Below, piece after piece: positions 1 through 64,000 of a DNA stretch of 64,000 bases. Within the stretch, counting starts at the first letter, position 1; the number at the start of each line of letters is the position of its first letter. The notes under the pieces were generated by a model. That model did no database searches, was not told where the DNA came from, and worked only from the letters and a program-made list of their open reading frames with translations. The position numbers and the translations under genes were made by a program. Location of the stretch: positions 186,001 through 250,000 of IMG/VR virus record IMGVR_UViG_3300028558_000016; one strand, 5' to 3'.

Positions 1-2
1 TG

Positions 3-2573
3 GTCATTGACATAAACAAATTCATATTGGATGAAGACCTAAAAGCATTTTCAGGATTCTGGACGTTCAAGGATCTGGTTGACGTAAACGACAACACAGA
101 CACAACAACAATAGAATTCACCAATAGAGAGAAATTTATTCACCATAACATTAATCTCGAATATGATTATTTAAAAGAGAATTTCTCGAAAGAGGAAGCC
201 GTCAAATCGAGAATATTCCCAAGCATTTCAAAATGGGTTTATCAAGGTGGAGATGACATAAGAGACAATCCATATAGGTTGAACACACATCCTGTATTTG
301 GAGCAATGAATTTTTCTCCAAGTTCAGTTATAAGAACTCAGGACCCGCAAGGTTTCTCACATGAGTGGCCGTATCTTGAACAACCGCCTCAACAATATCC
401 AAGCGGATTATTGAAGGACAACTATTATTTCTTCTATGACAAGATTGATCTTGCACAGATCAAGGATGCAAATCCTTTGAACCCTGATTACTTCACAGAG
501 TATTTCACTTTCCAACCAGCAGTCGACACTCCTGATCAAGAAAGATATGATATATTCAAATTCAATGGAGAAACTGGATTGTGTGAAACTTTCTTCAGAG
601 GAGTTAAGATAAGAATCAAGGAAGTAATCAAAGACACAAAGATTACTCAAATACAAGGAATCAAACCTCCGTTCAAAGACAGATCAACGAGATTTGAAGG
701 ATACAAGTTTTCTGTATTGTTAAGACCAATCAAACAGGATCCTAATTCCATTCAAGCACCTGTAACTTTTAATTTGATCGAAAACAAAACTCATCAAACT
801 TTATTGTTTGTGATCGACCTCGTCATTGAAGATTACAGAACTTTGACTTTATTAAATCCAGATGATTTAGGAGATTACGGATCACCAGTAATAAACTACC
901 CAGACCGTCTTGAGTCTCACATCGATTATCTTCTTCTTTATTCTATGAAGTCGAAGAAGAGCGAAAAATTATCTGACGACTCAGCATCCATATTCATACG
1001 TGGTTTGGATGGACATGATTTCGGAGACATCAAATTGTCAATGGGAATTAATGCTTCATCACCGAGTGGATTGATTGGTGGTTTCACTGTTATAAATGTG
1101 TTCGATAATCCTGACTATGATTGGGATTTAAGAGATGAATTCAAAAATTTCAATAAGGAAAATATTCTTACTGGAGAATTCATATTTGGTAACACTAAGT
1201 TCCCATATCCGTTACAGGTAAATCAAACCCAAATATTCTTTGGATTAACTGGAAACTTAGGTTATCCGCAAGATCCGCTAACTGCATATCCAAATTTCGA
1301 AGCTCCTATTGCAAACAACATATTCATTCCATACGGATCCGATTTTGACTGGGAATCTTTCCCTTGGACACAGGTTCACGGAGGAAAGCTTTATCTTGAG
1401 CCAATAATGCAGAGACTTGCGTTTGGAAGAATTGCAGAGAAAATAAATCTCTACAGTCCGTTCATTAAGTACAACACATATTTCTGGGACGAAGCTTCTG
1501 CCACAACAAAAGTAAGTCCTAACGAATTTTACATTGAGATAATTGATCCAAGCAAGATAACAAAAACAGAAGCAGTTCTTCCTCAAATAGACGAAGACAA
1601 GCCAGAAGAATTCAAGAACGAATCGACAATCGGTGTTGACTTTGTAAAAGTTGCATACTTTGCAGAAATTTACAGACACTCAGGTCCGTACGAACCTAAG
1701 TTCAGAAACGTTTTATTCTTCAAGGATCAGAAGACCGATATTATCGTTGATGCCAACATTAAATTGGAATTCAAACAAGCAACATTCAATCCGGCTGTTG
1801 ATGGATTTGGATTCATAAACAATCTCGGTTATTTAAAAGTTGCTGACCATGACGTTCTTACTCTTGCAAACAATCCTAAATACGATCCAAGGTATCCGTT
1901 ATTAAACGAGACTCCTATCGATAAGAGAGATTTCTTTACGTTCCAATCAAGTTGGGATCCAGGATTCTGGAGAACATACACGACGAAGAAAGATTTCTTC
2001 TCACAAGCAGGAACAAGGGAAATGTTGGAAGTTAAAAACTTCTTAGGAACCAAGATCATGAAAACACATGACTTGATAAGATTACAAGATTGGACCATTG
2101 AGCCGCAAATAGATTCATTGGACCAAATCAATGTTGACAACTTTAACGGCGAGATAGTATATGCCATAGTTAATGGAAAATTACAGGCATTGATCAATGT
2201 AAAGAAGAGACTATTGAGATTCCTCGTTTCAGACGGAGCAAACTCTGAATTCGTGAAAAATCTTTTACCTGAATTTGGTATAGGAGATCCTTCGACTCTT
2301 GACGATGACGTATTGGAATATCTGACGTTGAACGTTCTTCCAACTTACGAGGTTAAACTCGTTGACTCTTATATTAAGAAGTACAAGGAAAATCTTAATC
2401 TTCCTATATTGAGAGGTGACATGACCGATGCTCAGAAGCTCCAGAATGGATACCTTCTTGACAAGAACTTCACCACTCAGAAGAAGAATGATTTCGTTTA
2501 TTACTTTGAGTATGCACTGGATAAAAGCTTTAATGTTTCTTTGGCACCATCGTTAAATGTAGGTAAGATTTAA
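3..2573 (+). CDS. Large virion structural protein, 5' partial (frame is open from the window start)
   Basis: Open frame of at least 848 aa, no recognisable catalytic motif; lies directly upstream of tail-fibre-like genes. Confidence 0.55.
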   Translation, partial: VIDINKFILDEDLKAFSGFWTFKDLVDVNDNTDTTTIEFTNREKFIHHNINLEYDYLKENFSKEEAVKSRIFPSISKWVYQGGDDIRDNPYRLNTHPVFGAMNFSPSSVIRTQDPQGFSHEWPYLEQPPQQYPSGLLKDNYYFFYDKIDLAQIKDANPLNPDYFTEYFTFQPAVDTPDQERYDIFKFNGETGLCETFFRGVKIRIKEVIKDTKITQIQGIKPPFKDRSTRFEGYKFSVLLRPIKQDPNSIQAPVTFNLIENKTHQTLLFVIDLVIEDYRTLTLLNPDDLGDYGSPVINYPDRLESHIDYLLLYSMKSKKSEKLSDDSASIFIRGLDGHDFGDIKLSMGINASSPSGLIGGFTVINVFDNPDYDWDLRDEFKNFNKENILTGEFIFGNTKFPYPLQVNQTQIFFGLTGNLGYPQDPLTAYPNFEAPIANNIFIPYGSDFDWESFPWTQVHGGKLYLEPIMQRLAFGRIAEKINLYSPFIKYNTYFWDEASATTKVSPNEFYIEIIDPSKITKTEAVLPQIDEDKPEEFKNESTIGVDFVKVAYFAEIYRHSGPYEPKFRNVLFFKDQKTDIIVDANIKLEFKQATFNPAVDGFGFINNLGYLKVADHDVLTLANNPKYDPRYPLLNETPIDKRDFFTFQSSWDPGFWRTYTTKKDFFSQAGTREMLEVKNFLGTKIMKTHDLIRLQDWTIEPQIDSLDQINVDNFNGEIVYAIVNGKLQALINVKKRLLRFLVSDGANSEFVKNLLPEFGIGDPSTLDDDVLEYLTLNVLPTYEVKLVDSYIKKYKENLNLPILRGDMTDAQKLQNGYLLDKNFTTQKKNDFVYYFEYALDKSFNVSLAPSLNVGKI

Positions 2574-2577
2574 AGAC

Positions 2578-2586
2578 AATATATAG
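2578..2586 (+). promoter_or_regulatory. Putative late promoter element AATATATAG
   Basis: One copy of a recurring (A/G)ATATATA(G/C/A) motif found just upstream of starts; resembles the T4 late promoter TATAAATA. Confidence 0.5.
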
Positions 2587-2589
2587 GAC

Positions 2590-2961
2590 ATGATGATCAT
2601 ACAGTTCTTTCCACACCATACAGTTGACGCAGGAAGCTTTTTCGAGATTCTCGAATATGCTGTGAATGCTGAAGGTTTCATGGTTCAGAAAGAATCTGCA
2701 AGAGGAAACATAGCATTTGCGTTGCCAAGCGATGAAGCATTCACGCCCAATCAACCAAAGCTTGTTGGAATATCTCAGTTCGCAAACAGGACCAAAGATA
2801 GAACTGGAAAGATGTTGTATACTTTTGCTGAGATCACTCCTGAACTTGTTGCAGGTCTTATATTTGGACCTATTTCAAATCAGCATTACACGACGATAAC
2901 AGATGAATTAGGAATAAGAAGTTGTTGGTCACGAGGAATTAAAAATATATATTTCGTATAA
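2590..2961 (+). CDS. Hypothetical protein (123 aa)
   Basis: ORF fills the gap between two structural genes and follows the late motif. Confidence 0.7.
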   Translation: MMIIQFFPHHTVDAGSFFEILEYAVNAEGFMVQKESARGNIAFALPSDEAFTPNQPKLVGISQFANRTKDRTGKMLYTFAEITPELVAGLIFGPISNQHYTTITDELGIRSCWSRGIKNIYFV

Positions 2962-2963
2962 AC

Positions 2964-2971
2964 GATAAATA
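2964..2971 (+). promoter_or_regulatory. Putative late promoter variant GATAAATA
   Basis: 7/8 match to the T4 late promoter TATAAATA, 7 nt before the fibre gene ATG. Confidence 0.45.
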
Positions 2972-2978
2972 AGAAGAG

Positions 2979-5900
2979 ATGCTTTTAAATCTATTACAGC
3001 TATTACAGTCAGACGACCAAACGACGTACACCGACAAGGTAAACTATAACTTCGATCAGATCTTAGCTATGGGTGGTGGTCCAATTGGTCCAACCGGTTT
3101 CCAAGGAATACAAGGTGTTCCAGGTGCACAAGGAATCCAGGGATTCCAAGGTCTTCCAGGAATGGACGGATCGAGATGGTATGTGTTGCCTTCAACAAGC
3201 ACACCAACAACACCAACTCCAAAAATTGGAGATCTTTGGTTGCAAACGGACACTTTAGCAATTTTAGAATATCTTGGTTCTCCTCCAATGTGGGTCAACC
3301 TTGGTTTCACTTTAGCATCAACTGGAGTTTTCACTGCAGGCGGAGCAAACAACTTGGTTTTCACAAGCCCAAGCCCATTGCGTTCTCTTGTTTTATCTCC
3401 AATAAATTATGGAATTGGAAATGATTCTCCTGGAGCTGCCGATTACAGATTAAAGATCGTGACTTCTTCAGGAAGCCCAATGATAAGATTTGCTGTTGAT
3501 GATGCTGGATCAGAAAGCACACCAACAACAACACAACCTACAATAAGCGTTCAAAAAATAAACAACGTTCTTTATCCTGGTTCTACAAACTGGAGATTAA
3601 ACGTTGAAGACTTAAACGGTGACATCTTCTTGAATCTTAATGGAAACTATTTTGGAGTATATCCACAAATAGCAAGCGTATCAAGATTCGATTTCGGTGC
3701 ACAAACGAGATTACAAAATAATGCAGTTGACAGATTGTTGTCATTCGCTGTGTCAAACACAGGAACAGAGTTCTTCCACATAGGAAGACACACTGGTTTA
3801 GCAACAACTGCAGACAGATTATTCTCTATAAAAGATAATGGACAGATTTCTATTGGTGATGCATTCAGCAATCCAATTGGAGCAACAAATTATCACATTG
3901 ATTCCATCAATGATGACCTTGCGAAAACAGGTCCGCCACCTCCAGTAGATTGGTTGAGATTAAGAGGAAGAGTTCAAAATGGTGGAACTACTTGGGATTC
4001 ATTAAACATCAACCACAACAGGTTGTTCAGTGACACAGGATCTCCTGCACAAAGATCTACGATGATAAGAATTCAACATCAGGTCAACAGCTCGTTGTAT
4101 CACTTTGTTGGATTTACTGGTGGTGCCGATAATACTTCCGCATCATTCAGACCTCAATTGAGATTGGGTTTTACAAACTCTTATTATTTTGCTGCTGACG
4201 TAAACGGAAGAATTGGAATTGGTTCTACTTCATTCATACAAAAATACAACAGTGGTGCGAATACATTTCAACCTAAGTTAACTATCGAAGGTTCTGGAGC
4301 AACTGTCACAACAGGAAATTCAGCATGGAGCGGTATTCACTTAATACATCCAAACGTCGTTGATGCACAGGTTGGTATCACATCTGGTGGTCTTGGAGTA
4401 AATGAGAACTTAACATTTGCTGGAATTCACTTCAAGGATAAATCAAGTCAAATCATTCAAGGTGTTGACATTGAATTTGCCACAGCAAGATATTTCGATG
4501 CTGGTGAAATCACAAGACACACTATAACAAGAGAAGGAAATCACTATTGGTATTCAAAAAACGATCCAAACACATTCTTGTTGTTAGAGCCAGGCGGATT
4601 AGCAACTCCAAATGATTTCATGCACATCAGTGCTTACAATCAAACAACATTAAGCTGGAAGGATATTATATTTAACAGAGGAACTGATTTCACCGGATAT
4701 GGCGACGGATTTGTTGGTATTGGTGGAGACATTGGATTCGGAGATCAAGTAGCAGCTTCAGTCAACCTTGCAAACAATCCAGCACAAACTTATGTTGCAT
4801 TAACTGTTTGTACATTTACTGTTTATCCATTCTTTGGATTCCCATTCTCTGGATTCATAAATGCAGGAGACATTTTCACGTCATCTTCTTTCCCAGACGT
4901 AATGAACTTAGATTCAGGAACTGTTGCGAGAGCAAAACCTCAATCCAAGCTTCACGTAAATGAATCAGTAACTTTCGGAACAAGACTTGATGGTCTTTAC
5001 AGTTTCGTTGGAACTAATTCGTTCACGGTTGGTAATACACATCGTGCGAGCGGATTAAGAAGCATTATATTAGGTGGTGTTGGTCATACAGCATCAGGAC
5101 AAGATGGAATAATTATTGGTTGGAGTGGTGGAGCTGGTATCACAATGCCGGATCCAAATAAAGTATTGTTGGCAACAACAACTCACGTTAGCACAGTTGC
5201 TCCATCTACACTTGTTTCAAGCCCATTATACACAGACGGTGAACAAAATACATTCTTTGGTGTTCCAGCACAATACGTTGTTACTGGAGCTCCTATATTA
5301 AATCCGTCAATTTCAATTCCTACATCTGGATTTGGAATAAGCGGACAAATTGGAAGATACGGAAGCGTATTAACTTTAGAAGGAAGAACCGATACGGCTC
5401 AATTGGCAAATGTAGCAGTTGCGATGGAATTCCACATAAAGAACGTTTCTAACACTAAGAGAATATTAGCATCAATTAATGCACAATACACCGAAGTTAC
5501 TCCTGGAACTCCAATAGGATTCCTATCGTTTGCTGTTCTAAAAGGACCAGCGATAAACAGTGCTGGTGTTGGTGCTTCTGGTGCTTTGGCTGAAGCATTA
5601 AGATTAACAGCAAATGGAACTTTACAATTTATTCCAACAGATCCTTCGATGAAATCGAAGTTGACAGTTGCACAAAATCAAAAAACTGGTGGCCCAGGAT
5701 ATTCATTATTCTTGACCGGTGGTTTTGCAAACACGACTGGTGGACCTGCTGCAGGTGGAAACTTATTCATTGACGCAGGACTTGGTGGTGCAGGTGGTGC
5801 AAACGGTGGTGTTGCAATTGGTGTAAACTTTTCAACTGCTAATATTACTGTAGGAACCACCTCGGTTTCAACAACAGCAATCGTTGGAGCCACTGCTTCA

Positions 5901-6434
5901 TTAGCATCAACTACAGCTTCAGTTGTAACACAAAGTGCTGATGTGTCTGTTACAGGAAACATGAGACATGTAAGACCAACTTGGGAAAGCTTCTCAGTAA
6001 GCAGCTTTGTTAACGGTTCTGGTGGAGCAACTCTTACCATAATAGCAGATAACGTTAAAGTCCATCATGGTGGTGGAACAAACACAAACGCAGTAACATT
6101 ATTTTCGTTCATCATAGATCCAGCACCTTTCGATCGTATGATTTATTGGTTAGGTGGAAATGATGCTTCGATCGCACAATCTGCTGGAGCATTTAATGCT
6201 GTAGAACAAAACAAGGGACAAATATTCATGCACCTTTATAGATTTCCTTATGGTGGTGGTGACATCATCCAAAGAACTTATACAACGATGTATGGTGGTG
6301 GTAACTTTATTGTACCAGCTAATCAATCAATGAAAGTTTTAATGGAGACTGGACCTATTGAAGGTGTAAGAAGTTTCTTTAGAACTGCAACTGGGCACGA
6401 TTTCTTATTCAGACAAGCTAAATTTGGATTATAA
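2979..6434 (+). CDS. Collagen-repeat tail fibre / virion protein (1151 aa)
   Basis: Ten Gly-X-Y triplets near the N-terminus (GPIGPTGFQGIQGVPGAQGIQGFQGLPGMDG); long G/T/S/A-rich beta-type body. Confidence 0.7.
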   Translation: MLLNLLQLLQSDDQTTYTDKVNYNFDQILAMGGGPIGPTGFQGIQGVPGAQGIQGFQGLPGMDGSRWYVLPSTSTPTTPTPKIGDLWLQTDTLAILEYLGSPPMWVNLGFTLASTGVFTAGGANNLVFTSPSPLRSLVLSPINYGIGNDSPGAADYRLKIVTSSGSPMIRFAVDDAGSESTPTTTQPTISVQKINNVLYPGSTNWRLNVEDLNGDIFLNLNGNYFGVYPQIASVSRFDFGAQTRLQNNAVDRLLSFAVSNTGTEFFHIGRHTGLATTADRLFSIKDNGQISIGDAFSNPIGATNYHIDSINDDLAKTGPPPPVDWLRLRGRVQNGGTTWDSLNINHNRLFSDTGSPAQRSTMIRIQHQVNSSLYHFVGFTGGADNTSASFRPQLRLGFTNSYYFAADVNGRIGIGSTSFIQKYNSGANTFQPKLTIEGSGATVTTGNSAWSGIHLIHPNVVDAQVGITSGGLGVNENLTFAGIHFKDKSSQIIQGVDIEFATARYFDAGEITRHTITREGNHYWYSKNDPNTFLLLEPGGLATPNDFMHISAYNQTTLSWKDIIFNRGTDFTGYGDGFVGIGGDIGFGDQVAASVNLANNPAQTYVALTVCTFTVYPFFGFPFSGFINAGDIFTSSSFPDVMNLDSGTVARAKPQSKLHVNESVTFGTRLDGLYSFVGTNSFTVGNTHRASGLRSIILGGVGHTASGQDGIIIGWSGGAGITMPDPNKVLLATTTHVSTVAPSTLVSSPLYTDGEQNTFFGVPAQYVVTGAPILNPSISIPTSGFGISGQIGRYGSVLTLEGRTDTAQLANVAVAMEFHIKNVSNTKRILASINAQYTEVTPGTPIGFLSFAVLKGPAINSAGVGASGALAEALRLTANGTLQFIPTDPSMKSKLTVAQNQKTGGPGYSLFLTGGFANTTGGPAAGGNLFIDAGLGGAGGANGGVAIGVNFSTANITVGTTSVSTTAIVGATASLASTTASVVTQSADVSVTGNMRHVRPTWESFSVSSFVNGSGGATLTIIADNVKVHHGGGTNTNAVTLFSFIIDPAPFDRMIYWLGGNDASIAQSAGAFNAVEQNKGQIFMHLYRFPYGGGDIIQRTYTTMYGGGNFIVPANQSMKVLMETGPIEGVRSFFRTATGHDFLFRQAKFGL
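3078..3170 (+). repeat. Collagen Gly-X-Y repeat
   Basis: Ten consecutive GXY triplets in the translation. Confidence 0.9.
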
Positions 6435-6442
6435 TAATTAAT

Positions 6443-6775
6443 ATGACAACAAGAGACATAATAAACGATACTTGTAATTCTCAGCCAGAAGGAATGGAAT
6501 TACTACATTCTATCAAAGTTAATTTTAACGATGTTCAATCTCAATATTTGGGCTGCTTACTAATGCAGAAAATAGTTGAGATAAAACTCGACATGAATAA
6601 ACTTAAAACAGATGGATACACATTGCAAGAAGTTCTTGACGGATGTGCTGGAATAGTTCATGATGAAGCAGAGAGATTCGTTCTCATGAAGCTTCAGCAA
6701 TTTGTTAATCCAAGAATAGCAAAAGCAAAGTCAGAAGCAGAATCACAGGAAGCTCCTAAAGCTCCACAAAACTAA
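6443..6775 (+). CDS. Hypothetical protein (110 aa), possibly fibre-associated
   Basis: Tightly packed after the fibre gene. Confidence 0.65.
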   Translation: MTTRDIINDTCNSQPEGMELLHSIKVNFNDVQSQYLGCLLMQKIVEIKLDMNKLKTDGYTLQEVLDGCAGIVHDEAERFVLMKLQQFVNPRIAKAKSEAESQEAPKAPQN

Positions 6776-6781
6776 AAATAA

Positions 6782-7114
6782 ATGAGAAGAAGAATGTCGG
6801 ACATGATGAACAAATTTTCTTTCGCACAGATGACGTCAAACAGTGACGGAAAAACAAGCGGAAGCGGAACAGTGGGAATTATAGTAGCTCTCGCTGGAGT
6901 AGTTGGTTTCATATATGGCGTAGTAGAATATGCATGCCTTTCAAAAGATGGAACTATAATGAGCCAAAGCATAATCGTCATCACTATTGGTGCTGGTCTT
7001 CTTGGATTCAGAAAATCTAAAGATGGAAATCTTGCAGCAGTGTTAAACACCGCAGACAACGATACAACTACAATAACAACCACAGAGGTTAAAGCCGATG
7101 ATGTTGTTAAATAA
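6782..7114 (+). CDS. Small two-TM membrane protein, holin-like
   Basis: Two hydrophobic segments (GTVGIIVALAGVVGFIYGVV; SIIVITIGAGLLGF) followed by RKSK and a charged tail. Confidence 0.45.
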   Translation: MRRRMSDMMNKFSFAQMTSNSDGKTSGSGTVGIIVALAGVVGFIYGVVEYACLSKDGTIMSQSIIVITIGAGLLGFRKSKDGNLAAVLNTADNDTTTITTTEVKADDVVK

Positions 7115-7119
7115 TTTCT

Positions 7120-7128
7120 AATATATAG
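7120..7128 (+). promoter_or_regulatory. Putative late promoter AATATATAG
   Basis: Recurring motif, 3 nt before ATG 7132. Confidence 0.5.
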
Positions 7129-7131
7129 AAC

Positions 7132-8166
7132 ATGAGATTTTTATTTCTTCTTATTGCTTTCGTTTTTTCATCACTTAAGGCACAAACTTTCCGTGATGAT
7201 GGCTCTTTGTTATCAATCGAACAACCTAACGCAAACAAGGTAGAAAGTATTTTAGCAGGATGTCCAGCAACAAATAATTTATTTACTTTTTACGCGCAAA
7301 ACAATGCACAAAGAGGAGTAATGTTTGATCTTCAAGCAATTAATGCAGTAACAATATTATGCTTTGACGTTAATTTAGATCCAGGAACTACCAATGTAGA
7401 AATATATTCAAAGGCAGGAACTCATGTTGGATTTCAAAATCTTGCAGGTTCTTGGACACTAATTGGAACAGCTGTAAATTTAGTTTCAGCTGGAGTAAAT
7501 GTTGGTACGTATGTTCCAATTGCAGTAAACACTCCTATCGGTGCTGGCGCAACAAGAGCATTTTATATCACACGTACAACATTGAATGGACCTGTTGTGG
7601 ATTACACGAACGGTGTTCTCGTAGGTAATTTATTAGCTGCGGATGCTAACCTTAAAATATTTGAAGGAACCGGTAAGGAATATCCATTCTCTACAAACTT
7701 CTCTCCGCGTCAGTTTAACGGAAGAATATATTACAATCTTGGAGTTCTTCCAATAGAGATGACATTGTTCAATGTGTCTTTTGAAAATGAGACCAATGTA
7801 TTAAGATGGGAATGTGCAACAGAATTAAACAATGAATTTTTCTCTGTAGAGAAATCTTCTGATGCAGTTAATTTCAATTCAATTGGAAAGATTAATGGAG
7901 CAGGAACTTCATTGTATACCACAAGATATTCTTTTGTGGATAAGAACGTTTCTTCTGTAAACTATTACAGAATAAAACAAGTAGATTTTAACGGTAATTA
8001 CAAGAACTCTGACATGGTCGTTATCGATAACAACAGAACAATATCAAAGAATGTTATTAAGACATTTGATCCTACAGGAAGAGAAATTTCAGATGTTTCT
8101 AATTTCCAAGGAATTTATATCATACAATATGATAACGGCACATACGAAAGAAAAATCAAACAGTAA
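7132..8166 (+). CDS. Secreted protein with signal peptide, Ig-like pre-CTD domain and T9SS type A-like C-terminal sorting domain
   Basis: Signal peptide MRFLFLLIAFVFSSLKAQ; LPIEMTLF...LRWECATELNNEFFSVEKS...YYRIKQVDFNG block; C-terminus KTFDPTGRE...GIYIIQYDNGTYERKI. Confidence 0.75.
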   Translation: MRFLFLLIAFVFSSLKAQTFRDDGSLLSIEQPNANKVESILAGCPATNNLFTFYAQNNAQRGVMFDLQAINAVTILCFDVNLDPGTTNVEIYSKAGTHVGFQNLAGSWTLIGTAVNLVSAGVNVGTYVPIAVNTPIGAGATRAFYITRTTLNGPVVDYTNGVLVGNLLAADANLKIFEGTGKEYPFSTNFSPRQFNGRIYYNLGVLPIEMTLFNVSFENETNVLRWECATELNNEFFSVEKSSDAVNFNSIGKINGAGTSLYTTRYSFVDKNVSSVNYYRIKQVDFNGNYKNSDMVVIDNNRTISKNVIKTFDPTGREISDVSNFQGIYIIQYDNGTYERKIKQ

Positions 8167-8167
8167 C

Positions 8168-8404
8168 ATGAAAAGAGTAAAATTATTCGAGGATTTCCAT
8201 AACGATCTTAATGCACTTCACGAAGGTTGGTTCAGCGAGATCGACATCATAGGAAAAGAAGCCGCAACTAAAGAAGAATTTATCACAAAGGTAAAAGAAC
8301 TTTTAAAGAAGGCAGCAAATCCAGAAGAAGCAACTAAGCCGGAAGCTTTGGAATATTGGGCTTCTCCTTACTTTGATAAGGATGGCAAGAAAAAAGCTGA
8401 ATAA
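8168..8404 (+). CDS. Small protein with CTS-like leader MKRVKLFEDF (78 aa)
   Basis: ATG at 8168 directly after the upstream stop; leader shared with many ORFs in the window. Confidence 0.7.
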   Translation: MKRVKLFEDFHNDLNALHEGWFSEIDIIGKEAATKEEFITKVKELLKKAANPEEATKPEALEYWASPYFDKDGKKKAE

Positions 8405-8424
8405 AAAAATGGTTTATAAACCCA

Positions 8425-8475
8425 TCCATGAATAGCATTCATGGACTAAATGCCTTTCCGAACGAAAGGCATTTT
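8425..8475 (+). terminator. Tandem hairpins; the second is a rho-independent terminator
   Basis: tccatgaat-agc-attcatgga (8425-8445) and aaatgcctttc-cgaac-gaaaggcattt (8448-8474). Confidence 0.65.
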
Positions 8476-8483
8476 ACTTTAAC

Positions 8484-8780
8484 ATGAAAAAGTTTCTTCT
8501 CATATTATTTCTCATAGCATCCTTGATTGGTGTTGCTCAAACTGGTGGAAGACATCGAGAGGGTAAAAATCAAAAGAGGCTTCACCACCGCATAACAAAG
8601 AAATGGAAATACAGATCAACTCCTGGTTGGAAAAATAAGGACAAGAGTCTGTTTCATTGGAATGTGACCAAGGGTAAAAGGTCGAGAAATAAAATGCAAT
8701 TAAGAATAAACACTGAAAGAGCCAGAAGAAGGATACATGGCAATGATGTGTTCGCTAAAAGAAAATACAAGAGAGTTTAA
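8484..8780 (+). CDS. Highly basic small protein with signal-peptide-like N-terminus
   Basis: MKKFLLILFLIASLIGVAQ followed by K/R/H-rich sequence. Confidence 0.6.
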   Translation: MKKFLLILFLIASLIGVAQTGGRHREGKNQKRLHHRITKKWKYRSTPGWKNKDKSLFHWNVTKGKRSRNKMQLRINTERARRRIHGNDVFAKRKYKRV

Positions 8781-9484
8781 TCTTCGTAACGTTCTGAGAA
8801 ACCGTCCAACTCTTCTTTAAGCATCTTGTCAGTTTCTTTTTCTATCAAAAGCTTCTTGGCTATCTTCCATTCACTGTAACTGCTCCAACCCATTAATTTG
8901 CTAATCTTTGGTTCTAAGTTCTGTCTCTCAATTCTATTTGATAGCTCTTGTAATTCGCTTTCGAGCTGTGGGTTAATTACTATTCTATGAGTAATATAAT
9001 GAGGTTGTGTTTTAGTAACGAACATCCAAGGCTTCTTGAATTCAAACACCCACGAACCTCCTCTACCATATTTATGCATCTTCCATCTTTTCTCAAAACA
9101 ATTTTGTTGTTTTGTTGTAAGCTTACCTGCTGCAAGAAGTTTATTCCACTCCTTATGATCGATGCCAGCAACTTCTTGTAAGATCGGTTTCTTTGTTTTT
9201 GTTTTGTAGTCTTTATATTCAAACTTCTTATCTCTTGATAAAATAGTATTCTGAATCATTTTTAAAATGCCTCTATAAAAATCGGCTTCCTTGCTCTTTG
9301 CAACATCTTCACGCATGACAAAGAAACGTTTGTATCCCCAACGTTCAGGTTTAGGAAGTTCAACCCAATTAAGGCTTCTCTTTCCTTGCATGAGACGCCA
9401 TTTCTTCTTCCAAAGAGAAATGAGCTCCTTCTCATTTTCAAATTTATCCATGCGCCTTTGGCGTCTTTTTCCTACCTCTTTCAT
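8777..9484 (-). CDS. Hypothetical basic protein (235 aa)
   Basis: Long ORF, ATGA-coupled to the upstream minus-strand ORF. Confidence 0.7.
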   Translation of the reverse strand: MKEVGKRRQRRMDKFENEKELISLWKKKWRLMQGKRSLNWVELPKPERWGYKRFFVMREDVAKSKEADFYRGILKMIQNTILSRDKKFEYKDYKTKTKKPILQEVAGIDHKEWNKLLAAGKLTTKQQNCFEKRWKMHKYGRGGSWVFEFKKPWMFVTKTQPHYITHRIVINPQLESELQELSNRIERQNLEPKISKLMGWSSYSEWKIAKKLLIEKETDKMLKEELDGFSERYED

Positions 9485-9660
9485 TTTAATAAAAAATAAA
9501 TTGTTAGCAATACAACTATTCCTAATGCTATTATTAGTTTGGCTCTTCTGTTTTTCTTCTTTTTCTTCTTGTTGCCACCGCCATCTCCATCACCGATGCT
9601 TCCGACAATCTCAACCGTTGCATCTATTAATGCTTCAGCTATTTCTCCACCTTCTATCAT
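9481..9660 (-). CDS. Small tail-anchored membrane protein (59 aa), not in the ORF track
   Basis: MIEGGEIAEAL...GDGDGGGNKKKKKKNRRAKLIIALGIVVLLTIYFLLK*; ATGA overlaps at both ends. Confidence 0.65.
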   Translation of the reverse strand: MIEGGEIAEALIDATVEIVGSIGDGDGGGNKKKKKKNRRAKLIIALGIVVLLTIYFLLK

Positions 9661-10247
9661 ACTTTAATTTTTTTTATTTCCACGTCAACGAAATCAACAC
9701 CAGGGAAAACATCCTTAACGTATTTTTCTATTTCTTCTTTCTTGTTATTATTAAATACCGTAATAGCTAAAAATTGTTTGTCATCATTATTCCAGTAAGC
9801 ATATACATTTTCGATTTCAGGATCATTGTGAAATTTAGCTTCAATTGATTTTGCAACTGTTTTATAAATTTCTGTTGGTTCCTTCTCCCAGCATGAAACA
9901 CAAAAATGTATTTCATTATCTCCCATCAATTTCAATTGCTCAGCAGTCCATTCCATATTACACTGAGCGCAATATTCATAAAATCCCCAAAGAACAATTT
10001 TTTCTATTCCAAACTCTCTTATTTGTTCCATCTTTCCATCAACAGCTTTCAACAAATCATCTATGTCTCCGTCGCAATCTAATAAATAGTGTACTTTTCC
10101 TGGCTGAGCTTTTGACTCAAGCATCTTACACGAAACATATTTACCGATGGTCAGTTCTATATTCTTTCTTATATCTTCAGCAGCCATTGCATTTCCAGCA
10201 TCCTGCATGTTTAATTGGTCAGAATCGAAATTTAAGTGATATTCCAT
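9657..10247 (-). CDS. Hypothetical protein (196 aa)
   Basis: ORF, TAATG-coupled to the upstream nucleotidyltransferase. Confidence 0.7.
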   Translation of the reverse strand: MEYHLNFDSDQLNMQDAGNAMAAEDIRKNIELTIGKYVSCKMLESKAQPGKVHYLLDCDGDIDDLLKAVDGKMEQIREFGIEKIVLWGFYEYCAQCNMEWTAEQLKLMGDNEIHFCVSCWEKEPTEIYKTVAKSIEAKFHNDPEIENVYAYWNNDDKQFLAITVFNNNKKEEIEKYVKDVFPGVDFVDVEIKKIKV

Positions 10248-11296
10248 TATGTGCTTTGTTTTTGAAGTTCAAATACTGTTTTTATATACTGTTTAATCAA
10301 CTCAGGATCTGTCTCTAATATGTAATCGTCAAATGAACCGTCATCGTGAATCTTAAATTTATTCATGAATGCTCCAAGCTCTTGGCCTTTCAATCCAGTG
10401 ATCTCCATTACAATCTCGCCATTGTATTTTTCTTTTATCCTGTTTTCTCTTTCCATTTCAATGTGAAACTTATTCACTTCGCCTCTCACATTAGACCCGA
10501 AAAATTCATCAATAGTTCCTACTAACCTATTCGGAAAATATTCGTCAACAATCTTATCAAAGAAAGAAGTTTGATTTGCCTTCGGCTTTGTCTCTTCCAA
10601 CCAATCCAAGAAACGAGAGAATGTTTTTCTTTTCCTGTCTCTCTTTTCATTTATGGCAGACAATTCATCAAATAAAGCTGGATTGAAATACTTTCCAGTT
10701 GCAACCCATTCAAATATGTCTTCAAGCGTCGTGAATCCCTTGTTCCATTTCTCCGGATTCAAACCAAGAAATTCTAATATCTTAGTTTGATCTTTTGTAA
10801 CAAGAATCTCCTTACGTATTCCTCTTTCATCCCTCAACGGATAAATCAATCCTTGGTGTCCGTACTTTAAACCAAACTTATGAAAGAATCTTCCGAGAAT
10901 ATTTCCAACGTCATTGAAAGAATAATATGCTATTGACGTTTCGTAATCGGCAACGGTACAGATTAGGTCAATCTGAAAATTGTCATACAAGAAGCTAAAG
11001 CAATTATGATTGGTTGAATAGTTTGGATCTTTCTTCATTTCCTTAATTGGAGTGAACCCAAAGTGCTGTATCACAGCATCTCTAACAACATCTGTGTTGG
11101 CTTTAACCAAGACGTCAAGATCTCCGAAATCTTCCTTGGCCGAGTAATATGGAACTGGTGTGAATTTTATCTTCTCATCTGGTAATAGGCCTTCCACTTT
11201 GGAAAGTATTATTTCCAATTCAGGGACGAACTTCTTCATAAGTTCATCAAATTGTTCCTTGGGCATTCTTGTTGCCCCCAATAGAGATCCTCCCAT
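10247..11296 (-). CDS. Pol-beta superfamily nucleotidyltransferase (349 aa)
   Basis: FGDLDVL (DxD) and QIDLI third Asp; C-terminal GLKGQELGAFM resembles CCA-adding enzyme tails. Confidence 0.65.
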   Translation of the reverse strand: MGGSLLGATRMPKEQFDELMKKFVPELEIILSKVEGLLPDEKIKFTPVPYYSAKEDFGDLDVLVKANTDVVRDAVIQHFGFTPIKEMKKDPNYSTNHNCFSFLYDNFQIDLICTVADYETSIAYYSFNDVGNILGRFFHKFGLKYGHQGLIYPLRDERGIRKEILVTKDQTKILEFLGLNPEKWNKGFTTLEDIFEWVATGKYFNPALFDELSAINEKRDRKRKTFSRFLDWLEETKPKANQTSFFDKIVDEYFPNRLVGTIDEFFGSNVRGEVNKFHIEMERENRIKEKYNGEIVMEITGLKGQELGAFMNKFKIHDDGSFDDYILETDPELIKQYIKTVFELQKQST

Positions 11297-11603
11297 TTAT
11301 TTCCTTTATTATGTCTTTTACAAATTTTAAAACTTTATACTTCCCAGAGCTCAATTCATTATAAAATGCTTCCCATTCACCGTAAGCCAATTCGTTATTC
11401 TTACTTTCGAGAAATTTTAAAATCTCTTCTGTATATTTGGTTTCAACAAATTTTGTTGTCACTCTTCTGGTTTCGCCGTCCACTACAACATAAGTGGCCA
11501 ACCCATACTTTGGAGCTGCATATTTTGATGGAAAATCTGGTGCATTATTATTCCCCGTTCGCATCGGTAACAATTGATTTTGTATTTTATGAACCTGTCT
11601 CAT
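11247..11603 (-). CDS. Hypothetical protein (118 aa)
   Basis: ORF with ATGA overlap to the upstream gene. Confidence 0.55.
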   Translation of the reverse strand: MRQVHKIQNQLLPMRTGNNNAPDFPSKYAAPKYGLATYVVVDGETRRVTTKFVETKYTEEILKFLESKNNELAYGEWEAFYNELSSGKYKVLKFVKDIIKEINGRISIGGNKNAQGTI

Positions 11604-11863
11604 GCCAAAAATATTCTCATCTGAAAGAATTTCATCTCAAAAGTATATCCCATTCCCAGGATGTACTTAAGAAACACCTTCTTCTCTTCCTCGTTGTTAA
11701 ATTGTACATCAAAGAATTCAGTACATGGCCAATCAATAAAAGCCGGTTCTGCTATTTCCAGCAACCTTTTTATCCGCCATTGACACTCTTGCATCAATTC
11801 TGGATTCCTCTTATTCAACCATGCCCATCTGGCATCATTTATGTCGGGTATCTTTTCTATCAT
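11600..11863 (-). CDS. Hypothetical protein (87 aa)
   Basis: Start moved to ATG 11863 (MIEKIPD) to avoid overlapping the divergent gene and its promoter. Confidence 0.55.
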   Translation of the reverse strand: MIEKIPDINDARWAWLNKRNPELMQECQWRIKRLLEIAEPAFIDWPCTEFFDVQFNNEEEKKVFLKYILGMGYTFEMKFFQMRIFLA

Positions 11864-11882
11864 CTGTGGCCTTTTGATCGCT

Positions 11883-11891
11883 AATATATAC
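11883..11891 (+). promoter_or_regulatory. Putative late promoter AATATATAC
   Basis: Recurring motif, 7 nt before ATG 11899. Confidence 0.5.
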
Positions 11892-11898
11892 AATAGGT

Positions 11899-12195
11899 AT
11901 GACATTTAACAACCCTTTAATAGATAAAAACATGGTATTAGAACAGATAGAAAAAGAAAGCATCCTTGCACTGTTAAACAACTACAGGCAGATTCACGAC
12001 GGATTATCAAAAATTGAAGGTTCCATCAACGAGATGCAAAAAGCACTCACAGACTTGTTCAACGCTAAAGATGCGCTGATAAAGAACCTTGAAGACAACA
12101 GAGAAGGAGAGTCCACTCTCATAAAAGGATTAGTGGAAAAATATGGAGAAGGAAAATTAAACCTCGAGAACTTCGAGTGGGTTATAAACAAATGA
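11899..12195 (+). CDS. Coiled-coil protein (98 aa)
   Basis: Heptad-like L/I periodicity. Confidence 0.65.
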   Translation: MTFNNPLIDKNMVLEQIEKESILALLNNYRQIHDGLSKIEGSINEMQKALTDLFNAKDALIKNLEDNREGESTLIKGLVEKYGEGKLNLENFEWVINK

Positions 12196-12992
12196 GCACA
12201 GTAACAGATATTTTAGGAAAGATCTTCAAAAAGGAAAACAGGGAATTCATTCTCGTTGTTGCCTTAGGGATCGTCATCATGCTTTGGTGGAGAGGCTGCA
12301 GCAAAACCAACGACGAGAAAGCTGAAATGAAAAGACAGCAAGAAATAGCAGCCCAGAACAATAGAGCTTTAACCGACAGCTTGAGACTTGTCAAAAACAG
12401 AGCTGGAGAAATTGAAGCGATAAAATCGTCTTTCGTTTCCAAGCTTTCTGATCTTGAACAGCTAAACAGAGATTTATATGCTGAGTCGAAGAAAGAGATT
12501 GGAAATCTTAAAGCTTTAATCAAGGGAAGCCTTGATGCAAGCAGCGGAGACGTTGTCATATCTAATGAATTGAAAAGCTATCCTGATGGAAAAACCTACG
12601 GGCTTCTATTTGACAAGACGAGAATAGACAGCGGAATGGTTTGGAGCATCAAAGGCGAAAGCAGATTCAAATTGGAGAACAACACCATATTTCCAGGACA
12701 GACTGAGATATTCAATAATGACATGAAGCTTAAAGTAGTTCTTGGTTTCAAAGAGAACAAAGACAACTATGAAGTATTTGCAAGGTCAGCATCTCCATTC
12801 GTAAAATTCGACGATCTCAGCGGAGTAATGCTTATTCCGAAAAAGGCAGATCCATTGTTAACGCCTCCAGCCAAGAACAAGAGATTTGGTCTTGGAATAA
12901 ACATCGGATATGGAGTTGGATTCTTAAACAAACAAGTGATGCTGACTCCATACGTCGGCTTTGGTCTTCAATATAACTTACTTAAATTCTAA
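12192..12992 (+). CDS. Membrane-anchored coiled-coil protein with C-terminal amphipathic beta-hairpin; spanin-like candidate
   Basis: N-terminal TM ending WWRGCS, coiled coil, C-terminus KRFGLGINIGYG...PYVGFGLQYNLLKF. Confidence 0.55.
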   Translation: MSTVTDILGKIFKKENREFILVVALGIVIMLWWRGCSKTNDEKAEMKRQQEIAAQNNRALTDSLRLVKNRAGEIEAIKSSFVSKLSDLEQLNRDLYAESKKEIGNLKALIKGSLDASSGDVVISNELKSYPDGKTYGLLFDKTRIDSGMVWSIKGESRFKLENNTIFPGQTEIFNNDMKLKVVLGFKENKDNYEVFARSASPFVKFDDLSGVMLIPKKADPLLTPPAKNKRFGLGINIGYGVGFLNKQVMLTPYVGFGLQYNLLKF

Positions 12993-15037
12993 TGAGCTTC
13001 ACACAAAGATTTGTACAACTTACCGATTTCATCATGCTTGAATACAGGTACACAAGCCCTGTTACTCCTGACGAATTCAATTATAGCTTTACAAGAATAG
13101 TAAACAATCACATGGGTGGAATAATCCAACTCATGAATCCCGATGGAGCCATCGATGACACTGGAAACGTTAGAGAAAGATCGGCAGTGCAAACTGCGTC
13201 TGGAACCTATGTTGACACAGACAAGGACCAGGTTCCTGATTTCTTGACATACGACCAAAGTCTTGGAAATATTTCAACAACAGTTATCACAGGTGCAAAC
13301 ACTCCTTATGATACGTTGAGATTTCACATTGTCTCTGGTTACAACTTTGAAGACAAGGACGGAGTTATCGCTCAGATCACAGCAATGGAAAGATCTGGAA
13401 AACCAATGCAACTTGCAAATGTGGTGTTCTTGAAAGATGCGGATTTCTTCGTGTTCAACGCAAGACCGATTTGGCTTGGCGATAGATTATATGACAGATA
13501 TTTTGAATGCAAAGTTCCATCGGTAAAGCTGATCAACGACATATTCTATTCTCTCGAAGGAAATCCTGGTCAGGTAAATACTCTTGTCGCAAAGATAACT
13601 TCAAACGGACTTGGTTTTTTACGAGCAGCTCCATTAAACATTTCTATAACAGACATCTCATCCACGACGGTTCAAACCGTTGGCGGTGCAAGATACAAAA
13701 ACTATAAAATCGGTGGAACCAAGGTTGTTCCTCTAAATCAATCTGACGAATTTGGATTGTTGAGCGCGGTAGTTCAACCTTCTCCTGTTGGTGATTATTT
13801 TGAATACTTCGCTTCATGGGCAGGTGGATTCATAGAAGACTTTTTGTTTAACGCAAACACTCTTCCAGGAAACAATTACATCGTTCTACATGAGATAAGA
13901 GTATTTGAACAACAAGGATCTGCTTTCACGTTGACTGACACCTTGCAAATGATCCAAGAAGACAAATTCGATCAGCCAAGGAAATTCAGACCTATATTGA
14001 CCAATGCAGACAGAGACGTTTCCTTCACGTTGGAATACACAGTTAGATTATACAACAAGGCAGACTCATCTCAGATAATAAGAACAGCAAACTACACAAG
14101 CTTCAATCCAAAGGAATGGGGCTTAAAGATTCAACCTCTCAAGCTTCTAAATGAGCCTGAGCCGTTCATCATATACAACAGAGTTGTTGCAGGTCCAACA
14201 TTTCAAAACGAAGCTTTTGTTAATACAATAGCAGACGTTCAACCGTTCAATACTAAATTTGTTCCATCATTCTTTGACAGGTTCAGCGTCAACATCCATC
14301 ATGACACAGTTATCGTGGATAAGAACGGACAGCTTGTTGTTGACAGAACATCCACGACCACTTTGGTTTACGGACAAGGAGATTGCAACATCATCGTGAA
14401 TCCTTTCGATAACTTTTTTAAGTTCACCATATTGAAAACTAATGGAACTGAAACACCAACTCCTTTGGATCTTGGTAGCAGCGCCATGTATTATCTCGTG
14501 TTCATTGACAACCAAAACAAGAAGCAAAGATTTCCATCATCGGTAGATCCTGTTCTTGCCGATCCTTCTAAGGGAGACGTGTTGTTTAAGGTTCCTGAAG
14601 CTGATGCGACAAACATCGTGACATTCACGACAAAGGAATTTTATATAGTTTCCAAGTTCACTGATGGAGTTGAGACTCAAATATATCAAGGAGTTTACAA
14701 CAAACCTGCAGACATTCAAGCTGTCAAGACTTCTAATGCAGCTCTTCAAACTTCACAGAGCACAGCAATAGAAACAAAGATAACAGAAATAACAACTAAA
14801 CAGGACGACATCATTGCACAGACTAATGCAATCAAGAATTCAGGATTGACTCAGCAAGCAAATGCAATTTCAGTTAAGGTGGAAATTCCAGGATTGGCAG
14901 CAACTGTTCCAGCAGATTCGATGAATTCAATTGTTGCGAGCATAGTTCCAGTTTCGATCTCCAAGAAATCTGCTTCTACACAAGCGACTGACGATAAGCT
15001 GAAGGCGCAAGCAGATCAAAACAAAGCAAGTAACTAA
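12992..15037 (+). CDS. Large virion structural protein (681 aa)
   Basis: Beta-rich; in a late operon upstream of a tail-tube-fold gene. Confidence 0.55.
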   Translation: MSFTQRFVQLTDFIMLEYRYTSPVTPDEFNYSFTRIVNNHMGGIIQLMNPDGAIDDTGNVRERSAVQTASGTYVDTDKDQVPDFLTYDQSLGNISTTVITGANTPYDTLRFHIVSGYNFEDKDGVIAQITAMERSGKPMQLANVVFLKDADFFVFNARPIWLGDRLYDRYFECKVPSVKLINDIFYSLEGNPGQVNTLVAKITSNGLGFLRAAPLNISITDISSTTVQTVGGARYKNYKIGGTKVVPLNQSDEFGLLSAVVQPSPVGDYFEYFASWAGGFIEDFLFNANTLPGNNYIVLHEIRVFEQQGSAFTLTDTLQMIQEDKFDQPRKFRPILTNADRDVSFTLEYTVRLYNKADSSQIIRTANYTSFNPKEWGLKIQPLKLLNEPEPFIIYNRVVAGPTFQNEAFVNTIADVQPFNTKFVPSFFDRFSVNIHHDTVIVDKNGQLVVDRTSTTTLVYGQGDCNIIVNPFDNFFKFTILKTNGTETPTPLDLGSSAMYYLVFIDNQNKKQRFPSSVDPVLADPSKGDVLFKVPEADATNIVTFTTKEFYIVSKFTDGVETQIYQGVYNKPADIQAVKTSNAALQTSQSTAIETKITEITTKQDDIIAQTNAIKNSGLTQQANAISVKVEIPGLAATVPADSMNSIVASIVPVSISKKSASTQATDDKLKAQADQNKASN

Positions 15038-15585
15038 TGATTATAAATAGCAGGTCATCCAATTTTTTATTCACGTTTCCAAAGGGATTCTTTTCTAAGG
15101 CTGTCATTGACAAGTACACGCCTTATGTAAAGAGAAATCCTTTGCCGTACGATAATTTAGAAAATTTCATGGCAGCCCAAATACAAAGCGTAACGTTTCC
15201 TACTTTAAGCATGGAACCTGTTAGACAGACAAGGCTTTATGGCAAGTCACAGGAATACAAGAACTCAACTCCAATTGCAGATTTATTTACGAGAGACATC
15301 CAGGTTACGTTTAAGTCATTGGACGGTTACATCAATTATTGGATATTCATGGAAAATGCCTTGGAGTATCTCAGCTTTGAGAACAAGACCCTTTATTTCG
15401 ACGATTTACAGATGAGGTTCTTGGACCAAGAAGGCCACGTCATCACGACAACTCAGTATAAAGGAACTTATTTCAAATCATTGTCAGAGGTGACCCTTTC
15501 TTATTCAGACAACAACCCTGACTTTAAGACATTTACTGCGACATTTGGGTTCTTTAAGATGGACATATTCGTTGACCACGATTAA
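15037..15585 (+). CDS. T4 gp3/gp19-fold tail tube or tail completion protein
   Basis: QIQSVTFPTLS...DIQVTFKSLDGYINYW...FKSLSEVTLSY pattern typical of tail-tube-fold proteins. Confidence 0.55.
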   Translation: MIINSRSSNFLFTFPKGFFSKAVIDKYTPYVKRNPLPYDNLENFMAAQIQSVTFPTLSMEPVRQTRLYGKSQEYKNSTPIADLFTRDIQVTFKSLDGYINYWIFMENALEYLSFENKTLYFDDLQMRFLDQEGHVITTTQYKGTYFKSLSEVTLSYSDNNPDFKTFTATFGFFKMDIFVDHD

Positions 15586-15592
15586 TATATAG
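15584..15592 (+). promoter_or_regulatory. Putative late promoter AATATATAG heading the CTS-leader cluster
   Basis: Recurring motif upstream of ATG 15612. Confidence 0.5.
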
Positions 15593-15611
15593 ACAAAGAA
15601 ATACAGTTAAC

Positions 15612-15833
15612 ATGAAGAACATCAAATTATTCGAGAATTTTAGAACCGATGATGCTAAGAAAGCATTTGATGCGGTAACAGAACTAAGCGCCCAAGAACT
15701 GGAAGAATTTCTGTTTGCACTTTCTAAATACTTTGATGACAGCAAAGAAGAATTAACCAACATGAACGCGGAAGACATAAGCAAATCTTTGCATGACGCT
15801 GCTGAAATGGTACAAAATAGATCAGGAAATTAA
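15612..15833 (+). CDS. CTS-leader protein MKNIKLFENF (73 aa)
   Basis: Shared N-terminal motif. Confidence 0.75.
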   Translation: MKNIKLFENFRTDDAKKAFDAVTELSAQELEEFLFALSKYFDDSKEELTNMNAEDISKSLHDAAEMVQNRSGN

Positions 15834-15834
15834 T

Positions 15835-16674
15835 ATGAGAATAAAATTATTCGAGAACTTTAGCAAAGGCCCAGAGCTTTTGAATTCATTCCAGGATGCT
15901 GAAAGCAAGTTATCCGATAAAGATGGAATTGTATTGCCTGGAGTAACAGGAGACATGACTCATATTGAAGATGCCATTAAAGACATCCCACACAATGAGG
16001 CTTACGTTCTAATCACAGACCAAAGCAGTCACGTTGCTTCTTCATGGAAGAGCGATGTGTTTCTTGTTGGTGGAACTAAGGAAGGTGAAATGTCCATAAA
16101 ACAATATTTCGATGAAGAATGGACAGACCCAGCAGGTGGAACACACCGTGGAAACGAAGAAGATCCAGCCGCAGCTTATGAAGCCGAAGTCAAAGCCAAA
16201 AAAGTTCCATTGAAAGATTTATTAAAGAGTAAATCAATAGAGCCAGGTAATTTCCTTTCAATGAAAGGTTGGCCAAAAGCTCTTGTTGACGGAATAGATT
16301 ATGCTAAGAAAACAATATCTCTTCAATTCAAAGAAGATGGTCCTATAAATGATTATAAGTTCGATGATGAGTCTCTTGAAAAAGGAAATATCATGACAAA
16401 ATTATGGGAGCACGTAAACGAAGGAACCATGATCTCAAAGAGAAATATGGATCTTGACGCATTCAAACACCAAGGTTCTTTCTTCAATAGAGAACCTCAT
16501 TCAAACGATTCTCCTGTTCATGGTAAATCTATAAAAGAACTCAACGAAGAAAGATCTGGCGATCTTTTAATGGAACTAACTAACGTCATAACAAGATATA
16601 AAACTAAGATGAAGCCAGAAGCTATCTTTGATGTTTTACATCTTTTAGCTGAAAGACAAAAGAACGAATTTTAA
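15835..16674 (+). CDS. CTS-leader protein MRIKLFENF (279 aa)
   Basis: ATG at 15835, one nt after the upstream stop; shared motif. Confidence 0.75.
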   Translation: MRIKLFENFSKGPELLNSFQDAESKLSDKDGIVLPGVTGDMTHIEDAIKDIPHNEAYVLITDQSSHVASSWKSDVFLVGGTKEGEMSIKQYFDEEWTDPAGGTHRGNEEDPAAAYEAEVKAKKVPLKDLLKSKSIEPGNFLSMKGWPKALVDGIDYAKKTISLQFKEDGPINDYKFDDESLEKGNIMTKLWEHVNEGTMISKRNMDLDAFKHQGSFFNREPHSNDSPVHGKSIKELNEERSGDLLMELTNVITRYKTKMKPEAIFDVLHLLAERQKNEF

Positions 16675-16675
16675 T

Positions 16676-16927
16676 ATGGAAAAACTAAAACTGTTTGAAG
16701 CATTCGTCAATGAAGACGATATAAGAGCAAGAGGAGTTATTGACAGCAAAGAAGCTTTAGTTGCATTCATGACATCTCTTGTTAGAGGTGAAGTTGCACA
16801 GCTCATAGGTGGAAAGATGACACAAACAAACATCAAAATAATCTTGGCTGACATTGGCTTCGATCAAATCGAAGAAGCTTTAGATGAGATTAAGAAAGAA
16901 GTTGAAAGATTAAAAAAAGAAATGTAA
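16676..16927 (+). CDS. CTS-leader protein MEKLKLFEAFVNE (83 aa)
   Basis: Shared motif. Confidence 0.75.
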   Translation: MEKLKLFEAFVNEDDIRARGVIDSKEALVAFMTSLVRGEVAQLIGGKMTQTNIKIILADIGFDQIEEALDEIKKEVERLKKEM

Positions 16928-16929
16928 TC

Positions 16930-17298
16930 ATGACATTCGAGGAATATTACAACAAGAAGGTTTCTGAATCGCAAGACGATTTCAAACTATTCACGGACTT
17001 CAAGTCTGAAGAGAACAAAGGACTTTATTATCTGACTGAGCAAGAAAATGCTCAGATAGACGAATATGTAAAGATGTTTGAGAGCGAACATGGAAATGAC
17101 CTGTCTAAACTTGACGAGGCTTTCTTTGGAAAAATCATGGGTGGTGTTGCTGGTTTCTTAGTTGGACCGACCATCGGCAAGATCATCGCAAACGCACTTG
17201 GTATCGAAAAAGGAATTTTGTTTGACATGTTCACAAGCAGATTGGTTTCTACCGCTCTTGGATCTGCCATAGGAAAATCCATCGGCCAAAAGAAATAA
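16930..17298 (+). CDS. CTS-leader protein MTFEEY with Gly-rich amphipathic C-terminal helices
   Basis: Leader plus a second DFKLFTDF copy; FFGKIMGGVAGFLVGPTIGKIIANALG. Confidence 0.7.
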   Translation: MTFEEYYNKKVSESQDDFKLFTDFKSEENKGLYYLTEQENAQIDEYVKMFESEHGNDLSKLDEAFFGKIMGGVAGFLVGPTIGKIIANALGIEKGILFDMFTSRLVSTALGSAIGKSIGQKK

Positions 17299-17399
17299 TG
17301 AAGCCGTTTCATGATATGTGGATGGCATGGATAACATGCTACATTGCAATGCTGCAAACCCCATTCATGATATTAAAAGAATCTACAAAGAAGAAATGA
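17298..17399 (+). CDS. 33-aa peptide MKPFHDMWMAWITCYIAMLQTPFMILKESTKKK
   Basis: TAATG overlap at its start and ATGA overlap at its end. Confidence 0.5.
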   Translation: MKPFHDMWMAWITCYIAMLQTPFMILKESTKKK

Positions 17400-17587
17400 G
17401 AATCAATAAATACGACGATTTTGACATGAACGAGGGATATGCAGAAACTCTTAAGCTGGTAGTTTCTTCCATTAAAAACGCTTCAGACGAAGAGATCGAT
17501 AAAATCAGTCAAATACTCAGAGCCAAATTAACGTGGGGCAACATCAAGGACATTGCCGACGTCTTACATGTAGAAATACAAAAATAA
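17396..17587 (+). CDS. CTS-leader protein MRINKYDDFDMNE (63 aa)
   Basis: ATG at 17396; leader variant. Confidence 0.65.
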   Translation: MRINKYDDFDMNEGYAETLKLVVSSIKNASDEEIDKISQILRAKLTWGNIKDIADVLHVEIQK

Positions 17588-17593
17588 TCCTTC

Positions 17594-18139
17594 ATGAAAC
17601 GAATAAAGGATTTTAATTCATTCAATGAATCTCTTGAAGTATGGGCACCTAAAGTAGCATACACTAATACTTTGTACATCATGCCTAAGAAAGATCCAGA
17701 TTTGGATAAGGCAGACATCGAAGGAAAAGAAATAACTCCAAAGGTTCCTCAATTCGATTTAGTAAAAACCCTAACCATAATATTAGCAGATGGAAATTTG
17801 TCTGCTAAAGCAGCTCAAATATTTCCTAATACCGATCTCACCAAAGCTATAAAGAATCCAGACATGCTTGGTCCTGAAGAGAAAGACAAATTGATTCAGA
17901 TATACAATAACATAATATTAAAAGATTATGTGCTTAGACAAGAATATGACGTGCTTCCAGAATCCATAGACGAAAACATGTGCCCTGAATGTGGCGAGGA
18001 ATATACGTCGCAATGCAAATGCATGACAACTCACAAAAAGACTTTAGAAGATTTAAAAAGAGGACATGGTAAAACTTGTCCCAACGGACATACGTGGACG
18101 TACGACACTCCAGATGGAAAAGTAATAGTAGTGAAGTAA
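17594..18139 (+). CDS. CTS-leader protein with C-terminal zinc-ribbon-like domain
   Basis: MKRIKDFNSFNE; CPECG...QCKC...CPNGH. Confidence 0.7.
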   Translation: MKRIKDFNSFNESLEVWAPKVAYTNTLYIMPKKDPDLDKADIEGKEITPKVPQFDLVKTLTIILADGNLSAKAAQIFPNTDLTKAIKNPDMLGPEEKDKLIQIYNNIILKDYVLRQEYDVLPESIDENMCPECGEEYTSQCKCMTTHKKTLEDLKRGHGKTCPNGHTWTYDTPDGKVIVVK

Positions 18140-18238
18140 ATGAGTTGTTGTTTAAATTCACCAAAGAAGAAAATAGAGAAACCTAAGGTAAAAGAAAAGC
18201 CAAAGGTAAAAGTAAGCAAAGAGAAGAAGACGAAATGA
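18140..18238 (+). CDS. 32-aa Lys-rich peptide MSCCLNSPKKKIEKPKVKEKPKVKVSKEKKTK
   Basis: Starts right after the upstream stop; ATGA overlap with the next gene. Confidence 0.5.
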   Translation: MSCCLNSPKKKIEKPKVKEKPKVKVSKEKKTK

Positions 18239-19065
18239 AACACATAAGATCATACAAGCAACATCTCGAGGAAGGACTCATAAAAACTTATGACGTCACA
18301 GAATTTGTCAAGCATTTCAACAAGATGATTGCGGCAAAAGATTACAAGAAGCTTTTATCGAATGCAAAAGTTGATCCTGATGCGCACGTGTGGTTGATCG
18401 TAAAAATTAAACCAGACACAATTAATTTTGCAAAAGAATTAGTCAGTCTAATGAACGTTCTTGGATACTATGTGTCTGATGTAAATTTTCGTGGATATAA
18501 CATTGATGACGAGGCAAACCATCCACCGAAGAGCAACGACGATTTTTTAAAAATAGTAAAACAGGCTGAAGAAGAAAATGCGAGTGCTATTCAATTGCTC
18601 ATTGAACCTAAATTTGAAGAAGAGGCCGAAGGAAAATTCACAATTCTATATCACATCACAGAAGAAAAACATTTGAAGAAAATTCAAGAGATGGGATTGG
18701 TTCCTAAGTCTAAATCTAAAGTAACATATCATCCAGAAAGAATTTATCTTGCGACCAAAGAAGCAATGGCATTCCTTTTTACTAAATACAAAGATTACGT
18801 AAAAGATCCAGTCGTTCTCAGAGTCAACGTTAAAGGCTTGAAACTGTATCCAGACATTAATGCTGGAAAAGGAACGTATTTTACCACAACAAATATCTCT
18901 CCGGATAAAATCAAACCGTTGAAACAGGATGCGTATGACATAATGAATAAATATTTGAAAAATAAACCAGCTTCAAATCAAGGTTGGGATATTGAAAAAT
19001 TATTGTCAAATTTATTAGGACAAGCTCAAAAAGGAATAATATCAACGCAAAATGCGACACATTAA
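18235..19065 (+). CDS. CTS-leader protein with Tpt1/KptA-like ADP-ribosyltransferase-fold domain
   Basis: LYHITEEKHLKKIQEMGLVPK...RIYLAT...VVLRVNV...FTTTNISPDKI. Confidence 0.6.
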   Translation: MKHIRSYKQHLEEGLIKTYDVTEFVKHFNKMIAAKDYKKLLSNAKVDPDAHVWLIVKIKPDTINFAKELVSLMNVLGYYVSDVNFRGYNIDDEANHPPKSNDDFLKIVKQAEEENASAIQLLIEPKFEEEAEGKFTILYHITEEKHLKKIQEMGLVPKSKSKVTYHPERIYLATKEAMAFLFTKYKDYVKDPVVLRVNVKGLKLYPDINAGKGTYFTTTNISPDKIKPLKQDAYDIMNKYLKNKPASNQGWDIEKLLSNLLGQAQKGIISTQNATH

Positions 19066-19498
19066 ACTATATGAGGAATTTGTGGTTGACGAGGGATTAA
19101 TGAAATCTCTTGGCAAGCTCGCAAAGTTTGCTTTAATTCTTCCTAAGGTGATGCAGTATGTTGGATTCGCTTCATCTGCATTAGGAAAACACTTCAACAA
19201 CGATAAGGCCCAAGACATTGCAAAGTTTCTCGTTCAAAATGGAAAATCTCTTGACAACAAATACAAACAAACTGTTGCTTCAGCTTTAGCACCGTTCTTA
19301 AAAGACCCTTCAAAGAAAGACCAAGTCGCAAAGGATTACATTTATTATTTAACAGCCAAACACGTTGGCGGAGGTTTCTCTGACAAAAGCATGGCATTAC
19401 ACGATCCGCATAAATCAGCTATGAACGTTATAGGAAGCGTTGATCCAAGCAACATATTAAACAATGCCAGAAAAATATTTCCACAATTATTGAAATGA
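19052..19498 (+). CDS. CTS-leader protein MRHIKLYEEFVVDE (148 aa)
   Basis: Shared motif. Confidence 0.75.
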   Translation: MRHIKLYEEFVVDEGLMKSLGKLAKFALILPKVMQYVGFASSALGKHFNNDKAQDIAKFLVQNGKSLDNKYKQTVASALAPFLKDPSKKDQVAKDYIYYLTAKHVGGGFSDKSMALHDPHKSAMNVIGSVDPSNILNNARKIFPQLLK

Positions 19499-20082
19499 AG
19501 CACTTAAAGCTATACGAGGAATTTGTGGATGAGGCAATACTTCTTCCAGGACAACAGAAGATTAAAAGAGCTGATGCAATGGAAATTGCTAAGACTATAA
19601 TTGAAGGCATGGGTTTTAAGTATGTGGATCCTGACACTGTAACAACCAATTATGAGTTTGAGAAGAACGTTGGAATCCCAGTTGGTTCAATAAGAAGAAA
19701 GAGGCCTGAAGTTGGAGACATCGACATCATAATAACTTCACCAATAAACACGATGAAGCTTAGACAAGAACCATGGGCCAAAACCGTTTCAGGCGGAGAC
19801 AAACAAGTTAATTTTATTTATGAGGATGGAACAATTAAACGAAAAGTGAATTTATTTTCATTCGTTGATCCTGCAACTTTCGGCGGAGCTCTATTACATA
19901 CTACCGGTTCTCATCAATACAATGTAAGATTAAGATTCGTTGCCAACCAAAGAGGATTTGGAAAACTCAGCCAACATGGATTATTTGATGACAATGGAAA
20001 ATTAATAGCAGGTCCAACGGAAGCTTCAATACAGAAGGCGATGAAGGTCACGCAACGCGAACCTAAAGAACGAGAGAAATAA
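19495..20082 (+). CDS. CTS-leader minimal DNA polymerase X-like protein (palm + thumb)
   Basis: VGSIRRKRPEVGDIDIII; ALLHTTGSHQYNVRLR; LSQHGLF; TEASI...EPKERE. Confidence 0.8.
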   Translation: MKHLKLYEEFVDEAILLPGQQKIKRADAMEIAKTIIEGMGFKYVDPDTVTTNYEFEKNVGIPVGSIRRKRPEVGDIDIIITSPINTMKLRQEPWAKTVSGGDKQVNFIYEDGTIKRKVNLFSFVDPATFGGALLHTTGSHQYNVRLRFVANQRGFGKLSQHGLFDDNGKLIAGPTEASIQKAMKVTQREPKEREK

Positions 20083-20084
20083 AC

Positions 20085-20093
20085 GATATATAG
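20085..20093 (+). promoter_or_regulatory. Putative late promoter GATATATAG
   Basis: Recurring motif, 3 nt before ATG 20097. Confidence 0.5.
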
Positions 20094-20096
20094 TCT

Positions 20097-20498
20097 ATGA
20101 AACACATTAAATTATTCGAGAATTTCAATGAAGGCAAAGCGAAAGCCAATCCAACCGCTGACGAGAATTTCAAACCAATAGGTCCTGAGATAACTTACAA
20201 AAATGAATTCAATGAAACTACGTTCATCGGACAAATCTATAAAGAAAAATACCAAAATGACAGAATTGCTCTTGAAATGATCGGCACAAAAGGAAAATAC
20301 AAAGGAGAAACAATTCTCGTTGCAACCATAAATGTTCCATCAGAAAAAATTGCAGATGATGAAGTCATCATTAAAAACTATTCTGAGAACGAAGGAATTC
20401 TCGATGTTTTGATTGACGCAAAGATAATTTCCAAGCCAATCAGACAAGTTTCCACTGGTCACGTTTCAGCTCCAGTTTGCAAGCTTCTTATCAAATAA
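20097..20498 (+). CDS. CTS-leader protein MKHIKLFENFNE (133 aa)
   Basis: Shared motif. Confidence 0.75.
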   Translation: MKHIKLFENFNEGKAKANPTADENFKPIGPEITYKNEFNETTFIGQIYKEKYQNDRIALEMIGTKGKYKGETILVATINVPSEKIADDEVIIKNYSENEGILDVLIDAKIISKPIRQVSTGHVSAPVCKLLIK

Positions 20499-20613
20499 CC
20501 TATTGAACGTCAATAGGATTCGTTTACATTACTCACATACTTGGACCACATCGTTTGATATATAAAATGAACGATAAAGTCAATTGAAAGTCCAAGTTTA
20601 AAACAATTTAGAG

Positions 20614-21351
20614 GTGAAAAAATTAGTAATAGGTATCGATTTCAGTCTTTTAAGTCCTGGAATCTGCATTATCAAAGACAACACACACAAATGGATCTCG
20701 GTCTACACTGTAGACGCTGATGACCATCAAAAACTTCTCTCTAAGGAAGACGGTCCATTCAAGATCTTGAGTGAATCGAAAAACATCGGAATCAATCTTC
20801 GCGTAAAAAACGACAAAAAAGGAATCTCTTATTCGCACACAGAGCGTAATAAGTTGGTTGCCTCAGTCGAAGAGGTCAGTGCCCTTATATCAGAAATCAA
20901 AAAGCATTTAGTAGGTTTCTCTGGTGACGTTTACGTCGCTATGGAAGGAATCTCCTTTGGCTCAAAGGGCAACACACTGATCGACATCTGCATGGCTACT
21001 GGGATTCTCAGAGACGCAATCGTGTCAGAACTTTTAGATGGACGTTATGATAGGTTCTACGTTTTCTCGCCGGGCACAATTAAGAAGTACGCTTCAAAAG
21101 GCAACGCGAAGAAGGACGAACTCTACCATGCATTGATTTCTAAACCCGAACTTCAACATTTAGAATTCGTAAAACTGTTAGACATGTACAAGGAATCCTG
21201 GATCACTCCTGGCGGTGTAGTTAAAAAACCTCTGGATGATCTCGTCGACGCTACATGGATAGCTGAATTGCTGAAGGACGTTGTTGAGAATGGGTTGGCT
21301 GCCGAGGCTGAAAAGTCTCCTAAAAAGTCTAAGAAACAAAAAACCCTTTAA
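20614..21351 (+). CDS. RuvC-like Holliday junction resolvase
   Basis: VIGIDFSL, VAMEGISFGS and DDLVDATWIA acidic motifs of the RNase H/RuvC fold. Confidence 0.75.
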   Translation: MKKLVIGIDFSLLSPGICIIKDNTHKWISVYTVDADDHQKLLSKEDGPFKILSESKNIGINLRVKNDKKGISYSHTERNKLVASVEEVSALISEIKKHLVGFSGDVYVAMEGISFGSKGNTLIDICMATGILRDAIVSELLDGRYDRFYVFSPGTIKKYASKGNAKKDELYHALISKPELQHLEFVKLLDMYKESWITPGGVVKKPLDDLVDATWIAELLKDVVENGLAAEAEKSPKKSKKQKTL

Positions 21352-21458
21352 AAGATATAACAGATCTAAACTTTATAAAACTTCTCCACTTGAAAGAGTT
21401 AAAGGTTTTATGCCCCTCTCACATTGAAAGTTTCGTTTTGCGAAAAATAAATTGTGAG

Positions 21459-21488
21459 GAAACAAACAGAGCTATGCTTCTGTATAAC
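21459..21488 (+). promoter_or_regulatory. Putative early/middle promoter GAAACA-N18-TATAAC
   Basis: Same bipartite motif occurs at 38045 and 49929. Confidence 0.5.
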
Positions 21489-21553
21489 GTAGGTGATTTA
21501 CAAAGGCGAATCACAGAGTCAAATAAAATGTCAAATTAAAAACAATTAAAAAA

Positions 21554-22519
21554 ATGGAAAATTTCGAACAAGACGGAGACATCTTTAACCTCCAACCAGA
21601 TTCATTCATCAACCCTGTTAAGCCAAAGGCACAGAGTTTCTACCAGCCACAAGCTGACGAAGGTAGAGAAGGAGTTTACAAAGCAGTGATCAGGTTTTTA
21701 CCTTTTCACAAGAACCCAAACAAGAGCAAGATTCAGAAGTATTACGTGTGGATCAACAACACCGTTGACGGAGAAGCTTTCTCAGTAGACTGTCCAAGCA
21801 CAGTTGGTAAGAAGTCGATCTTAAAAGACACTTACTGGAAGTTAAAAAACAGCCAATCAGCTTCTGAGCAAGCTTTGGCAGAGAATTTCTCAAGAGCAGA
21901 GAATTTCTATTCGCTTATTCAGGTCGTAAAAGATCCGAACAAGCCAGAATTAGAAGGCAAGATCATGGTCTTCAAATTCGGAAAGAAAATCAACGACAAG
22001 ATCGAAGCACAGCTTAAACCGTTGGTTGGTAACCCATGCAATCCATACGACCTTTTCGAAGGTAAGTTATTTGCTCTTCACATCACGAAGAAACAAAAAT
22101 GGAACAACTACGACTCTTGTGAGTTTGTAGGAGACAAATGTTCTTTACAATTACCTGGAGAAGCTGCTCCAATTGCAAAGAGCAAAGAAGACATGGCGAA
22201 AGTTCTTAATTGGTTAAAAGAAGGTTCACCTGAACTCGATAAATACGAGTACAAGGATTGGACTGACGAAGTGACTGAGAAAGTTTACCGCGCAATCAAG
22301 AACATAATTCCTGATGGCAGATTGGTTGAACAGATCTTAAGCACTGCTGGTTCAGACAGACCAAGCACAGGAAAAACAACTGTGACTACTGATGCTCCTA
22401 AAAATTCTGCTCATGAAATAAACGAAGTTGCATCTGTTGCAAAACAAGAGAATGCTGCTCCGTCTAACAAAACAGAAAAAGCAGGAACAGGAATGGATGA
22501 CCTCTATTCTGACCTCTAA
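21554..22519 (+). CDS. T4 gp32-like single-stranded DNA-binding protein
   Basis: YKAVIRFLP, DCPSTVGKK, FKFGKKINDKI, WNNYDSCEF and acidic tail MDDLYSDL. Confidence 0.85.
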   Translation: MENFEQDGDIFNLQPDSFINPVKPKAQSFYQPQADEGREGVYKAVIRFLPFHKNPNKSKIQKYYVWINNTVDGEAFSVDCPSTVGKKSILKDTYWKLKNSQSASEQALAENFSRAENFYSLIQVVKDPNKPELEGKIMVFKFGKKINDKIEAQLKPLVGNPCNPYDLFEGKLFALHITKKQKWNNYDSCEFVGDKCSLQLPGEAAPIAKSKEDMAKVLNWLKEGSPELDKYEYKDWTDEVTEKVYRAIKNIIPDGRLVEQILSTAGSDRPSTGKTTVTTDAPKNSAHEINEVASVAKQENAAPSNKTEKAGTGMDDLYSDL

Positions 22520-22612
22520 GAAATAATGAGTGTCTACGTGAGCGTAGAGTAAGTGATTACCGACTTCTATAAAAGTGAAGCGGCGGAAACTAACAGCTCA
22601 GATTGTAATAAG

Positions 22613-22645
22613 AAGGAGAGGACCAAAAGTTCTCTCCTTTTTTAT
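22613..22645 (+). terminator. Rho-independent terminator
   Basis: aaggagagga/ttctctcctt stem followed by a U-tract. Confidence 0.7.
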
Positions 22646-22731
22646 TATGAATATCAACAATTTATTTTCTTTCAAAATGAAGCTTCCTAATTTTTCGAAG
22701 ATAAGAAATATAAGAGCGTCGCTCAAGTGAG

Positions 22732-23199
22732 TTGATAAGCGTTCAACCGCAAGAACCAAAATACGTTGACACTTACATAAATCATTGGGGCCAAACAGTC
22801 AATGTAACTGAAGGAGGAACAAGAATGACGTATTCACAGAATAACGATTCAGTATTATTTGGAGATCGTGGACACGCATACATGAACGGATGGTTTGTTG
22901 TCGACAAAGATAAAAATCAAATTTATAACGGAGATCCGGGTTATGATGAGCTTGTAGAAAAATGTAAATCAATGTGGGAAGTTCTCGATGGGTTACAAAA
23001 GAATTTTCCTGAATATAACGTAGAGAGAGGTCGTGGTGATAGATTATTTGTGAATGACAAGATGATCAAAGGAATTTTGATTTATCCAGGAATGCGAATG
23101 GTACAAGGATCTCTTGAAGAAGAAATAAAAAGCATTTCTGAGTTCATTCAAAATGACATAAACAATAAAAGAATAATTAAAGGCAAATACGGAATTTAA
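22732..23199 (+). CDS. Hypothetical protein (start uncertain)
   Basis: ORF between the SSB terminator and the primase. Confidence 0.6.
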   Translation: MISVQPQEPKYVDTYINHWGQTVNVTEGGTRMTYSQNNDSVLFGDRGHAYMNGWFVVDKDKNQIYNGDPGYDELVEKCKSMWEVLDGLQKNFPEYNVERGRGDRLFVNDKMIKGILIYPGMRMVQGSLEEEIKSISEFIQNDINNKRIIKGKYGI

Positions 23200-23211
23200 A
23201 AATTTAAAGTC

Positions 23212-24336
23212 ATGGTTTCATTTCAAAAAGAAAATAATTCAGCACCAATAGAAAAAATTCCAATGGACAAGATCATTGGTCCGTTGCAAGAGGTATTAAA
23301 AGCAAGATTTCCCGGAGACAGCGAAAGACAAAGAATAGTTCCAAGATTAAATTGGCAGAGACTAAACTTCTGTTGTCCTTATTGCGGTGACTCACACGAG
23401 AACGCAAGAAAGAAGAGAGGCAACTTCTATTCAAACTGGCTATACTTTAAATGTTATAACGGAGGTTGCGAACAGTATGTGGATTTCCTGACAATGTTGA
23501 AAGACTTTAAAGTCACAAACGCTGTTTCAGAGGAAGACACCCTACAGATGAAGCTCATGATTGCTTCATCAAGAGAAGCAGCAAAACAAGAGAGGATGAT
23601 GAGACACGAGCTTTCTCTTGATGCACTCACAAACACAGATTTCGAAAAAGTTTTAGTTCCAAGAAAAGATTTAATGAAGGCATTGAATCTCATGGAGGTT
23701 CATCCTAAATCTCCTATGGGAATTTATTTATTCAAGAGATCACAATTGGCTGACAAGAGGTTTGCATGGGACACGAAAAGAAAAAGATTGTTCATCATGA
23801 ATCTTGATCACACCCAAGAATGGGTGTTTGCTTTACAGACAAGACAGTTCGATAATGACAGCTCAAAATCTAAATATCTCACATACAATCTTTCTGGTAT
23901 ATGGAGCAAGATGATGAGAAACACCGACGAAGAATTTTTGACTAAAACAAGAGACCTTGATCATGTGTCAACTGTGTTCAATGTATTGACCTTAAACTTC
24001 AATGATACCATCACGTTGTTTGAAGGTCCGCTCGATGCATTTCTATTTAAGAATTCAGTTGGAATGTGTTCAGTGAATAACGCTTGGCCGTTTGACGTTG
24101 ACAACTACAGATATTTCCAAGACAACGATGAAGCAGGAAGAAAGAAGGCAATGACTATGCTTGCAATGGATAAGTCAGTGTTCATGTGGAAGAAATTCAC
24201 AGATGACTTTGAGCTTCATGGAAAGAAGATAAAGGATTATAACGACATAGTCACGTATCAGAGAGCCAATAACATTGATTTCGGAAACATTGAAAAATAT
24301 TTTTCAACGCATAAATACGATGGAATATATTTATGA
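23212..24336 (+). CDS. T4 gp61-like DNA primase
   Basis: Zinc finger CPYCGD...FKCYNGGC; TOPRIM motifs EGPLDA, DNDEAG, KDYND. Confidence 0.9.
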   Translation: MVSFQKENNSAPIEKIPMDKIIGPLQEVLKARFPGDSERQRIVPRLNWQRLNFCCPYCGDSHENARKKRGNFYSNWLYFKCYNGGCEQYVDFLTMLKDFKVTNAVSEEDTLQMKLMIASSREAAKQERMMRHELSLDALTNTDFEKVLVPRKDLMKALNLMEVHPKSPMGIYLFKRSQLADKRFAWDTKRKRLFIMNLDHTQEWVFALQTRQFDNDSSKSKYLTYNLSGIWSKMMRNTDEEFLTKTRDLDHVSTVFNVLTLNFNDTITLFEGPLDAFLFKNSVGMCSVNNAWPFDVDNYRYFQDNDEAGRKKAMTMLAMDKSVFMWKKFTDDFELHGKKIKDYNDIVTYQRANNIDFGNIEKYFSTHKYDGIYL

Positions 24337-24581
24337 TCCAAAAGATAAATAAGAAATACATGCTACACAAAGAAGAAGAAATAAAATCGCCATCAGTAGA
24401 AATGCCATGGGATCCCGAAGAAGCCAAGAAGGTTGGAAGCTTAAAAGGAATTGCAGAGTATAAGGTCGAAGCGGAGCACGTACCGCTTGCAATAGAGTTC
24501 ACAGAGCCAAAAGTTAAAAAGAAAGTAAGAACTTCTGCTAACGTGGTGAATCTAAAGAAGAACAAAAACGGTTTATTCTGA
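24333..24581 (+). CDS. Hypothetical protein (82 aa)
   Basis: ATGA-coupled ORF. Confidence 0.6.
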   Translation: MIQKINKKYMLHKEEEIKSPSVEMPWDPEEAKKVGSLKGIAEYKVEAEHVPLAIEFTEPKVKKKVRTSANVVNLKKNKNGLF

Positions 24582-24594
24582 TATAACTGATAAC

Positions 24595-25155
24595 ATGATA
24601 ATGGCACCTGAAAAGAAAGACAAGATTCAAGAAAAAGAAAAATCACAGGATATTTTTTATCATGGTGTATTCAACTTACAAGACACTCCTCAGGAAAAAG
24701 AAAAAACAGAGGAAACAAAAAAACCCGTGGAAGAAAAATCAGATCTCCGAACAGAGTTCGAGAAAGACAGAATAAAGTGGAAGGACATAATCCTTCAAAT
24801 GGCTTACAAGATTAAAGACATGAAGAGCATGACTGAGCTTCAGGTTGATCTATACAGCAACAGACAAATTGTATTGGAACATTCCCACTACTTACAAAGT
24901 CTTCTTGCAAAGATAACAAAGATATACAGAAAATCTCTCGGTGCAAAAACCGTTGATTTCATGAATGGAGATAGAAAATTGAAGATGGGCGAGACTAACA
25001 TTCTCGTTGAAGCATCTGTTGCAGATCAAAAAGAACAAATTGATTTGATAGAGTCACAGATTGAATACATGCAGGAAACAAAGAAGAACATCGACAACAT
25101 GGTGTTTGGGCTTGGACATAGAATTCAATTGGAAGAATACAGAAAAATAAATTAA
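24595..25155 (+). CDS. UvsY-like recombination mediator (helical)
   Basis: All-helical coiled coil ending IEYMQETKKNIDNMVFGLGHRIQLE; close to UvsW as in T4-like phages. Confidence 0.55.
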   Translation: MIMAPEKKDKIQEKEKSQDIFYHGVFNLQDTPQEKEKTEETKKPVEEKSDLRTEFEKDRIKWKDIILQMAYKIKDMKSMTELQVDLYSNRQIVLEHSHYLQSLLAKITKIYRKSLGAKTVDFMNGDRKLKMGETNILVEASVADQKEQIDLIESQIEYMQETKKNIDNMVFGLGHRIQLEEYRKIN

Positions 25156-25160
25156 ACACC

Positions 25161-25445
25161 ATGAGCAAAACAGCAAAAAATGGAATAACAGCATCGTTAG
25201 CTTTAAAAGTTAATATTGCAAAATTGAAATCTCAATTCAAAACAGACAATCCTTATTTGAACGATTTAATATTTGCAGGTGTTTCACAATTTCTTGGAAT
25301 CAAGAGTGGCCCAATTGAAATGTCTGCTGGCTTAATTGATACCATGCCTAATCCTGCAATGTTTCAATTCTTACAAGATGCTGAGATCTTAATTCCAGAG
25401 AGTCAAGAAGAAGAGAAAGAAAAAGTAGTTGTATTACACAGCTAA
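25161..25445 (+). CDS. Hypothetical protein (94 aa)
   Basis: ORF in the operon. Confidence 0.6.
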   Translation: MSKTAKNGITASLALKVNIAKLKSQFKTDNPYLNDLIFAGVSQFLGIKSGPIEMSAGLIDTMPNPAMFQFLQDAEILIPESQEEEKEKVVVLHS

Positions 25446-25451
25446 TCACAC

Positions 25452-26984
25452 ATGTTAAAGTTTGCCTTATCTGAAGACCACAAATGGTTACGACTCATAG
25501 CATACGACGATATTTTAGAATTTCGTCAGGTGCAGATCACTTTCACCAAACAGGTGAAGAACCATTGGCTGTACAAGAAAAAAGGATGGAACGGCGACAT
25601 TGCATATTTCTATAAAGACAAATTCATTCCAGCTGGTTTATGGGGCGAGCTCATACGCATGGGCAAGGAACATAAAATAGAAATCGAGATCGAAGGTCTC
25701 GATAAATTATTTTTTCCAGTAACCGTAGAAGAGTTTAATGAATGGGTCACAGAATTCTTTAAGGGTTCAGAACGAACTCCAAGGGATTACCAAATTGATG
25801 CAGCATATAAAATTGTTAAGTATGGTCTTTCCACACAAGAGCTTGCAACAAACTCTGGAAAGACATTGATCGTTTACATGGTTGTCGCTTACATGTTGTC
25901 AAAAGGAATAGCAGACAAATTCATGATGATCGTTCCAAACACCAACTTGATCATTCAGGCCGTTGAGGATTTCCAAGAATACGAAGAGCACAGAATGAAT
26001 AAGGTTGGAATAAAAACCCAAATGGTTTACGGAGGTTCAGAAGATCGAAAGAAGGAAGGTGCCAACATGACCATAGGAACTTTCCAAAGCTTGAAGAACA
26101 TGGATCCTGAATTCCTTGCACAGTTCAAGGTGGTCATGGTCGATGAAGCACACCACACAAATTGTACGAGCATAAAAACTATATTGACTAAATGCACTAA
26201 TGCCGTATGGAGATTCGGTTTGTCTGGTACATTAGGAGATCCAAAATTTGCAGACTATTTTACTATCCAACAGTTTCTCGGACCGTTGGTTAAAACTGTT
26301 TCGCCTGATTTCTTATTCCAGAACAATTACGCAACTCCAGTTGACATAAGAGTGATTAGGATGAATTACCTTCCTGAAGATGCAAGAAAGAAGTTAATTG
26401 ACCTCAAGGCACAAATGAAAGAGACCGATCCAACGTTCGTCTATAACTTGGAAAGAAAGCTCGTGGTCAGAGACAGAAACAGATTGAACTTTGTTTGCAA
26501 CTTCATATCAAGAACTTCCAAGAATTCATTGGTGTTGTTCCAGAGCGTTCAGGACCAATACGGAATGGCAATTTATAACAGGCTCAAAGAAATAACAAGC
26601 GACAAGGAGATATTCTATGTCGATGGAGATATTTCAACCGAGCTAAGAGAAGAGTACAAGACCAGAATGAAGACTGGAGCCAATAGGATATTGATAGCGA
26701 GCTTCAAGACGTTTTCCACTGGTATCAGCATTGACAACTTGCATAACATCTTCCTGGTTGAATCCTATAAGTCTGAGATAGTCATCAAGCAATCCATCGG
26801 AAGGATGATGAGAAAACATGACGACAAGGAAGTGGCCATCGTGGTGGACTTCGTGGATGACTTTTCGTATAAGACGAAGATAAACTATTTGATGAAACAC
26901 AGCAATGAGAGGATAGAGATATACAAACGAGAGAAGTTTAAGTATAAGATTTACAACGTGGACATTAATGCGGACGAGGCCTGA
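25452..26984 (+). CDS. uvsW: UvsW-like SF2 DNA helicase
   Basis: PRDYQ, ATNSGKT, MVDEAHH, GLSGT, QSIGRMMR. Confidence 0.9.
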   Translation: MLKFALSEDHKWLRLIAYDDILEFRQVQITFTKQVKNHWLYKKKGWNGDIAYFYKDKFIPAGLWGELIRMGKEHKIEIEIEGLDKLFFPVTVEEFNEWVTEFFKGSERTPRDYQIDAAYKIVKYGLSTQELATNSGKTLIVYMVVAYMLSKGIADKFMMIVPNTNLIIQAVEDFQEYEEHRMNKVGIKTQMVYGGSEDRKKEGANMTIGTFQSLKNMDPEFLAQFKVVMVDEAHHTNCTSIKTILTKCTNAVWRFGLSGTLGDPKFADYFTIQQFLGPLVKTVSPDFLFQNNYATPVDIRVIRMNYLPEDARKKLIDLKAQMKETDPTFVYNLERKLVVRDRNRLNFVCNFISRTSKNSLVLFQSVQDQYGMAIYNRLKEITSDKEIFYVDGDISTELREEYKTRMKTGANRILIASFKTFSTGISIDNLHNIFLVESYKSEIVIKQSIGRMMRKHDDKEVAIVVDFVDDFSYKTKINYLMKHSNERIEIYKREKFKYKIYNVDINADEA

Positions 26985-27010
26985 TGAGGGCCTCTTTCTA
27001 TTTAAAATGG

Positions 27011-27019
27011 GATATATAC
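27011..27019 (+). promoter_or_regulatory. Putative late promoter GATATATAC
   Basis: Recurring motif upstream of 27049. Confidence 0.5.
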
Positions 27020-27048
27020 AATAACAAACCAAAATAAACTGAATAGTA

Positions 27049-27237
27049 ATGAAAAAGATCACAACTCTGATACAAGAATCCGAAAAGGAAATGATAACAG
27101 AAGCTGCGTTAGGTTCCTTCGAGAAGGACCTCGATGAACTCGTTAGCAAATACGCTGATGCAATGGTAGCAGATCTTCAGGACAAGCTGAAGGGCAAGAT
27201 TGCAGTAGTTCTTAAGAAGAAAGCTGGAAAAATCTAA
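27049..27237 (+). CDS. Small protein, probable head-internal (MKKITTLIQES...MITEA)
   Basis: (L/I)xE sites and late motif. Confidence 0.6.
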   Translation: MKKITTLIQESEKEMITEAALGSFEKDLDELVSKYADAMVADLQDKLKGKIAVVLKKKAGKI

Positions 27238-28094
27238 TGATCGGTCGTTTCAGATACGTACAAAGCTTTGGACATTATGTTTTCGAAAGATACAATCCTT
27301 TATTTGAAGGTGGAAATGTATTTGATAACGTTAACAAGATAAACAAGGAAGATGTTGATGCCACAATAAATGACATCAAGGATCGTTTATTTCCTTCTTT
27401 AGGACTGGAGTTTGACAAGAACGTGATAAGCATAGGAAGTGCTGGTCATGCTGACGTTTCTGGCGACATCGATTTTGGAGTCATTGGGAAAGATTTACAA
27501 GAGTTGTATGCAACTCTTCAATCTAAATTTCCACAACACAAGAGCAACTTCATTAAAGGACTTGAGGTGTTAAGCACTGAATGGCCGATAAGAGGAGATG
27601 AAAAGAATCTTGTGCAAGTTGATTTCATTCCAGTATATGACAGAGCATGGACTGAATTTGTTTATAGGTATCCAGAAGGAAGCGATTACAAGAGCGCACA
27701 CAGAAATTGGGTGATGATGGCAATTCTTTCTACGATCAAAGACAACGTGGAACAGGATGAAGACGACCAGCCTCTTTCGTACGAAGGATACACAATGAAT
27801 CTTAACAAGGGGCTTTTCTCTATTAAGAAGGATTATCACGGTAAGACAAAGATATTGAAGCACGGTCAGATTGTTGAAGAGAAGTTAGTCACAACAGATC
27901 CTGATAAGTTCGTGAAGTTTGTCTTTGGAGACAGCTACGGTCCAGAGGACGTAAGAACATTTGAAGATTGCTGGCATATAATAGGCAAATCAGATTTCAA
28001 ATGGCGAGACAAGATAAGCGAAATAAAAGAGAATTTGAAAAAATTTCTGGACAGGGTCGAACTGCCGATACCAAAAGAACTCGAACAAGAATGA
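27237..28094 (+). CDS. Pol-beta superfamily nucleotidyltransferase (LFEGGN N-terminus)
   Basis: IGSAG...SGDIDFG...VQVDFI catalytic triad pattern. Confidence 0.7.
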   Translation: MIGRFRYVQSFGHYVFERYNPLFEGGNVFDNVNKINKEDVDATINDIKDRLFPSLGLEFDKNVISIGSAGHADVSGDIDFGVIGKDLQELYATLQSKFPQHKSNFIKGLEVLSTEWPIRGDEKNLVQVDFIPVYDRAWTEFVYRYPEGSDYKSAHRNWVMMAILSTIKDNVEQDEDDQPLSYEGYTMNLNKGLFSIKKDYHGKTKILKHGQIVEEKLVTTDPDKFVKFVFGDSYGPEDVRTFEDCWHIIGKSDFKWRDKISEIKENLKKFLDRVELPIPKELEQE

Positions 28095-28540
28095 AAAAAG
28101 TAAATGACGGAAACTTAGAACTGTTGCATTCGGCCTTAACACATTTCGTTGGAGAACCGATAACTCAAATGAGCAAGTTCGCAGATGACAGTTTATTGTT
28201 TCAGACGCACAGCGGAATTACTGGATTTGTAGAGCCAAACAATACTGGCAACATGGAAATATCGATAGGAGAAGACATTGTATATGAGATAGAAAAGAAT
28301 TTATACGACCTTCTCGAACTCGACAAAAAGGAAATAGGATTGATTGATTTTTACAACCATCTGAAAATGGTTGATTGGACAGAGTTCAAAACCAAATCAA
28401 AAGATTTTTTTGACATAGTAAAAATATCGACGGAAAACATTATTTTAAATTATAATCTTCCATTAGTTGGTGACACCACGATAAACTCAACACAGGTTCA
28501 CTACACAAATGACCAGAAGATTAAGATCAATCTTAACTAA
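28091..28540 (+). CDS. Hypothetical protein (149 aa)
   Basis: ATG 28091 overlaps the upstream stop (ATGA). Confidence 0.65.
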   Translation: MKKVNDGNLELLHSALTHFVGEPITQMSKFADDSLLFQTHSGITGFVEPNNTGNMEISIGEDIVYEIEKNLYDLLELDKKEIGLIDFYNHLKMVDWTEFKTKSKDFFDIVKISTENIILNYNLPLVGDTTINSTQVHYTNDQKIKINLN

Positions 28541-28541
28541 T

Positions 28542-30527
28542 ATGGCAGGAATTCAACATCTAACGGAAATATTCAAAAAGAAGGGGAAAGACTTCACTCA
28601 ATCTCTATTTGATAAGTTTGTAACAATCAACGAGAAGCTTGATGCAAGTGCATTTGGCATTGAGAAGAATTCTTCTACCAAGAAGTTGGAATTCTTTAAA
28701 AGGAATACTGAGACGCCTATTTCATTAATAGACAGAACTCTAATGAAGCTTTACGAAAAGCCAATTCATTACTTCGAGGCGTTTGATCAAGAGGTTCTCG
28801 ACAAGATACCTTCGAGATGGAGATTTGGAATGGAATATTTTGCCAACGACCATCCACAAGAAATTTCTTACGACAGACTTCCAAAGAACGGTCTCGTGCT
28901 TTCTTACATTCACGTTAAAAATTCAAATGGCAAACTTGTTAGAACCATTCAGGATAAAACTGAACTTGACCAATGGGCTGACTTGTTAGGAATAGAAAGA
29001 AGTCCAATCATATTTCAAGGAAACTTAAACGACGATCAGAAGATTCAGATAATGGATTTTCTCGATACTCCATTTGGAAAACTCGTAGACAAATTCAAGA
29101 CTGACTCATTCGTAAAATTCATCATATCGGTTTTAAATCCAAAATTGAAGAAGACCACTCTTAACGATGATTTGAACAAGAACATCGAAGGAATTGTTTT
29201 CAGGTTTGGAGACGAAGACGATAAGGAAGTAATTCTCGCAAAGATGGTTGACCCTGTGTTTGAGCTTGTTTCAAAGACCAAGGCTGAGACGAAGAACGAT
29301 GATGAGCCAAACGATATTTTCCAATTGACCGTCATTGACATGATGAATTTCATCGACAGTCTTAATTTCAAAAAGTTCCAACCTAAAGGAAAAGATCTCG
29401 AGTCAAGATATTTAAACTTCATTTCAAACGCGTTCAACGATTTCGTTGATAGGTTTGGTGACAAATACAAAGACCTTAACTTCAATGAACCTGAGTTCAT
29501 GAAGAAAAAGAATTTTGACATCAATCTTGATTTCATTAAGAATGATACAACAATCGATTTAATAAACGACAACGAGGCATATAAAAAGTTATTCAAGATA
29601 TTCTTGGCAAGCTTCAGAAAGAAAAAGAAAAAGCCAAGCGGACTATTCACAACTGAAGTCATTAAACAATTTAATGGAACTGTAGACAAGATCCATGATC
29701 ATCTTGCGCAAGGACTTGCCGTTAGCGAATCTGAAATTCCAACATTTGGAGAATTCAGATTACAAAAAGGTGGATACATGGAAGATGCAGAGTCTGACGG
29801 AGGCGTGGACGATTTTGTTGAGTTTGGTGGTAAAGTAATGGATGAAGACAAGGACGATCCAAATCCTCCACAAGAAAATCCAGAGCCAAAAGCAGCTGGA
29901 GATACTAAAGATGGAAAAGAAGAAAAGAAGAAAGAGATAATAAAAGAAAAGGGCGATAAGAAAGTAAACATCATTGTTGGAAGGTTTCAACCATTCCACA
30001 ACGGTCATCTTTCCATGGCAAAAGATTTGTATGACGTTAACAAATGTCCTACTGTCATTGTCGTTGTTCACCCAGGCCACAACAAGAGCGGACAAAGTCC
30101 ATTCACAATATCAACCATTAAAACAATGATGAGCAACCTGTCAAAGGACAGCGATGGAATCATTAAGGATTATTGCATCATAGGAAGAGGTTTCATTTAT
30201 GACGTGATAAACAAATTGAGAGAACTCAATTACGAACCTGTGTTATGGGGAGCTGGCGAAGACAGAATAAACGATTACAAGAAACAGCTCGAACTTAATT
30301 TCAAGAGAGACAATGAACTTAAGCTTGGAGATAATTTCCAGCTCGTCAAGACCGATAGATATGGAACTGGTACAGAAGTAAGAAAAGCTATATCAGACGA
30401 TAAGTTCGGTGAGTTCAAAGCACTCGTTCCTAAAACAGTTCAAGGAGTTTATACACTTCTCAGAAACGACATCGAGAATGCTAAGAGAGAAGCAGAAGAA
30501 GCAAAACAATTGAAGGCAACCCAGTAA
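28542..30527 (+). CDS. Fusion: RNA-ligase-like (KxDG-type) domain + HIGH-family cytidylyltransferase-like domain
   Basis: TINEKLDAS, IEGIVF and LAKMVD ligase-like motifs; IVGRFQPFHNGH and GAGEDR in the C-terminal domain. Confidence 0.65.
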   Translation: MAGIQHLTEIFKKKGKDFTQSLFDKFVTINEKLDASAFGIEKNSSTKKLEFFKRNTETPISLIDRTLMKLYEKPIHYFEAFDQEVLDKIPSRWRFGMEYFANDHPQEISYDRLPKNGLVLSYIHVKNSNGKLVRTIQDKTELDQWADLLGIERSPIIFQGNLNDDQKIQIMDFLDTPFGKLVDKFKTDSFVKFIISVLNPKLKKTTLNDDLNKNIEGIVFRFGDEDDKEVILAKMVDPVFELVSKTKAETKNDDEPNDIFQLTVIDMMNFIDSLNFKKFQPKGKDLESRYLNFISNAFNDFVDRFGDKYKDLNFNEPEFMKKKNFDINLDFIKNDTTIDLINDNEAYKKLFKIFLASFRKKKKKPSGLFTTEVIKQFNGTVDKIHDHLAQGLAVSESEIPTFGEFRLQKGGYMEDAESDGGVDDFVEFGGKVMDEDKDDPNPPQENPEPKAAGDTKDGKEEKKKEIIKEKGDKKVNIIVGRFQPFHNGHLSMAKDLYDVNKCPTVIVVVHPGHNKSGQSPFTISTIKTMMSNLSKDSDGIIKDYCIIGRGFIYDVINKLRELNYEPVLWGAGEDRINDYKKQLELNFKRDNELKLGDNFQLVKTDRYGTGTEVRKAISDDKFGEFKALVPKTVQGVYTLLRNDIENAKREAEEAKQLKATQ

Positions 30528-30538
30528 AATTTATTTTG

Positions 30539-31588
30539 ATGATAAAGCCGACAAAAGAAGAAATAATAGAACTTCTTAATAAGTCCTCTTTAGATGACAT
30601 GACGCTCGAAGCGGTACACAACCTTATCAAGGTTGATCCTTTGAACATCCGTTACGTCTCGGACTATTTACAAAAACTCGAATTCATAGAACACTTGAAG
30701 CTATCACACGATCTGTGCATGATGGATCATAGTGGGGTCCTTGATAGAATCATAGACAAAACAATAGTAGAGAAAGACTTTCCAAGAGAGAAGAGATTCA
30801 ACCTCATAGACCTCTGCAACTCAAAAGGAATATTGGTTGACGTTGGACTGTTTAAATACCTTCTTGATTTCAAACCCGAATCACACATTATAATTGGAAA
30901 AGGAGAAACTCTTATGAGAATTCTCATGAAGGGAGTTCCTACATTAAATGGAGACCTCGGAGCATCAGGAAAGAAATTTGAGATCAAATACAACAAATCT
31001 CGATTAAGAGGACAGACTGGGTTTGATGCAACAGATGCAACCCAGGTGGCAAAAGCTCTTGACGACTATTTCATACACGAATGCAAGGCAATAAAATTTG
31101 ATCCCACTTCATTGATAGGAACTGACAGAGGCAGATGGAATTTCGTTTCAGGTAAAAGAATAAAACCTTACCTTCTCAGTGAGATAGTAAAGCAATCCGG
31201 AATGAACCACCTTTATGCCTGCAAGATATTCGTTCAGGCCTTCAGAAAATTCTTTACCAAGATGACAGAGGATGAAGCATTGAACCTCGCGTTGTCTCTG
31301 TCAAACGAATTCAATCCAGATGGTTCCATCAAAGAACGATTCGGATACTCAGATTTCATCTACAAGATGTGTGCCTATTCAATGAAATATTATGCACAGG
31401 TTGAAGATTTTGATGGAATGCTTATCCTGAATGACAAATTCGATTGCATGTATATCACCAGGGAATTCATAGACACCAGTTCATTGGAAGTTCTATGCCG
31501 TTTCATCAGACACAACCTGGAAATAACCACTCCCAACCTCGGTTCAAAGGCAGGTCCGCAAGGTTCTTCTTTTGGTATATCCCTGTAA
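30539..31588 (+). CDS. Hypothetical protein, possible PD-(D/E)xK nuclease fold
   Basis: IGKGE...GDL...FEIKYNKSRL pattern. Confidence 0.45.
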   Translation: MIKPTKEEIIELLNKSSLDDMTLEAVHNLIKVDPLNIRYVSDYLQKLEFIEHLKLSHDLCMMDHSGVLDRIIDKTIVEKDFPREKRFNLIDLCNSKGILVDVGLFKYLLDFKPESHIIIGKGETLMRILMKGVPTLNGDLGASGKKFEIKYNKSRLRGQTGFDATDATQVAKALDDYFIHECKAIKFDPTSLIGTDRGRWNFVSGKRIKPYLLSEIVKQSGMNHLYACKIFVQAFRKFFTKMTEDEALNLALSLSNEFNPDGSIKERFGYSDFIYKMCAYSMKYYAQVEDFDGMLILNDKFDCMYITREFIDTSSLEVLCRFIRHNLEITTPNLGSKAGPQGSSFGISL

Positions 31589-31594
31589 GAAAGA

Positions 31595-31603
31595 GATATA
31601 TAC
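31595..31603 (+). promoter_or_regulatory. Putative late promoter GATATATAC
   Basis: Recurring motif upstream of 31625. Confidence 0.5.
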
Positions 31604-31624
31604 AAAAAGAATTCTCAACAACAC

Positions 31625-31858
31625 ATGGGACTCAAGAAATTTGAAGACTTCGAGCATCATCTCGCAGAAGAAGACAAGAATACATTGGCAAACGACCATG
31701 CCAATGCAAAGAAGGAACTATTGGATTCCTTTGATAAGCATGGAAAAAAATTTTATACCAAGAATCATTTAGTAGATGATAAAGGTGGAGACTTAATTGC
31801 CATCGCAACAGGCGGTGAAAAATCAGTCATCGTTAAAGTAATAGGATACGAAGTATAA
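31625..31858 (+). CDS. CTS-leader protein MGLKKFEDF (77 aa)
   Basis: Shared motif. Confidence 0.7.
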   Translation: MGLKKFEDFEHHLAEEDKNTLANDHANAKKELLDSFDKHGKKFYTKNHLVDDKGGDLIAIATGGEKSVIVKVIGYEV

Positions 31859-33774
31859 TGACTCATAGAAGCTTCATAAGTAAATCAGCAGCCTGGGATT
31901 TTATTCAATCCCAAATGAAGGCGGTCAATGAAAATTCGACCGAAGGCAAAACCATTATATGGAACAACGGATTGGACGAAAAGTCTTTATTGGACATCGT
32001 TGAGTCTGGAGCATTAAAAAAGATATTTGAACAGGAAGAAACAGTCGCAAGACAGTTTGTTATTTTGATGGGAGGACCGTCAACTGGAAAAGGTTATTTG
32101 ACCTGGTGCAAGTTCGGAGAACAATTTGGTCTTGTTAATGGAAAAATGATGAAGGATTGGCTTGACATAGATGAATTCAGCATGAAGGATATTCACGAAG
32201 GAGATTCTATATTGAGAGAGATCCAAAGAGGAATAGCAATCATAACGTTTAATAGGTTATACAATGCTTCTCTTGCAGCAGGCAAGAAAGGATTTAACGC
32301 AGCAATCAAGGAGATATTTTATACCACAAAAGACGGAAACACAAACAAGCTTTCCGATCATATAACATATCACGATTTCATGTCATACATCGCTCAGGCG
32401 CATGACCTTGGAGCAGAAGCTTCAAAATTGGCACATGAAATAAGAATAAACAAAGGAGAACTCAGAAAGATCAACAGCGATGTTGATGCTGAAGAAGAAG
32501 GAAAATCTCCAGATAAAGAAAAGGTAACAGATTTAAAAGCTAAGGCAAAGGAATTAAGATCTACTTTAAAAGACCAAAGAGGAGATTTAAAGAAGGTTGT
32601 TGGAGATCTTTATGTTGAGTCCATGCGAGACGAAGACGTATTGAGATATGATGATTTTTTAAATGAACAAGTTAAAAAAGAACTTCCAATAAAACAATTG
32701 AAGAGCATTCTCGGTCAAACGAGATCTGCTGAGCCTAAAAGCGAAGAAGCATTTGACGAATTCTTTGAGGCAACTATGTCTCAATTCTGGAAGAGCATGA
32801 GAGGTTGGAAAAATGACGGTGCTCATGGTATAGAAAGATTCAAGGATGCAGCAAGAAAAGAATTCGAGAAAGAAATTAAAGAGAAACCAGAAACGGTTAA
32901 ATCCATTCTTGGTGGAAACATCATTGTCGTTGACTCACCTGGAGAGGACGTTGCAAAGCAACCTTACGTTGGTGAATGCGAAGAAGCAGAAAAAGCTGGA
33001 TTCGTTACTAACATTATAAATCTTGAACCAAGAATTGGAGGAAGCGCATTATCATTGATGAGACTTTCCAACTTCACAAGAAATGTAGATGATGGTGATA
33101 GAATGGTTGACGACAGCGACATCACAGGTTACACTGAAAACGTTGATGAAGCAATTCATCACATACACGCACATAAATTTCCAAGAGGTCCGGTTCATAG
33201 ATATTTTCATCTCGTAAAAGATGTAGAGGATAAAGAAGCCATCACCAAGATAGTTGGTGCATTATACGGAGCTAAGAAAAACAAGGATCAATTCATATAT
33301 CCAACAGGTGTATATGGAGAAAATACATCAACTCCAAAAGATGGAGTAAGCTTCAGAGAATTAAATTCTGCCATAGACAAAGCAAAAATCAATATATCAT
33401 TGGCTACCGCTTTAAAAAACCTTCCAACATTAAAGGAATGGTGGAGCACTCACGTAAGAAAATTAATATTTGGAATAAACCCTGTCGTTCTTTATGGAAT
33501 TAAAGAAGGAGAAAACGGTTCATTCAATTTTGATTTGTCAAGCAAAGAAATTCTTGTTGGCGTCAATGCAAGATTGGCTAAGACAGACGATGAAACCGAA
33601 GAGGTGACTCATGATGACTACAATAAGATGGTTCAATCCGTTGACAAATGGACTAAGGAATATGATGAGTGGACAGACAAGGATACTTGGAACGCATTGA
33701 AGCCGGTGGTAAACATCAAGGAATCTTCCAGAGTGCTTGGTTATAATGAATATATAAAAAAATTAAACGACTGA
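31858..33774 (+). CDS. P-loop kinase-like protein (zeta-toxin/AAA_33-like) with a large helical insertion
   Basis: ILMGGPSTGKG Walker A; IIVVDSPG; EKAGFVTNIINLE. Confidence 0.6.
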   Translation: MTHRSFISKSAAWDFIQSQMKAVNENSTEGKTIIWNNGLDEKSLLDIVESGALKKIFEQEETVARQFVILMGGPSTGKGYLTWCKFGEQFGLVNGKMMKDWLDIDEFSMKDIHEGDSILREIQRGIAIITFNRLYNASLAAGKKGFNAAIKEIFYTTKDGNTNKLSDHITYHDFMSYIAQAHDLGAEASKLAHEIRINKGELRKINSDVDAEEEGKSPDKEKVTDLKAKAKELRSTLKDQRGDLKKVVGDLYVESMRDEDVLRYDDFLNEQVKKELPIKQLKSILGQTRSAEPKSEEAFDEFFEATMSQFWKSMRGWKNDGAHGIERFKDAARKEFEKEIKEKPETVKSILGGNIIVVDSPGEDVAKQPYVGECEEAEKAGFVTNIINLEPRIGGSALSLMRLSNFTRNVDDGDRMVDDSDITGYTENVDEAIHHIHAHKFPRGPVHRYFHLVKDVEDKEAITKIVGALYGAKKNKDQFIYPTGVYGENTSTPKDGVSFRELNSAIDKAKINISLATALKNLPTLKEWWSTHVRKLIFGINPVVLYGIKEGENGSFNFDLSSKEILVGVNARLAKTDDETEEVTHDDYNKMVQSVDKWTKEYDEWTDKDTWNALKPVVNIKESSRVLGYNEYIKKLND

Positions 33775-33776
33775 AG

Positions 33777-34361
33777 ATGGAATTCAACGAGAACAACATA
33801 AATGAAGCAAAGAACTTCTTAAGAGAGAAAGCATCTGGAAAGGTGTTAAACTTCAACGACTTCATATTTGAAGCAGAAGAGAACGGATATGGCCAACAGG
33901 CATTCTTCTTTGCGGTTAATGGCGACACAGCTAATTATTTCTTTAAGATCAAAGATGGTCAAGAAACACATGCTTTGGTTGTATCCATTGGAAAGTTTGC
34001 AAAAACAATTCAGCCAACAGAACAAAAGACTGACTTCGGAGTTTTAGGAATAACAACTCTAAGTGAAGACGATCTTGACCAAGCTGTAGTTGACAAAGGA
34101 AAATTCACAACAAACGAAGAGATCATTACAGCAAATGAGTCGTTCACAGGAAAATTCCTTGAGCACTTAGCTCTTATAATAGACGATTACCTTCAGAAGA
34201 ATCCTAAGGTGACTAAGTTTTATGACGAAATGCAAATGTGCTTTCAAGCACCTGATTACGATAACAAATTCTCTGTGTCATTAGCAAAATGGCCTGGCGG
34301 TAATGAAGCATGGAAATTACAAACCATGGAGAAGGGTAAATTAAACATCATCACCAAGTAA
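33777..34361 (+). CDS. Probable head-internal protein (KVLNFNDFIFEAEE)
   Basis: Leader-like motif near the N-terminus; AATATATAA at 33749. Confidence 0.65.
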   Translation: MEFNENNINEAKNFLREKASGKVLNFNDFIFEAEENGYGQQAFFFAVNGDTANYFFKIKDGQETHALVVSIGKFAKTIQPTEQKTDFGVLGITTLSEDDLDQAVVDKGKFTTNEEIITANESFTGKFLEHLALIIDDYLQKNPKVTKFYDEMQMCFQAPDYDNKFSVSLAKWPGGNEAWKLQTMEKGKLNIITK

Positions 34362-34549
34362 TGAAGCATATCAAATTATTTGAGGAATTCAAAATAGACG
34401 AAGCTGAAACAGGAGCTTATCCTGCTCCTAAGTTTGCAAGAAAGCCTGCAGCCGGTGATTCTGGTTATAATTATGTTGCAAAACAATTTGGTGCAACTCC
34501 AGCTCCTAAGAAGAAAAAGAAGAATTCAAGGACTGAAGAGTCTAAATAA
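34361..34549 (+). CDS. CTS-leader protein MKHIKLFEEF (62 aa)
   Basis: Shared motif. Confidence 0.75.
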   Translation: MKHIKLFEEFKIDEAETGAYPAPKFARKPAAGDSGYNYVAKQFGATPAPKKKKKNSRTEESK

Positions 34550-34971
34550 TGGAACACTTAAAAGATTTTAATATTTTTGAAGCAGAGACGTCAAGTTATG
34601 ATACTCCTAAATTCATAGTCAAACCTTATCCAGGCGATAAAGGTTATGAATTGACAAGAAAGAAATATCACAGATTTCTGTGGGTTCTTCCTCAACTTGG
34701 AAAAGGTGTTATCGATAAAGGAGAAAATCCTCCAGTAACTGAAGCTGCTTATGATGATACAATAGATAGAGACTCATTCAATCCAGCTGAGATCTCAGGT
34801 ATGGGAAGAGCACAGGAATTTCCAGGAGGCAAAACTCCAGGATACACTAAAGATACTGGGACTGATTATTTGCCAAGTGACAAATACGAAGATCCCGACG
34901 AGAAGAAGGCCAAAAAGTTAAAGAAGATAAAAGACTTTGAGGACTTTATAAATGGAGAAGAAACAAAATAA
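34549..34971 (+). CDS. CTS-leader protein with the motif at both ends
   Basis: MEHLKDFNIFEAE ... KKIKDFEDFINGEETK. Confidence 0.7.
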   Translation: MEHLKDFNIFEAETSSYDTPKFIVKPYPGDKGYELTRKKYHRFLWVLPQLGKGVIDKGENPPVTEAAYDDTIDRDSFNPAEISGMGRAQEFPGGKTPGYTKDTGTDYLPSDKYEDPDEKKAKKLKKIKDFEDFINGEETK

Positions 34972-34983
34972 AAAACATAAACA

Positions 34984-35379
34984 ATGATTTACGTAATCGG
35001 TTTAATAGTTGTAGCGGCAATAGCATTCGTATTATGGAAAAGCCATAAGACTGTAATGTGCAAATGCGATAAATGCACAGATGAAAATTGCAAATGCGAC
35101 GAGAACAAATGCGACGATAATTGCAAATGTCATGATGTTGCTGAAGCTCCAGTTCCATATTTGAATGGTCACAGCAAGAAAATAACAGCTGATCCTGCTG
35201 ACGAACCAACTGATTCTTGTGATACAGCAGGTCACGAACCTTGCGACACTTGTACAGATGATGAACCTAAAGCAGCTGAAGCTCCTAAGGAAGAACCTAA
35301 AAAGGAAGAACCAAAGAAGGAACAGCCTAAAAAGAAACCAGCACCAAAGCCTAAGAAAAAAGGTAAAGGTAAAAAGTAA
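34984..35379 (+). CDS. Membrane-anchored Cys-rich (metallothionein-like) protein with a P/K/E-rich tail
   Basis: N-terminal TM; CKCDKC...CKC...C...CKCH; 11 Cys. Confidence 0.65.
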   Translation: MIYVIGLIVVAAIAFVLWKSHKTVMCKCDKCTDENCKCDENKCDDNCKCHDVAEAPVPYLNGHSKKITADPADEPTDSCDTAGHEPCDTCTDDEPKAAEAPKEEPKKEEPKKEQPKKKPAPKPKKKGKGKK

Positions 35380-35816
35380 TGCTGATTTCCATTGTATATC
35401 TGCTTTGGATTCTATTTGCAATCTATGAAGGAAAAAGAGAAGCATTCTATTTTTCTTGCAAGATTAAAGCTCCACAGCAACAGGCATACAAAATAGACGA
35501 GCACGTCATGTTCACTATACAGAGGACTTTTATTGCCTCAATGGCAATTTTAGCTTGTCGAGTGGATTGGTTGAATTCTGTTTTAGTATTGTTTTCGTTT
35601 GGATTATGTTTTCCATTTTTTCACGATGGGATGTATTACTTGACGAGACATAAGCTTGATGGAATATACGTAAAGGGTTGGTTTGATCAAAGCACAACAT
35701 CGTCAGCTAAGTCTGACAAATTACATTTATTTGATCCAATACCAAGAACATTAATTTTTGGTTTGTCTTTAGGATTAATTATTTATGAAATAATAAAATT
35801 TTGGAAATGGGCATAA
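35379..35816 (+). CDS. Multi-pass membrane protein
   Basis: Several hydrophobic segments. Confidence 0.65.
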   Translation: MLISIVYLLWILFAIYEGKREAFYFSCKIKAPQQQAYKIDEHVMFTIQRTFIASMAILACRVDWLNSVLVLFSFGLCFPFFHDGMYYLTRHKLDGIYVKGWFDQSTTSSAKSDKLHLFDPIPRTLIFGLSLGLIIYEIIKFWKWA

Positions 35817-36235
35817 AGAGATACAGCGATTTCGTTAACGTCAACGAAAAAGTCGAACAATACGATTTTGAATTCCACACAGTAGTGGTTGCAAAGAACA
35901 TTGATTTCGATAATGAGCCTGTGGACAATTCTAAGGAACAATACATTGAAAAAGGAGATTTAACCATCCATTGGATAATGGATTTCGATAATAGAAAATA
36001 CGGAATCAATAGTATGGCGCCTGTGATCAAAAAGATCTCAGGATTTTATACTTTGGTCACTCCACAAGAACAAGGCAGAGATATTGAAGATGAAGTGGAA
36101 ATTCTAATGGATGAAAAATCTGATTGGAAATTCGAGAATGATTTTCAAAGCGAATTCAAATTCGGTTACTCAATTGTTCCAGGAAGCATAGAGATAGATT
36201 TCAAAGACAAGACAATCAAAATACTTTATTATTGA
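35807..36235 (+). CDS. CTS-leader protein MGIKRYSDFVNVNE
   Basis: ATG 35807; leader variant. Confidence 0.65.
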   Translation: MGIKRYSDFVNVNEKVEQYDFEFHTVVVAKNIDFDNEPVDNSKEQYIEKGDLTIHWIMDFDNRKYGINSMAPVIKKISGFYTLVTPQEQGRDIEDEVEILMDEKSDWKFENDFQSEFKFGYSIVPGSIEIDFKDKTIKILYY

Positions 36236-37194
36236 AGCATTTCCATTGCAAGTCTCGCACCAGGTATGTGAGATGTCATTGCCATGAATGCGTACAGTGC
36301 TAAAGCAAGAGTAAAGTATTGCAACACTGCCAATAATATTTGACGCAAAGTCATTATTGGTTTTTCCACCGGCTTTTCCGGTTTCCTTAAATTCGTTTTT
36401 GTTTCAGTTAGATATTTTGCTAATTCAGCAGGAATTGGAACATTTTTATCCGTATAATCTTTTTCTATCGATGCAATGTGATTCAATATTGAATAGTATT
36501 CGTTATTGAGTATCTCATCATATTTGTTTTTTCTCTTCAACAGCCAAAATTCGAGCAACAATTCTATGGTTGATAGAATGACAACGAGAATAAAAATCCA
36601 AATGTGCGCATACACTGCGAGAAATATTGCACCCACAATTCCGAGGCACATGAAGATCAATCCAACCCAAGAGTGAATAGAGAATGCAATTGATTTCATT
36701 ATACGACCACCATCAAGAGGATTTATTGGAAGAAGGTTAAAAAGATTTATCATTGCCATCCAGCTTGCTCCAGCAGCATACATTGGATTTTCCGTGACAT
36801 AGAATATAATCATCATTCCAAGCGCACAGGCAAATCCAAACACAGGTCCCATTATGGCAACAAACACTTCGTCATTCCTTGTTTTAAAGTCTTCTGACGC
36901 AACAGCCGCTCCACCCACAAATGGAATGAAATAGATTCCCTTGGTTTTTATGCCAACACGTTTCATGGCCCAAATATGACCATACTCATGGATTAAAAGT
37001 TGTACCATTAATATAAGAGAGAACTTCCATGAATACATGTAACTGTATGCGGCAAAAGATATTCCAGCCAATGCAAGCTTGGTCATCTTTGCTGATATTG
37101 AAGTCACCTTTGTTATTACTTTAAGAGATAAGATAGCGATATTCGTCATCTTACTACCAAACGATTTTGGTTTTTCTGTTGTCATTTCTGCCAT
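36229..37194 (-). CDS. Site-2 (M50 family) intramembrane zinc protease
   Basis: HEYGH, FIPFVGG, AIMGP, NLLPINPLDGGR; start MAEMTTEK at 37194. Confidence 0.9.
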   Translation of the reverse strand: MAEMTTEKPKSFGSKMTNIAILSLKVITKVTSISAKMTKLALAGISFAAYSYMYSWKFSLILMVQLLIHEYGHIWAMKRVGIKTKGIYFIPFVGGAAVASEDFKTRNDEVFVAIMGPVFGFACALGMMIIFYVTENPMYAAGASWMAMINLFNLLPINPLDGGRIMKSIAFSIHSWVGLIFMCLGIVGAIFLAVYAHIWIFILVVILSTIELLLEFWLLKRKNKYDEILNNEYYSILNHIASIEKDYTDKNVPIPAELAKYLTETKTNLRKPEKPVEKPIMTLRQILLAVLQYFTLALALYAFMAMTSHIPGARLAMEMLQ

Positions 37195-37198
37195 GCTA

Positions 37199-37206
37199 CA
37201 AATATA
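37199..37206 (-). promoter_or_regulatory. Bacteroidota sigma-ABfr -7 element TATATTTG
   Basis: Exact TAnnTTTG, 4 nt upstream of the M50 ATG (near-leaderless). Confidence 0.55.
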
Positions 37207-37296
37207 CTTAAAACTTTTAATATCTAACGAATACAACTATTGAGAATTTTTGTAGATTTGTTTGAGTATATAGATACTGATAGTTCTTTGATTTAT

Positions 37297-37696
37297 GGGA
37301 CCGAACGGTTTTGACAGTAATCCCTTAGTGGGTAAGCACGTCGTGCCTTGTATGTGTAGCACGTTAAAGCAAACATTCACAATTTTGTAAACGGCAACGT
37401 AATTACAAACGAAGTTGGCTCAAAAGCTGACGTATTAGCAGTTTTAAAAACAGTTAAGGCTAAGCCTTCTGTTGCTCAAGTTGAAGAACTTGAGATTGCT
37501 TAATACCCTACGGGTTCACCGCAAACTCTTCAAACCTGAGAAAAGCATAAGACGCTAAGGTACAATCCGCGTGAATGCAAAGTTGATCTCGAACTCATCG
37601 AGGTTTAGTTTGAGGAATTATAAAAATTCCATCTAAACGTGTAGAAAATCTATTATTGTTTTTATTTGGACCCGGGTTCGAATCCCGGCGGTTCCA
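37297..37696 (+). ncRNA. ssrA: tmRNA
   Basis: Acceptor stem GGGACCG/CGGUUCC with G3-U wobble; GUUUUGAC D-region; T-arm CCGGG-UUCGAAU-CCCGG; discriminator A; internal tag ORF. Confidence 0.92.
37393..37503 (+). CDS. tmRNA tag frame GNVITNEVGSKADVLAVLKTVKAKPSVAQVEELEIA*
   Basis: UAAAC directly before a GGC resume codon; 36 codons then TAA. Confidence 0.7.
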   Translation, partial: GNVITNEVGSKADVLAVLKTVKAKPSVAQVEELEIA

Positions 37697-37699
37697 CTG

Positions 37700-38010
37700 A
37701 AGGTGAATCATATTGGTTTACCTATTGAGTGCCTGTTACGTGACTTGAGAATTAATAGTTGCGTGGTGTAAGAAAACAGGATAAATGATAAATTCATGCT
37801 TACCGTAGACTGGATGTTGAGTGGTTTACGCAACTATCAACCAGTCGAACACACATGAGTGACCTCGTTCGAAAACATTCAGCTCAATTGAATTTCGCCG
37901 TTAGTGTTTGTCCATTCGTAAAATGGACTGGTGGATCAAGGTAACAACCTAACATGCCCAAGTTTGTCCAAACTTTAAATGGACTGGTGGAGGTGTATGC
38001 AAACGCCCTG
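37700..38010 (+). ncRNA. Unidentified structured non-coding RNA candidate
   Basis: No long ORF; several complementary segments whose pairings cross; two copies of a 30-nt hairpin unit. Confidence 0.55.
37906..37991 (+). repeat. Two copies of GTTTGTCCA-N7-AATGGACTGGTGGA
   Basis: 37906-37935 and 37962-37991, 56-nt period, GTCCA/TGGAC stem conserved. Confidence 0.85.
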
Positions 38011-38012
38011 TG

Positions 38013-38044
38013 GAAAATGGAACTTCGGTTCCATTTTCTGTTTT
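38013..38044 (+). terminator. Rho-independent terminator with UUCG loop
   Basis: gaaaatggaac-ttcg-gttccattttc followed by tgtttt. Confidence 0.8.
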
Positions 38045-38073
38045 GAAACATATCATTAATCCTTTAATATAAA
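38045..38073 (+). promoter_or_regulatory. Putative early/middle promoter GAAACA-N17-TATAAA
   Basis: Motif shared with 21459 and 49929; ends 4 nt before ATG 38078. Confidence 0.5.
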
Positions 38074-38077
38074 AGTC

Positions 38078-38719
38078 ATGCATGAAATCTTAATATCAAA
38101 CGGAAAAATAACAAAGGACGGAAAGAAGATCGAAAGCATTTTTAGAATATTAACAAAGAGTGTTGAATTCCATAAAGATCTTACCGTATACGGATTATTT
38201 AAAGCATTGAAACCTTTTTCAAAGGAAATCAATTTGGCATTTGCATCACAACTCGGTGGATTTGATTTTGATCTTTACATAACAGAAGCAGAAAAGAAAT
38301 CCACCAAGGATGGTCATGGAGACTACATTGATTATTGTGAAGTTCATTGGAACGTGGATTACTCAAAAATAAAGAAGTATGAAGCTTTTTATTTATGGCC
38401 TGATTTCCATGGATGCAAGAAAAGACAAAAGATGGGATATGGATTAGATTTCAGTCCAATCACAACATATAAGGATAAGCCAATCATATTGAATGAAACC
38501 TTAGACATCGGACTCGTTCACATTGTAAATAAAAAAACAACGAGAACCCCAATATTGAACACAAAAAAACATTTCACGTTTTTTGAAGCCATTGGTGGAT
38601 TTTTAAATGACATTTCCTTTTATGGCCCACCTAAAACCAGAGATGAAAAAGGAAAAGAAATAATGGATGACACTGCATCGGAAAGAGCAATATTGATGGA
38701 GAAAAAGAAAAAGAAATAA
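38078..38719 (+). CDS. Hypothetical protein (213 aa)
   Basis: ORF. Confidence 0.7.
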   Translation: MHEILISNGKITKDGKKIESIFRILTKSVEFHKDLTVYGLFKALKPFSKEINLAFASQLGGFDFDLYITEAEKKSTKDGHGDYIDYCEVHWNVDYSKIKKYEAFYLWPDFHGCKKRQKMGYGLDFSPITTYKDKPIILNETLDIGLVHIVNKKTTRTPILNTKKHFTFFEAIGGFLNDISFYGPPKTRDEKGKEIMDDTASERAILMEKKKKK

Positions 38720-38720
38720 A

Positions 38721-38987
38721 ATGGAAAATATAACTGACAACCTGCTATCTGGATTAAGCGATGACTTAACTAAAGAAACGGAGCTTTTCCTTTTAAATAA
38801 CATTGCTGACAAGAATACACAGCAAAAGATTATAGGATTAATAAACAAATCTTTTAACGAAGGAGCTCAAACTGCTCTTGAATTCTACGACAAGGCAAGA
38901 GAAGATTTTCAAAATCAGGCATCATCCTTTCAAAAGGATTTCCACAATAAATTATTCGATGGACAAGATAAGCATGTTTCTGAGTAA
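38721..38987 (+). CDS. Hypothetical protein (88 aa)
   Basis: ORF. Confidence 0.6.
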   Translation: MENITDNLLSGLSDDLTKETELFLLNNIADKNTQQKIIGLINKSFNEGAQTALEFYDKAREDFQNQASSFQKDFHNKLFDGQDKHVSE

Positions 38988-39327
38988 TCTTCCAAGAGTT
39001 TTAAATGACGATGGTGGTTTTGGATCTCCTCCAACTGAACTGGTCATACAAAATTCCATTAAATTCGTTAAGAGTCTTCCAGCATATTATCAAAGAATAT
39101 TAGACCTTGAAGATTGCATAACTGCAACAGGTCATGGAACAGTCACAATCGATTGGTATTATAAGAAACACTTCATCTCAGTTGAGATAGGGAACACATT
39201 AATTGGATGGTTTTCAGACCTTCCCGATGGTATAAATACCTCATCTTCAGGTGTTCCTATAAATGACTCCCCGCCTACTGAAATCATATCAGGTCTTAAT
39301 AAGATCTATTCACGTAAAGAAGTCTAA
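38974..39327 (+). CDS. Hypothetical protein (117 aa)
   Basis: Start MFLSNLPR at 38974. Confidence 0.6.
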   Translation: MFLSNLPRVLNDDGGFGSPPTELVIQNSIKFVKSLPAYYQRILDLEDCITATGHGTVTIDWYYKKHFISVEIGNTLIGWFSDLPDGINTSSSGVPINDSPPTEIISGLNKIYSRKEV

Positions 39328-39391
39328 AACATTTATTTTTTTATTATCATTTTTGTTAGTATTTTTACATCCGTGAAAATACTGAAAGAAA

Positions 39392-39751
39392 ATGAAGAAA
39401 ACACCGCCAAATGAGTTCAGATCTAAGGATCTGCCACTGCCAAATACCGACGAAATGGGAATGCTTGGAATATTTAGAATTCCATTCAATGGCGAGACAT
39501 TCACTGTCGTTATCAATGATGACAGATATGACAAGAAATGGGAACACGTTTCCGTTAGCCTGATGCACAGATGTCCAACCTGGGAAGAAATGTGCCACAT
39601 CAAATCCCTCTTTTTTGAAGAGGAAGAAACTGTAGTTCAATTCCATCCAAAGAAATCACAGTATAAAAACGCTCATCCTTTTTGTTTGCACATGTGGAGA
39701 GACACCACAAAGGAGTATGAGCTTCCACCATCAATATACGTCGCATTATGA
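39392..39751 (+). CDS. Conserved phage hypothetical protein (WEHVSVS...PTWEEMC...CLHMW family)
   Basis: Recognisable widespread phage motif. Confidence 0.7.
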   Translation: MKKTPPNEFRSKDLPLPNTDEMGMLGIFRIPFNGETFTVVINDDRYDKKWEHVSVSLMHRCPTWEEMCHIKSLFFEEEETVVQFHPKKSQYKNAHPFCLHMWRDTTKEYELPPSIYVAL

Positions 39752-40416
39752 GAAGAAAACACATCATCAACACGTTCGCACGTAAAGCGGAAAAGAATTG
39801 GGACACTCTTTATTGGGCTGTCGACATTCACGACACCTGCATAAAAGCAAATTATAAAGCTGGAGACATTCCAACTGAATTTTTTCCAGGTGCAAAAGAA
39901 GCATTAATAAAAATAGCAAGCAGACCAGACTGTTGTCTTATATTATTCACATGTTCTCATCCGCATGAGATTGAAAAATATTTGGACTATTTCAAATCTC
40001 ATGGAGTTAGATTCAAACACGTAAACAAAAATCCAGAAGCTGAGAATACTGCATTTGGTTTCTTTGAACACAAGTTTTATACCAACTTCATACTTGATGA
40101 CAAAGCAGGTTTTGACCCGAAAGAAGATTGGGACATGATATTGAATGCATTGGAAGAAGTTGAATACATGGAAAGCACAACTCCAGAAGAAAGAGCCGCT
40201 CACAAGAAAACAGAAGAACGTCTTCCATACATATTTTCATTTACAGCCACGGCCGGAATTTTATTAGGATGCCTTTTAGGAATATGGACGCATTGGACAC
40301 TTGGTGCTTTATTTTGTATTGCATCATTTGTGTTTAACACAATATATTTTTCCAAAAAAACAGATAGTGCACCTCTTAAATATCACACACCAGCATTTAA
40401 AAATAAATACCGATGA
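39748..40416 (+). CDS. HAD-superfamily hydrolase with C-terminal membrane anchor
   Basis: AVDIHDT, LILFTCS, ILDDKAG; two C-terminal TM segments. Confidence 0.65.
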   Translation: MRRKHIINTFARKAEKNWDTLYWAVDIHDTCIKANYKAGDIPTEFFPGAKEALIKIASRPDCCLILFTCSHPHEIEKYLDYFKSHGVRFKHVNKNPEAENTAFGFFEHKFYTNFILDDKAGFDPKEDWDMILNALEEVEYMESTTPEERAAHKKTEERLPYIFSFTATAGILLGCLLGIWTHWTLGALFCIASFVFNTIYFSKKTDSAPLKYHTPAFKNKYR

Positions 40417-40775
40417 AAACAATAGAAGCAGCAAAAGCTTTATTTGTGTTAGAAGCAATTAAAGCTGGAAACTTTAAACCAGTTTCCTATTTTACTTATC
40501 CAACCGGAACTGTTGGAAGCTCTTACATATTTGAGCAAAACTCTACTCCTGGTTTTCCAAGAGATGAAGAAGAGCAAAAATTATATGTCGCTGTTGAAAA
40601 AGCATTCGACGATGTTTCTTCTAAATTAAACATATCAAAAGATAACAAGACCGCCATCAAGATCTCAATTGAAGGAATTGATGAACCTGTTTATCTTTCA
40701 ACTTATGATTGGCGTCATGCCATTTGTATGGAGATTGCATCCAATAGAGGTGGAAAAGAAATTGAAATAAAATAA
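40413..40775 (+). CDS. Hypothetical protein
   Basis: ORF. Confidence 0.6.
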   Translation: MKTIEAAKALFVLEAIKAGNFKPVSYFTYPTGTVGSSYIFEQNSTPGFPRDEEEQKLYVAVEKAFDDVSSKLNISKDNKTAIKISIEGIDEPVYLSTYDWRHAICMEIASNRGGKEIEIK

Positions 40776-40785
40776 AAAAACCAAA

Positions 40786-41163
40786 ATGAAAAAAGTAGCA
40801 ACAAAAGTCGCAATCCTCGCCATGATAGTCATGATGACAGGATGCGCAAAGACGTGTAACAGAGTAACCGCAAACGGTTCCATAATAGGAGCAACTGACG
40901 GTGATTGGATAGTTGTAACATACAGCGGAAACAACATCACTGATGTATGGAAGATGTCTAACGTGATGGTCCAATCTGAAGATCATAGCGATGGGTGGTT
41001 ATTTGTCGATGATCATGGAAATGCTATTCATGTTGGTGGAAATACAAAAGCCATAAGAGTGAATGATAAGACCGGAGCACAATGGGACAAATACGTTGAA
41101 TATCATTCTGAGTTCTCTAAAGTTGCATACCAACATTATGCAGATTCATTGTTGAAGAAATAA
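40786..41163 (+). CDS. Putative lipoprotein
   Basis: MKK...ILAMIVMMTGC lipobox. Confidence 0.65.
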   Translation: MKKVATKVAILAMIVMMTGCAKTCNRVTANGSIIGATDGDWIVVTYSGNNITDVWKMSNVMVQSEDHSDGWLFVDDHGNAIHVGGNTKAIRVNDKTGAQWDKYVEYHSEFSKVAYQHYADSLLKK

Positions 41164-41363
41164 TGAAAGAAAAAGAAGCATTCATAAAAGCATTGGATGG
41201 TTTATTCCATTATTGGGGTGGAGACACTCCGCCTGAAGTGTATTGGGGTGCTAATGATATGTTGGATTGGTATGAGAAAGAATATTCAGTAAAGTTGAAC
41301 ATTCGCTTCGATGAAGAGAATCATAATTACGATGAAGTAGTTGAAGCAATAAGAAAGAGCTAA
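41163..41363 (+). CDS. Hypothetical protein
   Basis: TAATG-coupled ORF. Confidence 0.6.
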   Translation: MKEKEAFIKALDGLFHYWGGDTPPEVYWGANDMLDWYEKEYSVKLNIRFDEENHNYDEVVEAIRKS

Positions 41364-41647
41364 TGGAAAAGAAAAAGAAAAAGACGTGGGAAGAAGTTGT
41401 CGGCGACCCGTTCAAACAGGTTGAAGAAAGCACGAGCCTTGAATATTTAACTCAGATGAGCAAATTCGTTGGAATGGATATTGAAAACATCAATAACGAT
41501 GTCAATAAGTCAATAGACATACAAGGATGGAAACTCACTGAGGAAGAGTATCAAGCAAAGAAGAAGAAAAGACTTGAATGGTTCAATGAATTTAAAACAA
41601 GGATAGAAAACAGAATAACTAAATTGAAAACAAATGAAAACAGTTAA
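41363..41647 (+). CDS. Hypothetical protein
   Basis: TAATG-coupled ORF. Confidence 0.6.
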   Translation: MEKKKKKTWEEVVGDPFKQVEESTSLEYLTQMSKFVGMDIENINNDVNKSIDIQGWKLTEEEYQAKKKKRLEWFNEFKTRIENRITKLKTNENS

Positions 41648-41816
41648 ATGGATTGTAATCACAATGATCTTAATGGTCATTGCTTACGCAGTAATTCACG
41701 CGGTATTAGTATTTGCATGGATGCTTCAAATTGGAGTTATGGCAATGGCAGTTGTGGCCATCGTCATGTTATATTTCAAAGGAAAAAAATGGTTAAAAGG
41801 CGGTAACCAGAAATAA
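41634..41816 (+). CDS. Small two-TM membrane protein
   Basis: Almost wholly hydrophobic. Confidence 0.6.
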   Translation: MKTVKWIVITMILMVIAYAVIHAVLVFAWMLQIGVMAMAVVAIVMLYFKGKKWLKGGNQK

Positions 41817-41841
41817 TCGCCAACAATAATAAAATAATAAT

Positions 41842-42318
41842 ATGAAAAAAGTAGGTTTACTAATTGCCCTTGTAGCATGTACAATGGGTTCGTTTGCACA
41901 AAAGGATAGCACTAAGTCCAAAGGATTAGACATGTATCTCGGAGGATCACTTTCCACTTCAACCGGAAATAATTTTAATCAGAACTCTTATGCCGGTGTT
42001 GAACTTGGCGTTTGTGCTAAGAACATGATGTTTGGTTATGCAACAGGCCGTGGAAATCTTGATTTCACTTCTGACATGACACAAAACTATTGGGGAGAAT
42101 TAAAAGCTTATGCCTGTTTACCAATTGGTTCGGTTAAAGCATTTATTCTCGGTGGTTGGGGACAATATTACACATCAACACATAGCTTCATTGAATATGG
42201 AATTGGTGCATCATACAGCGTAAAGAAGATTGATCTCTCTGTCACCGTTAGCAATTGGGATGGAGTTGTTTACATCTCTCCTGGATTGTGTTGGAACTTC
42301 CATGTAGGAAAGAAATAA
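41842..42318 (+). CDS. Secreted small outer-membrane beta-barrel-like protein
   Basis: Signal peptide ...GSFAQ; alternating G/aromatic strands ending GLCWNF. Confidence 0.6.
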   Translation: MKKVGLLIALVACTMGSFAQKDSTKSKGLDMYLGGSLSTSTGNNFNQNSYAGVELGVCAKNMMFGYATGRGNLDFTSDMTQNYWGELKAYACLPIGSVKAFILGGWGQYYTSTHSFIEYGIGASYSVKKIDLSVTVSNWDGVVYISPGLCWNFHVGKK

Positions 42319-42322
42319 AATA

Positions 42323-42772
42323 ATGAGCACAAGCAGAGACATAATATTCTTTTCCAAAGATAAGAATCCAACCATTGAAAAAATGCTCAGATTTTCTGAG
42401 AGTCTTTTCGATCCTGGAAAACCTCACACTAAATTCGTGTTTGACAAAAACTTATTCTCTTATTCAAGAGAAGATGTTTGGGTTCCGACCAAAGGTGCGG
42501 ATTTTAAATATTTTGGAATGCACAACGTTCCAGAAAAATTTAAAGGTCTCAAATCATTCATATACATAGGTTCATCAAACACTGTGTACGAGGATAATGG
42601 AAAAAGATATTTTTACAACTATCCATACTTTGCCAAGTTAATGGAACATATCAAAGATGATGACGTAAGCGAGATTTATCTCTTTTGCAAAATCAATGAT
42701 CGTTCTGCAAGACCAGCTTGGATGAAAGAATGGAAAGGTAAATTTTTAAGAACACCAAAATATCTTGACTAA
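42323..42772 (+). CDS. Hypothetical protein
   Basis: ORF. Confidence 0.6.
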   Translation: MSTSRDIIFFSKDKNPTIEKMLRFSESLFDPGKPHTKFVFDKNLFSYSREDVWVPTKGADFKYFGMHNVPEKFKGLKSFIYIGSSNTVYEDNGKRYFYNYPYFAKLMEHIKDDDVSEIYLFCKINDRSARPAWMKEWKGKFLRTPKYLD

Positions 42773-43107
42773 TGACTGAGGAACAAAAACAACAATATGA
42801 TGAGTGGTTCAATTCACGTCCAAAGGTTATACAGGATTTGATTTTAAAATATCCTCACGACAAACAATATAGGATGACGAAGGATGCTCCTTATAGCATC
42901 TCATGTCCTGGAACAAAGGTGAGCATTCATTCTTATATGGAAAATGGCAACATAGGAGTTGTTGTTATGGCTGAAGAGAAGATGGCCGAGGCAAAGCTGC
43001 ATGAGATGGAATTAAGTGCTCAATACGGAAAGAACTACGACAAAATAACAAAACAAAATGTTAAGGTGGAAATAAACCCAATATATTTAGAAGAAATAAA
43101 ACCATGA
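42772..43107 (+). CDS. Hypothetical protein
   Basis: ORF. Confidence 0.6.
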   Translation: MTEEQKQQYDEWFNSRPKVIQDLILKYPHDKQYRMTKDAPYSISCPGTKVSIHSYMENGNIGVVVMAEEKMAEAKLHEMELSAQYGKNYDKITKQNVKVEINPIYLEEIKP

Positions 43108-43373
43108 AAGACGCGATAAAAGCTTTCTTAGAAAGCGACGAACAAAGCATTGAATTGGAATTCAAACCAATCAATGAATATGCTGAGATGCTATCTGAAT
43201 TAGGATTCAATACCAAAGAAAACGGATCTCTCAACTTATGTAATGAAGGAGGAAATGATTGGGATTCTAATGGTTGGCAGGTTGATTTCTGGTGGACCAT
43301 TCACAGAGATGGAAAGAAATATACCTTAGCTGGTTCTTTGTTTTATGGACAAATTAAACTTTCAAAAGGATAG
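43104..43373 (+). CDS. Hypothetical protein
   Basis: ORF. Confidence 0.6.
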   Translation: MKDAIKAFLESDEQSIELEFKPINEYAEMLSELGFNTKENGSLNLCNEGGNDWDSNGWQVDFWWTIHRDGKKYTLAGSLFYGQIKLSKG

Positions 43374-43615
43374 TGTTTTTCCAGATCTACATATTCTTTT
43401 TACAAATACGGAATCTTTTTCCGTATTACACAGGTCCTACACTTATTCGTTGCATTAATAATGAACATTATGGTAAACAAATTTATAAACTTACAGTTGG
43501 AAAAGATTACAAGTCTGAACGTCGCGATAGAATATCCTATTACGTGAAAGACGACGACGGTGTTTTGCAAGAGATAGTAAAGACTAATTTTGTTTTAATA
43601 AAAAAAGTTAAATAA
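43373..43615 (+). CDS. Hypothetical protein
   Basis: ORF with GTG start. Confidence 0.45.
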   Translation: MFFQIYIFFLQIRNLFPYYTGPTLIRCINNEHYGKQIYKLTVGKDYKSERRDRISYYVKDDDGVLQEIVKTNFVLIKKVK

Positions 43616-43621
43616 TTAATT

Positions 43622-44737
43622 ATGTGGTCAGACAGAGACTTAAAAGGTCCATTTTTAAAATATCGTGACATCCTTACAAAGTATGGATGCAGCGATGAAG
43701 ACATTGCTAAACTTCAATCAATGTGGAATGAACCACACAGAGTTTATCACAACCAAGAACATCTTGATGAGATTATCTCATTAATAGAAAATTGGAAATC
43801 TCCAACCATCATTGATGGCAAAATGACTGAGACTGAATTCGATCTATTTATTCTTACTGCAATCTTCCATGATGCGATATATGATCCAAGAGCTAAATCT
43901 GGCGAGAATGAATTAAATTCTGCTGAGTTATTTTTAAAGATGTGTCCAAAAGCAGCTGAGAGCGAATTGAACCCGCAAGGAAATCCATATAAATCCGTTT
44001 CAGATTTCGTATATGGAATGATACTCGATACGAAAGACCACACACAAGAACCTTCATCAACATATTCAAGAGTATTCTTAGAATATGACTTGCATGGCAT
44101 GATTAATGGAAGCTTATCGAGAATGATCTCTGATGAAGCAAAGATAATGCGCGAATATGGTTTCGTCGATTATGAAACTTACCATAATGTTAGAGGAACA
44201 CAATTCTTGGAAAAGTTTGCCCCTCATATAAAGAAGCTAAATCCAAACTCAAAGGTGGAAGAGTATCTTGATTGGTATAAGAACAGAACTCCTAATATAG
44301 CGATATTTGCTGGAAGCTTTTATCCATTTCACAAAGGACACTTGGACATTCTGAAGAGAGCTGAAAGAATATTCGATAAGGTTATTGTGTTATTGTGCGT
44401 TAATCCCGGAAAGAATAACAACAGCGAACATGTTAAAGGATATATCATTAATGAATTAAGAGGAAAGCTTCCTAATAATCAGATTGAATTTTTCGATGGG
44501 ATGTTACATAACTACATAAAGAAATTAAGCTATCCAGTTTCCATAGTTAAAGGATTAAGGAATGCAAGCGATTTTGATTCTGAGAAATTACAATTAAGAT
44601 ATATGGAAGACATGTGCCCTGACATAAATATAGTTTATATTGTGTCTGACAGAAAATATGAACACATTTCTTCTTCTGGCATTAAGCAAATACAAAGCAT
44701 GGGAGCATTAAGTGAAGCTAAAGAATATTTAATATGA
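43622..44737 (+). CDS. coaD: HD-domain phosphohydrolase fused to phosphopantetheine adenylyltransferase (CoaD-like)
   Basis: HRVYHNQEH...AIFHDAIYD; GSFYPFHKGH, KGLRNASDFDSE, ISSSGIKQI. Confidence 0.75.
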   Translation: MWSDRDLKGPFLKYRDILTKYGCSDEDIAKLQSMWNEPHRVYHNQEHLDEIISLIENWKSPTIIDGKMTETEFDLFILTAIFHDAIYDPRAKSGENELNSAELFLKMCPKAAESELNPQGNPYKSVSDFVYGMILDTKDHTQEPSSTYSRVFLEYDLHGMINGSLSRMISDEAKIMREYGFVDYETYHNVRGTQFLEKFAPHIKKLNPNSKVEEYLDWYKNRTPNIAIFAGSFYPFHKGHLDILKRAERIFDKVIVLLCVNPGKNNNSEHVKGYIINELRGKLPNNQIEFFDGMLHNYIKKLSYPVSIVKGLRNASDFDSEKLQLRYMEDMCPDINIVYIVSDRKYEHISSSGIKQIQSMGALSEAKEYLI

Positions 44738-45144
44738 ACAACGCAGAATTCAGAGCATGGGACATACGCAACAAGAAGATGGTGTATGACGCTCTTAAAA
44801 CTTCTCCAACAGGTCAACTTGTAACCGTTAATGAAGAACACTTCAACAGTCCGTTCTCTTTCTTTGATGGTTGTGTTTGGATGCAATACACAACAATGAA
44901 TGACAAAGAGAAAAATAAAATCTTTGACGGAGACGTTATAGAATTGGATAAAGAATGGGCAGAAAGCATTGGAGCATCCAGGACTAAATGCTTGGTTGGT
45001 TTCAAAGATGGTTCATTCATGTTTGCACGAGGAGATGATCCTAATCACATGGATTCTTATTTATGGATCTCAAACAGGCATTGCAAAGTTATCGGTAACA
45101 TTCATGCCAATCCAACAATACTCGAAACTATTTCTTTGTCATGA
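44734..45144 (+). CDS. YopX family protein
   Basis: EFRAWD...WMQYT...DKEKNKIFDGDVI...VIGNIHANP. Confidence 0.85.
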   Translation: MNNAEFRAWDIRNKKMVYDALKTSPTGQLVTVNEEHFNSPFSFFDGCVWMQYTTMNDKEKNKIFDGDVIELDKEWAESIGASRTKCLVGFKDGSFMFARGDDPNHMDSYLWISNRHCKVIGNIHANPTILETISLS

Positions 45145-45521
45145 TTCCGCAAACAGAAAGAAAAAGAATACCACCTCTTCCTCCATCATTGTCAATAGGA
45201 ATTGATGAAGAAGGAATGTATCTTTCTGATGTGCAAGAATTTTACAATAGGCTTTGCAAGAAATATAGAACTTTATCTGTGAAAGCATACTTAGTTCACA
45301 ATGATGAAGAAAGCACCAAACTCACTGGACAAGCATTCAGAAAATTAGATTACAAAGGATTGTACATTGAATGGCCATTCAGAAAGATTTTCTTAAACGC
45401 AAACAACTTTACAATAAGAACTGTTTATCACGAAATATTTCATCATTTGAATCCTAATTTAAGAGATGGTGAAAAATTTGAACGGCTATTAGATAAATTC
45501 ATGATAGAAGAATATCTATAA
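45141..45521 (+). CDS. Small HExxH metallopeptidase-like protein
   Basis: TVYHEIFHH. Confidence 0.5.
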   Translation: MIPQTERKRIPPLPPSLSIGIDEEGMYLSDVQEFYNRLCKKYRTLSVKAYLVHNDEESTKLTGQAFRKLDYKGLYIEWPFRKIFLNANNFTIRTVYHEIFHHLNPNLRDGEKFERLLDKFMIEEYL

Positions 45522-45544
45522 AGTTATTATCTTTCTATTATCAG

Positions 45545-45574
45545 AAGGCATTCGCAAACACGAATGCCTTTTTT
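45545..45574 (+). terminator. Rho-independent terminator
   Basis: aaggcattcg-caaaca-cgaatgcctt followed by tttt. Confidence 0.8.
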
Positions 45575-45632
45575 GTTGAAATAATTCTAAAAAAATTTTG
45601 AAAAAATTATTTTTCTGTTGAAGAAAAAAAAT

Positions 45633-45640
45633 TACATTTG
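45633..45640 (+). promoter_or_regulatory. Bacteroidota -7 element TACATTTG
   Basis: Exact TAnnTTTG after a terminator, upstream of an operon. Confidence 0.55.
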
Positions 45641-45670
45641 TTAAGAAACAATTTTACTGATAAAAAATCT

Positions 45671-45967
45671 ATGTTCGGTCAAGAAGAAAATAAGCAGTTG
45701 ACATTTGGCGGTTATCCGGTTACGTTAAGAGTTGTTGGCGATGATGTCTTAGTAAATTGCAAAAATGTAACAGGTGCTTACTCGCAAGCGAGAGCATTTG
45801 TAAAGAATCAAAGTCCAACAAACATCTATCCGTGGGGAATTAAAACAACGAAGCCAGCTTTTCTTGAATACATCCCTGGAGGCAATGTGAACATCGCATG
45901 TCTTGAAGACACAAAGGCGAAATTCATGGAGCTCTATGATGAATGCGAAAGGTTGCTCGGTAAATAA
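45671..45967 (+). CDS. Hypothetical protein
   Basis: ATG start downstream of the promoter. Confidence 0.6.
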   Translation: MFGQEENKQLTFGGYPVTLRVVGDDVLVNCKNVTGAYSQARAFVKNQSPTNIYPWGIKTTKPAFLEYIPGGNVNIACLEDTKAKFMELYDECERLLGK

Positions 45968-46012
45968 TTCCATTTTAAATCAATAAATAATAACCATAAA
46001 AACAAAAAACAA

Positions 46013-46648
46013 ATGTCAACAACAGGAAAAGGTGCTAAAAAAGGCACATCAAACACAGAATTAATCATCGGCTCAGCAGTTGGTGAATTAAAAAAAGTAA
46101 TTGCTTCAGTAGAATCTGCTACCGAAAAAATCGCAGCCCTTGCAGAAGAAGCTGAAAAACAACAAGGCATCATCGCTCAACGCGAAGACCAAATTAAAGA
46201 ACTTGACGTCACGTTTGCAGAAACAAAACGTCAAAAAGAAGTTCAAATGGCTGTTGAGTTAAAAGAAAACGAAAAGAAAACCGTTGATGGTATTCTTGAA
46301 AAACAAAGCCTTGTTGCAGTGGACAAAGCTTCTTACGCTAAATTCACATCGGATTTGGAAACAATTAAAGCCGATGCTTCAAAAGACGCACAAAAAGAAA
46401 TTCACGCCGCTACCGGTTCGATGAAGAAACAACACGAAAACGAAATTGCTTTAATGAAAGCCGGTTTTGAAAAAGACCAGGCATCAACTACCGCGCAACT
46501 TGCACAAACTGCAGAACAAATCAAGTTCTTACAAGAACAGGTTAACATGTGGAAAGGTGCTCTTGATGCAGAACGTTCTGCAGGTGTTGAACGCGCTAAA
46601 GCAAGTTCAATCGGTACAGTTTCCATCACTGGTGCAGGTAAAAACTAA
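46013..46648 (+). CDS. Long coiled-coil protein
   Basis: A/E/K/Q-rich heptads. Confidence 0.75.
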   Translation: MSTTGKGAKKGTSNTELIIGSAVGELKKVIASVESATEKIAALAEEAEKQQGIIAQREDQIKELDVTFAETKRQKEVQMAVELKENEKKTVDGILEKQSLVAVDKASYAKFTSDLETIKADASKDAQKEIHAATGSMKKQHENEIALMKAGFEKDQASTTAQLAQTAEQIKFLQEQVNMWKGALDAERSAGVERAKASSIGTVSITGAGKN

Positions 46649-46690
46649 AAATCGACAGTAACTTAATATAAACCTAAAAACAAAATCAAA

Positions 46691-48196
46691 ATGTCGTCAA
46701 CCGCAGAAAAAACAAAGAAAAAAAACGACGAAGCCAAGGAAATCATCAACGACGTGTTGAAAAATGGCAAAGTTAAGAAGGACTTCTCTAAAGCAGAAGT
46801 AACGAGAGGAGAAACCAGCAAAATCATCCTGCCTGAAGGCATGCCGTTGGAAACAGCAGCAGAGTGGATCAAGCGTCAAATAATCATGGAAGAGAAAGTT
46901 GTTACTTTCCACCAGGGTTTGAGAGCTTATCCTCTTGATGGGGCTTACGCGCTTTACCGTGCGATTGTCGACATCTTCGGATATGTTGATCTTGCGAAAG
47001 AAGAAGGGCCTTCAAGCTCAACTCCTCCGCACATGATCGGAATTAAGTTACCGGATGGAAGTAGCATTCAGGTTCCTTGGGGTCGCATGCAGTTCCCTGG
47101 TCTTGACAAGGAATCTTTCTTGGAGACTAAATACAACAACCAAAAAATGGAATTCGAGATCCACGGACAATTCCGTAAAAAATTCGAGCCGGTTGTTGCG
47201 CGTATCGCAGACAGGACAATGGAAATCCTTCGCGACGAGTCGATCTACAAAGGACAAGCAATTAAGGTTGACCTTGCCTGGATCGCTAACAACGAATTTC
47301 CTTCGGATCCTAAGTTCTTAAAGGACATCATGAACATTAAGGATGAAGATGTTCTTATGAACGAAGCAACAAAATCAAACTACGGAACATCCGTATTGTT
47401 GCGTATCCAACGCTCTAAACTTTGCATTAAGAAAGGCATTCCATTGAAACATGGTTGCTTACTTGCTGGACCTTACGGTACCGGTAAAACCTTAACTGCA
47501 AAATGGACAGCTAAGAAAGCAGTTGAGAACAACTGGACTTTCATTTACCTTGAAGATTGCCGTCAGATGAAAGATGCTTTGCGCCTTGCAGAAATGTACG
47601 CGCCAGCAGTTGTGTTCGCTGAAGACATCGACAAAGCAATGGAAGGTGGACGTAGCACTCAGATGAATGAGATCTTAAATACCTTGGACGGTATCGATAC
47701 TAAATCGAATCCAATCATCACCATCCTAACAACCAATCACATCGACAATATCAACCCGGCGTTTTTACGTGCAGGTCGTATTGACAGCCTCATCCAAATG
47801 AGAGCTCTTGATGTGGAAATGGCTGCTCAATTCATTAAGAATTTTGGAAAAAATTCTGATGGAGAAAGCGTGTTAGCTGACGATGACTACTCAAAAGCAG
47901 CACAAGCATTAACCGGAATTGTTCCTGCCTTCGCAAGCGAGGTAATGAACAAAGCGAAAATGAATGCTCTTTACAGAGGTGGAGAAGAAGAGAAAATCAA
48001 CAACGAAGACATCGTTGCGGCAGCTCTTTCATTCAAGGAACACATCGCCTTCACTGAGGGTGCTGTTGAGAAATCACCATTGGAGAAACTTGGTAGCGCA
48101 GCAGCGACATACTGGGATCTTGTGGTACAATCAAAGAACCTTGCTGACACTGTGAATTCAACAAAAGCCGCGGCTCCTGTAGCTAAAGGCAAATAA
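46691..48196 (+). CDS. AAA+ ATPase
   Basis: GPYGTGKT, VFAEDID, TTNH, RAGRID. Confidence 0.9.
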   Translation: MSSTAEKTKKKNDEAKEIINDVLKNGKVKKDFSKAEVTRGETSKIILPEGMPLETAAEWIKRQIIMEEKVVTFHQGLRAYPLDGAYALYRAIVDIFGYVDLAKEEGPSSSTPPHMIGIKLPDGSSIQVPWGRMQFPGLDKESFLETKYNNQKMEFEIHGQFRKKFEPVVARIADRTMEILRDESIYKGQAIKVDLAWIANNEFPSDPKFLKDIMNIKDEDVLMNEATKSNYGTSVLLRIQRSKLCIKKGIPLKHGCLLAGPYGTGKTLTAKWTAKKAVENNWTFIYLEDCRQMKDALRLAEMYAPAVVFAEDIDKAMEGGRSTQMNEILNTLDGIDTKSNPIITILTTNHIDNINPAFLRAGRIDSLIQMRALDVEMAAQFIKNFGKNSDGESVLADDDYSKAAQALTGIVPAFASEVMNKAKMNALYRGGEEEKINNEDIVAAALSFKEHIAFTEGAVEKSPLEKLGSAAATYWDLVVQSKNLADTVNSTKAAAPVAKGK

Positions 48197-48214
48197 GAAA
48201 TCACATTTCTAATT

Positions 48215-48244
48215 AAAAGGGGGCCATTTCTGGTCCCCTTTTTT
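48215..48244 (+). terminator. Rho-independent terminator
   Basis: aaaagggggcca/tggtccccttttt stem with U-tract. Confidence 0.75.
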
Positions 48245-48269
48245 GTTTTTACTTGACAGATATTATTAG

Positions 48270-48277
48270 TATATTTG
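48270..48277 (+). promoter_or_regulatory. Bacteroidota -7 element TATATTTG
   Basis: Exact TAnnTTTG after a terminator. Confidence 0.55.
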
Positions 48278-48320
48278 CATATTAAACGTAATACAAATGG
48301 CAGGCAACTAATTAAAACAA

Positions 48321-49097
48321 ATGGCAAAAATAAGAAAGCTTATTCTTGAGAGGAACAAAAAAATAAAACGCAAATACCTCAAGGAAACAACTGCAGGAAA
48401 AGACTCGGATGCCGTGATGGACGAACTTGCTAAACAGCATGACATTGGAAGATTTTATATTCGTACTATTCTGAAAGAAGAAGGAATAGAGATTGAAAGA
48501 AAAACAGAGTACGAAAGAAGCGACAAGGAAAAGCTTAACAAGAGAGACCAGGACATTATTGATTTGTTCAACACGGAAGTCGACCCTGACGATATTGCAA
48601 AAAAATTCAAACTAACTCCAACGAGAGTAAGGCAGATTCTTCGTGCCAAACTTGGAAAAGCATTCAAGGTACCAAAGCTAAAACTCAAGCTTGAGGAAAT
48701 AAAAAAAGAACTTGAGCAGGGAGTTCCATACGACACTATAGTCGATAAATATGGAAAGAATGTAATCAAGCAAATAAAATACAATCTCAGTTATAACATA
48801 TTCAAGAAATCTCTCGAATACAAAATAAAAGACATTGTGTCAATGGCTAAAAGCGGTGAGGCTCCAAAAAAGATTGCAGACAAACATCGTGTGACGTTGA
48901 ATTATACTTACATGATACTTCACGACAATGGAATACGTTCTAAGATCTCAAAAGACGATAAAGAAAAGAGAGACTTGAAAATATTCAATGCAAGCAAAAA
49001 GAAAAGCGTGGACGTCATAGCAGAAGAATTTGAATTGACTCCTACAATGGTGCGAATAATAATTTCTAAAATGAAACTAACTAAAACCCCTAAATAA
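48321..49097 (+). CDS. Tandem helix-turn-helix DNA-binding protein
   Basis: Repeated IA-x3-(F/H)-x-LT-x3-V-x2-I units. Confidence 0.7.
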   Translation: MAKIRKLILERNKKIKRKYLKETTAGKDSDAVMDELAKQHDIGRFYIRTILKEEGIEIERKTEYERSDKEKLNKRDQDIIDLFNTEVDPDDIAKKFKLTPTRVRQILRAKLGKAFKVPKLKLKLEEIKKELEQGVPYDTIVDKYGKNVIKQIKYNLSYNIFKKSLEYKIKDIVSMAKSGEAPKKIADKHRVTLNYTYMILHDNGIRSKISKDDKEKRDLKIFNASKKKSVDVIAEEFELTPTMVRIIISKMKLTKTPK

Positions 49098-49579
49098 TGG
49101 CTCTCGAAATAGAAAGACGAATATTGCTTAAAAACATCCCTCTTCCAATATTTGAATTTGACGAACATCAAGTCATTCGTCAATTTTATGCTCCAACTGG
49201 AAGATTGAGAGAAGTTTCCATTATCAAAGGGAAAAAATGTTTGACTAAATACATCAGAACAAACAAGACTGCTATATCTGAAGGTGTTAACGATGAAAAA
49301 GAAGAAGAGATTTCCAAAAAACAATTCTATAAGGAAATAAAAAGATCCACACGAGCTCTGACCAAGATCAGATACATCAAGAAGGTTGGAAAATATAAAT
49401 GGGAAGTGGATGTTTTTGATTTCAAACTTGTCATCGCTGAAATAGAAGTAAAAACAAAGAAAGAATTGAAGACTGTGAAAATTCCAGGCTTCATCAAAAA
49501 AGTAATGATCAAAGACATCACCGGAGAAAAACCATTCTCCAATTTTAATTTAGCAGATAAGTGGAAAAAGAAGAATTAA
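49097..49579 (+). CDS. CYTH-domain protein
   Basis: EIERRIL; LTKIRY; WEVDVF; VIAEIE. Confidence 0.85.
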   Translation: MALEIERRILLKNIPLPIFEFDEHQVIRQFYAPTGRLREVSIIKGKKCLTKYIRTNKTAISEGVNDEKEEEISKKQFYKEIKRSTRALTKIRYIKKVGKYKWEVDVFDFKLVIAEIEVKTKKELKTVKIPGFIKKVMIKDITGEKPFSNFNLADKWKKKN

Positions 49580-49926
49580 TAAAACATGCAGATCAGGAAT
49601 TGCAATGGTTAAGATATTATGCTCTCGCAGATGTAGATCAAAAAACGTATCCTAACAAAAATGGTCGTAACAATTTCGACCCTAATAGATCTCCTTATGA
49701 TCAATTAGTAAGCATCGGATATACTAAAAGAGTGATTGGTCTCGATAGAAGATGTGCATTCATGCGTGTCACAGCAGAAACCCCTCTGATAGAAACCCCT
49801 CTAAGCAATATCGTAGATGCAGGTGGTGAACCAAGAAACCCAGATAAAAATATTTTAAGCGCTTTAGAAATATTATTGCTCAAATGTCCTGAAGAGCATG
49901 AGAGAATAGTAAATTACCTCAAATAA
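49561..49926 (+). CDS. Hypothetical protein
   Basis: ORF with GTG start. Confidence 0.55.
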   Translation: MEKEELIKHADQELQWLRYYALADVDQKTYPNKNGRNNFDPNRSPYDQLVSIGYTKRVIGLDRRCAFMRVTAETPLIETPLSNIVDAGGEPRNPDKNILSALEILLLKCPEEHERIVNYLK

Positions 49927-49928
49927 CC

Positions 49929-49957
49929 GAAACAAGGTTTCTTCATCCTGGTATAAC
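49929..49957 (+). promoter_or_regulatory. Putative early/middle promoter GAAACA-N17-TATAAC
   Basis: Motif shared with 21459 and 38045. Confidence 0.5.
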
Positions 49958-49973
49958 TTCAAAACATACCAAG

Positions 49974-50423
49974 ATGAAAGAAGTAAAAATCTTTAAATTA
50001 CGAAGCGTAAAAACCCCTCAAAGGGGAACACCTAAATCGGCGGGAATAGATTTCTTTATCCCGGACGATTTTCCAAGAACAGAACTGTTGCCTCATCAAT
50101 CGGTATTAATACCGTCAGGCATCAAAGTAAAATTACCAGAAGGTTATGCACTTGTTGCAAACAACAAATCTGGAATTGCATCAAAAAAACAATTGATCAT
50201 TGGCGCTTCCGTCGTCGATGAAGATTATCAAGGAGAAATTCATCTCAACCTCATCAACACAGGACACGTGAATGCAATCATCGCACCAGGCGATAAAATC
50301 ATTCAATTCCTTCTTGAAAAACAAGAATATGCTTCTGTTATTGAAGTTGGTTCTGAGGATGAATTATTTAATGGCGTCGTAACAGAAAGAGGCGCAGGCG
50401 GATTTGGTTCTACTGGAGTTTAA
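49974..50423 (+). CDS. dut: Trimeric dUTPase
   Basis: SAGIDF, KSG, VVDEDYQGEI, ERGAGGFGSTG. Confidence 0.95.
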   Translation: MKEVKIFKLRSVKTPQRGTPKSAGIDFFIPDDFPRTELLPHQSVLIPSGIKVKLPEGYALVANNKSGIASKKQLIIGASVVDEDYQGEIHLNLINTGHVNAIIAPGDKIIQFLLEKQEYASVIEVGSEDELFNGVVTERGAGGFGSTGV

Positions 50424-50440
50424 CTAAAAAAATTAATCAC

Positions 50441-51085
50441 ATGGGAAATGACGTTTGGGGAGGAAAACCCGGCATGGAAGCCGAGGATAAAAAATCTGTA
50501 ACTACGCCAATAGTAAGCGCAGGAAGCAGTGATAGAGTAGATTCACTTGGATCTAAAATTTTCTTTTATTCTTCGGTTGTCGAAGATAAAATTCTTGATC
50601 TCAATAAACACTTGCATGAAATATCTGGAAAGATGGCTGCAAGAAATTTTGAAAATTCTTTAGGCGACAATGCTTTAATTACAACACCCATAATGTTGCA
50701 CATTAAATCTTATGGTGGTTCAGTGTTCGCAGGACTTGCTGCAATGGATACAATCATTGATATTAAAAAGAGAGTTCCAGTTTACACAATTGTAGAAGGA
50801 TGTGCAGCAAGCGCAGGAACTTTTCTTTCTTGTGTTGGTACAAAAAGATACATGCGCAAACATGCATGGCTGTTAATTCACCAATTGAGTTCTGGCTTCT
50901 GGGGAAAATACAGCGAGATAAAGGATGAAGTAGAAAATCTCGATCGTTTAATGGAAACAATCAAGAAGATTTACAAGGAGAATACAAAGGTTCCTATGAA
51001 GGAACTTGATGGCATTCTTAAAAGAGACATTTGGTGGGATGCGCAGACTTGTTTGAAGTATGGATTAATAGATGAAATAATTTAA
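50441..51085 (+). CDS. clpP: ClpP-like serine protease
   Basis: SYGGSV, AASAGT, LIHQLS, RDIWWDAQTCLKYGLIDEI. Confidence 0.85.
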   Translation: MGNDVWGGKPGMEAEDKKSVTTPIVSAGSSDRVDSLGSKIFFYSSVVEDKILDLNKHLHEISGKMAARNFENSLGDNALITTPIMLHIKSYGGSVFAGLAAMDTIIDIKKRVPVYTIVEGCAASAGTFLSCVGTKRYMRKHAWLLIHQLSSGFWGKYSEIKDEVENLDRLMETIKKIYKENTKVPMKELDGILKRDIWWDAQTCLKYGLIDEII

Positions 51086-51086
51086 T

Positions 51087-51389
51087 ATGGAAGAAAAAGA
51101 ATTGATAATACTCACACATTATGTGAATGTTGGGAGTTCATCTCCAGAAACAGCAAAGCGTATAATGGAAAGAACCGTAGAAATGGTTTTGAGCGAGGAT
51201 ACAGATCCATTGTATAGATTTAAACATTTTTTCTATCCTGTGAAAGATGAAGTCAATGCAAGAACAGAATGCATCTATCCTGTAAGACAAGGTCCAATGG
51301 GAATTCCTGGAGTTCCTGGAGATTATTTTGAATCGATTTTGAAAGACCTTGATAATAAGTACGAACAGCTTTTAGAAAAAATAGGATGA
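51087..51389 (+). CDS. Hypothetical protein
   Basis: ORF. Confidence 0.6.
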   Translation: MEEKELIILTHYVNVGSSSPETAKRIMERTVEMVLSEDTDPLYRFKHFFYPVKDEVNARTECIYPVRQGPMGIPGVPGDYFESILKDLDNKYEQLLEKIG

Positions 51390-52849
51390 TACTCGATATA
51401 GAAAAAAGACCTCACGAACTTGCATGCAGTTACTTCAATAAAGAAGGAACAATTGAATATGTAAGAATTCCAGTTCCATTGAACGAAAGATTCAATTGGT
51501 TAACTTGTAATGACACGGATAAGGACAAGGACGTAGAATGGAAAACGTGGGACGAAAATCCTGTAAAGAAGATAATCGTAAAAGATGCAACTAAACTTTC
51601 TAAGTATAGATGTGAAGAGGTTATTTATCAACATACACAAGCAAATCCCGACTCTCCGTTATTGGAGTTTAATGTTCCAAGAAAGTATTTCATAGATATT
51701 GAGGTTGAGGTTCTTGATGGATTTCCAGATCCTGACACAGCACAAAATAAAATAACTGCAATATCAATCGCAGGCGCTGATAGCAAAAGGATTTTTGTTC
51801 TTGGTCTTAAACCATTAACAGAAGCGCAATGTCACAAGATCGATGCCGACATCAACGGGCACTTTGCCAAGTTCGATGATAAATGGAATTTCCAATACAA
51901 GCAGTTTGATTCTGAGCATGACATGTTGGTTGAATTCTTTCAGAAGATATTACCTAACATGCCTTGCATAAGTGGATGGAATTTTTTCGGATACGATTGG
52001 AAGTACCTTCTTAACAGAGCTTACAAATACAAGGATGTAAAACCAGAGAGATGTTCTCCGTCGAATACTTTAATAACAAAAAGAAATTCCGGTAATTCAG
52101 GAATTCCACAACATAAGCTTATTGTGGATTACATGGAAATTTACAAGAAGTGGGATAAGGTTATCAAGGTAAGAGAAAACGATAAGCTTGATTATGTTGC
52201 CAAGATGGCAACAGGATTGGAGAAAATTAAATATCCAGGAAGCTTCACAGAGCTTTATGAAAGAGATTTTCAAAAGTTTATCTTCTATAACGCGGTCGAT
52301 TCAATTCTGGTTCATTACATCGATAAGAAGCTAAACACAATGTTGGCTTATCTTAAATTGGCACATGTTTCAGGAATAGAAATAAAGAAAGCATTCTCTC
52401 CTATTTGGATCATGGAAGCAATGATGAACAGAAAATTCCTTGACAGAAAACAAGTATTCGTTTATTTGGGTGGAGATGAAGAAGATCAAAAACCATTTGA
52501 TGGTGCGTATGTAAAAGAACCTTTGAGAGGATTTCACAATTGGGTTACATGTTATGACTTTGCATCTTTGTATCCTAATACCATGATGCAATTCAACATC
52601 AGTCCAGAAACATTTGTTGGAAATAACGTTGAGCCTAAAGAAGGTCAGATCAAGGCCGGTGAGCACGTCAATGAATTTGGAAAAACATCTTGGAGAGTTT
52701 TCGATAACAGCTCTGACTCCATAATGAGAGTAATTTTAACAGAGCTTTATGGAAAGAGAAAAGAAACGAAACAAAAGTACCTCTCTATTAATAAAGAGAT
52801 CGACGCTCTCAGCAAGTACATTTCAAAAGAACGATTAGAGAAAGCCTAA
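51386..52849 (+). CDS. Family B DNA polymerase, N-terminal half (gp43A-like: exonuclease + region II)
   Basis: FIDIE, GWNFFGYDW, YNAVDS, YDFASLYP, NISPET; ends after the first fingers helix, with no KxxxNSxYG or YxDTDS. Confidence 0.9.
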   Translation: MILDIEKRPHELACSYFNKEGTIEYVRIPVPLNERFNWLTCNDTDKDKDVEWKTWDENPVKKIIVKDATKLSKYRCEEVIYQHTQANPDSPLLEFNVPRKYFIDIEVEVLDGFPDPDTAQNKITAISIAGADSKRIFVLGLKPLTEAQCHKIDADINGHFAKFDDKWNFQYKQFDSEHDMLVEFFQKILPNMPCISGWNFFGYDWKYLLNRAYKYKDVKPERCSPSNTLITKRNSGNSGIPQHKLIVDYMEIYKKWDKVIKVRENDKLDYVAKMATGLEKIKYPGSFTELYERDFQKFIFYNAVDSILVHYIDKKLNTMLAYLKLAHVSGIEIKKAFSPIWIMEAMMNRKFLDRKQVFVYLGGDEEDQKPFDGAYVKEPLRGFHNWVTCYDFASLYPNTMMQFNISPETFVGNNVEPKEGQIKAGEHVNEFGKTSWRVFDNSSDSIMRVILTELYGKRKETKQKYLSINKEIDALSKYISKERLEKA

Positions 52850-53028
52850 TGGATCAAATTAACAAGGAAGAGTTTAAGAACATGGACATTTGGACAGGTA
52901 CTCAAATTCTGATTGACAAAATTAATCACCTCATGCAAGAGGTGGAAAAACTTAAAGAAGAAAACAAACAATTAAAAAACAACACCAACTATTATGAACA
53001 ATCATTATGTAGCAGTAGTCGCGTTTGA
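52849..53028 (+). CDS. Small coiled-coil protein (59 aa), not in the ORF track
   Basis: TAATG-coupled; MDQINKEEFKNMDIW... Confidence 0.5.
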   Translation: MDQINKEEFKNMDIWTGTQILIDKINHLMQEVEKLKEENKQLKNNTNYYEQSLCSSSRV

Positions 53029-53236
53029 GACAGAAAAACTCGATGGCGAAGGAAATCCAAAAACCAAGAAATCTAAATTCTTAATCGAAGGGGTGACTCT
53101 TTATGATGCACAGGAGAGCCTGATGGCTTACTTGAAGACAGATTCAAGAGGATGGGACGTTAAATCTATCTCAGAGGCAAAATTCGAGGACATCATCGGA
53201 CAAAAGAAAACTTCAAAGGTAGTAAAAATGGATTAA
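52994..53236 (+). CDS. DUF4494-like protein (Bacteroidota family)
   Basis: KTKKSKFLIEGVTLYDAQE...VKSISEAKFEDII pattern. Confidence 0.55.
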   Translation: MNNHYVAVVAFETEKLDGEGNPKTKKSKFLIEGVTLYDAQESLMAYLKTDSRGWDVKSISEAKFEDIIGQKKTSKVVKMD

Positions 53237-53261
53237 TTTGAATCGAATCGATTATTCCACG

Positions 53262-53296
53262 AAAACCTCCGGAAATTTATTTTTCGGAGGTTTTTT
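53262..53296 (+). terminator. Rho-independent terminator
   Basis: aaaacctccg/cggaggtttt stem followed by a U-tract. Confidence 0.75.
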
Positions 53297-53309
53297 ATTT
53301 TACTTTTTA

Positions 53310-53318
53310 AATATATAG
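53310..53318 (+). promoter_or_regulatory. Putative late promoter AATATATAG
   Basis: Recurring motif upstream of the holin-PAS gene. Confidence 0.5.
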
Positions 53319-53358
53319 TTCAGACCTTCCTATTATAGGTAACCAAAAATAAGGTCAA

Positions 53359-54207
53359 TTGCTTGTGAAAAATTTTTTAAACGGATTGTTAGATAAAGTT
53401 GTTACTAATTTCGGATTTGACTCAAACCATGATTTCTCCTCTTCCATGATGCATGCTAATTTGCTGTTCTTCACTATACCAGTTGCCTTCATATCTTCCT
53501 TTATAGAAAACTATTTTGGACTGCAGGCTGTTACCCTTATAGCTTTCGTGACGCTTATTGCACTGGAATTAATAACAGGAATAAGTTCTTCAAGAGTAAG
53601 GAAAATTCCATTACAATCAAAGAGGTTCAGCAGATTTGGTTTTAAGCTTGTTATTTGGTTCTTGATATTCTTCATCCTTCAAACCATGAAGCTTCAATAC
53701 AAGGACAATGCCGTCATAGGTGGAATATACAGTTGGCTGCACAGCAGCATCTTCATATATGTCACGCTTGAGTATTTGATCTCTGTTGTTGAGAACGTAT
53801 CTGTCATCACGGGAGATAACAACAACGTCATCCTGCACATGATAAAGGGAACTGTTGGAAAATACATGAAGGTTAAAGAGAATGAGGCGGAAGAGTTCTT
53901 CCAAGTAAACGATGAACTTTTATGTGTTCTGTCTGAAGAAGGTAAATTCAGAAAGGTAAATAAGGCATGGATGGAAGCACTTGGATACGATGAGAAATAC
54001 ATCCTCAATAAAAGCTTTAAGGAATTCGTTCATCCAGAGGATTTAAAGAAGACCAAGGAAGAATATGAGAAATTGAAATCATCTGGAACTATTTCAGGAT
54101 TGATAAACAGGTATAAGACAAAAGACGGCAATTACATCTATTTGTCATGGCACGCTAAAGGAGGTAAGAACGGAATGTTCTACTGCACCACAAAGGTCGT
54201 AATCTAA
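53359..54207 (+). CDS. Phage holin family 4-like membrane domain fused to a PAS domain
   Basis: LELITGI...RFGFKLVIW...LEYLISVVENV; then LCVLSEEGKFRKVNKAWMEALGY...FVHPED...RYKTKDGNYIYLSW. Confidence 0.75.
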   Translation: MLVKNFLNGLLDKVVTNFGFDSNHDFSSSMMHANLLFFTIPVAFISSFIENYFGLQAVTLIAFVTLIALELITGISSSRVRKIPLQSKRFSRFGFKLVIWFLIFFILQTMKLQYKDNAVIGGIYSWLHSSIFIYVTLEYLISVVENVSVITGDNNNVILHMIKGTVGKYMKVKENEAEEFFQVNDELLCVLSEEGKFRKVNKAWMEALGYDEKYILNKSFKEFVHPEDLKKTKEEYEKLKSSGTISGLINRYKTKDGNYIYLSWHAKGGKNGMFYCTTKVVI

Positions 54208-54223
54208 TTAACAAAATCATAAT

Positions 54224-54254
54224 AAGAGCCCTCGAAATTTCGAGGGCTTTTTTA
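54224..54254 (+). terminator. Rho-independent terminator
   Basis: agccctcga-aatt-tcgagggct followed by tttttt. Confidence 0.8.
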
Positions 54255-54278
54255 TTTTTATTATATTGCAATAAGCAA

Positions 54279-54698
54279 ATGATAAAAGATAAAAGTCCAT
54301 ACAACCTTCTACAAGAAATATATTGGCCTGATGAATGGAAGATACTTATCTGTTGCATGTTTTTGAATCAAACCGGAAGGAAACAAGTAGACGCAGTTAG
54401 GGTTTCATTCTTTAAGAAATGGCCAAACGCAAAGAAGGCAGCAAAAGCAGATCCTGGAGAAATGAAAGAGATGATAAGGTCTCTTGGATTTGTCAACAGA
54501 AGAACTATTTCCATCATTAAAATGAGCCAGGATTTCATCGAGAAGGATTGGAAGGAACCAAAGGAACTTTATGGAATTGGACAATACGGACAGGACTCTT
54601 ATGACATATTCGTGAGAGGAAACATAAGGATAAAAAATCCATCTGATCATGTATTGAAAATGTATTTAAAATGGGCTAAACAATATAAAACAAAATAA
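54279..54698 (+). CDS. MBD4-like HhH-GPD DNA glycosylase
   Basis: WKILICCMFLNQT; LYGIGQYGQDSY; PSDH with the catalytic Asp. Confidence 0.85.
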   Translation: MIKDKSPYNLLQEIYWPDEWKILICCMFLNQTGRKQVDAVRVSFFKKWPNAKKAAKADPGEMKEMIRSLGFVNRRTISIIKMSQDFIEKDWKEPKELYGIGQYGQDSYDIFVRGNIRIKNPSDHVLKMYLKWAKQYKTK

Positions 54699-54699
54699 C

Positions 54700-55062
54700 A
54701 TGGCAAAGAAGAAAATCAATCATGATTCCAAAGATTTCGTCACAGCATTAGGCATTGATAAGAATGACATAATAGATGCTGTGGAAACAGGATTTAAAAT
54801 GCACATGACTGAAGAAAAACCTTTAAGCGAATGCATACTGGAAGTGGCAAAGAAACTAAAGAAAGGTAGAAAACCTACTGATAATGATCTAAAGATGTTT
54901 TCTGCCGGGATGGTATTATCTACTGCTTTATCAAGCGTTAGGGGTGAACCTCTGGGCGCTTTACTTAAAAGTATGAAAAAGCGCCAGGATAATGACCTGG
55001 CATTCACCACGGATGACCTTCTAAAGTCTATTAGAGATGAAATGGATGGCCAGAAATCTTAG
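54700..55062 (+). CDS. Hypothetical protein
   Basis: ORF. Confidence 0.6.
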   Translation: MAKKKINHDSKDFVTALGIDKNDIIDAVETGFKMHMTEEKPLSECILEVAKKLKKGRKPTDNDLKMFSAGMVLSTALSSVRGEPLGALLKSMKKRQDNDLAFTTDDLLKSIRDEMDGQKS

Positions 55063-55150
55063 AAAATTATTTTAACAAATATTTTTTTATTTGAAATTTA
55101 GTTCGTACTTTTACAGTCCAAATCAGTTTAACAATTAAAAATAAATTATC

Positions 55151-55858
55151 ATGGGATTATTCTTTAAGGATGACGATGAAAAAAAGGAAGTAACGAAAAA
55201 GGATGAAAAAAAACCTATCGTTAACAACACGGCAAAAAAAATTCCTTTGTCGATTATGTCGATTAACAACAAAAACAACACTACGGACGACTCGGATTTT
55301 TCCAGCCAGTTCAACGGCACATCTTCCGTCGCAGGTGTGAAAAAACAGGAAATAGTTGAATACTTCGAAAAGATTTTTGAAGAGAACAATATTCCTGGAC
55401 CTGATTACTTTGAATTCAGGAAAGCTTTATTGAAGATGAAAAATGTTGCTCAGGATGATGCAACTAAAATCAAAACAGTTTTCATCGGATTTGAAGCGAT
55501 GGGATTAACTCCACAAAAACTTATAGAGACCACCGGTGTTTACAAAAAATTGTTTGCTGGAAAATTAACCCAATTCAATGGCGAACTTGAAAATGCGTTT
55601 AAAGAACAGATCGGAAAAAAACAAACACAGGTAGATGAGCTTTCAAAAGCCAACATCAAGATCGATGAAGAGATGCGTAAGCTTAATGAGCAAAAAATTG
55701 CAAATCAAAAAACTGCCGAAAATCTAAACGCGGAAATTCAGAAGAACACTTCTGAGTTAAGCACATCAAAAAATGATTTCCATGCAACATACGATGACCT
55801 AATCAAGGAAATTGATGGTCACGTTGATTTGTTCACTAAACACCTTTTAAATCAATAA
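55151..55858 (+). CDS. Soluble coiled-coil protein (gene 1 of the membrane module)
   Basis: PGPDYFEFRKAL then a long coiled coil. Confidence 0.75.
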   Translation: MGLFFKDDDEKKEVTKKDEKKPIVNNTAKKIPLSIMSINNKNNTTDDSDFSSQFNGTSSVAGVKKQEIVEYFEKIFEENNIPGPDYFEFRKALLKMKNVAQDDATKIKTVFIGFEAMGLTPQKLIETTGVYKKLFAGKLTQFNGELENAFKEQIGKKQTQVDELSKANIKIDEEMRKLNEQKIANQKTAENLNAEIQKNTSELSTSKNDFHATYDDLIKEIDGHVDLFTKHLLNQ

Positions 55859-55895
55859 TCACAAATATAAATCATCAACAAAAACCAAATCAAAT

Positions 55896-56921
55896 ATGCA
55901 AACAATTGGATCAGGGGAACCAAAACCCCATTGGATGGAAAAAATAATCCGCTTGGCAATACCAGCAGGATTAATATGGGGAGGTATAAAGCTGTTCAAT
56001 GCTTTTGCTCCCACGTTAATTGAATTCTTCAACAACTTCTGGCACATCGTGCTTGTTGGAGCTCCGGCAGTGTTTCTTACATTGTTCGTTTTACAAAATC
56101 CAACATTCTTATGGATGGGTTATAAAACGCTTTGTCGTAAGATAACTTCCTTCTTTATTAAAATGGATCCGCTGTCATTCATGGACAGATATGTGGATCT
56201 TTTGAAAATGAAAAGAAAAGGCTTGCAAGCAAGCAAAACAAGTCTCAATGCAAATAAGATTCAGCTCGAACGCGATATGGCAGATCTTAAAAAGAACATT
56301 GATGAAAAAATGCGTATGTCCAAGGCCGCAAAAAATTTGGGCGACACCGAAGAAGCAAGTCATCAAGCAGGTATTGCGATGACGGACAAAGGCTCATACG
56401 ATTTGTATGCACCAATTCTCCACAAAATGGAAAGCAATCTTGTATTCCTTACTAAGCTGGATGAAAACTGGGGTCGTTCAATAGAAAAGCTTTCTCACAC
56501 CGTTGAAGCTAAACGTAAAGAATTTACCACGTTGAAAAAAATGGCTAAGGCTCTTAACTTCGCAGAAGAGTTTGCCAAAGGAGATACAGAAGCAAATCGC
56601 ATCTACAAAGAATCTGTGTTAGCATTGGAAGAAAAAGTAACACAAAGTCTTGCATACATTGAACAATTTGAAACAGACTCAAAAGGAGTTATGAAATCAA
56701 TTGATCTTGAAAAACAAATGCAAAACGATGAAGGATTAGAAATGCTTGCTCAATACGAACAAAACGGTTCATTGTTCTTGGATGAAGATTATAGCAAGTA
56801 CAGAATGGAAATTGACCCTAACAAGGATTTATTTTCCAAAGCAAATGCAAATGCAAAAAATAATTTTGCCGATGCAAGCAAAAACAAAAGCACTGAATTC
56901 AGTAGCTTCTTAAAAAAGTAA
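55896..56921 (+). CDS. Two-TM + long coiled-coil protein, PspA/IM30-like architecture (gene 2)
   Basis: N-terminal hydrophobic pair then about 250 aa of helical sequence. Confidence 0.65.
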   Translation: MQTIGSGEPKPHWMEKIIRLAIPAGLIWGGIKLFNAFAPTLIEFFNNFWHIVLVGAPAVFLTLFVLQNPTFLWMGYKTLCRKITSFFIKMDPLSFMDRYVDLLKMKRKGLQASKTSLNANKIQLERDMADLKKNIDEKMRMSKAAKNLGDTEEASHQAGIAMTDKGSYDLYAPILHKMESNLVFLTKLDENWGRSIEKLSHTVEAKRKEFTTLKKMAKALNFAEEFAKGDTEANRIYKESVLALEEKVTQSLAYIEQFETDSKGVMKSIDLEKQMQNDEGLEMLAQYEQNGSLFLDEDYSKYRMEIDPNKDLFSKANANAKNNFADASKNKSTEFSSFLKK

Positions 56922-56983
56922 CAAATCAAAAATAAATAAAAACAAAAACAAGTAGTAATCATCAACAATTAAAAAAACAAATC

Positions 56984-58819
56984 ATGAAAGACAAAATCAC
57001 GTACTTTTTAAAAGAATCAACAGTCTTCACTAAATTCTTAGTGGTAGTAGGCTTAGTTGGAATCGTTTGGGGCTTTAAATATGCATGGGAAACATGGATG
57101 CCTAAACCAACAGTTAAAACGGAAGTAATCGCAGTAAACGATCTTCCACCGTTAGCGTACGATAAAAACGCAAACGCAATTTCGCGTCCTTTACCTGACA
57201 CCATTAACCTTAGCGAGGTTGGTGCACCGTTCCAATTGAGAGCGGAAATCATGGGATGGAACGCGCAAGCCGGAGTAGCATACGCAAATGGTGGAGCACA
57301 AACAATGGCAAAATCAATCATGGAAGAACAAGGTGTTCGTCTTAACTTGATCTGTCAAAACAATTGCGGTAAACAAGGTGAGGATGTATTTGCATTCGCA
57401 CAAGAATATGCTAAAGGAAGTAAAACATCCGCAAAAGGATGTCACATGATTGCCTGGATGGGTGATGGAGTTCCATCTTACTTGCAGGACTTAAACGAAC
57501 GCATCAAAAAACAAATTGGTGAAGAATACATCTTACAAGTGTTCGCAACGTTCGGTGCTTCTTTCGGTGAAGATAAAGCAATCTTCGAAAACGGTTCATT
57601 CAAACAAGATCCTCAAAAATTACGCGGTTCATTATGGTGCGGTGTTATTCGTGATGGAGATTGGAACATCTTAATGAAATATGCAGACATGAACCAAATT
57701 CCAGTAAACACAGATCTTACAACTTACGATCCTACCGGTATTAATTGGATGCAAGCTCCTGATTTCGATTACACGAAAGCTGCTCAACAATATGTTGCTC
57801 GCACAAAAGAAAAACGTGAAATCGTTATAAATGGAAAACGTACAGGCCGTGACACTACAGTTGCAGTTAATGGTTGTGTTACATGGTTCCCTGGTGATCA
57901 AGTTGCTTTCCAAGGTCGTGGCGGTGTAACAGTTGCTTCAACTAAAGATTTTGGTGCTCAAATGGCAAACACTTGGTTAGCTCCAAAGAAATGGTTACAA
58001 GACAATCGCGCATACGTTGAGAAATTTATTTATGCCGGTTTATTAGGTGGAGATCAAGTTAAATCTCATAGTTCAGCTCTTGCATTTGGTTGCCGTGTTG
58101 AAACTGCTATCTATGCTGATGCTACAATGAAAGCTTCTGATTGGGAAAATGCATTCAAAGGAATGCAATATACCGATGCAAATGGAAACATGTGCGAAAT
58201 CGGTGGTTCACGTGTATTCAACTTATCGGATGCTGCTGAGTATTATGGATTAACAAATGGTGGAACTGACAAATATGCTGCGGTGTATTCTACATTCGGT
58301 GATCTTTGTGTTAAGGCATATCCTAAAGACGTTCCAAAATATCCTGCTTATGAAGAAGTAGTTGATTTAAGCTACATCACAGAAGTTTACACCAAGAACA
58401 AAGGGTCAAACACTTCAGTTGCTTCAATGCCAACATTCAAAGAAGGTCAAACAATGACATCATCGTTTTCTTCTAAGAAAGTTTCCATTGAATTTGACTT
58501 AGGTAGCGCAACAATCAAGCCTTCATCTTATGCTACATTACAAGGCATTGCAAACGATTTCATCGTTGCTGAAGGTTTACTTGCAACTATCGAAGGTCAT
58601 ACTGACAACACTGGAAATGCTGATGCTAACATGAACCTATCTCAACAACGTGCTGATGCCGTTAAGAATTGGTTGATGAATAAAAATCCTAAGTTATTCA
58701 AAAACAAAATCACTTCGGTTGGTTACGGACAAGATCGTCCAGTTGATCCAAACGCAGACAACAACAATGCTTCTAATAGAGCACACAATCGTCGCGTTGA
58801 AATTAAACTTGGCCACTAA
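56984..58819 (+). CDS. ABC-type substrate-binding domain fused to an OmpA C-terminal peptidoglycan-binding domain (gene 3)
   Basis: N-terminal TM; IEGHTDNTG, LSQQRADAV, GYGQDRP, NRRVEI. Confidence 0.85.
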   Translation: MKDKITYFLKESTVFTKFLVVVGLVGIVWGFKYAWETWMPKPTVKTEVIAVNDLPPLAYDKNANAISRPLPDTINLSEVGAPFQLRAEIMGWNAQAGVAYANGGAQTMAKSIMEEQGVRLNLICQNNCGKQGEDVFAFAQEYAKGSKTSAKGCHMIAWMGDGVPSYLQDLNERIKKQIGEEYILQVFATFGASFGEDKAIFENGSFKQDPQKLRGSLWCGVIRDGDWNILMKYADMNQIPVNTDLTTYDPTGINWMQAPDFDYTKAAQQYVARTKEKREIVINGKRTGRDTTVAVNGCVTWFPGDQVAFQGRGGVTVASTKDFGAQMANTWLAPKKWLQDNRAYVEKFIYAGLLGGDQVKSHSSALAFGCRVETAIYADATMKASDWENAFKGMQYTDANGNMCEIGGSRVFNLSDAAEYYGLTNGGTDKYAAVYSTFGDLCVKAYPKDVPKYPAYEEVVDLSYITEVYTKNKGSNTSVASMPTFKEGQTMTSSFSSKKVSIEFDLGSATIKPSSYATLQGIANDFIVAEGLLATIEGHTDNTGNADANMNLSQQRADAVKNWLMNKNPKLFKNKITSVGYGQDRPVDPNADNNNASNRAHNRRVEIKLGH

Positions 58820-58827
58820 GAAATATG

Positions 58828-58855
58828 GAAAAGGGCTTCGGCCCTTTTCTTTTTT
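58828..58855 (+). terminator. Internal terminator with cUUCGg loop
   Basis: gaaaagggc-ttcg-gcccttttc followed by a U-tract. Confidence 0.8.
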
Positions 58856-58873
58856 CCTCTAATCTTGTGTAGT

Positions 58874-59683
58874 ATGAAACAGTTAAAGATGCTTAGGCAG
58901 ACAGCCATTGATGTGACCACTCCAAATAAAACAATTGGAGGTTCGTCAAAAAATTCCATATTCGCATTTTGGATTTGTTCCACCATGTTGTTATGGTTCT
59001 TGACAGGATCAAAACTTCTTCCATCGCCAATGGATATTCTAACGGCATTGAAGATGATGATCGTGGATAAGAATTTCATAGGTGAGCTTTTGACAAGCAC
59101 CACCTTTTGTATGAAGGCAATGGGATATGCAATTGTCGTATCATTCATTGTAGCATACCTCTCAGTGCTTCCAATATTTAGACCTATATGTGCATTCGTT
59201 GCTAAAGCAAGATTCTTAAGCACAGCAGGTTTGACGTTCTTTGTTGGAGAAATAACCCCAGACAGCGGAGTTAAAAAACTCGTAATGCTTTCGTTTGTCA
59301 TCACTGTATTTCTTGTTACTTCCATGCTCGCAGTAGTTATGGATGTTAAGAAGGATGATCTTGATTATGCAAGAACATTGAGAATGAATGAATGGAAAGC
59401 CGTATGGGCAGTAATAATTAGAGGAAAGATCGATATGATGTTTGAAGTGATAAGACAAAATTTTGCCATTGCCTGGATGATGCTTGCCATGTCGGAAAGC
59501 TTATGCAGGGCAGAAGGTGGGATAGGAATATTATTGACAGACACAGACAAACATTTCCACCTCGATGAGGTATTTGGAATTCAACTTGTGGTGTTATGTG
59601 TTGGTATGTTCTTTGATTGGTCACTTAGAAAAATCAGAGCTTGGTTCTTTCCATATTCAGTGCTTAAACTTGAAAGGAAGTAA
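58874..59683 (+). CDS. ABC transporter permease, SsuC/TauC-like (gene 4)
   Basis: LLPSPMDI; several TMs; LAMSESL...GGIGILL. Confidence 0.85.
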   Translation: MKQLKMLRQTAIDVTTPNKTIGGSSKNSIFAFWICSTMLLWFLTGSKLLPSPMDILTALKMMIVDKNFIGELLTSTTFCMKAMGYAIVVSFIVAYLSVLPIFRPICAFVAKARFLSTAGLTFFVGEITPDSGVKKLVMLSFVITVFLVTSMLAVVMDVKKDDLDYARTLRMNEWKAVWAVIIRGKIDMMFEVIRQNFAIAWMMLAMSESLCRAEGGIGILLTDTDKHFHLDEVFGIQLVVLCVGMFFDWSLRKIRAWFFPYSVLKLERK

Positions 59684-59685
59684 TT

Positions 59686-60513
59686 ATGTTAGGACAGTCA
59701 TATACATTAGGTGAAGACATTCTCAATGTAGAGAATGTTTCCCTTGAGCTTGGTGGAAAACTCATATTGAGAGACATCAATATAAACATTAAGGACGTAA
59801 TTCGTCCGAACACAGGACCAACAGGTCAGATCATTGGATTTCTTGGTCCATCTGGACGTGGAAAAACTCAACTATTTAAAATACTTGCAGGATTAAATAA
59901 ACCAACAACAGGACAAGTTCTTCTTGGAACTGAAAGGAAAATAGTTCAAACTGGAGATGTTGGAGTTGTTGCACAAAATTATCCGTTGTTTGAGTACTTA
60001 ACGGTTTGGGGGAATCTCGAACTTGTTGCGAAAGAAAAAACAAAAGCAGAAAAGAAAGAAAAAATTGAGTTCTATCTTGATCGTTTCAAGATGATGGAAC
60101 ATAAGGACAAATATCCTGCTCTATTATCTGGAGGACAAAGACAACGCGTAGCAATCATTCAACAAATGCTTTGTTCTGAATATTTCTTATTGATGGATGA
60201 ACCGTTTTCCGGTCTTGATCCATTGATGACGACGCAAGTTTGTCAAATGATAGAAACCGTTGCAAACATAAATGAGAAGAATACAATCATCATTGTGTCT
60301 CACGATATTCCATCTACAGTATCAATAGCTCAAACCATTTGGCTTCTTGGATATGATTATGATCCTCAAACAAAACAGCCAATACCTGGAGCAAGGATAA
60401 AATACGTTGAAAACCTTATGGATCGTGGATTGACATGGAAAGAAGATCTTGTGAACTCACCTGAATTCTTTTCATTTGTGAAAGATGTACGTAACACATT
60501 TAATGAACTGTAA
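59686..60513 (+). CDS. ABC transporter ATPase, TauB/NrtD-like (gene 5)
   Basis: GPSGRGKT, LSGGQRQR, LMDEPF, VSHD. Confidence 0.95.
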   Translation: MLGQSYTLGEDILNVENVSLELGGKLILRDININIKDVIRPNTGPTGQIIGFLGPSGRGKTQLFKILAGLNKPTTGQVLLGTERKIVQTGDVGVVAQNYPLFEYLTVWGNLELVAKEKTKAEKKEKIEFYLDRFKMMEHKDKYPALLSGGQRQRVAIIQQMLCSEYFLLMDEPFSGLDPLMTTQVCQMIETVANINEKNTIIIVSHDIPSTVSIAQTIWLLGYDYDPQTKQPIPGARIKYVENLMDRGLTWKEDLVNSPEFFSFVKDVRNTFNEL

Positions 60514-60515
60514 AC

Positions 60516-60740
60516 ATGGGAGAGCATATACCTCAATTGGAAATATTCACAGTGTACAACAATCCAAAGGATTATCCTGGCAAAGTAGTTGTTCGCAAAT
60601 TTGTAGGTGAGCAACCATCGCCAGATCCTTTGTGTGTTGTAGACACATTGGAAGAAGCTCGCAAAAAAATTCCGGCTGGATTATTCAGAATGGACAGAAT
60701 GCCTGAAGATGATGCGGCCATATTAGAAACATGGTTTTAA
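60516..60740 (+). CDS. Hypothetical protein
   Basis: ORF. Confidence 0.6.
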   Translation: MGEHIPQLEIFTVYNNPKDYPGKVVVRKFVGEQPSPDPLCVVDTLEEARKKIPAGLFRMDRMPEDDAAILETWF

Positions 60741-60750
60741 AAATATTATA

Positions 60751-61314
60751 ATGGAAAAAGAAGAAAAAGAAGAAAGTATTTCAATGTTAGAAAGAATTTT
60801 GCTTTCATCCAAATATCTGCTCATCCCGTTTTTCATGGGTTTGATGGTATCATTAGCAATTTACACCTACATTGACATTAAAGAAATATGGCACTTGTTC
60901 CACAAGGTCAAAGCTTTAGAGCCAAATGATGGAATGTTAATGTTGTTGGAAATAATAGACATTGCAATGGTAGCATTCTTGGTTAAGCTAATTATCGTAG
61001 GAAGTTATTCTTCTTTTTATAAGAAGAATGATGGAGGTGGAAAGAAAGTAGATCCAAACATAAATACAAGCTCAGGCGTATTGAAAGTTAAGATTGCGAC
61101 AGCATTAATAGGTGTTACATCGATCAATTTGTTAACCACATTCATTAAACCAGAAGAGGTGAGTATGGAAGCCTTTCAAAAGAAATTGGTAATACACGCA
61201 ACGTTCTTGATAGGAGCATTGGTATTAGCTGCGATAGATTGGATGCACGTTAAGGCAGAAGCAATACACCACCAGGATTGCATCTGTTGTAAAGAAAAAG
61301 GAATAACACATTAA
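60751..61314 (+). CDS. YqhA/UPF0114 family membrane protein
   Basis: SKYLLIPFFMGL; LEIIDIAMVA; LKVKIATALIGVTSINLL. Confidence 0.75.
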   Translation: MEKEEKEESISMLERILLSSKYLLIPFFMGLMVSLAIYTYIDIKEIWHLFHKVKALEPNDGMLMLLEIIDIAMVAFLVKLIIVGSYSSFYKKNDGGGKKVDPNINTSSGVLKVKIATALIGVTSINLLTTFIKPEEVSMEAFQKKLVIHATFLIGALVLAAIDWMHVKAEAIHHQDCICCKEKGITH

Positions 61315-61324
61315 CAATAACAAT

Positions 61325-61549
61325 ATGAAATTTGAAATCACTCTTGATGACGCAAAGGAGAAAGAGCTTTTGGAGATTATTAATAAACGCTTGGATGGGA
61401 TGAAAATCCTTAAGAGCGATACTAATACGAAGAAAGCACTTGTCCAATACATCGTGAACAAAGCTTTAAGTAAGAATGGCGACATTCTTTCTTCTACGCT
61501 GAAGAACATGAGTAATGGAGAATTCTTTGAACTAATCAAGAATTGTTGA
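61325..61549 (+). CDS. Hypothetical protein
   Basis: ORF. Confidence 0.6.
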   Translation: MKFEITLDDAKEKELLEIINKRLDGMKILKSDTNTKKALVQYIVNKALSKNGDILSSTLKNMSNGEFFELIKNC

Positions 61550-61554
61550 TGATG

Positions 61555-61589
61555 GGAGAGCGCTTTTGATTTGGCGCTCTCCTTTTTTT
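61555..61589 (+). terminator. Rho-independent terminator
   Basis: ggagagcgc/gcgctctcc stem followed by ttttttt. Confidence 0.8.
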
Positions 61590-61598
61590 CACTAAACC

Positions 61599-62138
61599 AT
61601 GAAAACATACAAACATAATCAAATACAGACAGACAACAAAGGAATAGAGATAGGAAGAAACTATGCCTATTTTGAAGAATTTCCAACTGTCATCGCTTGC
61701 ATCGTGGTCCTTGAAGATAATTCTGACGATGAATTCATAAAGCTTAAACTTAAAGTAGTAAAAGGGATCCATCCCACAATGCAAGGAAAAGAAGGACATA
61801 CATTTGATGTGTCAGCTAAACAAGGATTATATTATTATGCAGGAATGTGGACCATCAAAAATTTCAATGCAATCAATCTCGCCTCATCAATGAGTAAAGC
61901 AAAAACACCTGTGATGGAAATGGATCACGTAAAAAAGGTTTGTAAGGTTGGTGCAGGTGGAGGTCAATGTTGTAGATACTTAACTATGGGTGCAGATGGT
62001 TTTGAATGTGGAAGACTTAGTGAATCCATGACTAAGTTATTAGATGAAAGAGCAGACTCTGGACAGATGAATGCCATCAGTAAAAATTGTGATGGTTATG
62101 GAATTCATAATACAGATCATATAAAAGCAGCCAATTAG
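61599..62138 (+). CDS. Hypothetical protein with Cys-containing C-terminus
   Basis: QCCRYL...FECGR...NCDG. Confidence 0.65.
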   Translation: MKTYKHNQIQTDNKGIEIGRNYAYFEEFPTVIACIVVLEDNSDDEFIKLKLKVVKGIHPTMQGKEGHTFDVSAKQGLYYYAGMWTIKNFNAINLASSMSKAKTPVMEMDHVKKVCKVGAGGGQCCRYLTMGADGFECGRLSESMTKLLDERADSGQMNAISKNCDGYGIHNTDHIKAAN

Positions 62139-62319
62139 TCCATTTGGAAGATTTCCGCCTGGAAATTTAACTTATTGATTATCAACAAGTTACGCATTAT
62201 TCCACCAATTTTGATGAAATTATTTTTCTATATGGAACATATTTAGTAATTTTACATTGTTAAAGGAAAACAAATAACCTTAAAAATAAACAAAGTAAAA
62301 ATTAAAAAACAAAAAAGCC

Positions 62320-62958
62320 ATGAACAACAACAACGACACCAACGAAACAGGAACAGTAGCAACTTCAAACGAAACCGCTGCTTCAACCTCAACCGCAAAA
62401 AAGCCAGCTAAGAAAGCTGCAAAAAAACCGCATGTAACAAAACCTGCCGCTAAAAAACCTGCAGCAAAGAAACCTGCTAAAAAAACAGCAAGCAAACCTG
62501 CTGCTAAAAAACCGGCAAAAAAAGCTGCTAAGCCAGCTAAAAAAGTAGCTAAAAAACCTGCTGCTAAAAAACCATCAAAAAAATCAGGAAAACGTACAGC
62601 CGACAATTTCGATCGTAACTTCGGTCGCATCCGTTTCAACGGTGAGTCATTCTCAAAAGGCCGTGCAGTTCATGCAGTAATCGCTGCTTTTGCTGAAAAG
62701 AAAAAACCGACCGCTTCAGCGTTACAAGCTGCATTCCCGGCTGAGTTATTGAAAAACTACGGTATCGTACGCGAAGCTGCAAAAGCACGTCAATACAATG
62801 TAAATGGAAAAACCCGTTTCTTTGTTGACAGCGCGGACCTTATCAAAACAAAAGATGGAAAATCTTTTGCAGTGTGTAATCAATTCTCTACTGAGAACAT
62901 TAAACCATTCATCAAGCATGCGAAATCTTTAGGTTTCACCATGACTGCTGGAAAATAA
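62320..62958 (+). CDS. Histone H1-like (PAKK-repeat) protein with a globular C-terminal domain
   Basis: About ten (P/A)AKK repeats followed by a roughly 115-aa folded domain. Confidence 0.75.
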   Translation: MNNNNDTNETGTVATSNETAASTSTAKKPAKKAAKKPHVTKPAAKKPAAKKPAKKTASKPAAKKPAKKAAKPAKKVAKKPAAKKPSKKSGKRTADNFDRNFGRIRFNGESFSKGRAVHAVIAAFAEKKKPTASALQAAFPAELLKNYGIVREAAKARQYNVNGKTRFFVDSADLIKTKDGKSFAVCNQFSTENIKPFIKHAKSLGFTMTAGK

Positions 62959-62981
62959 TCAAAACCATCATCAACAAAATC

Positions 62982-63014
62982 AGAAGCCCAAATGAAAGTT
63001 TGGGCTTCTTTTTT
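62982..63014 (+). terminator. Rho-independent terminator
   Basis: agaagcccaaa/tttgggcttct stem followed by ttttt. Confidence 0.8.
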
Positions 63015-63029
63015 AAATTAAACCCAACC

Positions 63030-63356
63030 ATGAAAAAATTTAAACATCTGAATAGAATTTCCGGAGGATCACTTGGAATGTTCATTCTCAGCATAATTTT
63101 CTTATTCATAACAGTTTCATGCACAAGCGATGAAGCTGGAAATATCTACATAGGTGGAAAACCAAAAGATGCAGAGATCAATCCATTTAAGATCAAATTT
63201 CTGTTCACTAAGGATTGTTGCTCTGTGTATAGTTTTCAAGACGAAGGAACAACACATTACTTTTGTACAAGACCAGGATCCGTTGAAAGCCAGCATCAAG
63301 TTGGAAAAATAACCAAACATGAAATAACAGAAACCTTTAATAAAGAAACGCCATGA
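63030..63356 (+). CDS. Putative lipoprotein
   Basis: Hydrophobic stretch ending ITVSC. Confidence 0.55.
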   Translation: MKKFKHLNRISGGSLGMFILSIIFLFITVSCTSDEAGNIYIGGKPKDAEINPFKIKFLFTKDCCSVYSFQDEGTTHYFCTRPGSVESQHQVGKITKHEITETFNKETP

Positions 63357-63793
63357 AAAAAATAATAATTTTAATATGTTCATCCTTAGTTGTTGCGACA
63401 ACACTCTCTATCGTTTTTTTCTACTATGGACAAAATTCGGCAAAGCCTGAAATGGAAAAAATCCACAAGGAGCTTGATTCAACAAGAATGGAGCTTTCCA
63501 ATTTTCAGGGTCTGTCATTGGCCAAAACGAGATACATCGATTCTTTGAGCAAAGTGAATTTGCTTCTATCCAAATACAGAGCATTAACTGATGCAATGAC
63601 CTACAGGGATTCAATTAGAAAGCCATTGGAATTTAGGATAGGAGAGAATGTCAGAATGAAAAGAGACTCATCACGCGTTCTCGTGGATGACATAATAGTT
63701 GGTGGAGATAAATTCAGCTATTACATTAAATACATCATTGAGCATAAGGATAAATCATTGGAAACTGTTTCACCTGAAAAATTATACAAATGA
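63353..63793 (+). CDS. Membrane-anchored hypothetical protein
   Basis: N-terminal TM and coiled coil. Confidence 0.65.
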   Translation: MKKIIILICSSLVVATTLSIVFFYYGQNSAKPEMEKIHKELDSTRMELSNFQGLSLAKTRYIDSLSKVNLLLSKYRALTDAMTYRDSIRKPLEFRIGENVRMKRDSSRVLVDDIIVGGDKFSYYIKYIIEHKDKSLETVSPEKLYK

Positions 63794-64000
63794 AGAAGAT
63801 TTTCTTTTACATAGAAACGTATGTCTCAAATTTTCCGTGCTATTTAGCTCATGAAATTTCGCACATTATTTTCGTGTTCATATTTTGGATATTTGGGATT
63901 AATTCATTTCCAAAAATGATATGGAAAAGAAAAGCAAGCATGACAATAAACAAAGATCTAACAACTTCAATGCAATCTACATATTTGTTTGTTCAATACA
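63790..64000 (+). CDS. Membrane protein with HExxH, 3' partial
   Basis: LAHEISH within a hydrophobic segment; runs off the window. Confidence 0.45.
   Translation, partial: MKKIFFYIETYVSNFPCYLAHEISHIIFVFIFWIFGINSFPKMIWKRKASMTINKDLTTSMQSTYLFVQY

What the first reader, a model, noticed from the sequence alone, without database searches (positions are those of the whole stretch)
37297..37696. Phage tmRNA with an unusually long 36-aa tag that does not end in the usual Ala-Ala
Seen: alanine-identity acceptor stem and a tag frame GNVITNEVGSKADVLAVLKTVKAKPSVAQVEELEIA. Established: most bacterial tags are about 10 aa and end in hydrophobic-AA, read by ClpXP. Inference: the phage rescues stalled ribosomes but reroutes or spares the tagged proteins, possibly via its own ClpP (50441) or AAA ATPase (46691), forming an orthogonal rescue and degradation circuit.
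Basis: partly seen in the sequence, partly recalled or inferred. Interest (0 to 1): 0.65.

Follow-up and report, generated by a model that had tools for sequence, protein, structure and literature searches.

The report
Huge-phage tmRNA with long conserved tag
A 482-kb soil phage carries its own ribosome-rescue RNA (tmRNA) and partner protein SmpB, and the peptide tag the RNA encodes is four times longer than in its likely hosts, ends differently, and is conserved in related phages, so these phages probably mark unfinished proteins in their own way.

Summary
Window 37297-37699 (+) is a full tmRNA (Rfam RF00023, 101 bits), which ARAGORN misses. It has a 7-bp acceptor stem with G3:U70, a T arm, pseudoknot PK1 and a Gly (GGC) resume codon at 37393. 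That codon opens a 36-codon frame ending Ile-Ala-UAA.

I found five more homologues, in two other huge phages (374 and 508 kb) and three shorter contigs. All have 34-36-codon tags. Substitutions favour third codon positions, indels are whole codons, and the other two frames are closed, so the long tag is selected as a peptide. A hairpin inside the ORF adds RNA-level constraint on the "QVEELE" codons.

All three large genomes also encode SmpB. Its nearest bacterial relatives are Bacteroidota (Cytophagales), whose tags are 8-10 aa and end in AA (35 of 35 sampled).

- The ClpP-like gene has an intact catalytic triad, and all three phages have a ClpP.
- The AAA protein at 46691 lacks pore loop 1 and has no orthologue in the relatives.
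- None of the three phages encodes Lon.

Phage tmRNAs are known, and so is a long phage tag that does not end in AA (Bxz1). This is a new variant of a known kind. What happens to tagged proteins is untested.

The parts
37297..37699 (+). tmRNA gene (ssrA). The mature RNA probably runs 37297-37696 plus an added CCA, because the DNA reads A-CUG after the acceptor stem.
   Evidence: RF00023 at 101.1 bits, full length 1-374. Five homologues found elsewhere.
37297..37303 (+). Acceptor stem, 5' strand (GGGACCG); G3 of the G3:U70 alanine identity pair.
   Evidence: 7 of 7 pairs in all six family members. G3:U70 is invariant, and positions 4-6 show compensatory changes.
37342..37379 (+). Pseudoknot PK1. 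Stem 1 is 37342-46 with 37359-63; stem 2 is 37349-55 with 37373-79 (one U-U mismatch).
   Evidence: Read from the sequence and from the Rfam structure line. Stem 1 covaries across members: CGUGC/GCACG, CGUGUU/AACACG, AUCGC/GCGAU, AUCGG/CCGAU.
37388..37392 (+). Frame-setting motif UAAAC just 5' of the resume codon.
   Evidence: UA[A/G]A[C/U] stands at -5 to -1 in all six members. From my own knowledge, this is the same spacing as E. coli U85-A86 before GCA.
37393..37503 (+). Tag reading frame: resume codon GGC (Gly), 36 codons, then stop TAA at 37501-37503.
   Evidence: Rfam alignment. Peptide-level conservation, whole-codon indels and third-position bias. Differences in close relatives seen in RNA libraries are synonymous.
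37475..37494 (+). 8-bp hairpin inside the ORF (CUCAAGUU, loop GAAG, AACUUGAG), covering the Q-V-E-E-L-E codons.
   Evidence: RNAfold predicts it in all six members. L124 keeps it through compensatory change (ACUCAG/CUGAGU). Synonymous sites here do not vary among the five members that share the QVEELE codons.
37672..37695 (+). T arm (stem 37672-76 with 37684-88, loop UUCGAAU) and acceptor 3' strand 37689-95. The discriminator A is at 37696.
   Evidence: 5 of 5 T-stem pairs in all members, with compensatory changes.
50441..51085 (+). ClpP-like protease. Examined as a possible partner; not shown to belong to the system.
   Evidence: PF00574 at 109 bits. The Ser/His/Asp triad aligns to the ClpP structure 1y7o; the N-terminal 40-80 residues are diverged. 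35% identical to the ClpP of G001.
46691..48196 (+). AAA ATPase. Examined as a possible partner; the evidence is against it.
   Evidence: Nearest structures are VAT/Cdc48 D2 domains. Pore loop 1 is deleted. No orthologue in G001 or G002.
36229..37236 (-). M50 (site-2 type) metallopeptidase gene, transcribed divergently from the tmRNA gene. A neighbour only.
   Evidence: PF02163 at 71 bits. It also lies beside the tmRNA in G001 and L022, but not in G002/L020 or L124.

Best explanation
This is a working phage copy of the bacterial trans-translation system. It consists of a one-piece tmRNA of Bacteroidota type in the window and a phage SmpB at genome position 127,890-128,306, outside the window.

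Inferred sequence of events:
1. The transcript is trimmed and receives a CCA end.
2. Host AlaRS charges it with alanine through G3:U70.
3. Phage SmpB carries it to ribosomes stalled on broken or stop-less mRNA in the infected cell.
4. Translation resumes at GGC and ends at UAA, releasing the ribosome.
5. The released protein carries Ala plus 36 phage-specified residues.

The tag is conserved as a peptide in at least six related phage sequences and has nothing in common with the host-type ...YA[LM]AA ending. I therefore infer that it is read by something other than the usual ClpX-type reader of the Ala-Ala end. Most likely it is a multi-part degron or handle, as in the long Lon-specific Mycoplasma tags, with a conserved N-terminal GN(V)ITNEVG block, a central D-[VI]-L-x-V block and a hydrophobic-Ala C-terminus.

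Shown here: the RNA's identity, the reading frame, selection on the peptide, the SmpB partner and the contrast with host tags. Inferred: charging, rescue activity, and any fate of the tagged proteins.
For: - Full-length tmRNA match; homologues at 87, 84 and 83 bits.
- Perfect acceptor and T stems with compensatory changes and an invariant G3:U70 in six members.
- PK1 covaries, and the UA[AG]A[CU] motif stands before a Gly codon in all six.
- The frame is open for 34-36 codons in all six, and the other frames are closed. Indels are whole codons. Substitutions by codon position are 17/9/29 outside the region used for searching (p = 0.004).
- G001 was found through a neighbouring gene, and L124 through an N-terminal/middle pattern, so the conservation of their C-termini is not built in by the search.
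- RNA-library contigs from three soil studies are about 95% identical over 185-233 nt inside the tmRNA. Their tag differences are synonymous (4 of 4 in two runs; 1 synonymous plus S26A in the third).
- SmpB is present in all three large genomes at 165-178 bits, with its C-terminal tail intact.
- The nearest bacterial SmpBs are Bacteroidota at 50-56% identity. Tags in that lineage are 8-10 aa and end in AA in 35 of 35.
- No bacterial species-representative genome carries the C-terminal tag motif.
Against: - There is no direct evidence of charging, tagging or proteolysis.
- The RNA evidence comes from assembled contigs of relatives. It gives no ends or strand, and DNA carry-over is not excluded.
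- Part of the C-terminal conservation is RNA-level: the in-ORF hairpin fixes even synonymous sites.
- Three of the five relatives were found with patterns taken from the tag, which biases those stretches.
- No candidate reader of the tag was identified: no Lon, no conserved Clp-type ATPase, and no tag look-alike in the phage genome, Pfam or the ESM Atlas.
- The host is inferred only from SmpB and tmRNA similarity.
Confidence: 0.6

Rival explanations
1. Rescue without destruction. The phage tmRNA frees ribosomes, but its tag is deliberately not a degron, so truncated (mostly phage) proteins are spared and host ClpXP is not loaded.
For: The tag lacks the Ala-Ala end found in all 35 sampled tags of the host lineage. 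No phage Lon and no conserved Clp ATPase.
Against: A tag that only needs to avoid recognition has no reason to be 34-36 codons long or to be held constant as a peptide, with mostly synonymous changes in the N-terminal block and among close relatives. The last two residues remain hydrophobic-Ala in all six members.
Confidence: 0.2
2. The tag is a private degron fed to the phage's own protease: ClpP at 50441 working with the AAA ATPase at 46691 or another phage unfoldase.
For: A ClpP with an intact triad in the window, and a ClpP in all three huge phages. The tag is unlike host tags.
Against: The AAA at 46691 lacks pore loop 1 and has no orthologue in G001 or G002. A Clp-type AAA_2 domain is strong only in G002, weak in G000 and absent in G001. 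The window's ClpP is only 35% identical to that of G001, and its N-terminus is diverged. Nothing ties ClpP to the tag.
Confidence: 0.12
3. The long frame is kept for RNA reasons only (spacing, hairpin, SmpB or S1 binding). The peptide sequence itself does not matter.
For: The QVEELE codons form a conserved hairpin whose synonymous sites are frozen, and L124 changes the amino acids there while keeping the hairpin.
Against: Outside the hairpin, changes concentrate at third positions (17/9/29) and amino acids are retained. Close relatives differ only synonymously. Indels are multiples of three.
Confidence: 0.05
4. A different resume codon gives a short tag: either GCA at 37394 (Ala-Thr-stop) or a later in-frame GCA, as ARAGORN chose for L020 (16 aa).
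For: GCA ACG TAA is present one base downstream in the window and in L020. ARAGORN's call on L020.
Against: The +1 frame has no early stop in G001, L022, L023 or L124. The later GCA is not conserved and lies 54 nt further from PK1. The Rfam alignment, the -5 to -1 motif and the mostly synonymous changes in the first ten codons all point to GGC.
Confidence: 0.03

Closest known systems
Bacteroidota one-piece tmRNA (tags such as GNTQYAMAA, GNNSYAMAA, GEYNYAMAA)
   Same: Same layout of the 5' end, helix 2 and PK1. Gly (GGC) resume codon followed by Asn or Glu. The phage SmpB is 50-56% identical to Cytophagales SmpB.
   Different: The tag frame is 34-36 codons rather than 8-10, and there is no Y-A-[LM]-A-A end. 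The hairpin lies inside the ORF. CCA is not encoded. ARAGORN fails to detect it.
Mycobacteriophage Bxz1 tmRNA (tmRNA Website; Hudson et al. 2014, PMC4131195)
   Same: A phage-borne full tmRNA whose predicted tag is long (25 aa) and does not end in Ala-Ala (...AAALV).
   Different: No sequence similarity in the tag. A different host phylum and a 156-kb genome. The Bxz1 record was not searched for SmpB here. The present tag is 9-11 codons longer, and I show here that it is conserved as a peptide across diverged phages.
Bacillus phage G tmRNA (498-kb phage; PMC4131195)
   Same: A huge phage with its own tmRNA. The tag ends hydrophobic-Ala (QVA) and contains N-I-T-N-x-E, reminiscent of G-N-I-T-N-E.
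   Different: The tag is 13 aa. No SmpB was found in phage G. No detectable nucleotide similarity. The shared short motif may be chance.
Mycoplasma / Mesoplasma extended ssrA tags read by Lon (Gur & Sauer 2008; Ge & Karzai 2009, cited in PMC3985003)
   Same: Long tags whose end departs from ALAA (AFA) and which were retargeted to another protease through several contact regions. This is the best functional analogy.
   Different: These are bacterial, not phage. About 27 aa by my recollection (not checked here). Lon is absent from the three phage genomes. No homology was tested.
tmRNA and SmpB reported in huge phages (Al-Shayeb et al. 2020, PMC7162821) and in 2.3% of isolate phages (Buchholz et al. 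2022, PMC9004378)
   Same: The same kind of translation-related cargo in very large phage genomes.
   Different: Those surveys used ARAGORN, which misses this family or mis-reads its tag. The passages I read do not analyse the tag peptides.

Membership tests
tmRNA (Rfam RF00023, one-piece) | Covariance-model match above the gathering score, over the full length | tested here: met
   101.1 bits against a cut-off of 47, model positions 1-374.
tmRNA (Rfam RF00023, one-piece) | tRNA-like domain: 7-bp acceptor stem formed by the two ends, plus a T arm | tested here: met
   12 of 12 pairs in each of six members, with compensatory changes.
tmRNA (Rfam RF00023, one-piece) | Alanine identity: G3:U70 and discriminator A | tested here: met
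   Both are invariant in all six members.
tmRNA (Rfam RF00023, one-piece) | Pseudoknot PK1 a short distance 5' of the resume codon | tested here: met
   PK1 at 37342-37379, 13 nt before GGC. Stem 1 covaries.
tmRNA (Rfam RF00023, one-piece) | Short internal reading frame without a start codon, ending in a stop | tested here: met
   The frame runs 37393-37503 and ends in TAA. It is conserved, but 34-36 codons long, well beyond the 8-10 of the likely host phylum.
tmRNA (Rfam RF00023, one-piece) | Tag ending in hydrophobic-Ala-Ala (ClpX-type degron) | tested here: not met
   The ends are E-I-A, E-F-A, E-L-A or L-V-A. This is typical of the family but not defining: Mycoplasma and Bxz1 also depart from it (PMC3985003).
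tmRNA (Rfam RF00023, one-piece) | 3' CCA end | tested here: inconclusive
   Only A-C is encoded, followed by UG, UU, CC or AA in the different members. CCA would have to be added. The reads available were contigs and show no ends.
tmRNA (Rfam RF00023, one-piece) | Alanylation and trans-translation activity | not testable with these tools
   Needs biochemistry or mass spectrometry.
tmRNA-SmpB system | Cognate SmpB encoded in the same genome | tested here: met
   PF01668 at 177.5 bits in G000, 165.4 in G001 and 178.2 in G002. The basic C-terminal tail is present.
ClpXP/ClpAP-type tag proteolysis encoded by the phage | ClpP with a catalytic triad, plus an unfoldase with pore loops, both conserved along with the tag | tested here: not met
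   The ClpP triad is present. The window's AAA lacks pore loop 1 and is not conserved. AAA_2 is not conserved.

The most novel reading that the evidence does not exclude
These huge soil phages run a private tagging code. The conserved 37-residue tag is read by a dedicated, still unidentified phage factor (an adaptor, a protease, or a sorting or sequestering partner). Products of ribosome rescue in the infected cell would then be handled separately from the host's ssrA pathway, making this a naturally orthogonal tag-reader pair.
Probability: 0.18. Interest if true: 0.8.

Novelty: new variant of a known kind. Interest (0 to 1): 0.55.

Why it matters
Phage tmRNAs are usually listed as cargo and not examined further. 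Here the tag, the part that decides what happens to rescued proteins, has been rebuilt and then kept under peptide-level selection across phages whose SmpB proteins are only 45-48% identical. That makes the question "why does a phage bring its own tmRNA?" directly testable:
- One diagnostic tryptic junction peptide for proteomics.
- One reporter-stability assay.
- One pull-down.

If the tag has its own reader, it would also be a natural orthogonal degradation or handling tag, of the kind the Mesoplasma Lon tag has become for synthetic biology.

There is a practical point too. ARAGORN-based surveys miss this family or mis-call its tag, so phage tmRNAs with unusual tags are probably under-counted.

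Tried and rejected
- ARAGORN at default and relaxed thresholds found nothing, or only spurious "permuted" calls at -ps70.
- blastn of the tmRNA against 50,697 phage records: no match.
- Two exact or near-exact patterns from the 3' domain in viral contigs found only G001.
- The tag peptide is too short to use as a related-loci query.
- L024 and L125 were chance pattern matches without a tmRNA.
- Alternative resume codons are rejected; see the rival explanations.
- M50 peptidase as a conserved partner: adjacency holds in one subclade only.
- Genome-wide TAG recoding as context: rejected. The genome reads well under code 11.
- Tag as an amphipathic helix: the hydrophobic moment is no higher than in shuffled sequence.
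- Tag as a mimic of a phage protein tail or of a known domain: no meaningful match in the phage genome, Pfam or the ESM Atlas.
- TAnnTTTG promoter motif: present upstream in only 3 of 6 members.
- Two papers on Mycoplasma tags were not held in the library.

Tools deliberately not used:
- The big protein searches, at the operators' request; no claim here needed them.
- Structure and complex prediction, because I do not claim any specific binding pair.

Full report
**What is there**

Rfam's tmRNA model matches window 37297-37699 on the + strand over its whole length (101.1 bits, E 2.6e-38). ARAGORN reports no tmRNA in the window. Run locally with relaxed thresholds, it gives only two spurious "permuted" calls at -ps70.

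The sequence shows the expected parts:
- A 7-bp acceptor stem, GGGACCG with CGGUUCC, carrying the alanine identity pair G3:U70 and discriminator A at 37696.
- A T arm (stem 37672-76 with 37684-88).
- An H-type pseudoknot, PK1, at 37342-37379.
- A single-stranded stretch ending UAAAC.
- The codon GGC at 37393, which the Rfam alignment places on the model's resume codon.

Because the tmRNA itself donates an alanine, the appended tag would be 37 residues. After the discriminator the DNA reads CUG, so CCA is not encoded and must be added.

**The genome**

The window is positions 186,001-250,000 of a 482,156-bp virus record that CheckV rates as complete. It is 36.8% G+C and has 55 tRNA genes. It has a large terminase (77 bits), and three short conserved rRNA motifs find no match. 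Several rhizosphere metagenomes hold the stretch.

The phage also encodes SmpB, the obligatory protein partner of tmRNA, at genome 127,890-128,306 (177.5 bits). SmpB sits beside a tRNA cluster, just downstream of a gene whose C-terminus I read by eye, without any test, as resembling an aminoacyl-tRNA synthetase.

**A family with a conserved long tag**

Searching with the neighbouring M50 peptidase gene found a 373,759-bp phage, G001, with a tmRNA next to its M50 gene (86.7 bits). This route is independent of the tag sequence.

A degenerate pattern from the tag's C-terminus then found three more:
- a 507,910-bp phage (G002, locus L020, 83.6 bits);
- a 2.8-kb metagenome contig (L022, 83.2 bits);
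- a 1.3-kb contig (L023), whose divergent T loop keeps it under Rfam's cut-off.

A pattern from the N-terminal and middle part of the tag, which puts no constraint on the C-terminus, found L124 and the near-identical L126.

The tags are:

| Member | Tag | Length |
|---|---|---|
| window | GNVITNEVGSKADVLAVLKTVKAKPSVAQVEELEIA | 36 |
| G001 | GNITNEVGGLADVLAVEKATKAQPVAAQVEELEFA | 35 |
| L022 | GNITNEVGGYADVLAVVKATKAQPVAAQVEELEFA | 35 |
| L020 | GNVITNEVGSLSDILSVLAKSKTTATQVEELEIA | 34 |
| L023 | GEIKNEVGSKADVLGVLKAMKSQTVASQVEELELA | 35 |
| L124 | GNITNEVGSRADVLAVINAQSKTVATQVEAELVA | 34 |

**The RNA fold is supported by covariation**

- All six members pair 7 of 7 in the acceptor stem and 5 of 5 in the T stem.
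- Acceptor positions 4-6 change in a compensatory way (A-U/C-G/C-G, G-C/A-U/A-U, U-A/C-G/U-A), while G3:U70 never varies.
- PK1 stem 1 covaries.
- Positions -5 to -1 before the Gly codon read UA[A/G]A[C/U] in all six. From my own knowledge, this matches the spacing of U85-A86 before the E. coli resume codon, the nucleotides that set the frame.

**The frame is translated as written**

- Only this frame is open in all six; both others contain stops in every member.
- All indels are whole codons.
- In the first 27 codons, which none of my patterns covered completely, the minimum number of changes by codon position is 17, 9 and 29 (chi-square p = 0.004).
- In the first ten codons, the window and G001 differ by four synonymous third-position changes and one replacement.
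- The alternative GCA one base downstream would give Ala-Thr-stop in the window and L020, but has no early stop in the other four.
- ARAGORN's choice of a later GCA in L020 (a 16-aa tag) is not conserved and lies 54 nt further from PK1.

**Part of the conservation is RNA-level**

The codons for (A)QVEELE form a perfect 8-bp hairpin at 37475-37494. Its synonymous sites do not vary among the five members that share it. L124 changes the amino acids to QVEAEL while restoring the pairing (ACUCAG/CUGAGU). So the "QVEELE" block should not be read purely as a peptide motif. The last two residues, hydrophobic then Ala, lie outside the hairpin and are kept in all six.

**RNA libraries**

Contigs from three soil metatranscriptome studies (281, 323 and 242 nt) lie inside the tmRNA, between 37323 and 37555, at about 95% identity. 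They diverge in the variable pseudoknot region beyond that.

Their differences inside the tag:
- In two runs: TTA to CTT (Leu), AAA to AAG (Lys) and GTT to GTA (Val).
- In the third run: TTA to CTA (Leu) plus Ser26 to Ala.

This is what purifying selection on the peptide predicts, and it suggests that close relatives are present in RNA pools. However, these are assembled contigs: they show no ends or strand, and DNA carry-over cannot be excluded.

**Origin and contrast with the likely host**

The three phage SmpBs are 45-48% identical to one another. Their nearest bacterial relatives, at 50-56%, are almost all Bacteroidota, led by soil and freshwater Cytophagales such as Dyadobacter, Telluribacter, Siphonobacter and Spirosoma.

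The tmRNAs of five such genomes share the phage RNA's 5' and PK1 layout and the GGC resume codon followed by Asn or Glu. Their tags are GNTQYAMAA, GNNSYAMAA, GEYNYAMAA, GESTYAMAA and EASYAMAA. Thirty further tmRNAs sampled from that phylum have tags of 8-10 residues, all ending in Ala-Ala. No species-representative bacterial genome contains the phage tag's C-terminal coding pattern.

The phage tmRNA therefore looks like a Bacteroidota tmRNA whose reading frame was expanded about four-fold and whose canonical end was replaced.

**The proposed degradation partners**

- **ClpP-like protein (50441-51085):** it keeps Ser, His and Asp in alignment with a solved ClpP, but its first 40-80 residues are diverged. 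All three phages have a ClpP; the window's scores 110.7 bits against 252 and 229 for the others, and it is 35% identical to that of G001.
- **AAA protein (46691-48196):** it is closest to the D2 domains of VAT and Cdc48. However, it has an 11-residue deletion exactly where VAT has pore loop 1 (..KWVG..). Its Walker B reads A-E-D. It has no orthologue in G001 or G002.
- **Lon:** absent from all three phages.
- **Clp-type AAA_2 domain:** strong only in G002.
- **M50 peptidase:** next to the tmRNA in only one subclade.
- **Tag look-alikes:** the tag resembles nothing else in the phage genome, Pfam or the ESM Atlas, and it is not amphipathic beyond chance.

So no reader of the tag can be named.

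**What is known already**

- Phage tmRNAs are established: Bacillus phage G and the Bxz1-type mycobacteriophages (PMC4131195).
- tmRNA and SmpB occur among the translation genes of huge phages (PMC7162821).
- tmRNAs are found in 2.3% of isolate phages (PMC9004378).
- Run here, ARAGORN gives Bxz1 a 25-residue tag ending ...AAALV and phage G a 13-residue tag ending QVA. Phage G has no SmpB.
- The ALAA end is conserved among bacteria except in Mycoplasma, where it is AFA and the tag is read by Lon (PMC3985003).
- A full-text search found no paper containing this tag's motifs.

**Verdict**

This is a member of a family of huge-phage tmRNAs, each paired with a phage SmpB where the whole genome is available. 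Their 34-36-codon tags are conserved as peptides and are unlike the tags of the probable host phylum.

Phage-owned ribosome rescue is well supported by sequence. A separate fate for the tagged proteins is a reasonable inference from the selection on the tag, but it is untested.

Noticed in passing
Genome (outside the window): 358020-358092 (-), 368276-368349 (+), 374278-374351 (+): Three tRNA genes with a CUA (amber-reading) anticodon, in a genome that otherwise reads as standard code 11. ORFs of 100 aa or more cover 77-100% of every 20-kb bin, and TAG ends only 7% of long ORFs. Suppressor tRNAs would make ribosomes read through host TAG stops and run to mRNA ends, which could raise the demand for tmRNA rescue. 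That link is speculation.
   Followed up: partly
Genome 127,890-128,306 (+), locus L009:1498-1920: Phage SmpB gene. It lies just downstream of a gene whose C-terminus looks, by eye and untested, like an aminoacyl-tRNA synthetase, and about 2 kb from a tRNA cluster (123.7-125.9 kb). This part of the rescue system lies outside the window.
   Followed up: yes
window 46691-48196 (+): Cdc48/VAT-like AAA protein with a 200-residue N-terminal region of unknown kind, pore loop 1 deleted, and Walker B reading A-E-D. What such an ATPase does in a phage is unclear.
   Followed up: partly
window 51386-52849 (+): A family B DNA polymerase ORF that holds the exonuclease domain but only about the first 120 positions of the polymerase domain profile. 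The gene may be split or interrupted.
   Followed up: no
window 37209-37296, and the 90 nt upstream of the tmRNA in L010, L022, L020, L023 and L124: AAACTTT, a spacer of roughly 17-19 nt (judged by eye), then a TATATA-like box recurs upstream of the tmRNA in G001, L022, L020 and L124, and more weakly in L023 and the window. This could be a shared phage promoter. L023 and L124 also have clear hairpin-plus-U-run terminators just after the tmRNA; the scan found no terminator-like site downstream of the tmRNA in the window.
   Followed up: partly
window 36229-37236 (-): An M50 (site-2 protease type) membrane metallopeptidase, transcribed divergently from the tmRNA gene. It is also next to the tmRNA in G001 and L022, but not in G002 or L124.
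   Followed up: yes
L020 / G002 (IMGVR_UViG_3300049793_000366): IMG/VR labels this 508-kb relative a provirus. It is also the only one of the three phages with a strong Clp-type AAA_2 ATPase (a 712-aa ORF at 443,494-444,018).
   Followed up: no
window 37297-37699, and L010, L022, L023: ARAGORN fails on four of the six family members and mis-places the resume codon in L020 (L124 was not run). Surveys of phage tmRNAs that rely on ARAGORN probably under-count tmRNAs with long tags.
   Followed up: yes

What the first reader, a model, noticed from the sequence alone, without database searches (positions are those of the whole stretch)
37700..37890. Unidentified multi-pseudoknot RNA directly downstream of tmRNA
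Seen: complementary pairs 37701-37709/37715-37723, 37724-37729/37883-37888, 37732-37737/37775-37780, 37755-37764/37828-37837 (10 bp), 37768-37772/37799-37803, 37808-37813/37841-37846 and 37847-37850/37867-37870. Several of these cross one another, so they imply nested pseudoknots, in a genome that is otherwise almost gap-free. I see no tRNA, SRP or RNase P signature. Inference: a novel ribozyme or structural ncRNA co-transcribed with tmRNA, perhaps processing its 3' end.
Basis: partly seen in the sequence, partly recalled or inferred. Interest (0 to 1): 0.76.

Follow-up and report, generated by a model that had tools for sequence, protein, structure and literature searches.

The report
Conserved structured RNA beside phage tmRNA
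Just after the tmRNA gene of a 482-kb phage lies a roughly 165-base RNA element whose core sequence and stems are kept in several related phages and which matches no known RNA family; it is probably real, but it is not the multi-pseudoknot ribozyme first proposed, and its function is unknown.

Summary
The window comes from a 482-kb phage. Rfam finds a tmRNA at 37297-37699 (+). Short helices are at chance frequency, though, and only the 10-bp one is unusual (3 of 500 shuffles).

Ten syntenic relatives settle what is conserved.
- **Core:** a 164-nt core (37725-37888) recurs in three other lineages (L138, L141, L142). A 5' half survives in L151.
- **Conserved blocks:** a 16-nt 5' block and a 17-nt 3' block plus the adjacent P1 strand (about 23 nt) are nearly invariant.
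- **Shared stems:** P1, P2 and P3 correspond to reader helices 2 and 3. P4 changes sequence completely but keeps pairing, so its changes are compensatory.
- **Reader helix 1 (P0):** a separate hairpin, seen only where the core abuts the tmRNA.
- **Reader helices 4 and 6:** specific to this lineage. Helix 4 also competes with the conserved P3.
- **Reader helices 5 and 7:** not conserved.

So the element is a nested three- or four-way junction, and the pseudoknots are unsupported. No Rfam family matches, and no conserved HDV-like fold is present.

In L142 about 1.1 kb, including a broken homing-endonuclease gene, separates the tmRNA from the core. The closest relative (L137) and others have lost the core. 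It is therefore dispensable for tmRNA maturation. Best reading: an accessory structured ncRNA carried in the tmRNA transcription unit, function unknown.

The parts
37297..37699 (+). tmRNA gene. The acceptor 3' strand ends at C37695 and the discriminator is A37696. CCA is not encoded (A-C-U-G follows). The tag reading frame is 37393-37503.
   Evidence: Rfam RF00023, 101 bits, full length. Tag translated. ARAGORN misses it.
37701..37723 (+). P0: a 9-bp hairpin directly after the tmRNA (reader helix 1). It is not part of the conserved core.
   Evidence: Present in WIN, L138 and L141. The X25 reads change 37705, 37706 and 37708, and all three changes keep pairing. In L142 it is absent, and a remnant of an endonuclease gene's 3' end and other ORFs lie upstream of the core.
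37725..37888 (+). Conserved core element. P1 closes a junction that carries the P2-P3 arm and the P4 arm. L138, L141 and L142 have an extra small hairpin.
   Evidence: Covariance model R1, built from L138 and L141, finds the window copy at 75 bits (E 3e-13) and L142 at 54 bits (E 5e-9). Block parsing.
37725..37741 (+). The 5' strands of P1 (37725-29), P2 (37731-36) and P3 (37737-41). This is the near-invariant 16-nt block UUGAGUGCCUGUUACG.
   Evidence: Identical in WIN, L138 and L142, with one change each in L141 and L151.
37742..37760 (+). Variable apical part of the P3 arm. In the window it extends P3 to a 9-bp hairpin.
   Evidence: MFE fold. Each relative has its own unrelated hairpin at this place.
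37761..37781 (+). P3 3' strand (37761-65), the conserved purine-rich bulge GU..GAAA (37766-75) and the P2 3' strand (37776-81).
   Evidence: P2 pair 2 is C-G in four copies and G-U in L151. P2 pair 5 is G-C or G-U.
37782..37793 (+). Conserved joining strand UAAAUGAUAAAU.
   Evidence: Near-invariant in WIN, L138, L141 and L142.
37793..37859 (+). P4 arm. The stem is 37793-98/37854-59. The loop strands are CUUAC (37799-803) and GAACACA (37847-53). A cap hairpin specific to this lineage (37808-13/37841-46, reader helix 6) carries in its loop the 3' arm of the 10-bp helix.
   Evidence: The stem sequence differs in every lineage but pairing is kept: UUCAUG/CAUGAG, UCGCAA/UUGCGA, UUGCAA/UUGCAA and UCAG/CUGA. 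The register was set by hand, anchored on the invariant flanks.
37866..37887 (+). Near-invariant 3' block CGUUCGAA(A/U)ACAUUCAG (37866-82), which contains a T-loop-like GUUCGAA. It is followed by the P1 3' strand CUCAA (37883-87).
   Evidence: 22 of 23 positions are identical between the window and L138, L141 and L142.
37906..37991 (+). Two copies of a 30-nt hairpin motif (37906-35 and 37962-91), of the form GUUU-stem-loop-stem-UGGUGGA. It is a separate conserved module.
   Evidence: Direct repeat D1. Unique to this locus in the genome. Present in all nine relatives whose sequence reaches it, including those without the core, and its stems covary.
38013..38046 (+). Terminator-like hairpin with an 11-bp perfect stem and a UUCG loop, followed by a U-run. 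It is the likely end of the tmRNA transcription unit.
   Evidence: Inverted repeat I6. GGAACUUCGGUUCC is conserved in the relatives. The consensus scan did not list it.
36229..37236 (-). Divergent neighbour gene, Peptidase_M50 family. It was used to fetch the syntenic relatives.
   Evidence: PF02163 on all homologues. Synteny.

Best explanation
Window 37725-37888 is a genuine, conserved, folded non-coding RNA domain on the tmRNA strand. It is a nested three-way junction, four-way in some relatives. P1 closes it. One arm is P2-P3 with a purine-rich bulge. The other is the P4 hairpin. Near-invariant joining strands link them.

It lies between the tmRNA and a shared terminator, so it is most likely made as part of the tmRNA primary transcript. 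I infer the following steps. The tmRNA gene lacks CCA, so an endonucleolytic cut after the discriminator is needed, followed by CCA addition, and the phage has a CCA-adding-type enzyme. That same cut would free the trailer as a separate RNA, bounded by the P0 hairpin at the 5' end and the terminator hairpin at the 3' end. The folded core would then act on its own as an accessory RNA. Its invariant junction strands would be a recognition surface for a protein, a small ligand or another RNA.

The core is not needed to make tmRNA.

Shown: conservation, the strand, the nested stems and dispensability. Inferred: co-transcription, release by processing and a binding function.
For: - **A family exists.** Model R1, built only from L138 and L141, recovers the window copy (75 bits, E 3e-13) and an independent copy in L142 (54 bits, E 5e-9). 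There is one copy per genome.
- **Selection on sequence.** The 16-nt 5' block and the roughly 23-nt 3' stretch are 95-100% identical between lineages. Their tmRNAs are only 75% identical and their neighbouring M50 genes 64-69% identical.
- **Selection on structure.** The P4 stem is rewritten in each lineage with pairing kept, giving both-sided changes in 4-5 pairs. P2 has C-G, G-U and G-C variants. Each relative has its own hairpin on top of P3.
- **Strand.** G-U pairs in P0, P2 and P3 only work on the + strand.
- **A second biome.** Freshwater reads (run X25) cover 37713-37857 at 95% identity, against about 89% for the tmRNA 3' part. Their changes in P0 keep pairing.
- **One transcription unit is plausible.** No ORF lies between the tmRNA and a conserved terminator-like hairpin.
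- **Maturation context.** CCA is not encoded. The genome has a CCA-adding-type enzyme and SmpB.
- **No known family.**
Against: - Only four full copies are available, and two of them are close relatives.
- P1 and P3 are invariant, so they are untested by covariation.
- The P4 register was set by hand because MAFFT and the covariance model misalign it.
- Folding energy of the core is not better than shuffles (z = -0.86 for WIN and -0.51 for L142).
- No transcript data exist. The one RNA run laid on the stretch covers only tmRNA pieces of a relative.
- Frequent loss shows that the benefit is conditional at best: L137, L153, L146 and L002 lack it and L151 has half of it.
- No partner protein, ligand or target was identified. 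RNA duplex searches against the tmRNA gave nothing conserved.
Confidence: 0.5

Rival explanations
1. It is a self-cleaving ribozyme that cuts the precursor to form or trim the tmRNA 3' end. It would be analogous to the HDV-like theta ribozymes that sit directly after tRNA genes in gut phages.
For: - The position directly 3' of a CCA-less tmRNA in WIN, L138 and L141.
- The pattern of invariant junction nucleotides with variable stems is typical of small ribozymes.
- A precedent exists: theta ribozymes are postulated to process tRNA 3' trailers (PMC10879173).
Against: - No hit at E up to 10 to any Rfam ribozyme family in two copies.
- A loose HDV-like descriptor gives only non-homologous hits at chance level, with 21 of 50 shuffles also hitting.
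- The conserved helices are nested, not a double pseudoknot.
- In L142 the core is about 1.1 kb from the tmRNA, and P0 is missing there.
- Relatives without the core keep intact tmRNA genes.
Confidence: 0.07
2. It is a tRNA-derived or tRNA-mimicking RNA. Its modules follow cloverleaf order: a closing stem, an arm with GG, a 5-bp stem with a CU-starting loop, a variable hairpin, and a T-loop-like GUUCGAA before the closing strand. It could act as a decoy or a platform for tRNA- or tmRNA-binding factors.
For: - The order of modules and the invariant octamer GUUCGAA(U/A), which equals the tmRNA's own T-loop sequence.
- The L142 P4 loop has 7 nt and begins with CU.
- It lies in a stable-RNA operon of a phage with 55 tRNAs.
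Against: - ARAGORN finds nothing in any copy at default settings, and relaxed settings give only poor, inconsistent cloverleaves elsewhere.
- The Rfam tRNA, Y-RNA-like and tmRNA models do not hit it.
- No T-stem can be drawn around the T-loop-like octamer.
- The genome has no Ro/TROVE protein.
Confidence: 0.12
3. It is the relic or passenger of mobile DNA at a homing hotspot, for example a degenerate ORF-less intron-like element linked to the GIY-YIG endonuclease found at the same site in relatives. It would have no function for the phage.
For: - Relatives L145, L151, L152 and L142 carry a SegE-like GIY-YIG ORF between the tmRNA and the core.
- L137 and L153 keep only stumps of that cassette.
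- Presence and absence are patchy, even between the sister genomes WIN and L137.
Against: - There is no Rfam group I or group II match.
- The helix order is nested and lacks a P3/P7-type pseudoknot.
- The only U-G pair in P0 that could mark a 5' splice site is C-G in the X25 relative.
- The tmRNA is complete without any splicing.
- Blocks of about 100% identity alternate with unalignable stems. That pattern points to long-term purifying selection, not recent transfer or decay.
- There is a single copy per genome.
Confidence: 0.1
4. It is a cis-regulatory leader, either a riboswitch or a tRNA/tmRNA-sensing attenuator. It would work with the downstream UGGUGGA hairpins and the terminator to control read-through into the next genes.
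For: - A junction with invariant strands resembles an aptamer.
- It is followed by two hairpins, each ending in UGGUGGA (the complement of a UCCACCA acceptor end), and then a terminator.
- The sequences of the hairpin stems and the terminator resemble each other, which would allow alternative pairings (I2).
Against: - The hairpins and terminator are conserved in relatives that lack the core (L137, L153, L146, L002).
- The downstream gene differs between core-bearing genomes: a 213-aa ORF in WIN and an 88-aa ORF in L138 and L141.
- The P1 3' strand has no conserved alternative partner.
- There is no T-box or riboswitch hit.
Confidence: 0.08
5. It is a non-functional spacer, and the listed pairs are chance complementarity in AT-rich DNA.
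For: - The count of short helices and the folding energy of the core are at chance level.
- The element is lost in several relatives.
Against: - The 16-nt and roughly 23-nt near-invariant blocks occur in lineages whose neighbouring genes are about 64-69% identical.
- The P4 changes are compensatory.
- The covariance model recovers an independent copy at E 5e-9.
Confidence: 0.08

Closest known systems
Theta (minimal HDV-like) ribozymes next to phage tRNA genes (Kienbeck et al. 2024, PMC10879173)
   Same: A structured RNA placed directly 3' of a tRNA-type gene in a tailed phage, in the 3' trailer of a stable-RNA precursor.
   Different: Theta ribozymes are short and have the nested double-pseudoknot HDV fold that begins at the cleavage site. 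Here the conserved helices are nested, no conserved HDV-like fold is found, and the core can sit 1.1 kb from the tmRNA.
Stable RNAs and sRNAs carried in tRNA operons, namely phage T4 RNAs C and D (species 1 and 2) and the E. coli 3'ETS-leuZ spacer RNA. These are recalled from my own knowledge and were not checked here.
   Same: Extra RNAs co-transcribed with tRNA-type genes and freed by the same processing that matures the tRNA. Some have unknown function.
   Different: No sequence or structural relation was tested. Release of this element as a discrete RNA is inferred, not shown.
Group I introns in tmRNA or tRNA genes and phage introns with GIY-YIG endonucleases
   Same: A structured RNA with variable peripheral stems at a site where relatives carry a GIY-YIG endonuclease gene.
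   Different: The tmRNA is uninterrupted. There is no Rfam group I hit. No P3-P7 pseudoknot or guanosine-site helix can be drawn. The candidate splice-site U-G pair is not conserved.
T-box leaders
   Same: The downstream hairpins carry UGGUGGA, the complement of an uncharged UCCACCA acceptor end. This recalls the UGGN-NCCA contact, and a terminator follows.
   Different: There is no T-box hit, no specifier or Stem I features, and the UGGUGGA hairpins occur without the core.

Membership tests
tmRNA (RF00023) | Full-length match to the covariance model, with the tRNA-like domain and a tag reading frame. | tested here: met
   This applies to 37297-37699 only: 101 bits against a gathering score of 47, with a 36-codon tag. 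The finding (37700-37890) lies outside the match.
HDV-like / theta ribozyme | A nested double pseudoknot (P1, P1.1, P2, P3, with or without P4) that starts at the cleavage site directly after the tRNA-type gene. | tested here: not met
   The descriptor search gives only non-homologous hits at chance level, with 21 of 50 shuffles also hitting. No Rfam HDV-type hit. The first 23 nt after the tmRNA form a simple local hairpin.
Other known self-cleaving ribozymes (hammerhead, twister, twister-sister, pistol, hatchet, hairpin, glmS, VS) | A match to the family model, with its conserved core nucleotides. | tested here: not met
   No hit at E up to 10 in the window copy or the L138 copy. A short likeness of the P4 loop strands to hairpin-ribozyme loop B was seen by eye. 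No loop-A or G+1 site could be placed.
Self-cleaving ribozyme (any class) | Site-specific self-scission. | not testable with these tools
   This needs in vitro transcription or end-mapping of transcripts.
Group I intron | P1 with a U-G pair at the 5' splice site, a P3-P7 pseudoknotted core, a terminal G, and exons that join into a functional gene. | tested here: not met
   No RF00028 hit. The conserved helices are nested. The U-G pair in P0 is C-G in the X25 relative. The tmRNA is complete without splicing.
tRNA / tRNA-like (including Y-RNA-like) | A cloverleaf with a T-arm and D-arm, or a match to the tRNA or YrlA model. For Y RNA, also a Ro protein partner. | tested here: not met
   ARAGORN gives 0 at default settings, and relaxed calls are poor and inconsistent. 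No Rfam hit. No TROVE protein. Only a T-loop-like octamer is present.
T-box / riboswitch leader | A match to the family model, and an expression platform that competes with the aptamer's closing stem. | tested here: not met
   No Rfam hit. No conserved alternative pairing for the P1 3' strand. The downstream gene is not conserved.
Spacer-embedded stable RNA of a tRNA-type operon | Co-transcription with the tRNA-type gene and release as a discrete RNA. | not testable with these tools
   The layout fits: there is no ORF, and there is a shared terminator. No RNA reads cover the element.
New RNA family (this element) | Recurrence in independent lineages with conserved sequence blocks and compensatory changes in at least one stem. 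| tested here: met
   There are four full copies and one half copy. P4 is compensatory in 4-5 pairs and P2 is partly so. The sample is small and the P4 register was set by hand.

The most novel reading that the evidence does not exclude
The core is a new class of functional RNA tied to the phage's own trans-translation kit (tmRNA, SmpB and a CCA-adding enzyme). It could be a new self-cleaving ribozyme, or a ligand- or protein-binding RNA that, together with the UGGUGGA hairpins, senses or handles the acceptor end of tmRNA or tRNA-Ala.
Probability: 0.12. Interest if true: 0.8.

Novelty: new variant of a known kind. Interest (0 to 1): 0.45.

Why it matters
Huge phages are known to carry tmRNA and SmpB (PMC7162821), but nothing is known about how these phage tmRNAs are made or what travels with them. 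This locus shows that the tmRNA sits in a small operon of conserved RNA modules: a trailer hairpin, a junction-type core, two UGGUGGA hairpins and a terminator. The operon is also a hotspot for a homing endonuclease.

The core is a clean candidate for a new RNA family, with strongly constrained junction nucleotides. If it binds a factor or cleaves itself, it would add a new player to phage control of ribosome rescue or stable-RNA processing. If it does neither, it is one more orphan structured RNA. That is useful for annotation but not surprising.

Tried and rejected
- **GenBank phages:** blastn of the locus against GenBank phages gave no match.
- **DNA-pattern scans:**
  - The tmRNA 3'-end 14-mer in viral contigs gave random hits only.
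  - The tag-region pattern gave one chance hit inside a coding region.
  - The metagenome scan with the T-arm and acceptor pattern returned the window's own contig plus unrelated tRNAs.
  - The element's 3' block in viral contigs gave 0 hits.
  - The same block in bacterial genomes gave 4 hits with unrelated flanks, about what chance predicts.
  - The 5' block with the P3 strand in viral contigs gave 0 hits.
- **An abandoned early reading:** comparison with L002 and L137 first suggested a 196-nt insertion. I dropped this once L142 and L151 showed the core downstream of an endonuclease gene.
- **Group I intron mapping by hand:** rejected (see the membership test).
- **Likeness by eye to hairpin-ribozyme loop B, 5S rRNA, the SRP Alu domain and 4.5S RNA:** short k-mer resemblances only, none backed by Rfam.
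- **Pairing of the conserved blocks with the tmRNA:** weak and not conserved.
- **Tool alignments:** RNAalifold and MAFFT on the four cores recover P1-P3 but misalign P4, and the covariance-model alignment also misaligns P4. Pair counts were therefore done by script on hand-anchored blocks.
- **More distant IMG/VR relatives (L157, L158):** neither has an adjacent tmRNA or the element.
- **Last contig look-up (L155):** it had too little flank.
- **Relaxed ARAGORN:** its tRNA-like calls near 37973-38049 are poor cloverleaves.
- **The genome search 'relatives':** not available for a virus record.

Full report
**Setting**

The window is bases 186001-250000 of a 482,156-bp virus record with 36.8% G+C. 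Rfam finds one RNA gene in it, a full-length tmRNA at 37297-37699 on the + strand (101 bits against a gathering score of 47). ARAGORN does not see this tmRNA.

- The acceptor 3' strand ends at C37695 and the discriminator is A37696. The next bases are C-U-G, so CCA is not encoded.
- The tag frame 37393-37503 codes for 36 residues ending in EELEIA.
- The genome also has SmpB, a CCA-adding-type nucleotidyltransferase and 55 tRNA genes. Huge phages are known to carry tmRNA and SmpB (PMC7162821).
- No plausible ORF lies between 37700 and 38077.
- The stretch ends in an 11-bp perfect hairpin with a UUCG loop and a U-run at 38013-38046 (I6).

**Checking the observation**

Their number is not remarkable.
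- The stretch has 19 perfect Watson-Crick helices of 5 bp or more. Dinucleotide shuffles give 15.1 +/- 3.5.
- Only the 10-bp helix 37755-64/37828-37 is rare, reached in 3 of 500 shuffles.
- The MFE z-score is -2.24 for 37700-37890. It falls to -0.86 once the first hairpin is left out.

A single sequence therefore gives weak support, and the case has to rest on relatives.

**Finding relatives**

Direct DNA searches found little.
- One IMG/VR phage (L002, 373 kb) has a related tmRNA followed at once by a hairpin motif. In the window that motif lies at 37906-35 and again at 37962-91.
- Reads from a freshwater run (X25) belong to a close relative. They cover 37713-37857 at 95% identity, with 7 differences in 145 bases. 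They cover the tmRNA 3' part and P0 at about 89%.

The neighbouring divergent gene (36229-37236, Peptidase_M50) has many homologues. Looking up their contigs gave ten syntenic loci, each with a tmRNA next to the protease gene.

**What is conserved**

- In L138 and L141 the tmRNA is followed by the same kind of element as in the window.
- A covariance model built from those two alone (R1) finds the window copy at 75 bits (E 3e-13).
- The same model finds an unexpected further copy in L142 at 54 bits (E 5e-9).
- It also gives a weak hit in L151, which on inspection is the 5' half only.
- The own genome has one copy.

Parsing the copies into blocks gives a common core, 37725-37888 in the window:
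- P1 is UUGAG/CUCAA.
- P2 is GCCUGU/RCAGG.
- P3 is UACG/CGUG, topped by a hairpin that differs in every lineage.
- A bulge reads GU..GAAA.
- A joining strand reads UAAAUGAUAAAU.
- P4 is a hairpin.
- L138, L141 and L142 have a further small hairpin.
- The 3' block is CGUUCGAA(U/A)ACAUUCAG, which runs into the P1 3' strand.

The 16-nt 5' block and the roughly 23-nt 3' stretch are 95-100% identical across lineages. The tmRNAs of those lineages are 75-93% identical, and their protease genes 64-69% identical at the DNA level.

**Evidence for structure**

- The P4 stem has a different sequence in each lineage and still pairs: UUCAUG/CAUGAG, UCGCAA/UUGCGA, UUGCAA/UUGCAA and UCAG/CUGA. That is a both-sided change in four to five pairs.
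- P2 has one pair that is C-G in four copies and G-U in L151. It also has one-sided G-C to G-U changes.
- P1 and the four inner pairs of P3 never vary, so they are neither supported nor contradicted by covariation.
- G-U pairs place the RNA on the + strand.
- A caveat applies to P4. MAFFT, RNAalifold and the covariance-model alignment all misplace P4 because of a 42-nt insertion in the window's loop. I set the register by hand from the invariant flanks.

- **Helix 1 (P0, 37701-23):** a hairpin just after the tmRNA. It is kept in L138 and L141. In the X25 reads three changes (G-U to A-U, A-U to G-U, U-G to C-G) all preserve it. It is absent in L142, so it is a separate trailer hairpin and not part of the core.
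- **Helices 2 and 3:** these are P1 and P2.
- **Helix 6:** a cap on the P4 loop that only the window's lineage has.
- **Helix 4 (the 10-bp helix):** it joins the loop of that cap to the top of the P3 arm. Four of its bases are the conserved P3 3' strand, so it competes with P3, and the MFE fold prefers P3. It may be a lineage-specific tertiary contact, an alternative fold, or a by-product of the insertion that created the cap.
- **Helices 5 and 7 (5 bp and 4 bp):** they have no counterpart in the other copies.

The conserved architecture is therefore nested, and the multi-pseudoknot picture is not supported.

**Relation to the tmRNA**

- In L145, L151, L152 and L142 a SegE-like GIY-YIG ORF follows the tmRNA. 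The Pfam hits are weak and below the curated cut-off, but the motif is visible.
- In L151 the core remnant lies directly downstream of that ORF. In L142 the core lies about 1.1 kb from the tmRNA, after the endonuclease gene remnants and two small ORFs.
- L137 is the sister of the window's phage by protease tree and tmRNA identity. It lacks the core and keeps only a stump of the endonuclease leader hairpin.
- L153 keeps stumps of both. L146 and L002 have neither.

The core is therefore old within this phage group, repeatedly lost, and not required for an intact tmRNA gene. That argues against a necessary role in tmRNA 3' processing. The site is a hotspot for mobile DNA.

**What it is not**

- Permissive Rfam scans (E up to 10) of the window copy and the L138 copy give only noise.
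- A loose HDV-like descriptor gives only hits that are neither conserved nor above chance. This tests the closest published analogue, the theta ribozymes next to phage tRNAs (PMC10879173).
- A group I reading fails on helix order and on the splice-site pair.
- ARAGORN finds no tRNA-like fold at default settings, and relaxed settings give poor calls.
- The genome has no Ro protein.
- Pairing of the conserved strands with the tmRNA is weak and not conserved.

**Most likely mechanism**

The layout is promoter region, tmRNA, P0, core, two hairpins and terminator, with no ORF in between. This suggests one primary transcript (inferred).

Because CCA is not encoded, the tmRNA needs an endonucleolytic cut after the discriminator and CCA addition. 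That cut would free the trailer as a separate RNA capped by P0 and the terminator hairpin (inferred). The invariant joining strands of the core, including a T-loop-like GUUCGAA and a purine-rich bulge, look like a recognition or tertiary-contact surface. I therefore favour a stand-alone accessory RNA that binds a protein, ligand or RNA.

My estimates are as follows.
- About 0.8 that it is a real structured RNA.
- About 0.5 for the whole account.
- For the rivals:
  - a self-cleaving ribozyme, 0.07
  - a tRNA-derived mimic, 0.12
  - a mobile-element relic, 0.10
  - a cis-regulatory leader, 0.08
  - a functionless spacer, 0.08

**Novelty and score**

The element matches no described family, so it is a candidate new RNA family. 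Only four full copies and no expression data support it. The general situation, an extra structured RNA riding in a stable-RNA operon of a phage, has precedents. I rate it a new variant of a known kind, with interest 0.45.

Noticed in passing
window 37906-37935 and 37962-37991: Two copies of a 30-nt motif of the form GUUU-stem-loop-stem-UGGUGGA. It is conserved downstream of the tmRNA in all nine relatives whose sequence reaches it, including those without the core. The stems covary, for example GUCCAUU/AAUGGAC, GUUCAUU/AAUGAAC and GUCCUUU/AAAGGAC. UGGUGGA is the complement of UCCACCA, the 3' end of mature tmRNA and of tRNA-Ala-type acceptors. The motif is unique to this locus in the genome.
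   Followed up: partly
window 37297-37699: ARAGORN fails to call this tmRNA, which Rfam scores at 101 bits. Its tag is unusually long at 36 codons and ends in EELEIA, while relatives end in EELELAA. CCA is not encoded. Surveys of huge phages that rely on ARAGORN may undercount such tmRNAs.
   Followed up: partly
L151:1314-1919(-), L145:665-1303(-), L152:199-783(-), L142:4021-4476(+): A SegE-like GIY-YIG homing-endonuclease ORF sits directly after the tmRNA in several relatives. A hairpin that covers its ribosome-binding site precedes it. In L142 the gene is broken and partly inverted. L137 and L153 keep only stumps. The tmRNA 3' flank is a homing hotspot.
   Followed up: partly
genome G000:C1 358020-358092, 368276-368349, 374278-374351: Three tRNA genes with anticodon CUA (amber-reading) are among the 55 tRNAs. 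This could mean stop-codon reassignment or suppression late in infection.
   Followed up: no
genome G000:C1 127890-128306 and 307388-307756: The phage encodes its own SmpB (177 bits) and a CCA-adding-type nucleotidyltransferase (116 bits). It therefore carries a full trans-translation pair and the enzyme needed to finish its CCA-less tmRNA.
   Followed up: partly
window 37255-37296: The sequence just upstream of the tmRNA 5' end (..CUGAUAGUUCUUUGAUUUAU) is strongly conserved in relatives, with a TATATA box about 25 nt upstream. It is a possible promoter plus a short leader. GUGAAUCA in the P0 5' strand could also pair with UGAUUUAU in this leader.
   Followed up: no
window 28509-30527: A 672-aa ORF has weak RNA-ligase (N-terminal) and cytidylyltransferase-like (C-terminal) Pfam hits. 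It is a possible RNA-repair enzyme 7 kb upstream of the tmRNA.
   Followed up: no
L144:1-108(-): In another relative the tmRNA is followed by a different, unrelated sequence before the contig ends. This suggests a further alternative occupant of the same site.
   Followed up: no

What the first reader, a model, noticed from the sequence alone, without database searches (positions are those of the whole stretch)
53359..54207. Holin-PAS fusion: a possible sensor-gated lysis timer
Seen: a multi-TM N-terminal domain with the holin family 4 signature (ELITGI...KL...EYLISVVEN) joined in frame to a complete PAS domain (VNKAW...LGY...FVHPED...RYKTKDG...W). It has no kinase or other output domain and is its own transcription unit, with a late motif and terminators on both sides. 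Established: holins set lysis time, and PAS domains sense small ligands, redox or light and drive dimerisation. Inference: lysis timing is coupled directly to a cytoplasmic cue, a lysis-control route distinct from T4 antiholin-based lysis inhibition.
Basis: partly seen in the sequence, partly recalled or inferred. Interest (0 to 1): 0.82.

Follow-up and report, generated by a model that had tools for sequence, protein, structure and literature searches.

The report
Phage holin fused to PAS domain
A 482-kb soil megaphage carries a separately transcribed gene, with a virion-gene-type promoter motif, for a four-helix membrane "holin" (the protein class that decides when a phage bursts its host) fused to a cytoplasmic PAS domain; the design is conserved, I found no description of it, and it could let the phage regulate its lysis clock from inside the cell.

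Summary
Window 53359-54207 (+) is an intact 282-aa ORF. Residues 48-155 pass Pfam's threshold for Phage_holin_4_1, and residues about 181-282 pass the thresholds for PAS_3 and TIGR00229. An AlphaFold model shows four long helices followed by a complete PAS fold, and nothing follows the PAS domain.

The gene is bracketed by intrinsic terminators. It is preceded by ATATATAG, a motif found almost only just upstream of genes. The annotatable genes with this motif are virion genes. Four orthologous loci keep the whole layout despite saturated synonymous divergence. dN/dS is 0.04 for the membrane part and 0.08 for PAS.

At least 11 clusters (50% identity) of this holin subfamily carry a PAS or PAS-like tail. 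PAS-less relatives sit directly beside Amidase_2 endolysin genes. One PAS-fused relative sits about 430 bp from a lysozyme gene.

This genome has no other PF05105 gene and no T4-type holin T. A soluble GH19-like endolysin lies 131 kb away.

The lysis-holin reading is therefore well supported but unproven. That PAS senses a cytoplasmic cue is not shown. Its nearest relatives are cofactor-less PAS domains, some of them dimerisation modules. I call it a new variant of a known kind.

The parts
53261..53305 (+). Intrinsic terminator (15-pair hairpin plus T-run) that ends the upstream DUF4494-like gene and isolates the holin-PAS unit
   Evidence: An equivalent hairpin plus T-run sits upstream of the orthologues in L003, L004, L024 and L025.
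53309..53318 (+). Promoter-like motif AAATATATAG (core ATATATAG at 53311-53318), 40 nt before the TTG start; virion-gene ('late') class
   Evidence: There are 28 genome copies, and 23 lie within 120 nt upstream of a same-strand gene. The annotatable motif genes are a T4 gp15-like sheath stabiliser, a gp21-like prohead protease and a collagen-like tail fibre. The core is strictly conserved upstream of four orthologues although pS is 0.6-1.0.
53359..54207 (+). Holin-PAS coding sequence, 282 aa (280 aa if read from GTG 53365), TAA stop
53359..53814 (+). Membrane domain, aa 1-152: conserved N-terminal helix with an NFGFD motif, then four TM helices (aa 30-53, 55-80, 87-113, 118-151). Pfam Phage_holin_4_1 matches aa 48-155. 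Predicted N-in/C-in.
   Evidence: The subfamily has 341 clusters at E<=1e-3, mostly stand-alone proteins of 165-195 aa.
53815..53898 (+). Cytoplasmic amphipathic helix (aa 157-170, shared with PAS-less relatives) and a flexible linker ending in the conserved acidic-FF junction (EEFF)
   Evidence: Model pLDDT is below 50 at aa 166-179. The D/E-FF junction is shared by the divergent fusion clusters P0017, P0023, P0038, P0031 and P0042.
53899..54204 (+). Complete cytoplasmic PAS domain, aa 181-282 (PAS_3 type), which is the C-terminus of the protein
   Evidence: dN/dS is 0.078 against the L025 orthologue.
54224..54261 (+). Intrinsic terminator (12-pair hairpin plus T-run) that ends the unit. The next gene, an HhH-GPD glycosylase, follows with a host-type TAnnTT(T/G)-like box.

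Best explanation
The gene most likely encodes the lysis holin of a 482-kb, distantly T4-like megaphage from rhizosphere metagenomes; its promoter motifs suggest a Bacteroidota host.

Proposed course of events:
1. The gene is transcribed on its own from a virion-gene-class promoter (ATATATAG). This is inferred from motif association and conservation.
2. The protein inserts into the inner membrane with four TM helices, N-in/C-in. This is predicted.
3. It accumulates until it forms lesions that release the phage's signal-less GH19-like endolysin, encoded 131 kb away, and lysis follows. This is inferred from family membership and from lysis-cassette contexts of relatives.
4. The C-terminal PAS domain sits in the cytoplasm, where other holins carry a short charged regulatory tail. 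It acts as a built-in regulator of triggering by controlling holin self-association through PAS-PAS or PAS-partner contacts. This is inferred.

Whether that control also responds to a ligand or redox cue is open. I consider protein-protein control more likely than small-molecule sensing.
For: Domain calls are above curated thresholds, and the predicted structure shows 4 TM helices plus a PAS fold.

It is the only PF05105 hit and the only PAS_3 hit in the genome. There is no T4-type holin T.

The genome encodes an endolysin-like 243-aa ORF with no TM segment or signal sequence (phrog_181, E 7e-24; GH19 motif), which would need a holin.

Relatives lie in lysis contexts. PAS-less P0012 (46% identity) is directly downstream of an Amidase_2 gene. 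The homologue in a 63-kb, 95%-complete phage (L058/G010) is followed directly, within about 10 bp, by an Amidase_2 gene. PAS-fused P0017, in a T4-like phage, lies about 430 bp from a Phage_lysozyme gene.

The promoter motif is shared with the gp15-like, gp21-like and tail-fibre genes. Motif and terminators are conserved in four orthologues.

Purifying selection acts on both halves: dN/dS 0.035 for the TM part and 0.078 for PAS.

The architecture recurs. PAS is called by Pfam in 5 clusters and by a family HMM in 6 more. All C-extended proteins fall in one subtree.

The PAS domain is closest to cofactor-less PAS domains, some of them dimerisation modules.
Against: In this genome the gene is not in a lysis cassette. 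It sits among replication and repair genes, 131 kb from the GH19-like gene and 207 kb from the SLT gene.

No PHROG holin family matches it, and it fails the NCBIfam holin_1 cut-off (24.9 against 150).

Only PF05105 and Phage_holin_T were searched genome-wide. Another small holin among roughly 700 genes cannot be excluded.

The 'late' class of the motif rests on three annotatable genes. Twelve of the 23 gene-proximal motif copies end 3-5 nt before an ATG, which is odd for a promoter box.

No expression data were obtained; no RNA run was listed.

PF05105 also contains non-lytic members. TcdE of C. difficile is a toxin-release protein (general knowledge from the Pfam family description).

The model's pTM is 0.40, so the relative placement of the domains is not informative.
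Confidence: 0.55

Rival explanations
1. The PAS domain is a true sensor of a cytoplasmic small molecule, redox state, oxygen or light. Ligand occupancy directly gates holin triggering, so lysis time tracks host physiology.
For: The PAS fold is complete and well predicted, and under strong purifying selection. The PAS_3 signature residues (HPED, NRYKTKDG-Y, W) are retained across the megaphage orthologues. HIF-2alpha PAS-B, among the structural neighbours, has a ligandable internal cavity. Holins are known to respond to membrane energisation, so an energy or redox input would make biological sense (general knowledge).
Against: No cofactor signature is present. There is no LOV cysteine, and the predicted F-alpha helix (aa 226-242) has no histidine at a haem-ligand position, judged by reading the sequence. 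The best solved relatives have no cofactor, and the ARNT/HIF ones act by dimerisation. In several sister clusters the tail has lost the PAS_3 signature yet is retained, which argues for a structural role. No ligand can be inferred with these tools.
Confidence: 0.25
2. It is not the lysis holin. It would be a holin-like membrane protein with another role, for example a membrane-anchored PAS regulator, a TcdE-like export pore for a phage protein, or a depolarising superinfection-exclusion or takeover factor.
For: The genomic neighbourhood is dUTPase, ClpP, PolB and a glycosylase, with no adjacent endolysin or spanin. This synteny is conserved in the orthologues. PF05105 includes non-lytic TcdE (general knowledge). 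There is no PHROG holin hit. The phage also encodes a membrane-anchored SLT enzyme that could be released by depolarisation alone.
Against: It has its own virion-class promoter motif and terminators, which set it apart from its neighbours in timing. Close relatives, including a PAS-fused one, lie beside endolysin genes. No PADLOC defence model matches. The T4-like morphogenesis genes here are consistent with T4, whose lysis genes are scattered (general knowledge). In a 226-kb relative the holin homologue is likewise more than 40 kb from any lysozyme or amidase gene.
Confidence: 0.2
3. It is an antiholin: a holin homologue whose bulky PAS tail blocks hole formation and delays an as-yet unrecognised true holin.
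For: Antiholins are often modified holin homologues, such as lambda S107 (general knowledge). A large cytoplasmic domain could sterically hinder raft formation.
Against: There is no second PF05105-family gene in the genome for it to heterodimerise with. The two candidate starts (TTG 53359 and GTG 53365) differ only by Met-Leu, with no added charge, so there is no lambda-type dual-start motif. The membrane domain is as conserved as in stand-alone holins: E70, E138, E145 and N146 are invariant.
Confidence: 0.08

Closest known systems
Pfam PF05105 Phage_holin_4_1 holins (holin superfamily IV; phage holins of Firmicutes and C. difficile TcdE)
   Same: The membrane domain scores above the Pfam gathering threshold, has several TM helices with conserved intramembrane acidic and polar residues, and has relatives directly beside amidase or lysozyme genes.
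   Different: This is a divergent subfamily with an extra conserved N-terminal helix (NFGFD motif) and four TM helices. It occurs in low-GC metagenomic phages (25-37% GC), including jumbo and mega-sized ones, and carries a roughly 100-aa PAS domain in place of a short charged C-terminal tail. It fails the NCBIfam holin_1 subfamily cut-off and matches no PHROG holin family.
T4 holin T with antiholins RI and RIII (lysis inhibition)
   Same: Both are holins with a sizeable globular domain through which timing is regulated. In both, the lysis genes are scattered in the genome and expressed late. The phage here has T4-like morphogenesis genes (gp15-like, gp21-like).
   Different: There is no homology; Phage_holin_T is absent. 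T has one TM helix and a periplasmic globular domain that binds RI. Here there are four TM helices and the globular domain is cytoplasmic and a PAS fold. No RI/RIII-like partner was identified.
Lambda S105/S107 holin-antiholin and its C-terminal cytoplasmic regulatory tail
   Same: The regulatory element sits at the cytoplasmic C-terminus of a multi-TM holin, and weak start codons may be in use.
   Different: There is no dual-start charge motif. The regulator is a folded 100-aa domain rather than a short charged tail, and the holin family is different.
PAS-regulated membrane proteins (KCNH/hERG channels with a cytoplasmic PAS 'eag' domain; Aer-type membrane PAS sensors)
   Same: By analogy only: a cytoplasmic PAS domain attached to a pore-forming or membrane protein modulates its gating or signalling, in KCNH channels without a known ligand (general knowledge).
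   Different: There is no homology of the membrane parts, the biological setting is unrelated, and the analogy was not tested here.
Cofactor-less PAS domains: Leptospira LIC_11128 diguanylate cyclase PAS (8px4) and ARNT / HIF-2alpha PAS-B
   Same: These are the best sequence and structure matches: phmmer E 1.3e-10 to 8px4, and Foldseek TM-score by target of 0.84-0.90.
   Different: Those PAS domains are attached to enzymatic or DNA-binding outputs. Here the only 'output' is the holin membrane domain.

Membership tests
Pfam PF05105 Phage_holin_4_1 | Profile score above the curated gathering threshold | tested here: met
   29.2 bits against 22.2, aa 48-155, profile positions 2-104 of 116. The genome scan gave 31 bits.
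Pfam PF05105 Phage_holin_4_1 | Small integral membrane protein with 3-4 TM helices | tested here: met
   Four hydropathy peaks and four long helices in the AlphaFold2 model. Stand-alone relatives are 165-195 aa.
Functional holin (any family) | Encoded next to or with an endolysin (lysis cassette) | tested here: not met
   The neighbours are dUTPase, ClpP, PolB and HhH-GPD. The GH19-like endolysin is 131 kb away and the SLT gene 207 kb away. The feature is met in relatives. It is also not obligatory: T4 scatters its lysis genes.
Functional holin (any family) | Late expression | tested here: inconclusive
   The gene shares the ATATATAG upstream motif with three virion genes, and the motif is conserved in orthologues. 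No transcript data exist.
Functional holin (any family) | Forms lethal membrane lesions at a programmed time, is triggered prematurely by energy poisons, and releases endolysin | not testable with these tools
   This needs expression and complementation experiments.
NCBIfam NF035928 holin_1 subfamily | Score above the curated cut-off | tested here: not met
   24.9 bits against a cut-off of 150.
PAS domain (Pfam PAS_3 PF08447 / TIGR00229) | Profile score above the curated thresholds | tested here: met
   PAS_3 scores 44 against 25.6, PAS 29.4 against 22.6, PAS_9 28.7 against 27. TIGR00229 scores 46.8 against 22.9.
PAS domain (Pfam PAS_3 PF08447 / TIGR00229) | Five-stranded antiparallel sheet with flanking helices | tested here: met
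   The model has strands 187-191, 196-200, 244-253, 259-268 and 274-280 plus helices, at pLDDT 80-88. TM-score is 0.88 to 8px4.
Cofactor-binding PAS sensors (LOV/FMN, haem, FAD) | Signature ligand residues, such as the LOV cysteine in NCRFL or the proximal histidine on F-alpha | tested here: not met
   The corresponding stretch reads NKSFKEFVHPED with no cysteine, and there is no histidine in the predicted F-alpha helix at aa 226-242. The nearest solved relatives are cofactor-less. This does not exclude an unknown ligand.
T4-type lysis inhibition (holin T / RI / RIII) | Presence of a Phage_holin_T (PF11031) homologue | tested here: not met
   No match at E<=0.1 in the whole genome.
Lambda-type dual-start holin/antiholin | Two in-frame starts that differ by an added positive charge | tested here: not met
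   TTG at 53359 and GTG at 53365 differ by Met-Leu only, and orthologues start at the MK(N/G)F position.

The most novel reading that the evidence does not exclude
The PAS domain is a genuine intracellular signal receiver on the holin itself. It would bind a host metabolite or redox cofactor, or a phage- or host-encoded partner reporting on infection state, and convert that input directly into earlier or delayed hole formation. That would be a one-protein, cytoplasm-facing counterpart of T4 lysis inhibition. It arose in one holin lineage, probably once, and was kept in soil megaphages and some T4-like phages.
Probability: 0.27. Interest if true: 0.85.

Novelty: new variant of a known kind. Interest (0 to 1): 0.66.

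Why it matters
Holins are the molecular clocks of phage infection. The known ways of resetting that clock use separate antiholins (lambda S107, T4 RI/RIII) or short charged tails. A holin that carries its own folded cytoplasmic signalling or dimerisation domain would be a new regulatory design.

It would make a long-standing question directly testable: can lysis time be coupled to the physiological state of the infected cell, and how? That question matters most for very large phages with long infection cycles in nutrient-poor soil hosts.

The architecture is conserved across many metagenomic lineages, so it is not a curiosity of one genome. A PAS-controlled membrane lesion former would also be a compact, engineerable lysis switch.

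Full-text searches of the held literature found no description of a holin-PAS fusion.

Tried and rejected
- Megablast of the region against the phage collection gave no match. tblastn found one weak hit to the membrane part only (MT836146, 26% identity).
- ORFs of at least 150 aa under the standard code cover 77% of the genome, TAG-sense adds little, and the gene has TAA stops at its end and in frame upstream. Recoding is irrelevant here.
- PHROGs has no holin family hit; only an unknown-function family matches the PAS part.
- Amidase_2, Amidase_3, Phage_lysozyme, Peptidase_M15_4, GH25 and GH108 are absent from the genome. For GH108 the control genomes did not ring either, so that negative is weak.
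- The T4-type holin T is absent.
- PADLOC defence models give no hit for the holin-PAS protein, so a defence-effector reading is not supported.
- phmmer with four single lysin sequences against ORFs of 45 related IMG/VR loci found nothing. Family searches on the records then found the adjacency in G010.
- A first k-mer count of the 80 nt upstream region against the genome was uninformative. Enrichment over all upstream regions revealed the motifs.
- The ESM Atlas feature search returned only generic PAS clusters.
- No RNA sequencing run was listed for the gene.
- The C-terminal extension of P0026 could not be shown to be PAS-like. P0043, P0047 and P0069 carry unrelated, low-complexity or other tails.
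- The tree of the short membrane domain is poorly resolved (41 of 64 branches open). A single origin of the fusion is compatible with it but not demonstrated.

Full report
**1. What is there**

Window 53359-54207 (+) is an intact ORF of 282 aa. It has a TTG start, an alternative GTG two codons later, a TAA stop, and a TAA in frame just upstream.

Pfam places aa 48-155 in Phage_holin_4_1 (PF05105; 29.2 bits, cut-off 22.2). It places aa 199-271 in PAS_3 (44 bits, cut-off 25.6), and PAS and PAS_9 also pass. NCBIfam's sensory_box model TIGR00229 scores 46.8 against 22.9.

Hydropathy shows four peaks. The loop at aa 77-95 carries six Lys/Arg and no acidic residue. By the positive-inside rule this gives N-in/C-in and puts PAS in the cytoplasm.

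An AlphaFold2 model built on 12 sequences has mean pLDDT 73. It shows a short N-terminal helix and four long helices (30-53, 55-80, 87-113, 118-151). An amphipathic helix (157-170) and a disordered linker (166-179) follow. The C-terminus is a complete five-stranded PAS fold at pLDDT 80-88. Foldseek matches the PAS part to solved PAS domains, with TM-score by target 0.88 for 8px4 and 0.84-0.90 for ARNT/HIF PAS-B. It also matches PAS domains of histidine kinases in AlphaFold DB. Nothing follows the PAS domain.

**2. The genome**

The window is bases 186001-250000 of a 482,156-bp viral record that CheckV rates 100% complete. GC content is 36.8%, and there is no sign of stop-codon reassignment that would affect this gene. 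The sequence is held by rhizosphere metagenome runs.

The phage has distantly T4-like morphogenesis genes: a gp15-like sheath stabiliser and a gp21-like prohead protease.

An enriched upstream motif, TTAGTATATTTG, contains the TAnnTTTG box. From general knowledge that box is the -7 element of Bacteroidota promoters, which suggests a Bacteroidota host. That host assignment is inference.

**3. The transcription unit**

Terminator-like hairpins with T-runs flank the gene at 53261-53295 and 54224-54251.

Forty nucleotides upstream of the start lies AAATATATAG. Across the genome ATATATAG occurs 28 times. Twenty-three copies lie within 120 nt upstream of a same-strand gene start. By my arithmetic such positions make up about 8.6% of strand positions, so about 2.4 would be expected.

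Of ten motif-bearing genes scanned against PHROGs, four have a functional annotation, all virion-related. Three are solid: the sheath stabiliser, the prohead protease and a collagen-like tail fibre. The fourth is a weak tape-measure hit.

Two caveats apply:
- Only three genes define the class.
- Twelve of the 23 gene-proximal copies end 3-5 nt before an ATG, which is unusual for a -10-like box and remains unexplained.

The layout is terminator, ATATATAG, 25-46 nt, start, coding sequence, terminator. It is conserved in four orthologous loci (L003, L004, L024, L025), although synonymous sites are at or near saturation (pS 0.6-1.0). In each case the next gene downstream carries a host-type box. 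The holin-PAS gene is thus a separately timed unit embedded in a block of dUTPase, ClpP, PolB N-terminal part and HhH-GPD glycosylase genes. A gene with PHROG "late transcriptional activator" hits and a host-type promoter lies 4 kb upstream, at window 48321-49097.

**4. Relatives and evolution**

A word-indexed search found about ten full-length fusion orthologues (63-87% identity) on independent contigs. It also found PAS-less relatives at 41-46% identity.

A profile of the membrane domain finds 341 clusters (50% identity) at E<=1e-3 among 1.84 billion representatives. Most are stand-alone proteins of 165-195 aa.

Among the longer ones:
- Pfam calls PAS in P0017, P0021, P0023 and P0053, in addition to the window's own cluster.
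- An HMM built only from the PAS parts detects the tails of P0038, P0031, P0030, P0042, P0029 and P0041.
- P0045's tail is homologous to P0041's.
- P0026's tail is unresolved.

The fusions share an acidic-FF junction.

In a maximum-likelihood tree of the membrane domains, all 17 C-extended proteins fall in one 26-row subtree (SH-aLRT 87) and none among the other 41 rows. The tree is poorly resolved and needs at least four changes. This is compatible with one old fusion followed by losses, but does not prove it.

All 45 relatives in IMG/VR are stand-alone.

In the window's lineage both halves are under strong purifying selection. Against L025, dN/dS is 0.035 for the membrane part and 0.078 for PAS.

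**5. Is it a lysis holin?**

Evidence for:
- PAS-less P0012 lies directly after an Amidase_2 gene within a tail-gene region.
- In a 63-kb, 95%-complete phage, the holin homologue is followed directly, within about 10 bp, by an Amidase_2 gene.
- PAS-fused P0017 lies about 430 bp from a 156-aa Phage_lysozyme gene in a T4-like phage with Portal_T4 and gp13.
- In the window's genome it is the only PF05105 gene, and there is no T4-type holin T.
- The genome encodes a 243-aa endolysin-like protein without a TM segment or signal sequence (phrog_181, E 7e-24; GH19-like YVGRGFNQIT motif) at G000:107452-108183. Such an enzyme needs a holin.

Evidence against:
- No endolysin is adjacent in this genome.
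- No PHROG holin family matches.
- Only two holin families were searched genome-wide.
- PF05105 also includes the non-lytic TcdE.

Scattered lysis genes are normal for T4 (general knowledge). They are also seen in a 226-kb relative.

I put the lysis-holin reading at about 0.6-0.65.

**6. What the PAS domain does**

Its position corresponds to the cytoplasmic C-terminal tail that tunes timing in other holins (general knowledge of lambda S). A role in controlling triggering is therefore the natural inference.

Nothing indicates a cofactor:
- The LOV cysteine position reads NKSFKEF.
- The predicted F-alpha helix has no histidine.
- The best sequence and structure relatives are the cofactor-less LIC_11128 PAS, and ARNT/HIF/PER PAS domains that work through protein-protein contacts.
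- Several sister lineages keep a tail that has lost the PAS_3 signature.

My best explanation is a holin whose self-association is governed by PAS-PAS or PAS-partner contacts, that is, a built-in timer or gate. Ligand or redox sensing is a less likely but open refinement (about 0.25-0.3).

Other rivals:
- A non-lytic holin-like membrane protein (0.2).
- An antiholin (below 0.1). This is disfavoured because no second family member exists in the genome and there is no dual-start charge motif.

No defence-system model matches.

**7. Novelty**

Full-text searches found no description of such a fusion. The searches were holin + PAS domain + phage; megaphage + holin; PF05105; and holin + sensor domain + lysis timing.

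Both parts belong to known families, and the concept of regulated holins is established. The architecture, a holin with its own cytoplasmic PAS domain, recurrent and conserved, appears undescribed. I rate it a new variant of a known kind, with interest 0.66. It is directly testable by expression and complementation assays and by PAS biochemistry.

Noticed in passing
window 2579-2586, 7121-7128, 20086-20093 (and 9 more sites in G000): Twelve of the 23 gene-proximal copies of the ATATATAG motif end exactly 3-5 nt before the called ATG (for example ATATATAGACCATG). This is odd for a promoter box. It could mean leaderless transcripts, a dual promoter and translation-start signal, or mis-called starts.
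   Followed up: partly
window 48280-48320 upstream of gene 48321-49097; about 20 further sites in G000: The motif TTAGTATATTTG (containing TAnnTTTG, the Bacteroidota -7 promoter box) precedes about 20 genes. It suggests a Bacteroidota host and an early, host-RNA-polymerase gene class.
   Followed up: partly
window 48321-49097 (+): A 258-aa protein hits PHROG 'late transcriptional activator' families (phrog_836, phrog_532) and is driven by the host-type promoter box. It is a candidate activator of the ATATATAG class.
   Followed up: no
window 51386-52849 (+): The family-B DNA polymerase gene holds only the exonuclease domain and the first third of the polymerase domain (487 aa). The same truncated size (483-493 aa) is conserved in three orthologous loci. 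No Y[GAC]DTDS motif occurs in any frame of the genome. The polymerase may be split or highly divergent.
   Followed up: partly
window 55151-58819 (+): Three consecutive genes: a coiled-coil protein (235 aa), a membrane plus coiled-coil protein (341 aa), and a 611-aa protein with an OmpA/MotB-type peptidoglycan-binding C-terminus (it also hits the ZorB MotB-like part). In a relative they are followed by ABC-transporter genes. This may be an envelope-associated module of unknown role.
   Followed up: no
window 54279-54698 (+): A small HhH-GPD base-excision glycosylase lies directly after the holin-PAS terminator. By my reading of the sequence it is MBD4-like, with an LYGIGQYGQDSY hairpin.
   Followed up: no
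window about 62160-62190; about 10 sites in G000: A roughly 25-bp palindromic intergenic element, TAACTnnTTGATTATCAAnnAGTTA, is repeated about 10 times in the genome. It looks like an operator or an RNA hairpin.
   Followed up: no
G000:446557-447387 (-) (locus L008:1402-2232), outside the window: A 276-aa SLT lytic-transglycosylase protein has an N-terminal membrane anchor and a host-type promoter box. It overlaps a downstream 153-aa ORF with a C-terminal TM segment. It could be a SAR-like second lysin or a cell-wall remodelling enzyme.
   Followed up: partly
G000:107452-108183 (+) (locus L023:1147-1878), outside the window: A soluble GH19-like endolysin candidate (phrog_181, E 7e-24) lies between a glycosyltransferase-25-like gene and a guanylate-kinase-like gene (both named from my reading of the translations), with no holin next to it.
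   Followed up: yes
window 49974-51085 (+): dUTPase and ClpP-family protease genes lie side by side upstream of PolB, and this arrangement is conserved in the related megaphage contigs.
   Followed up: no
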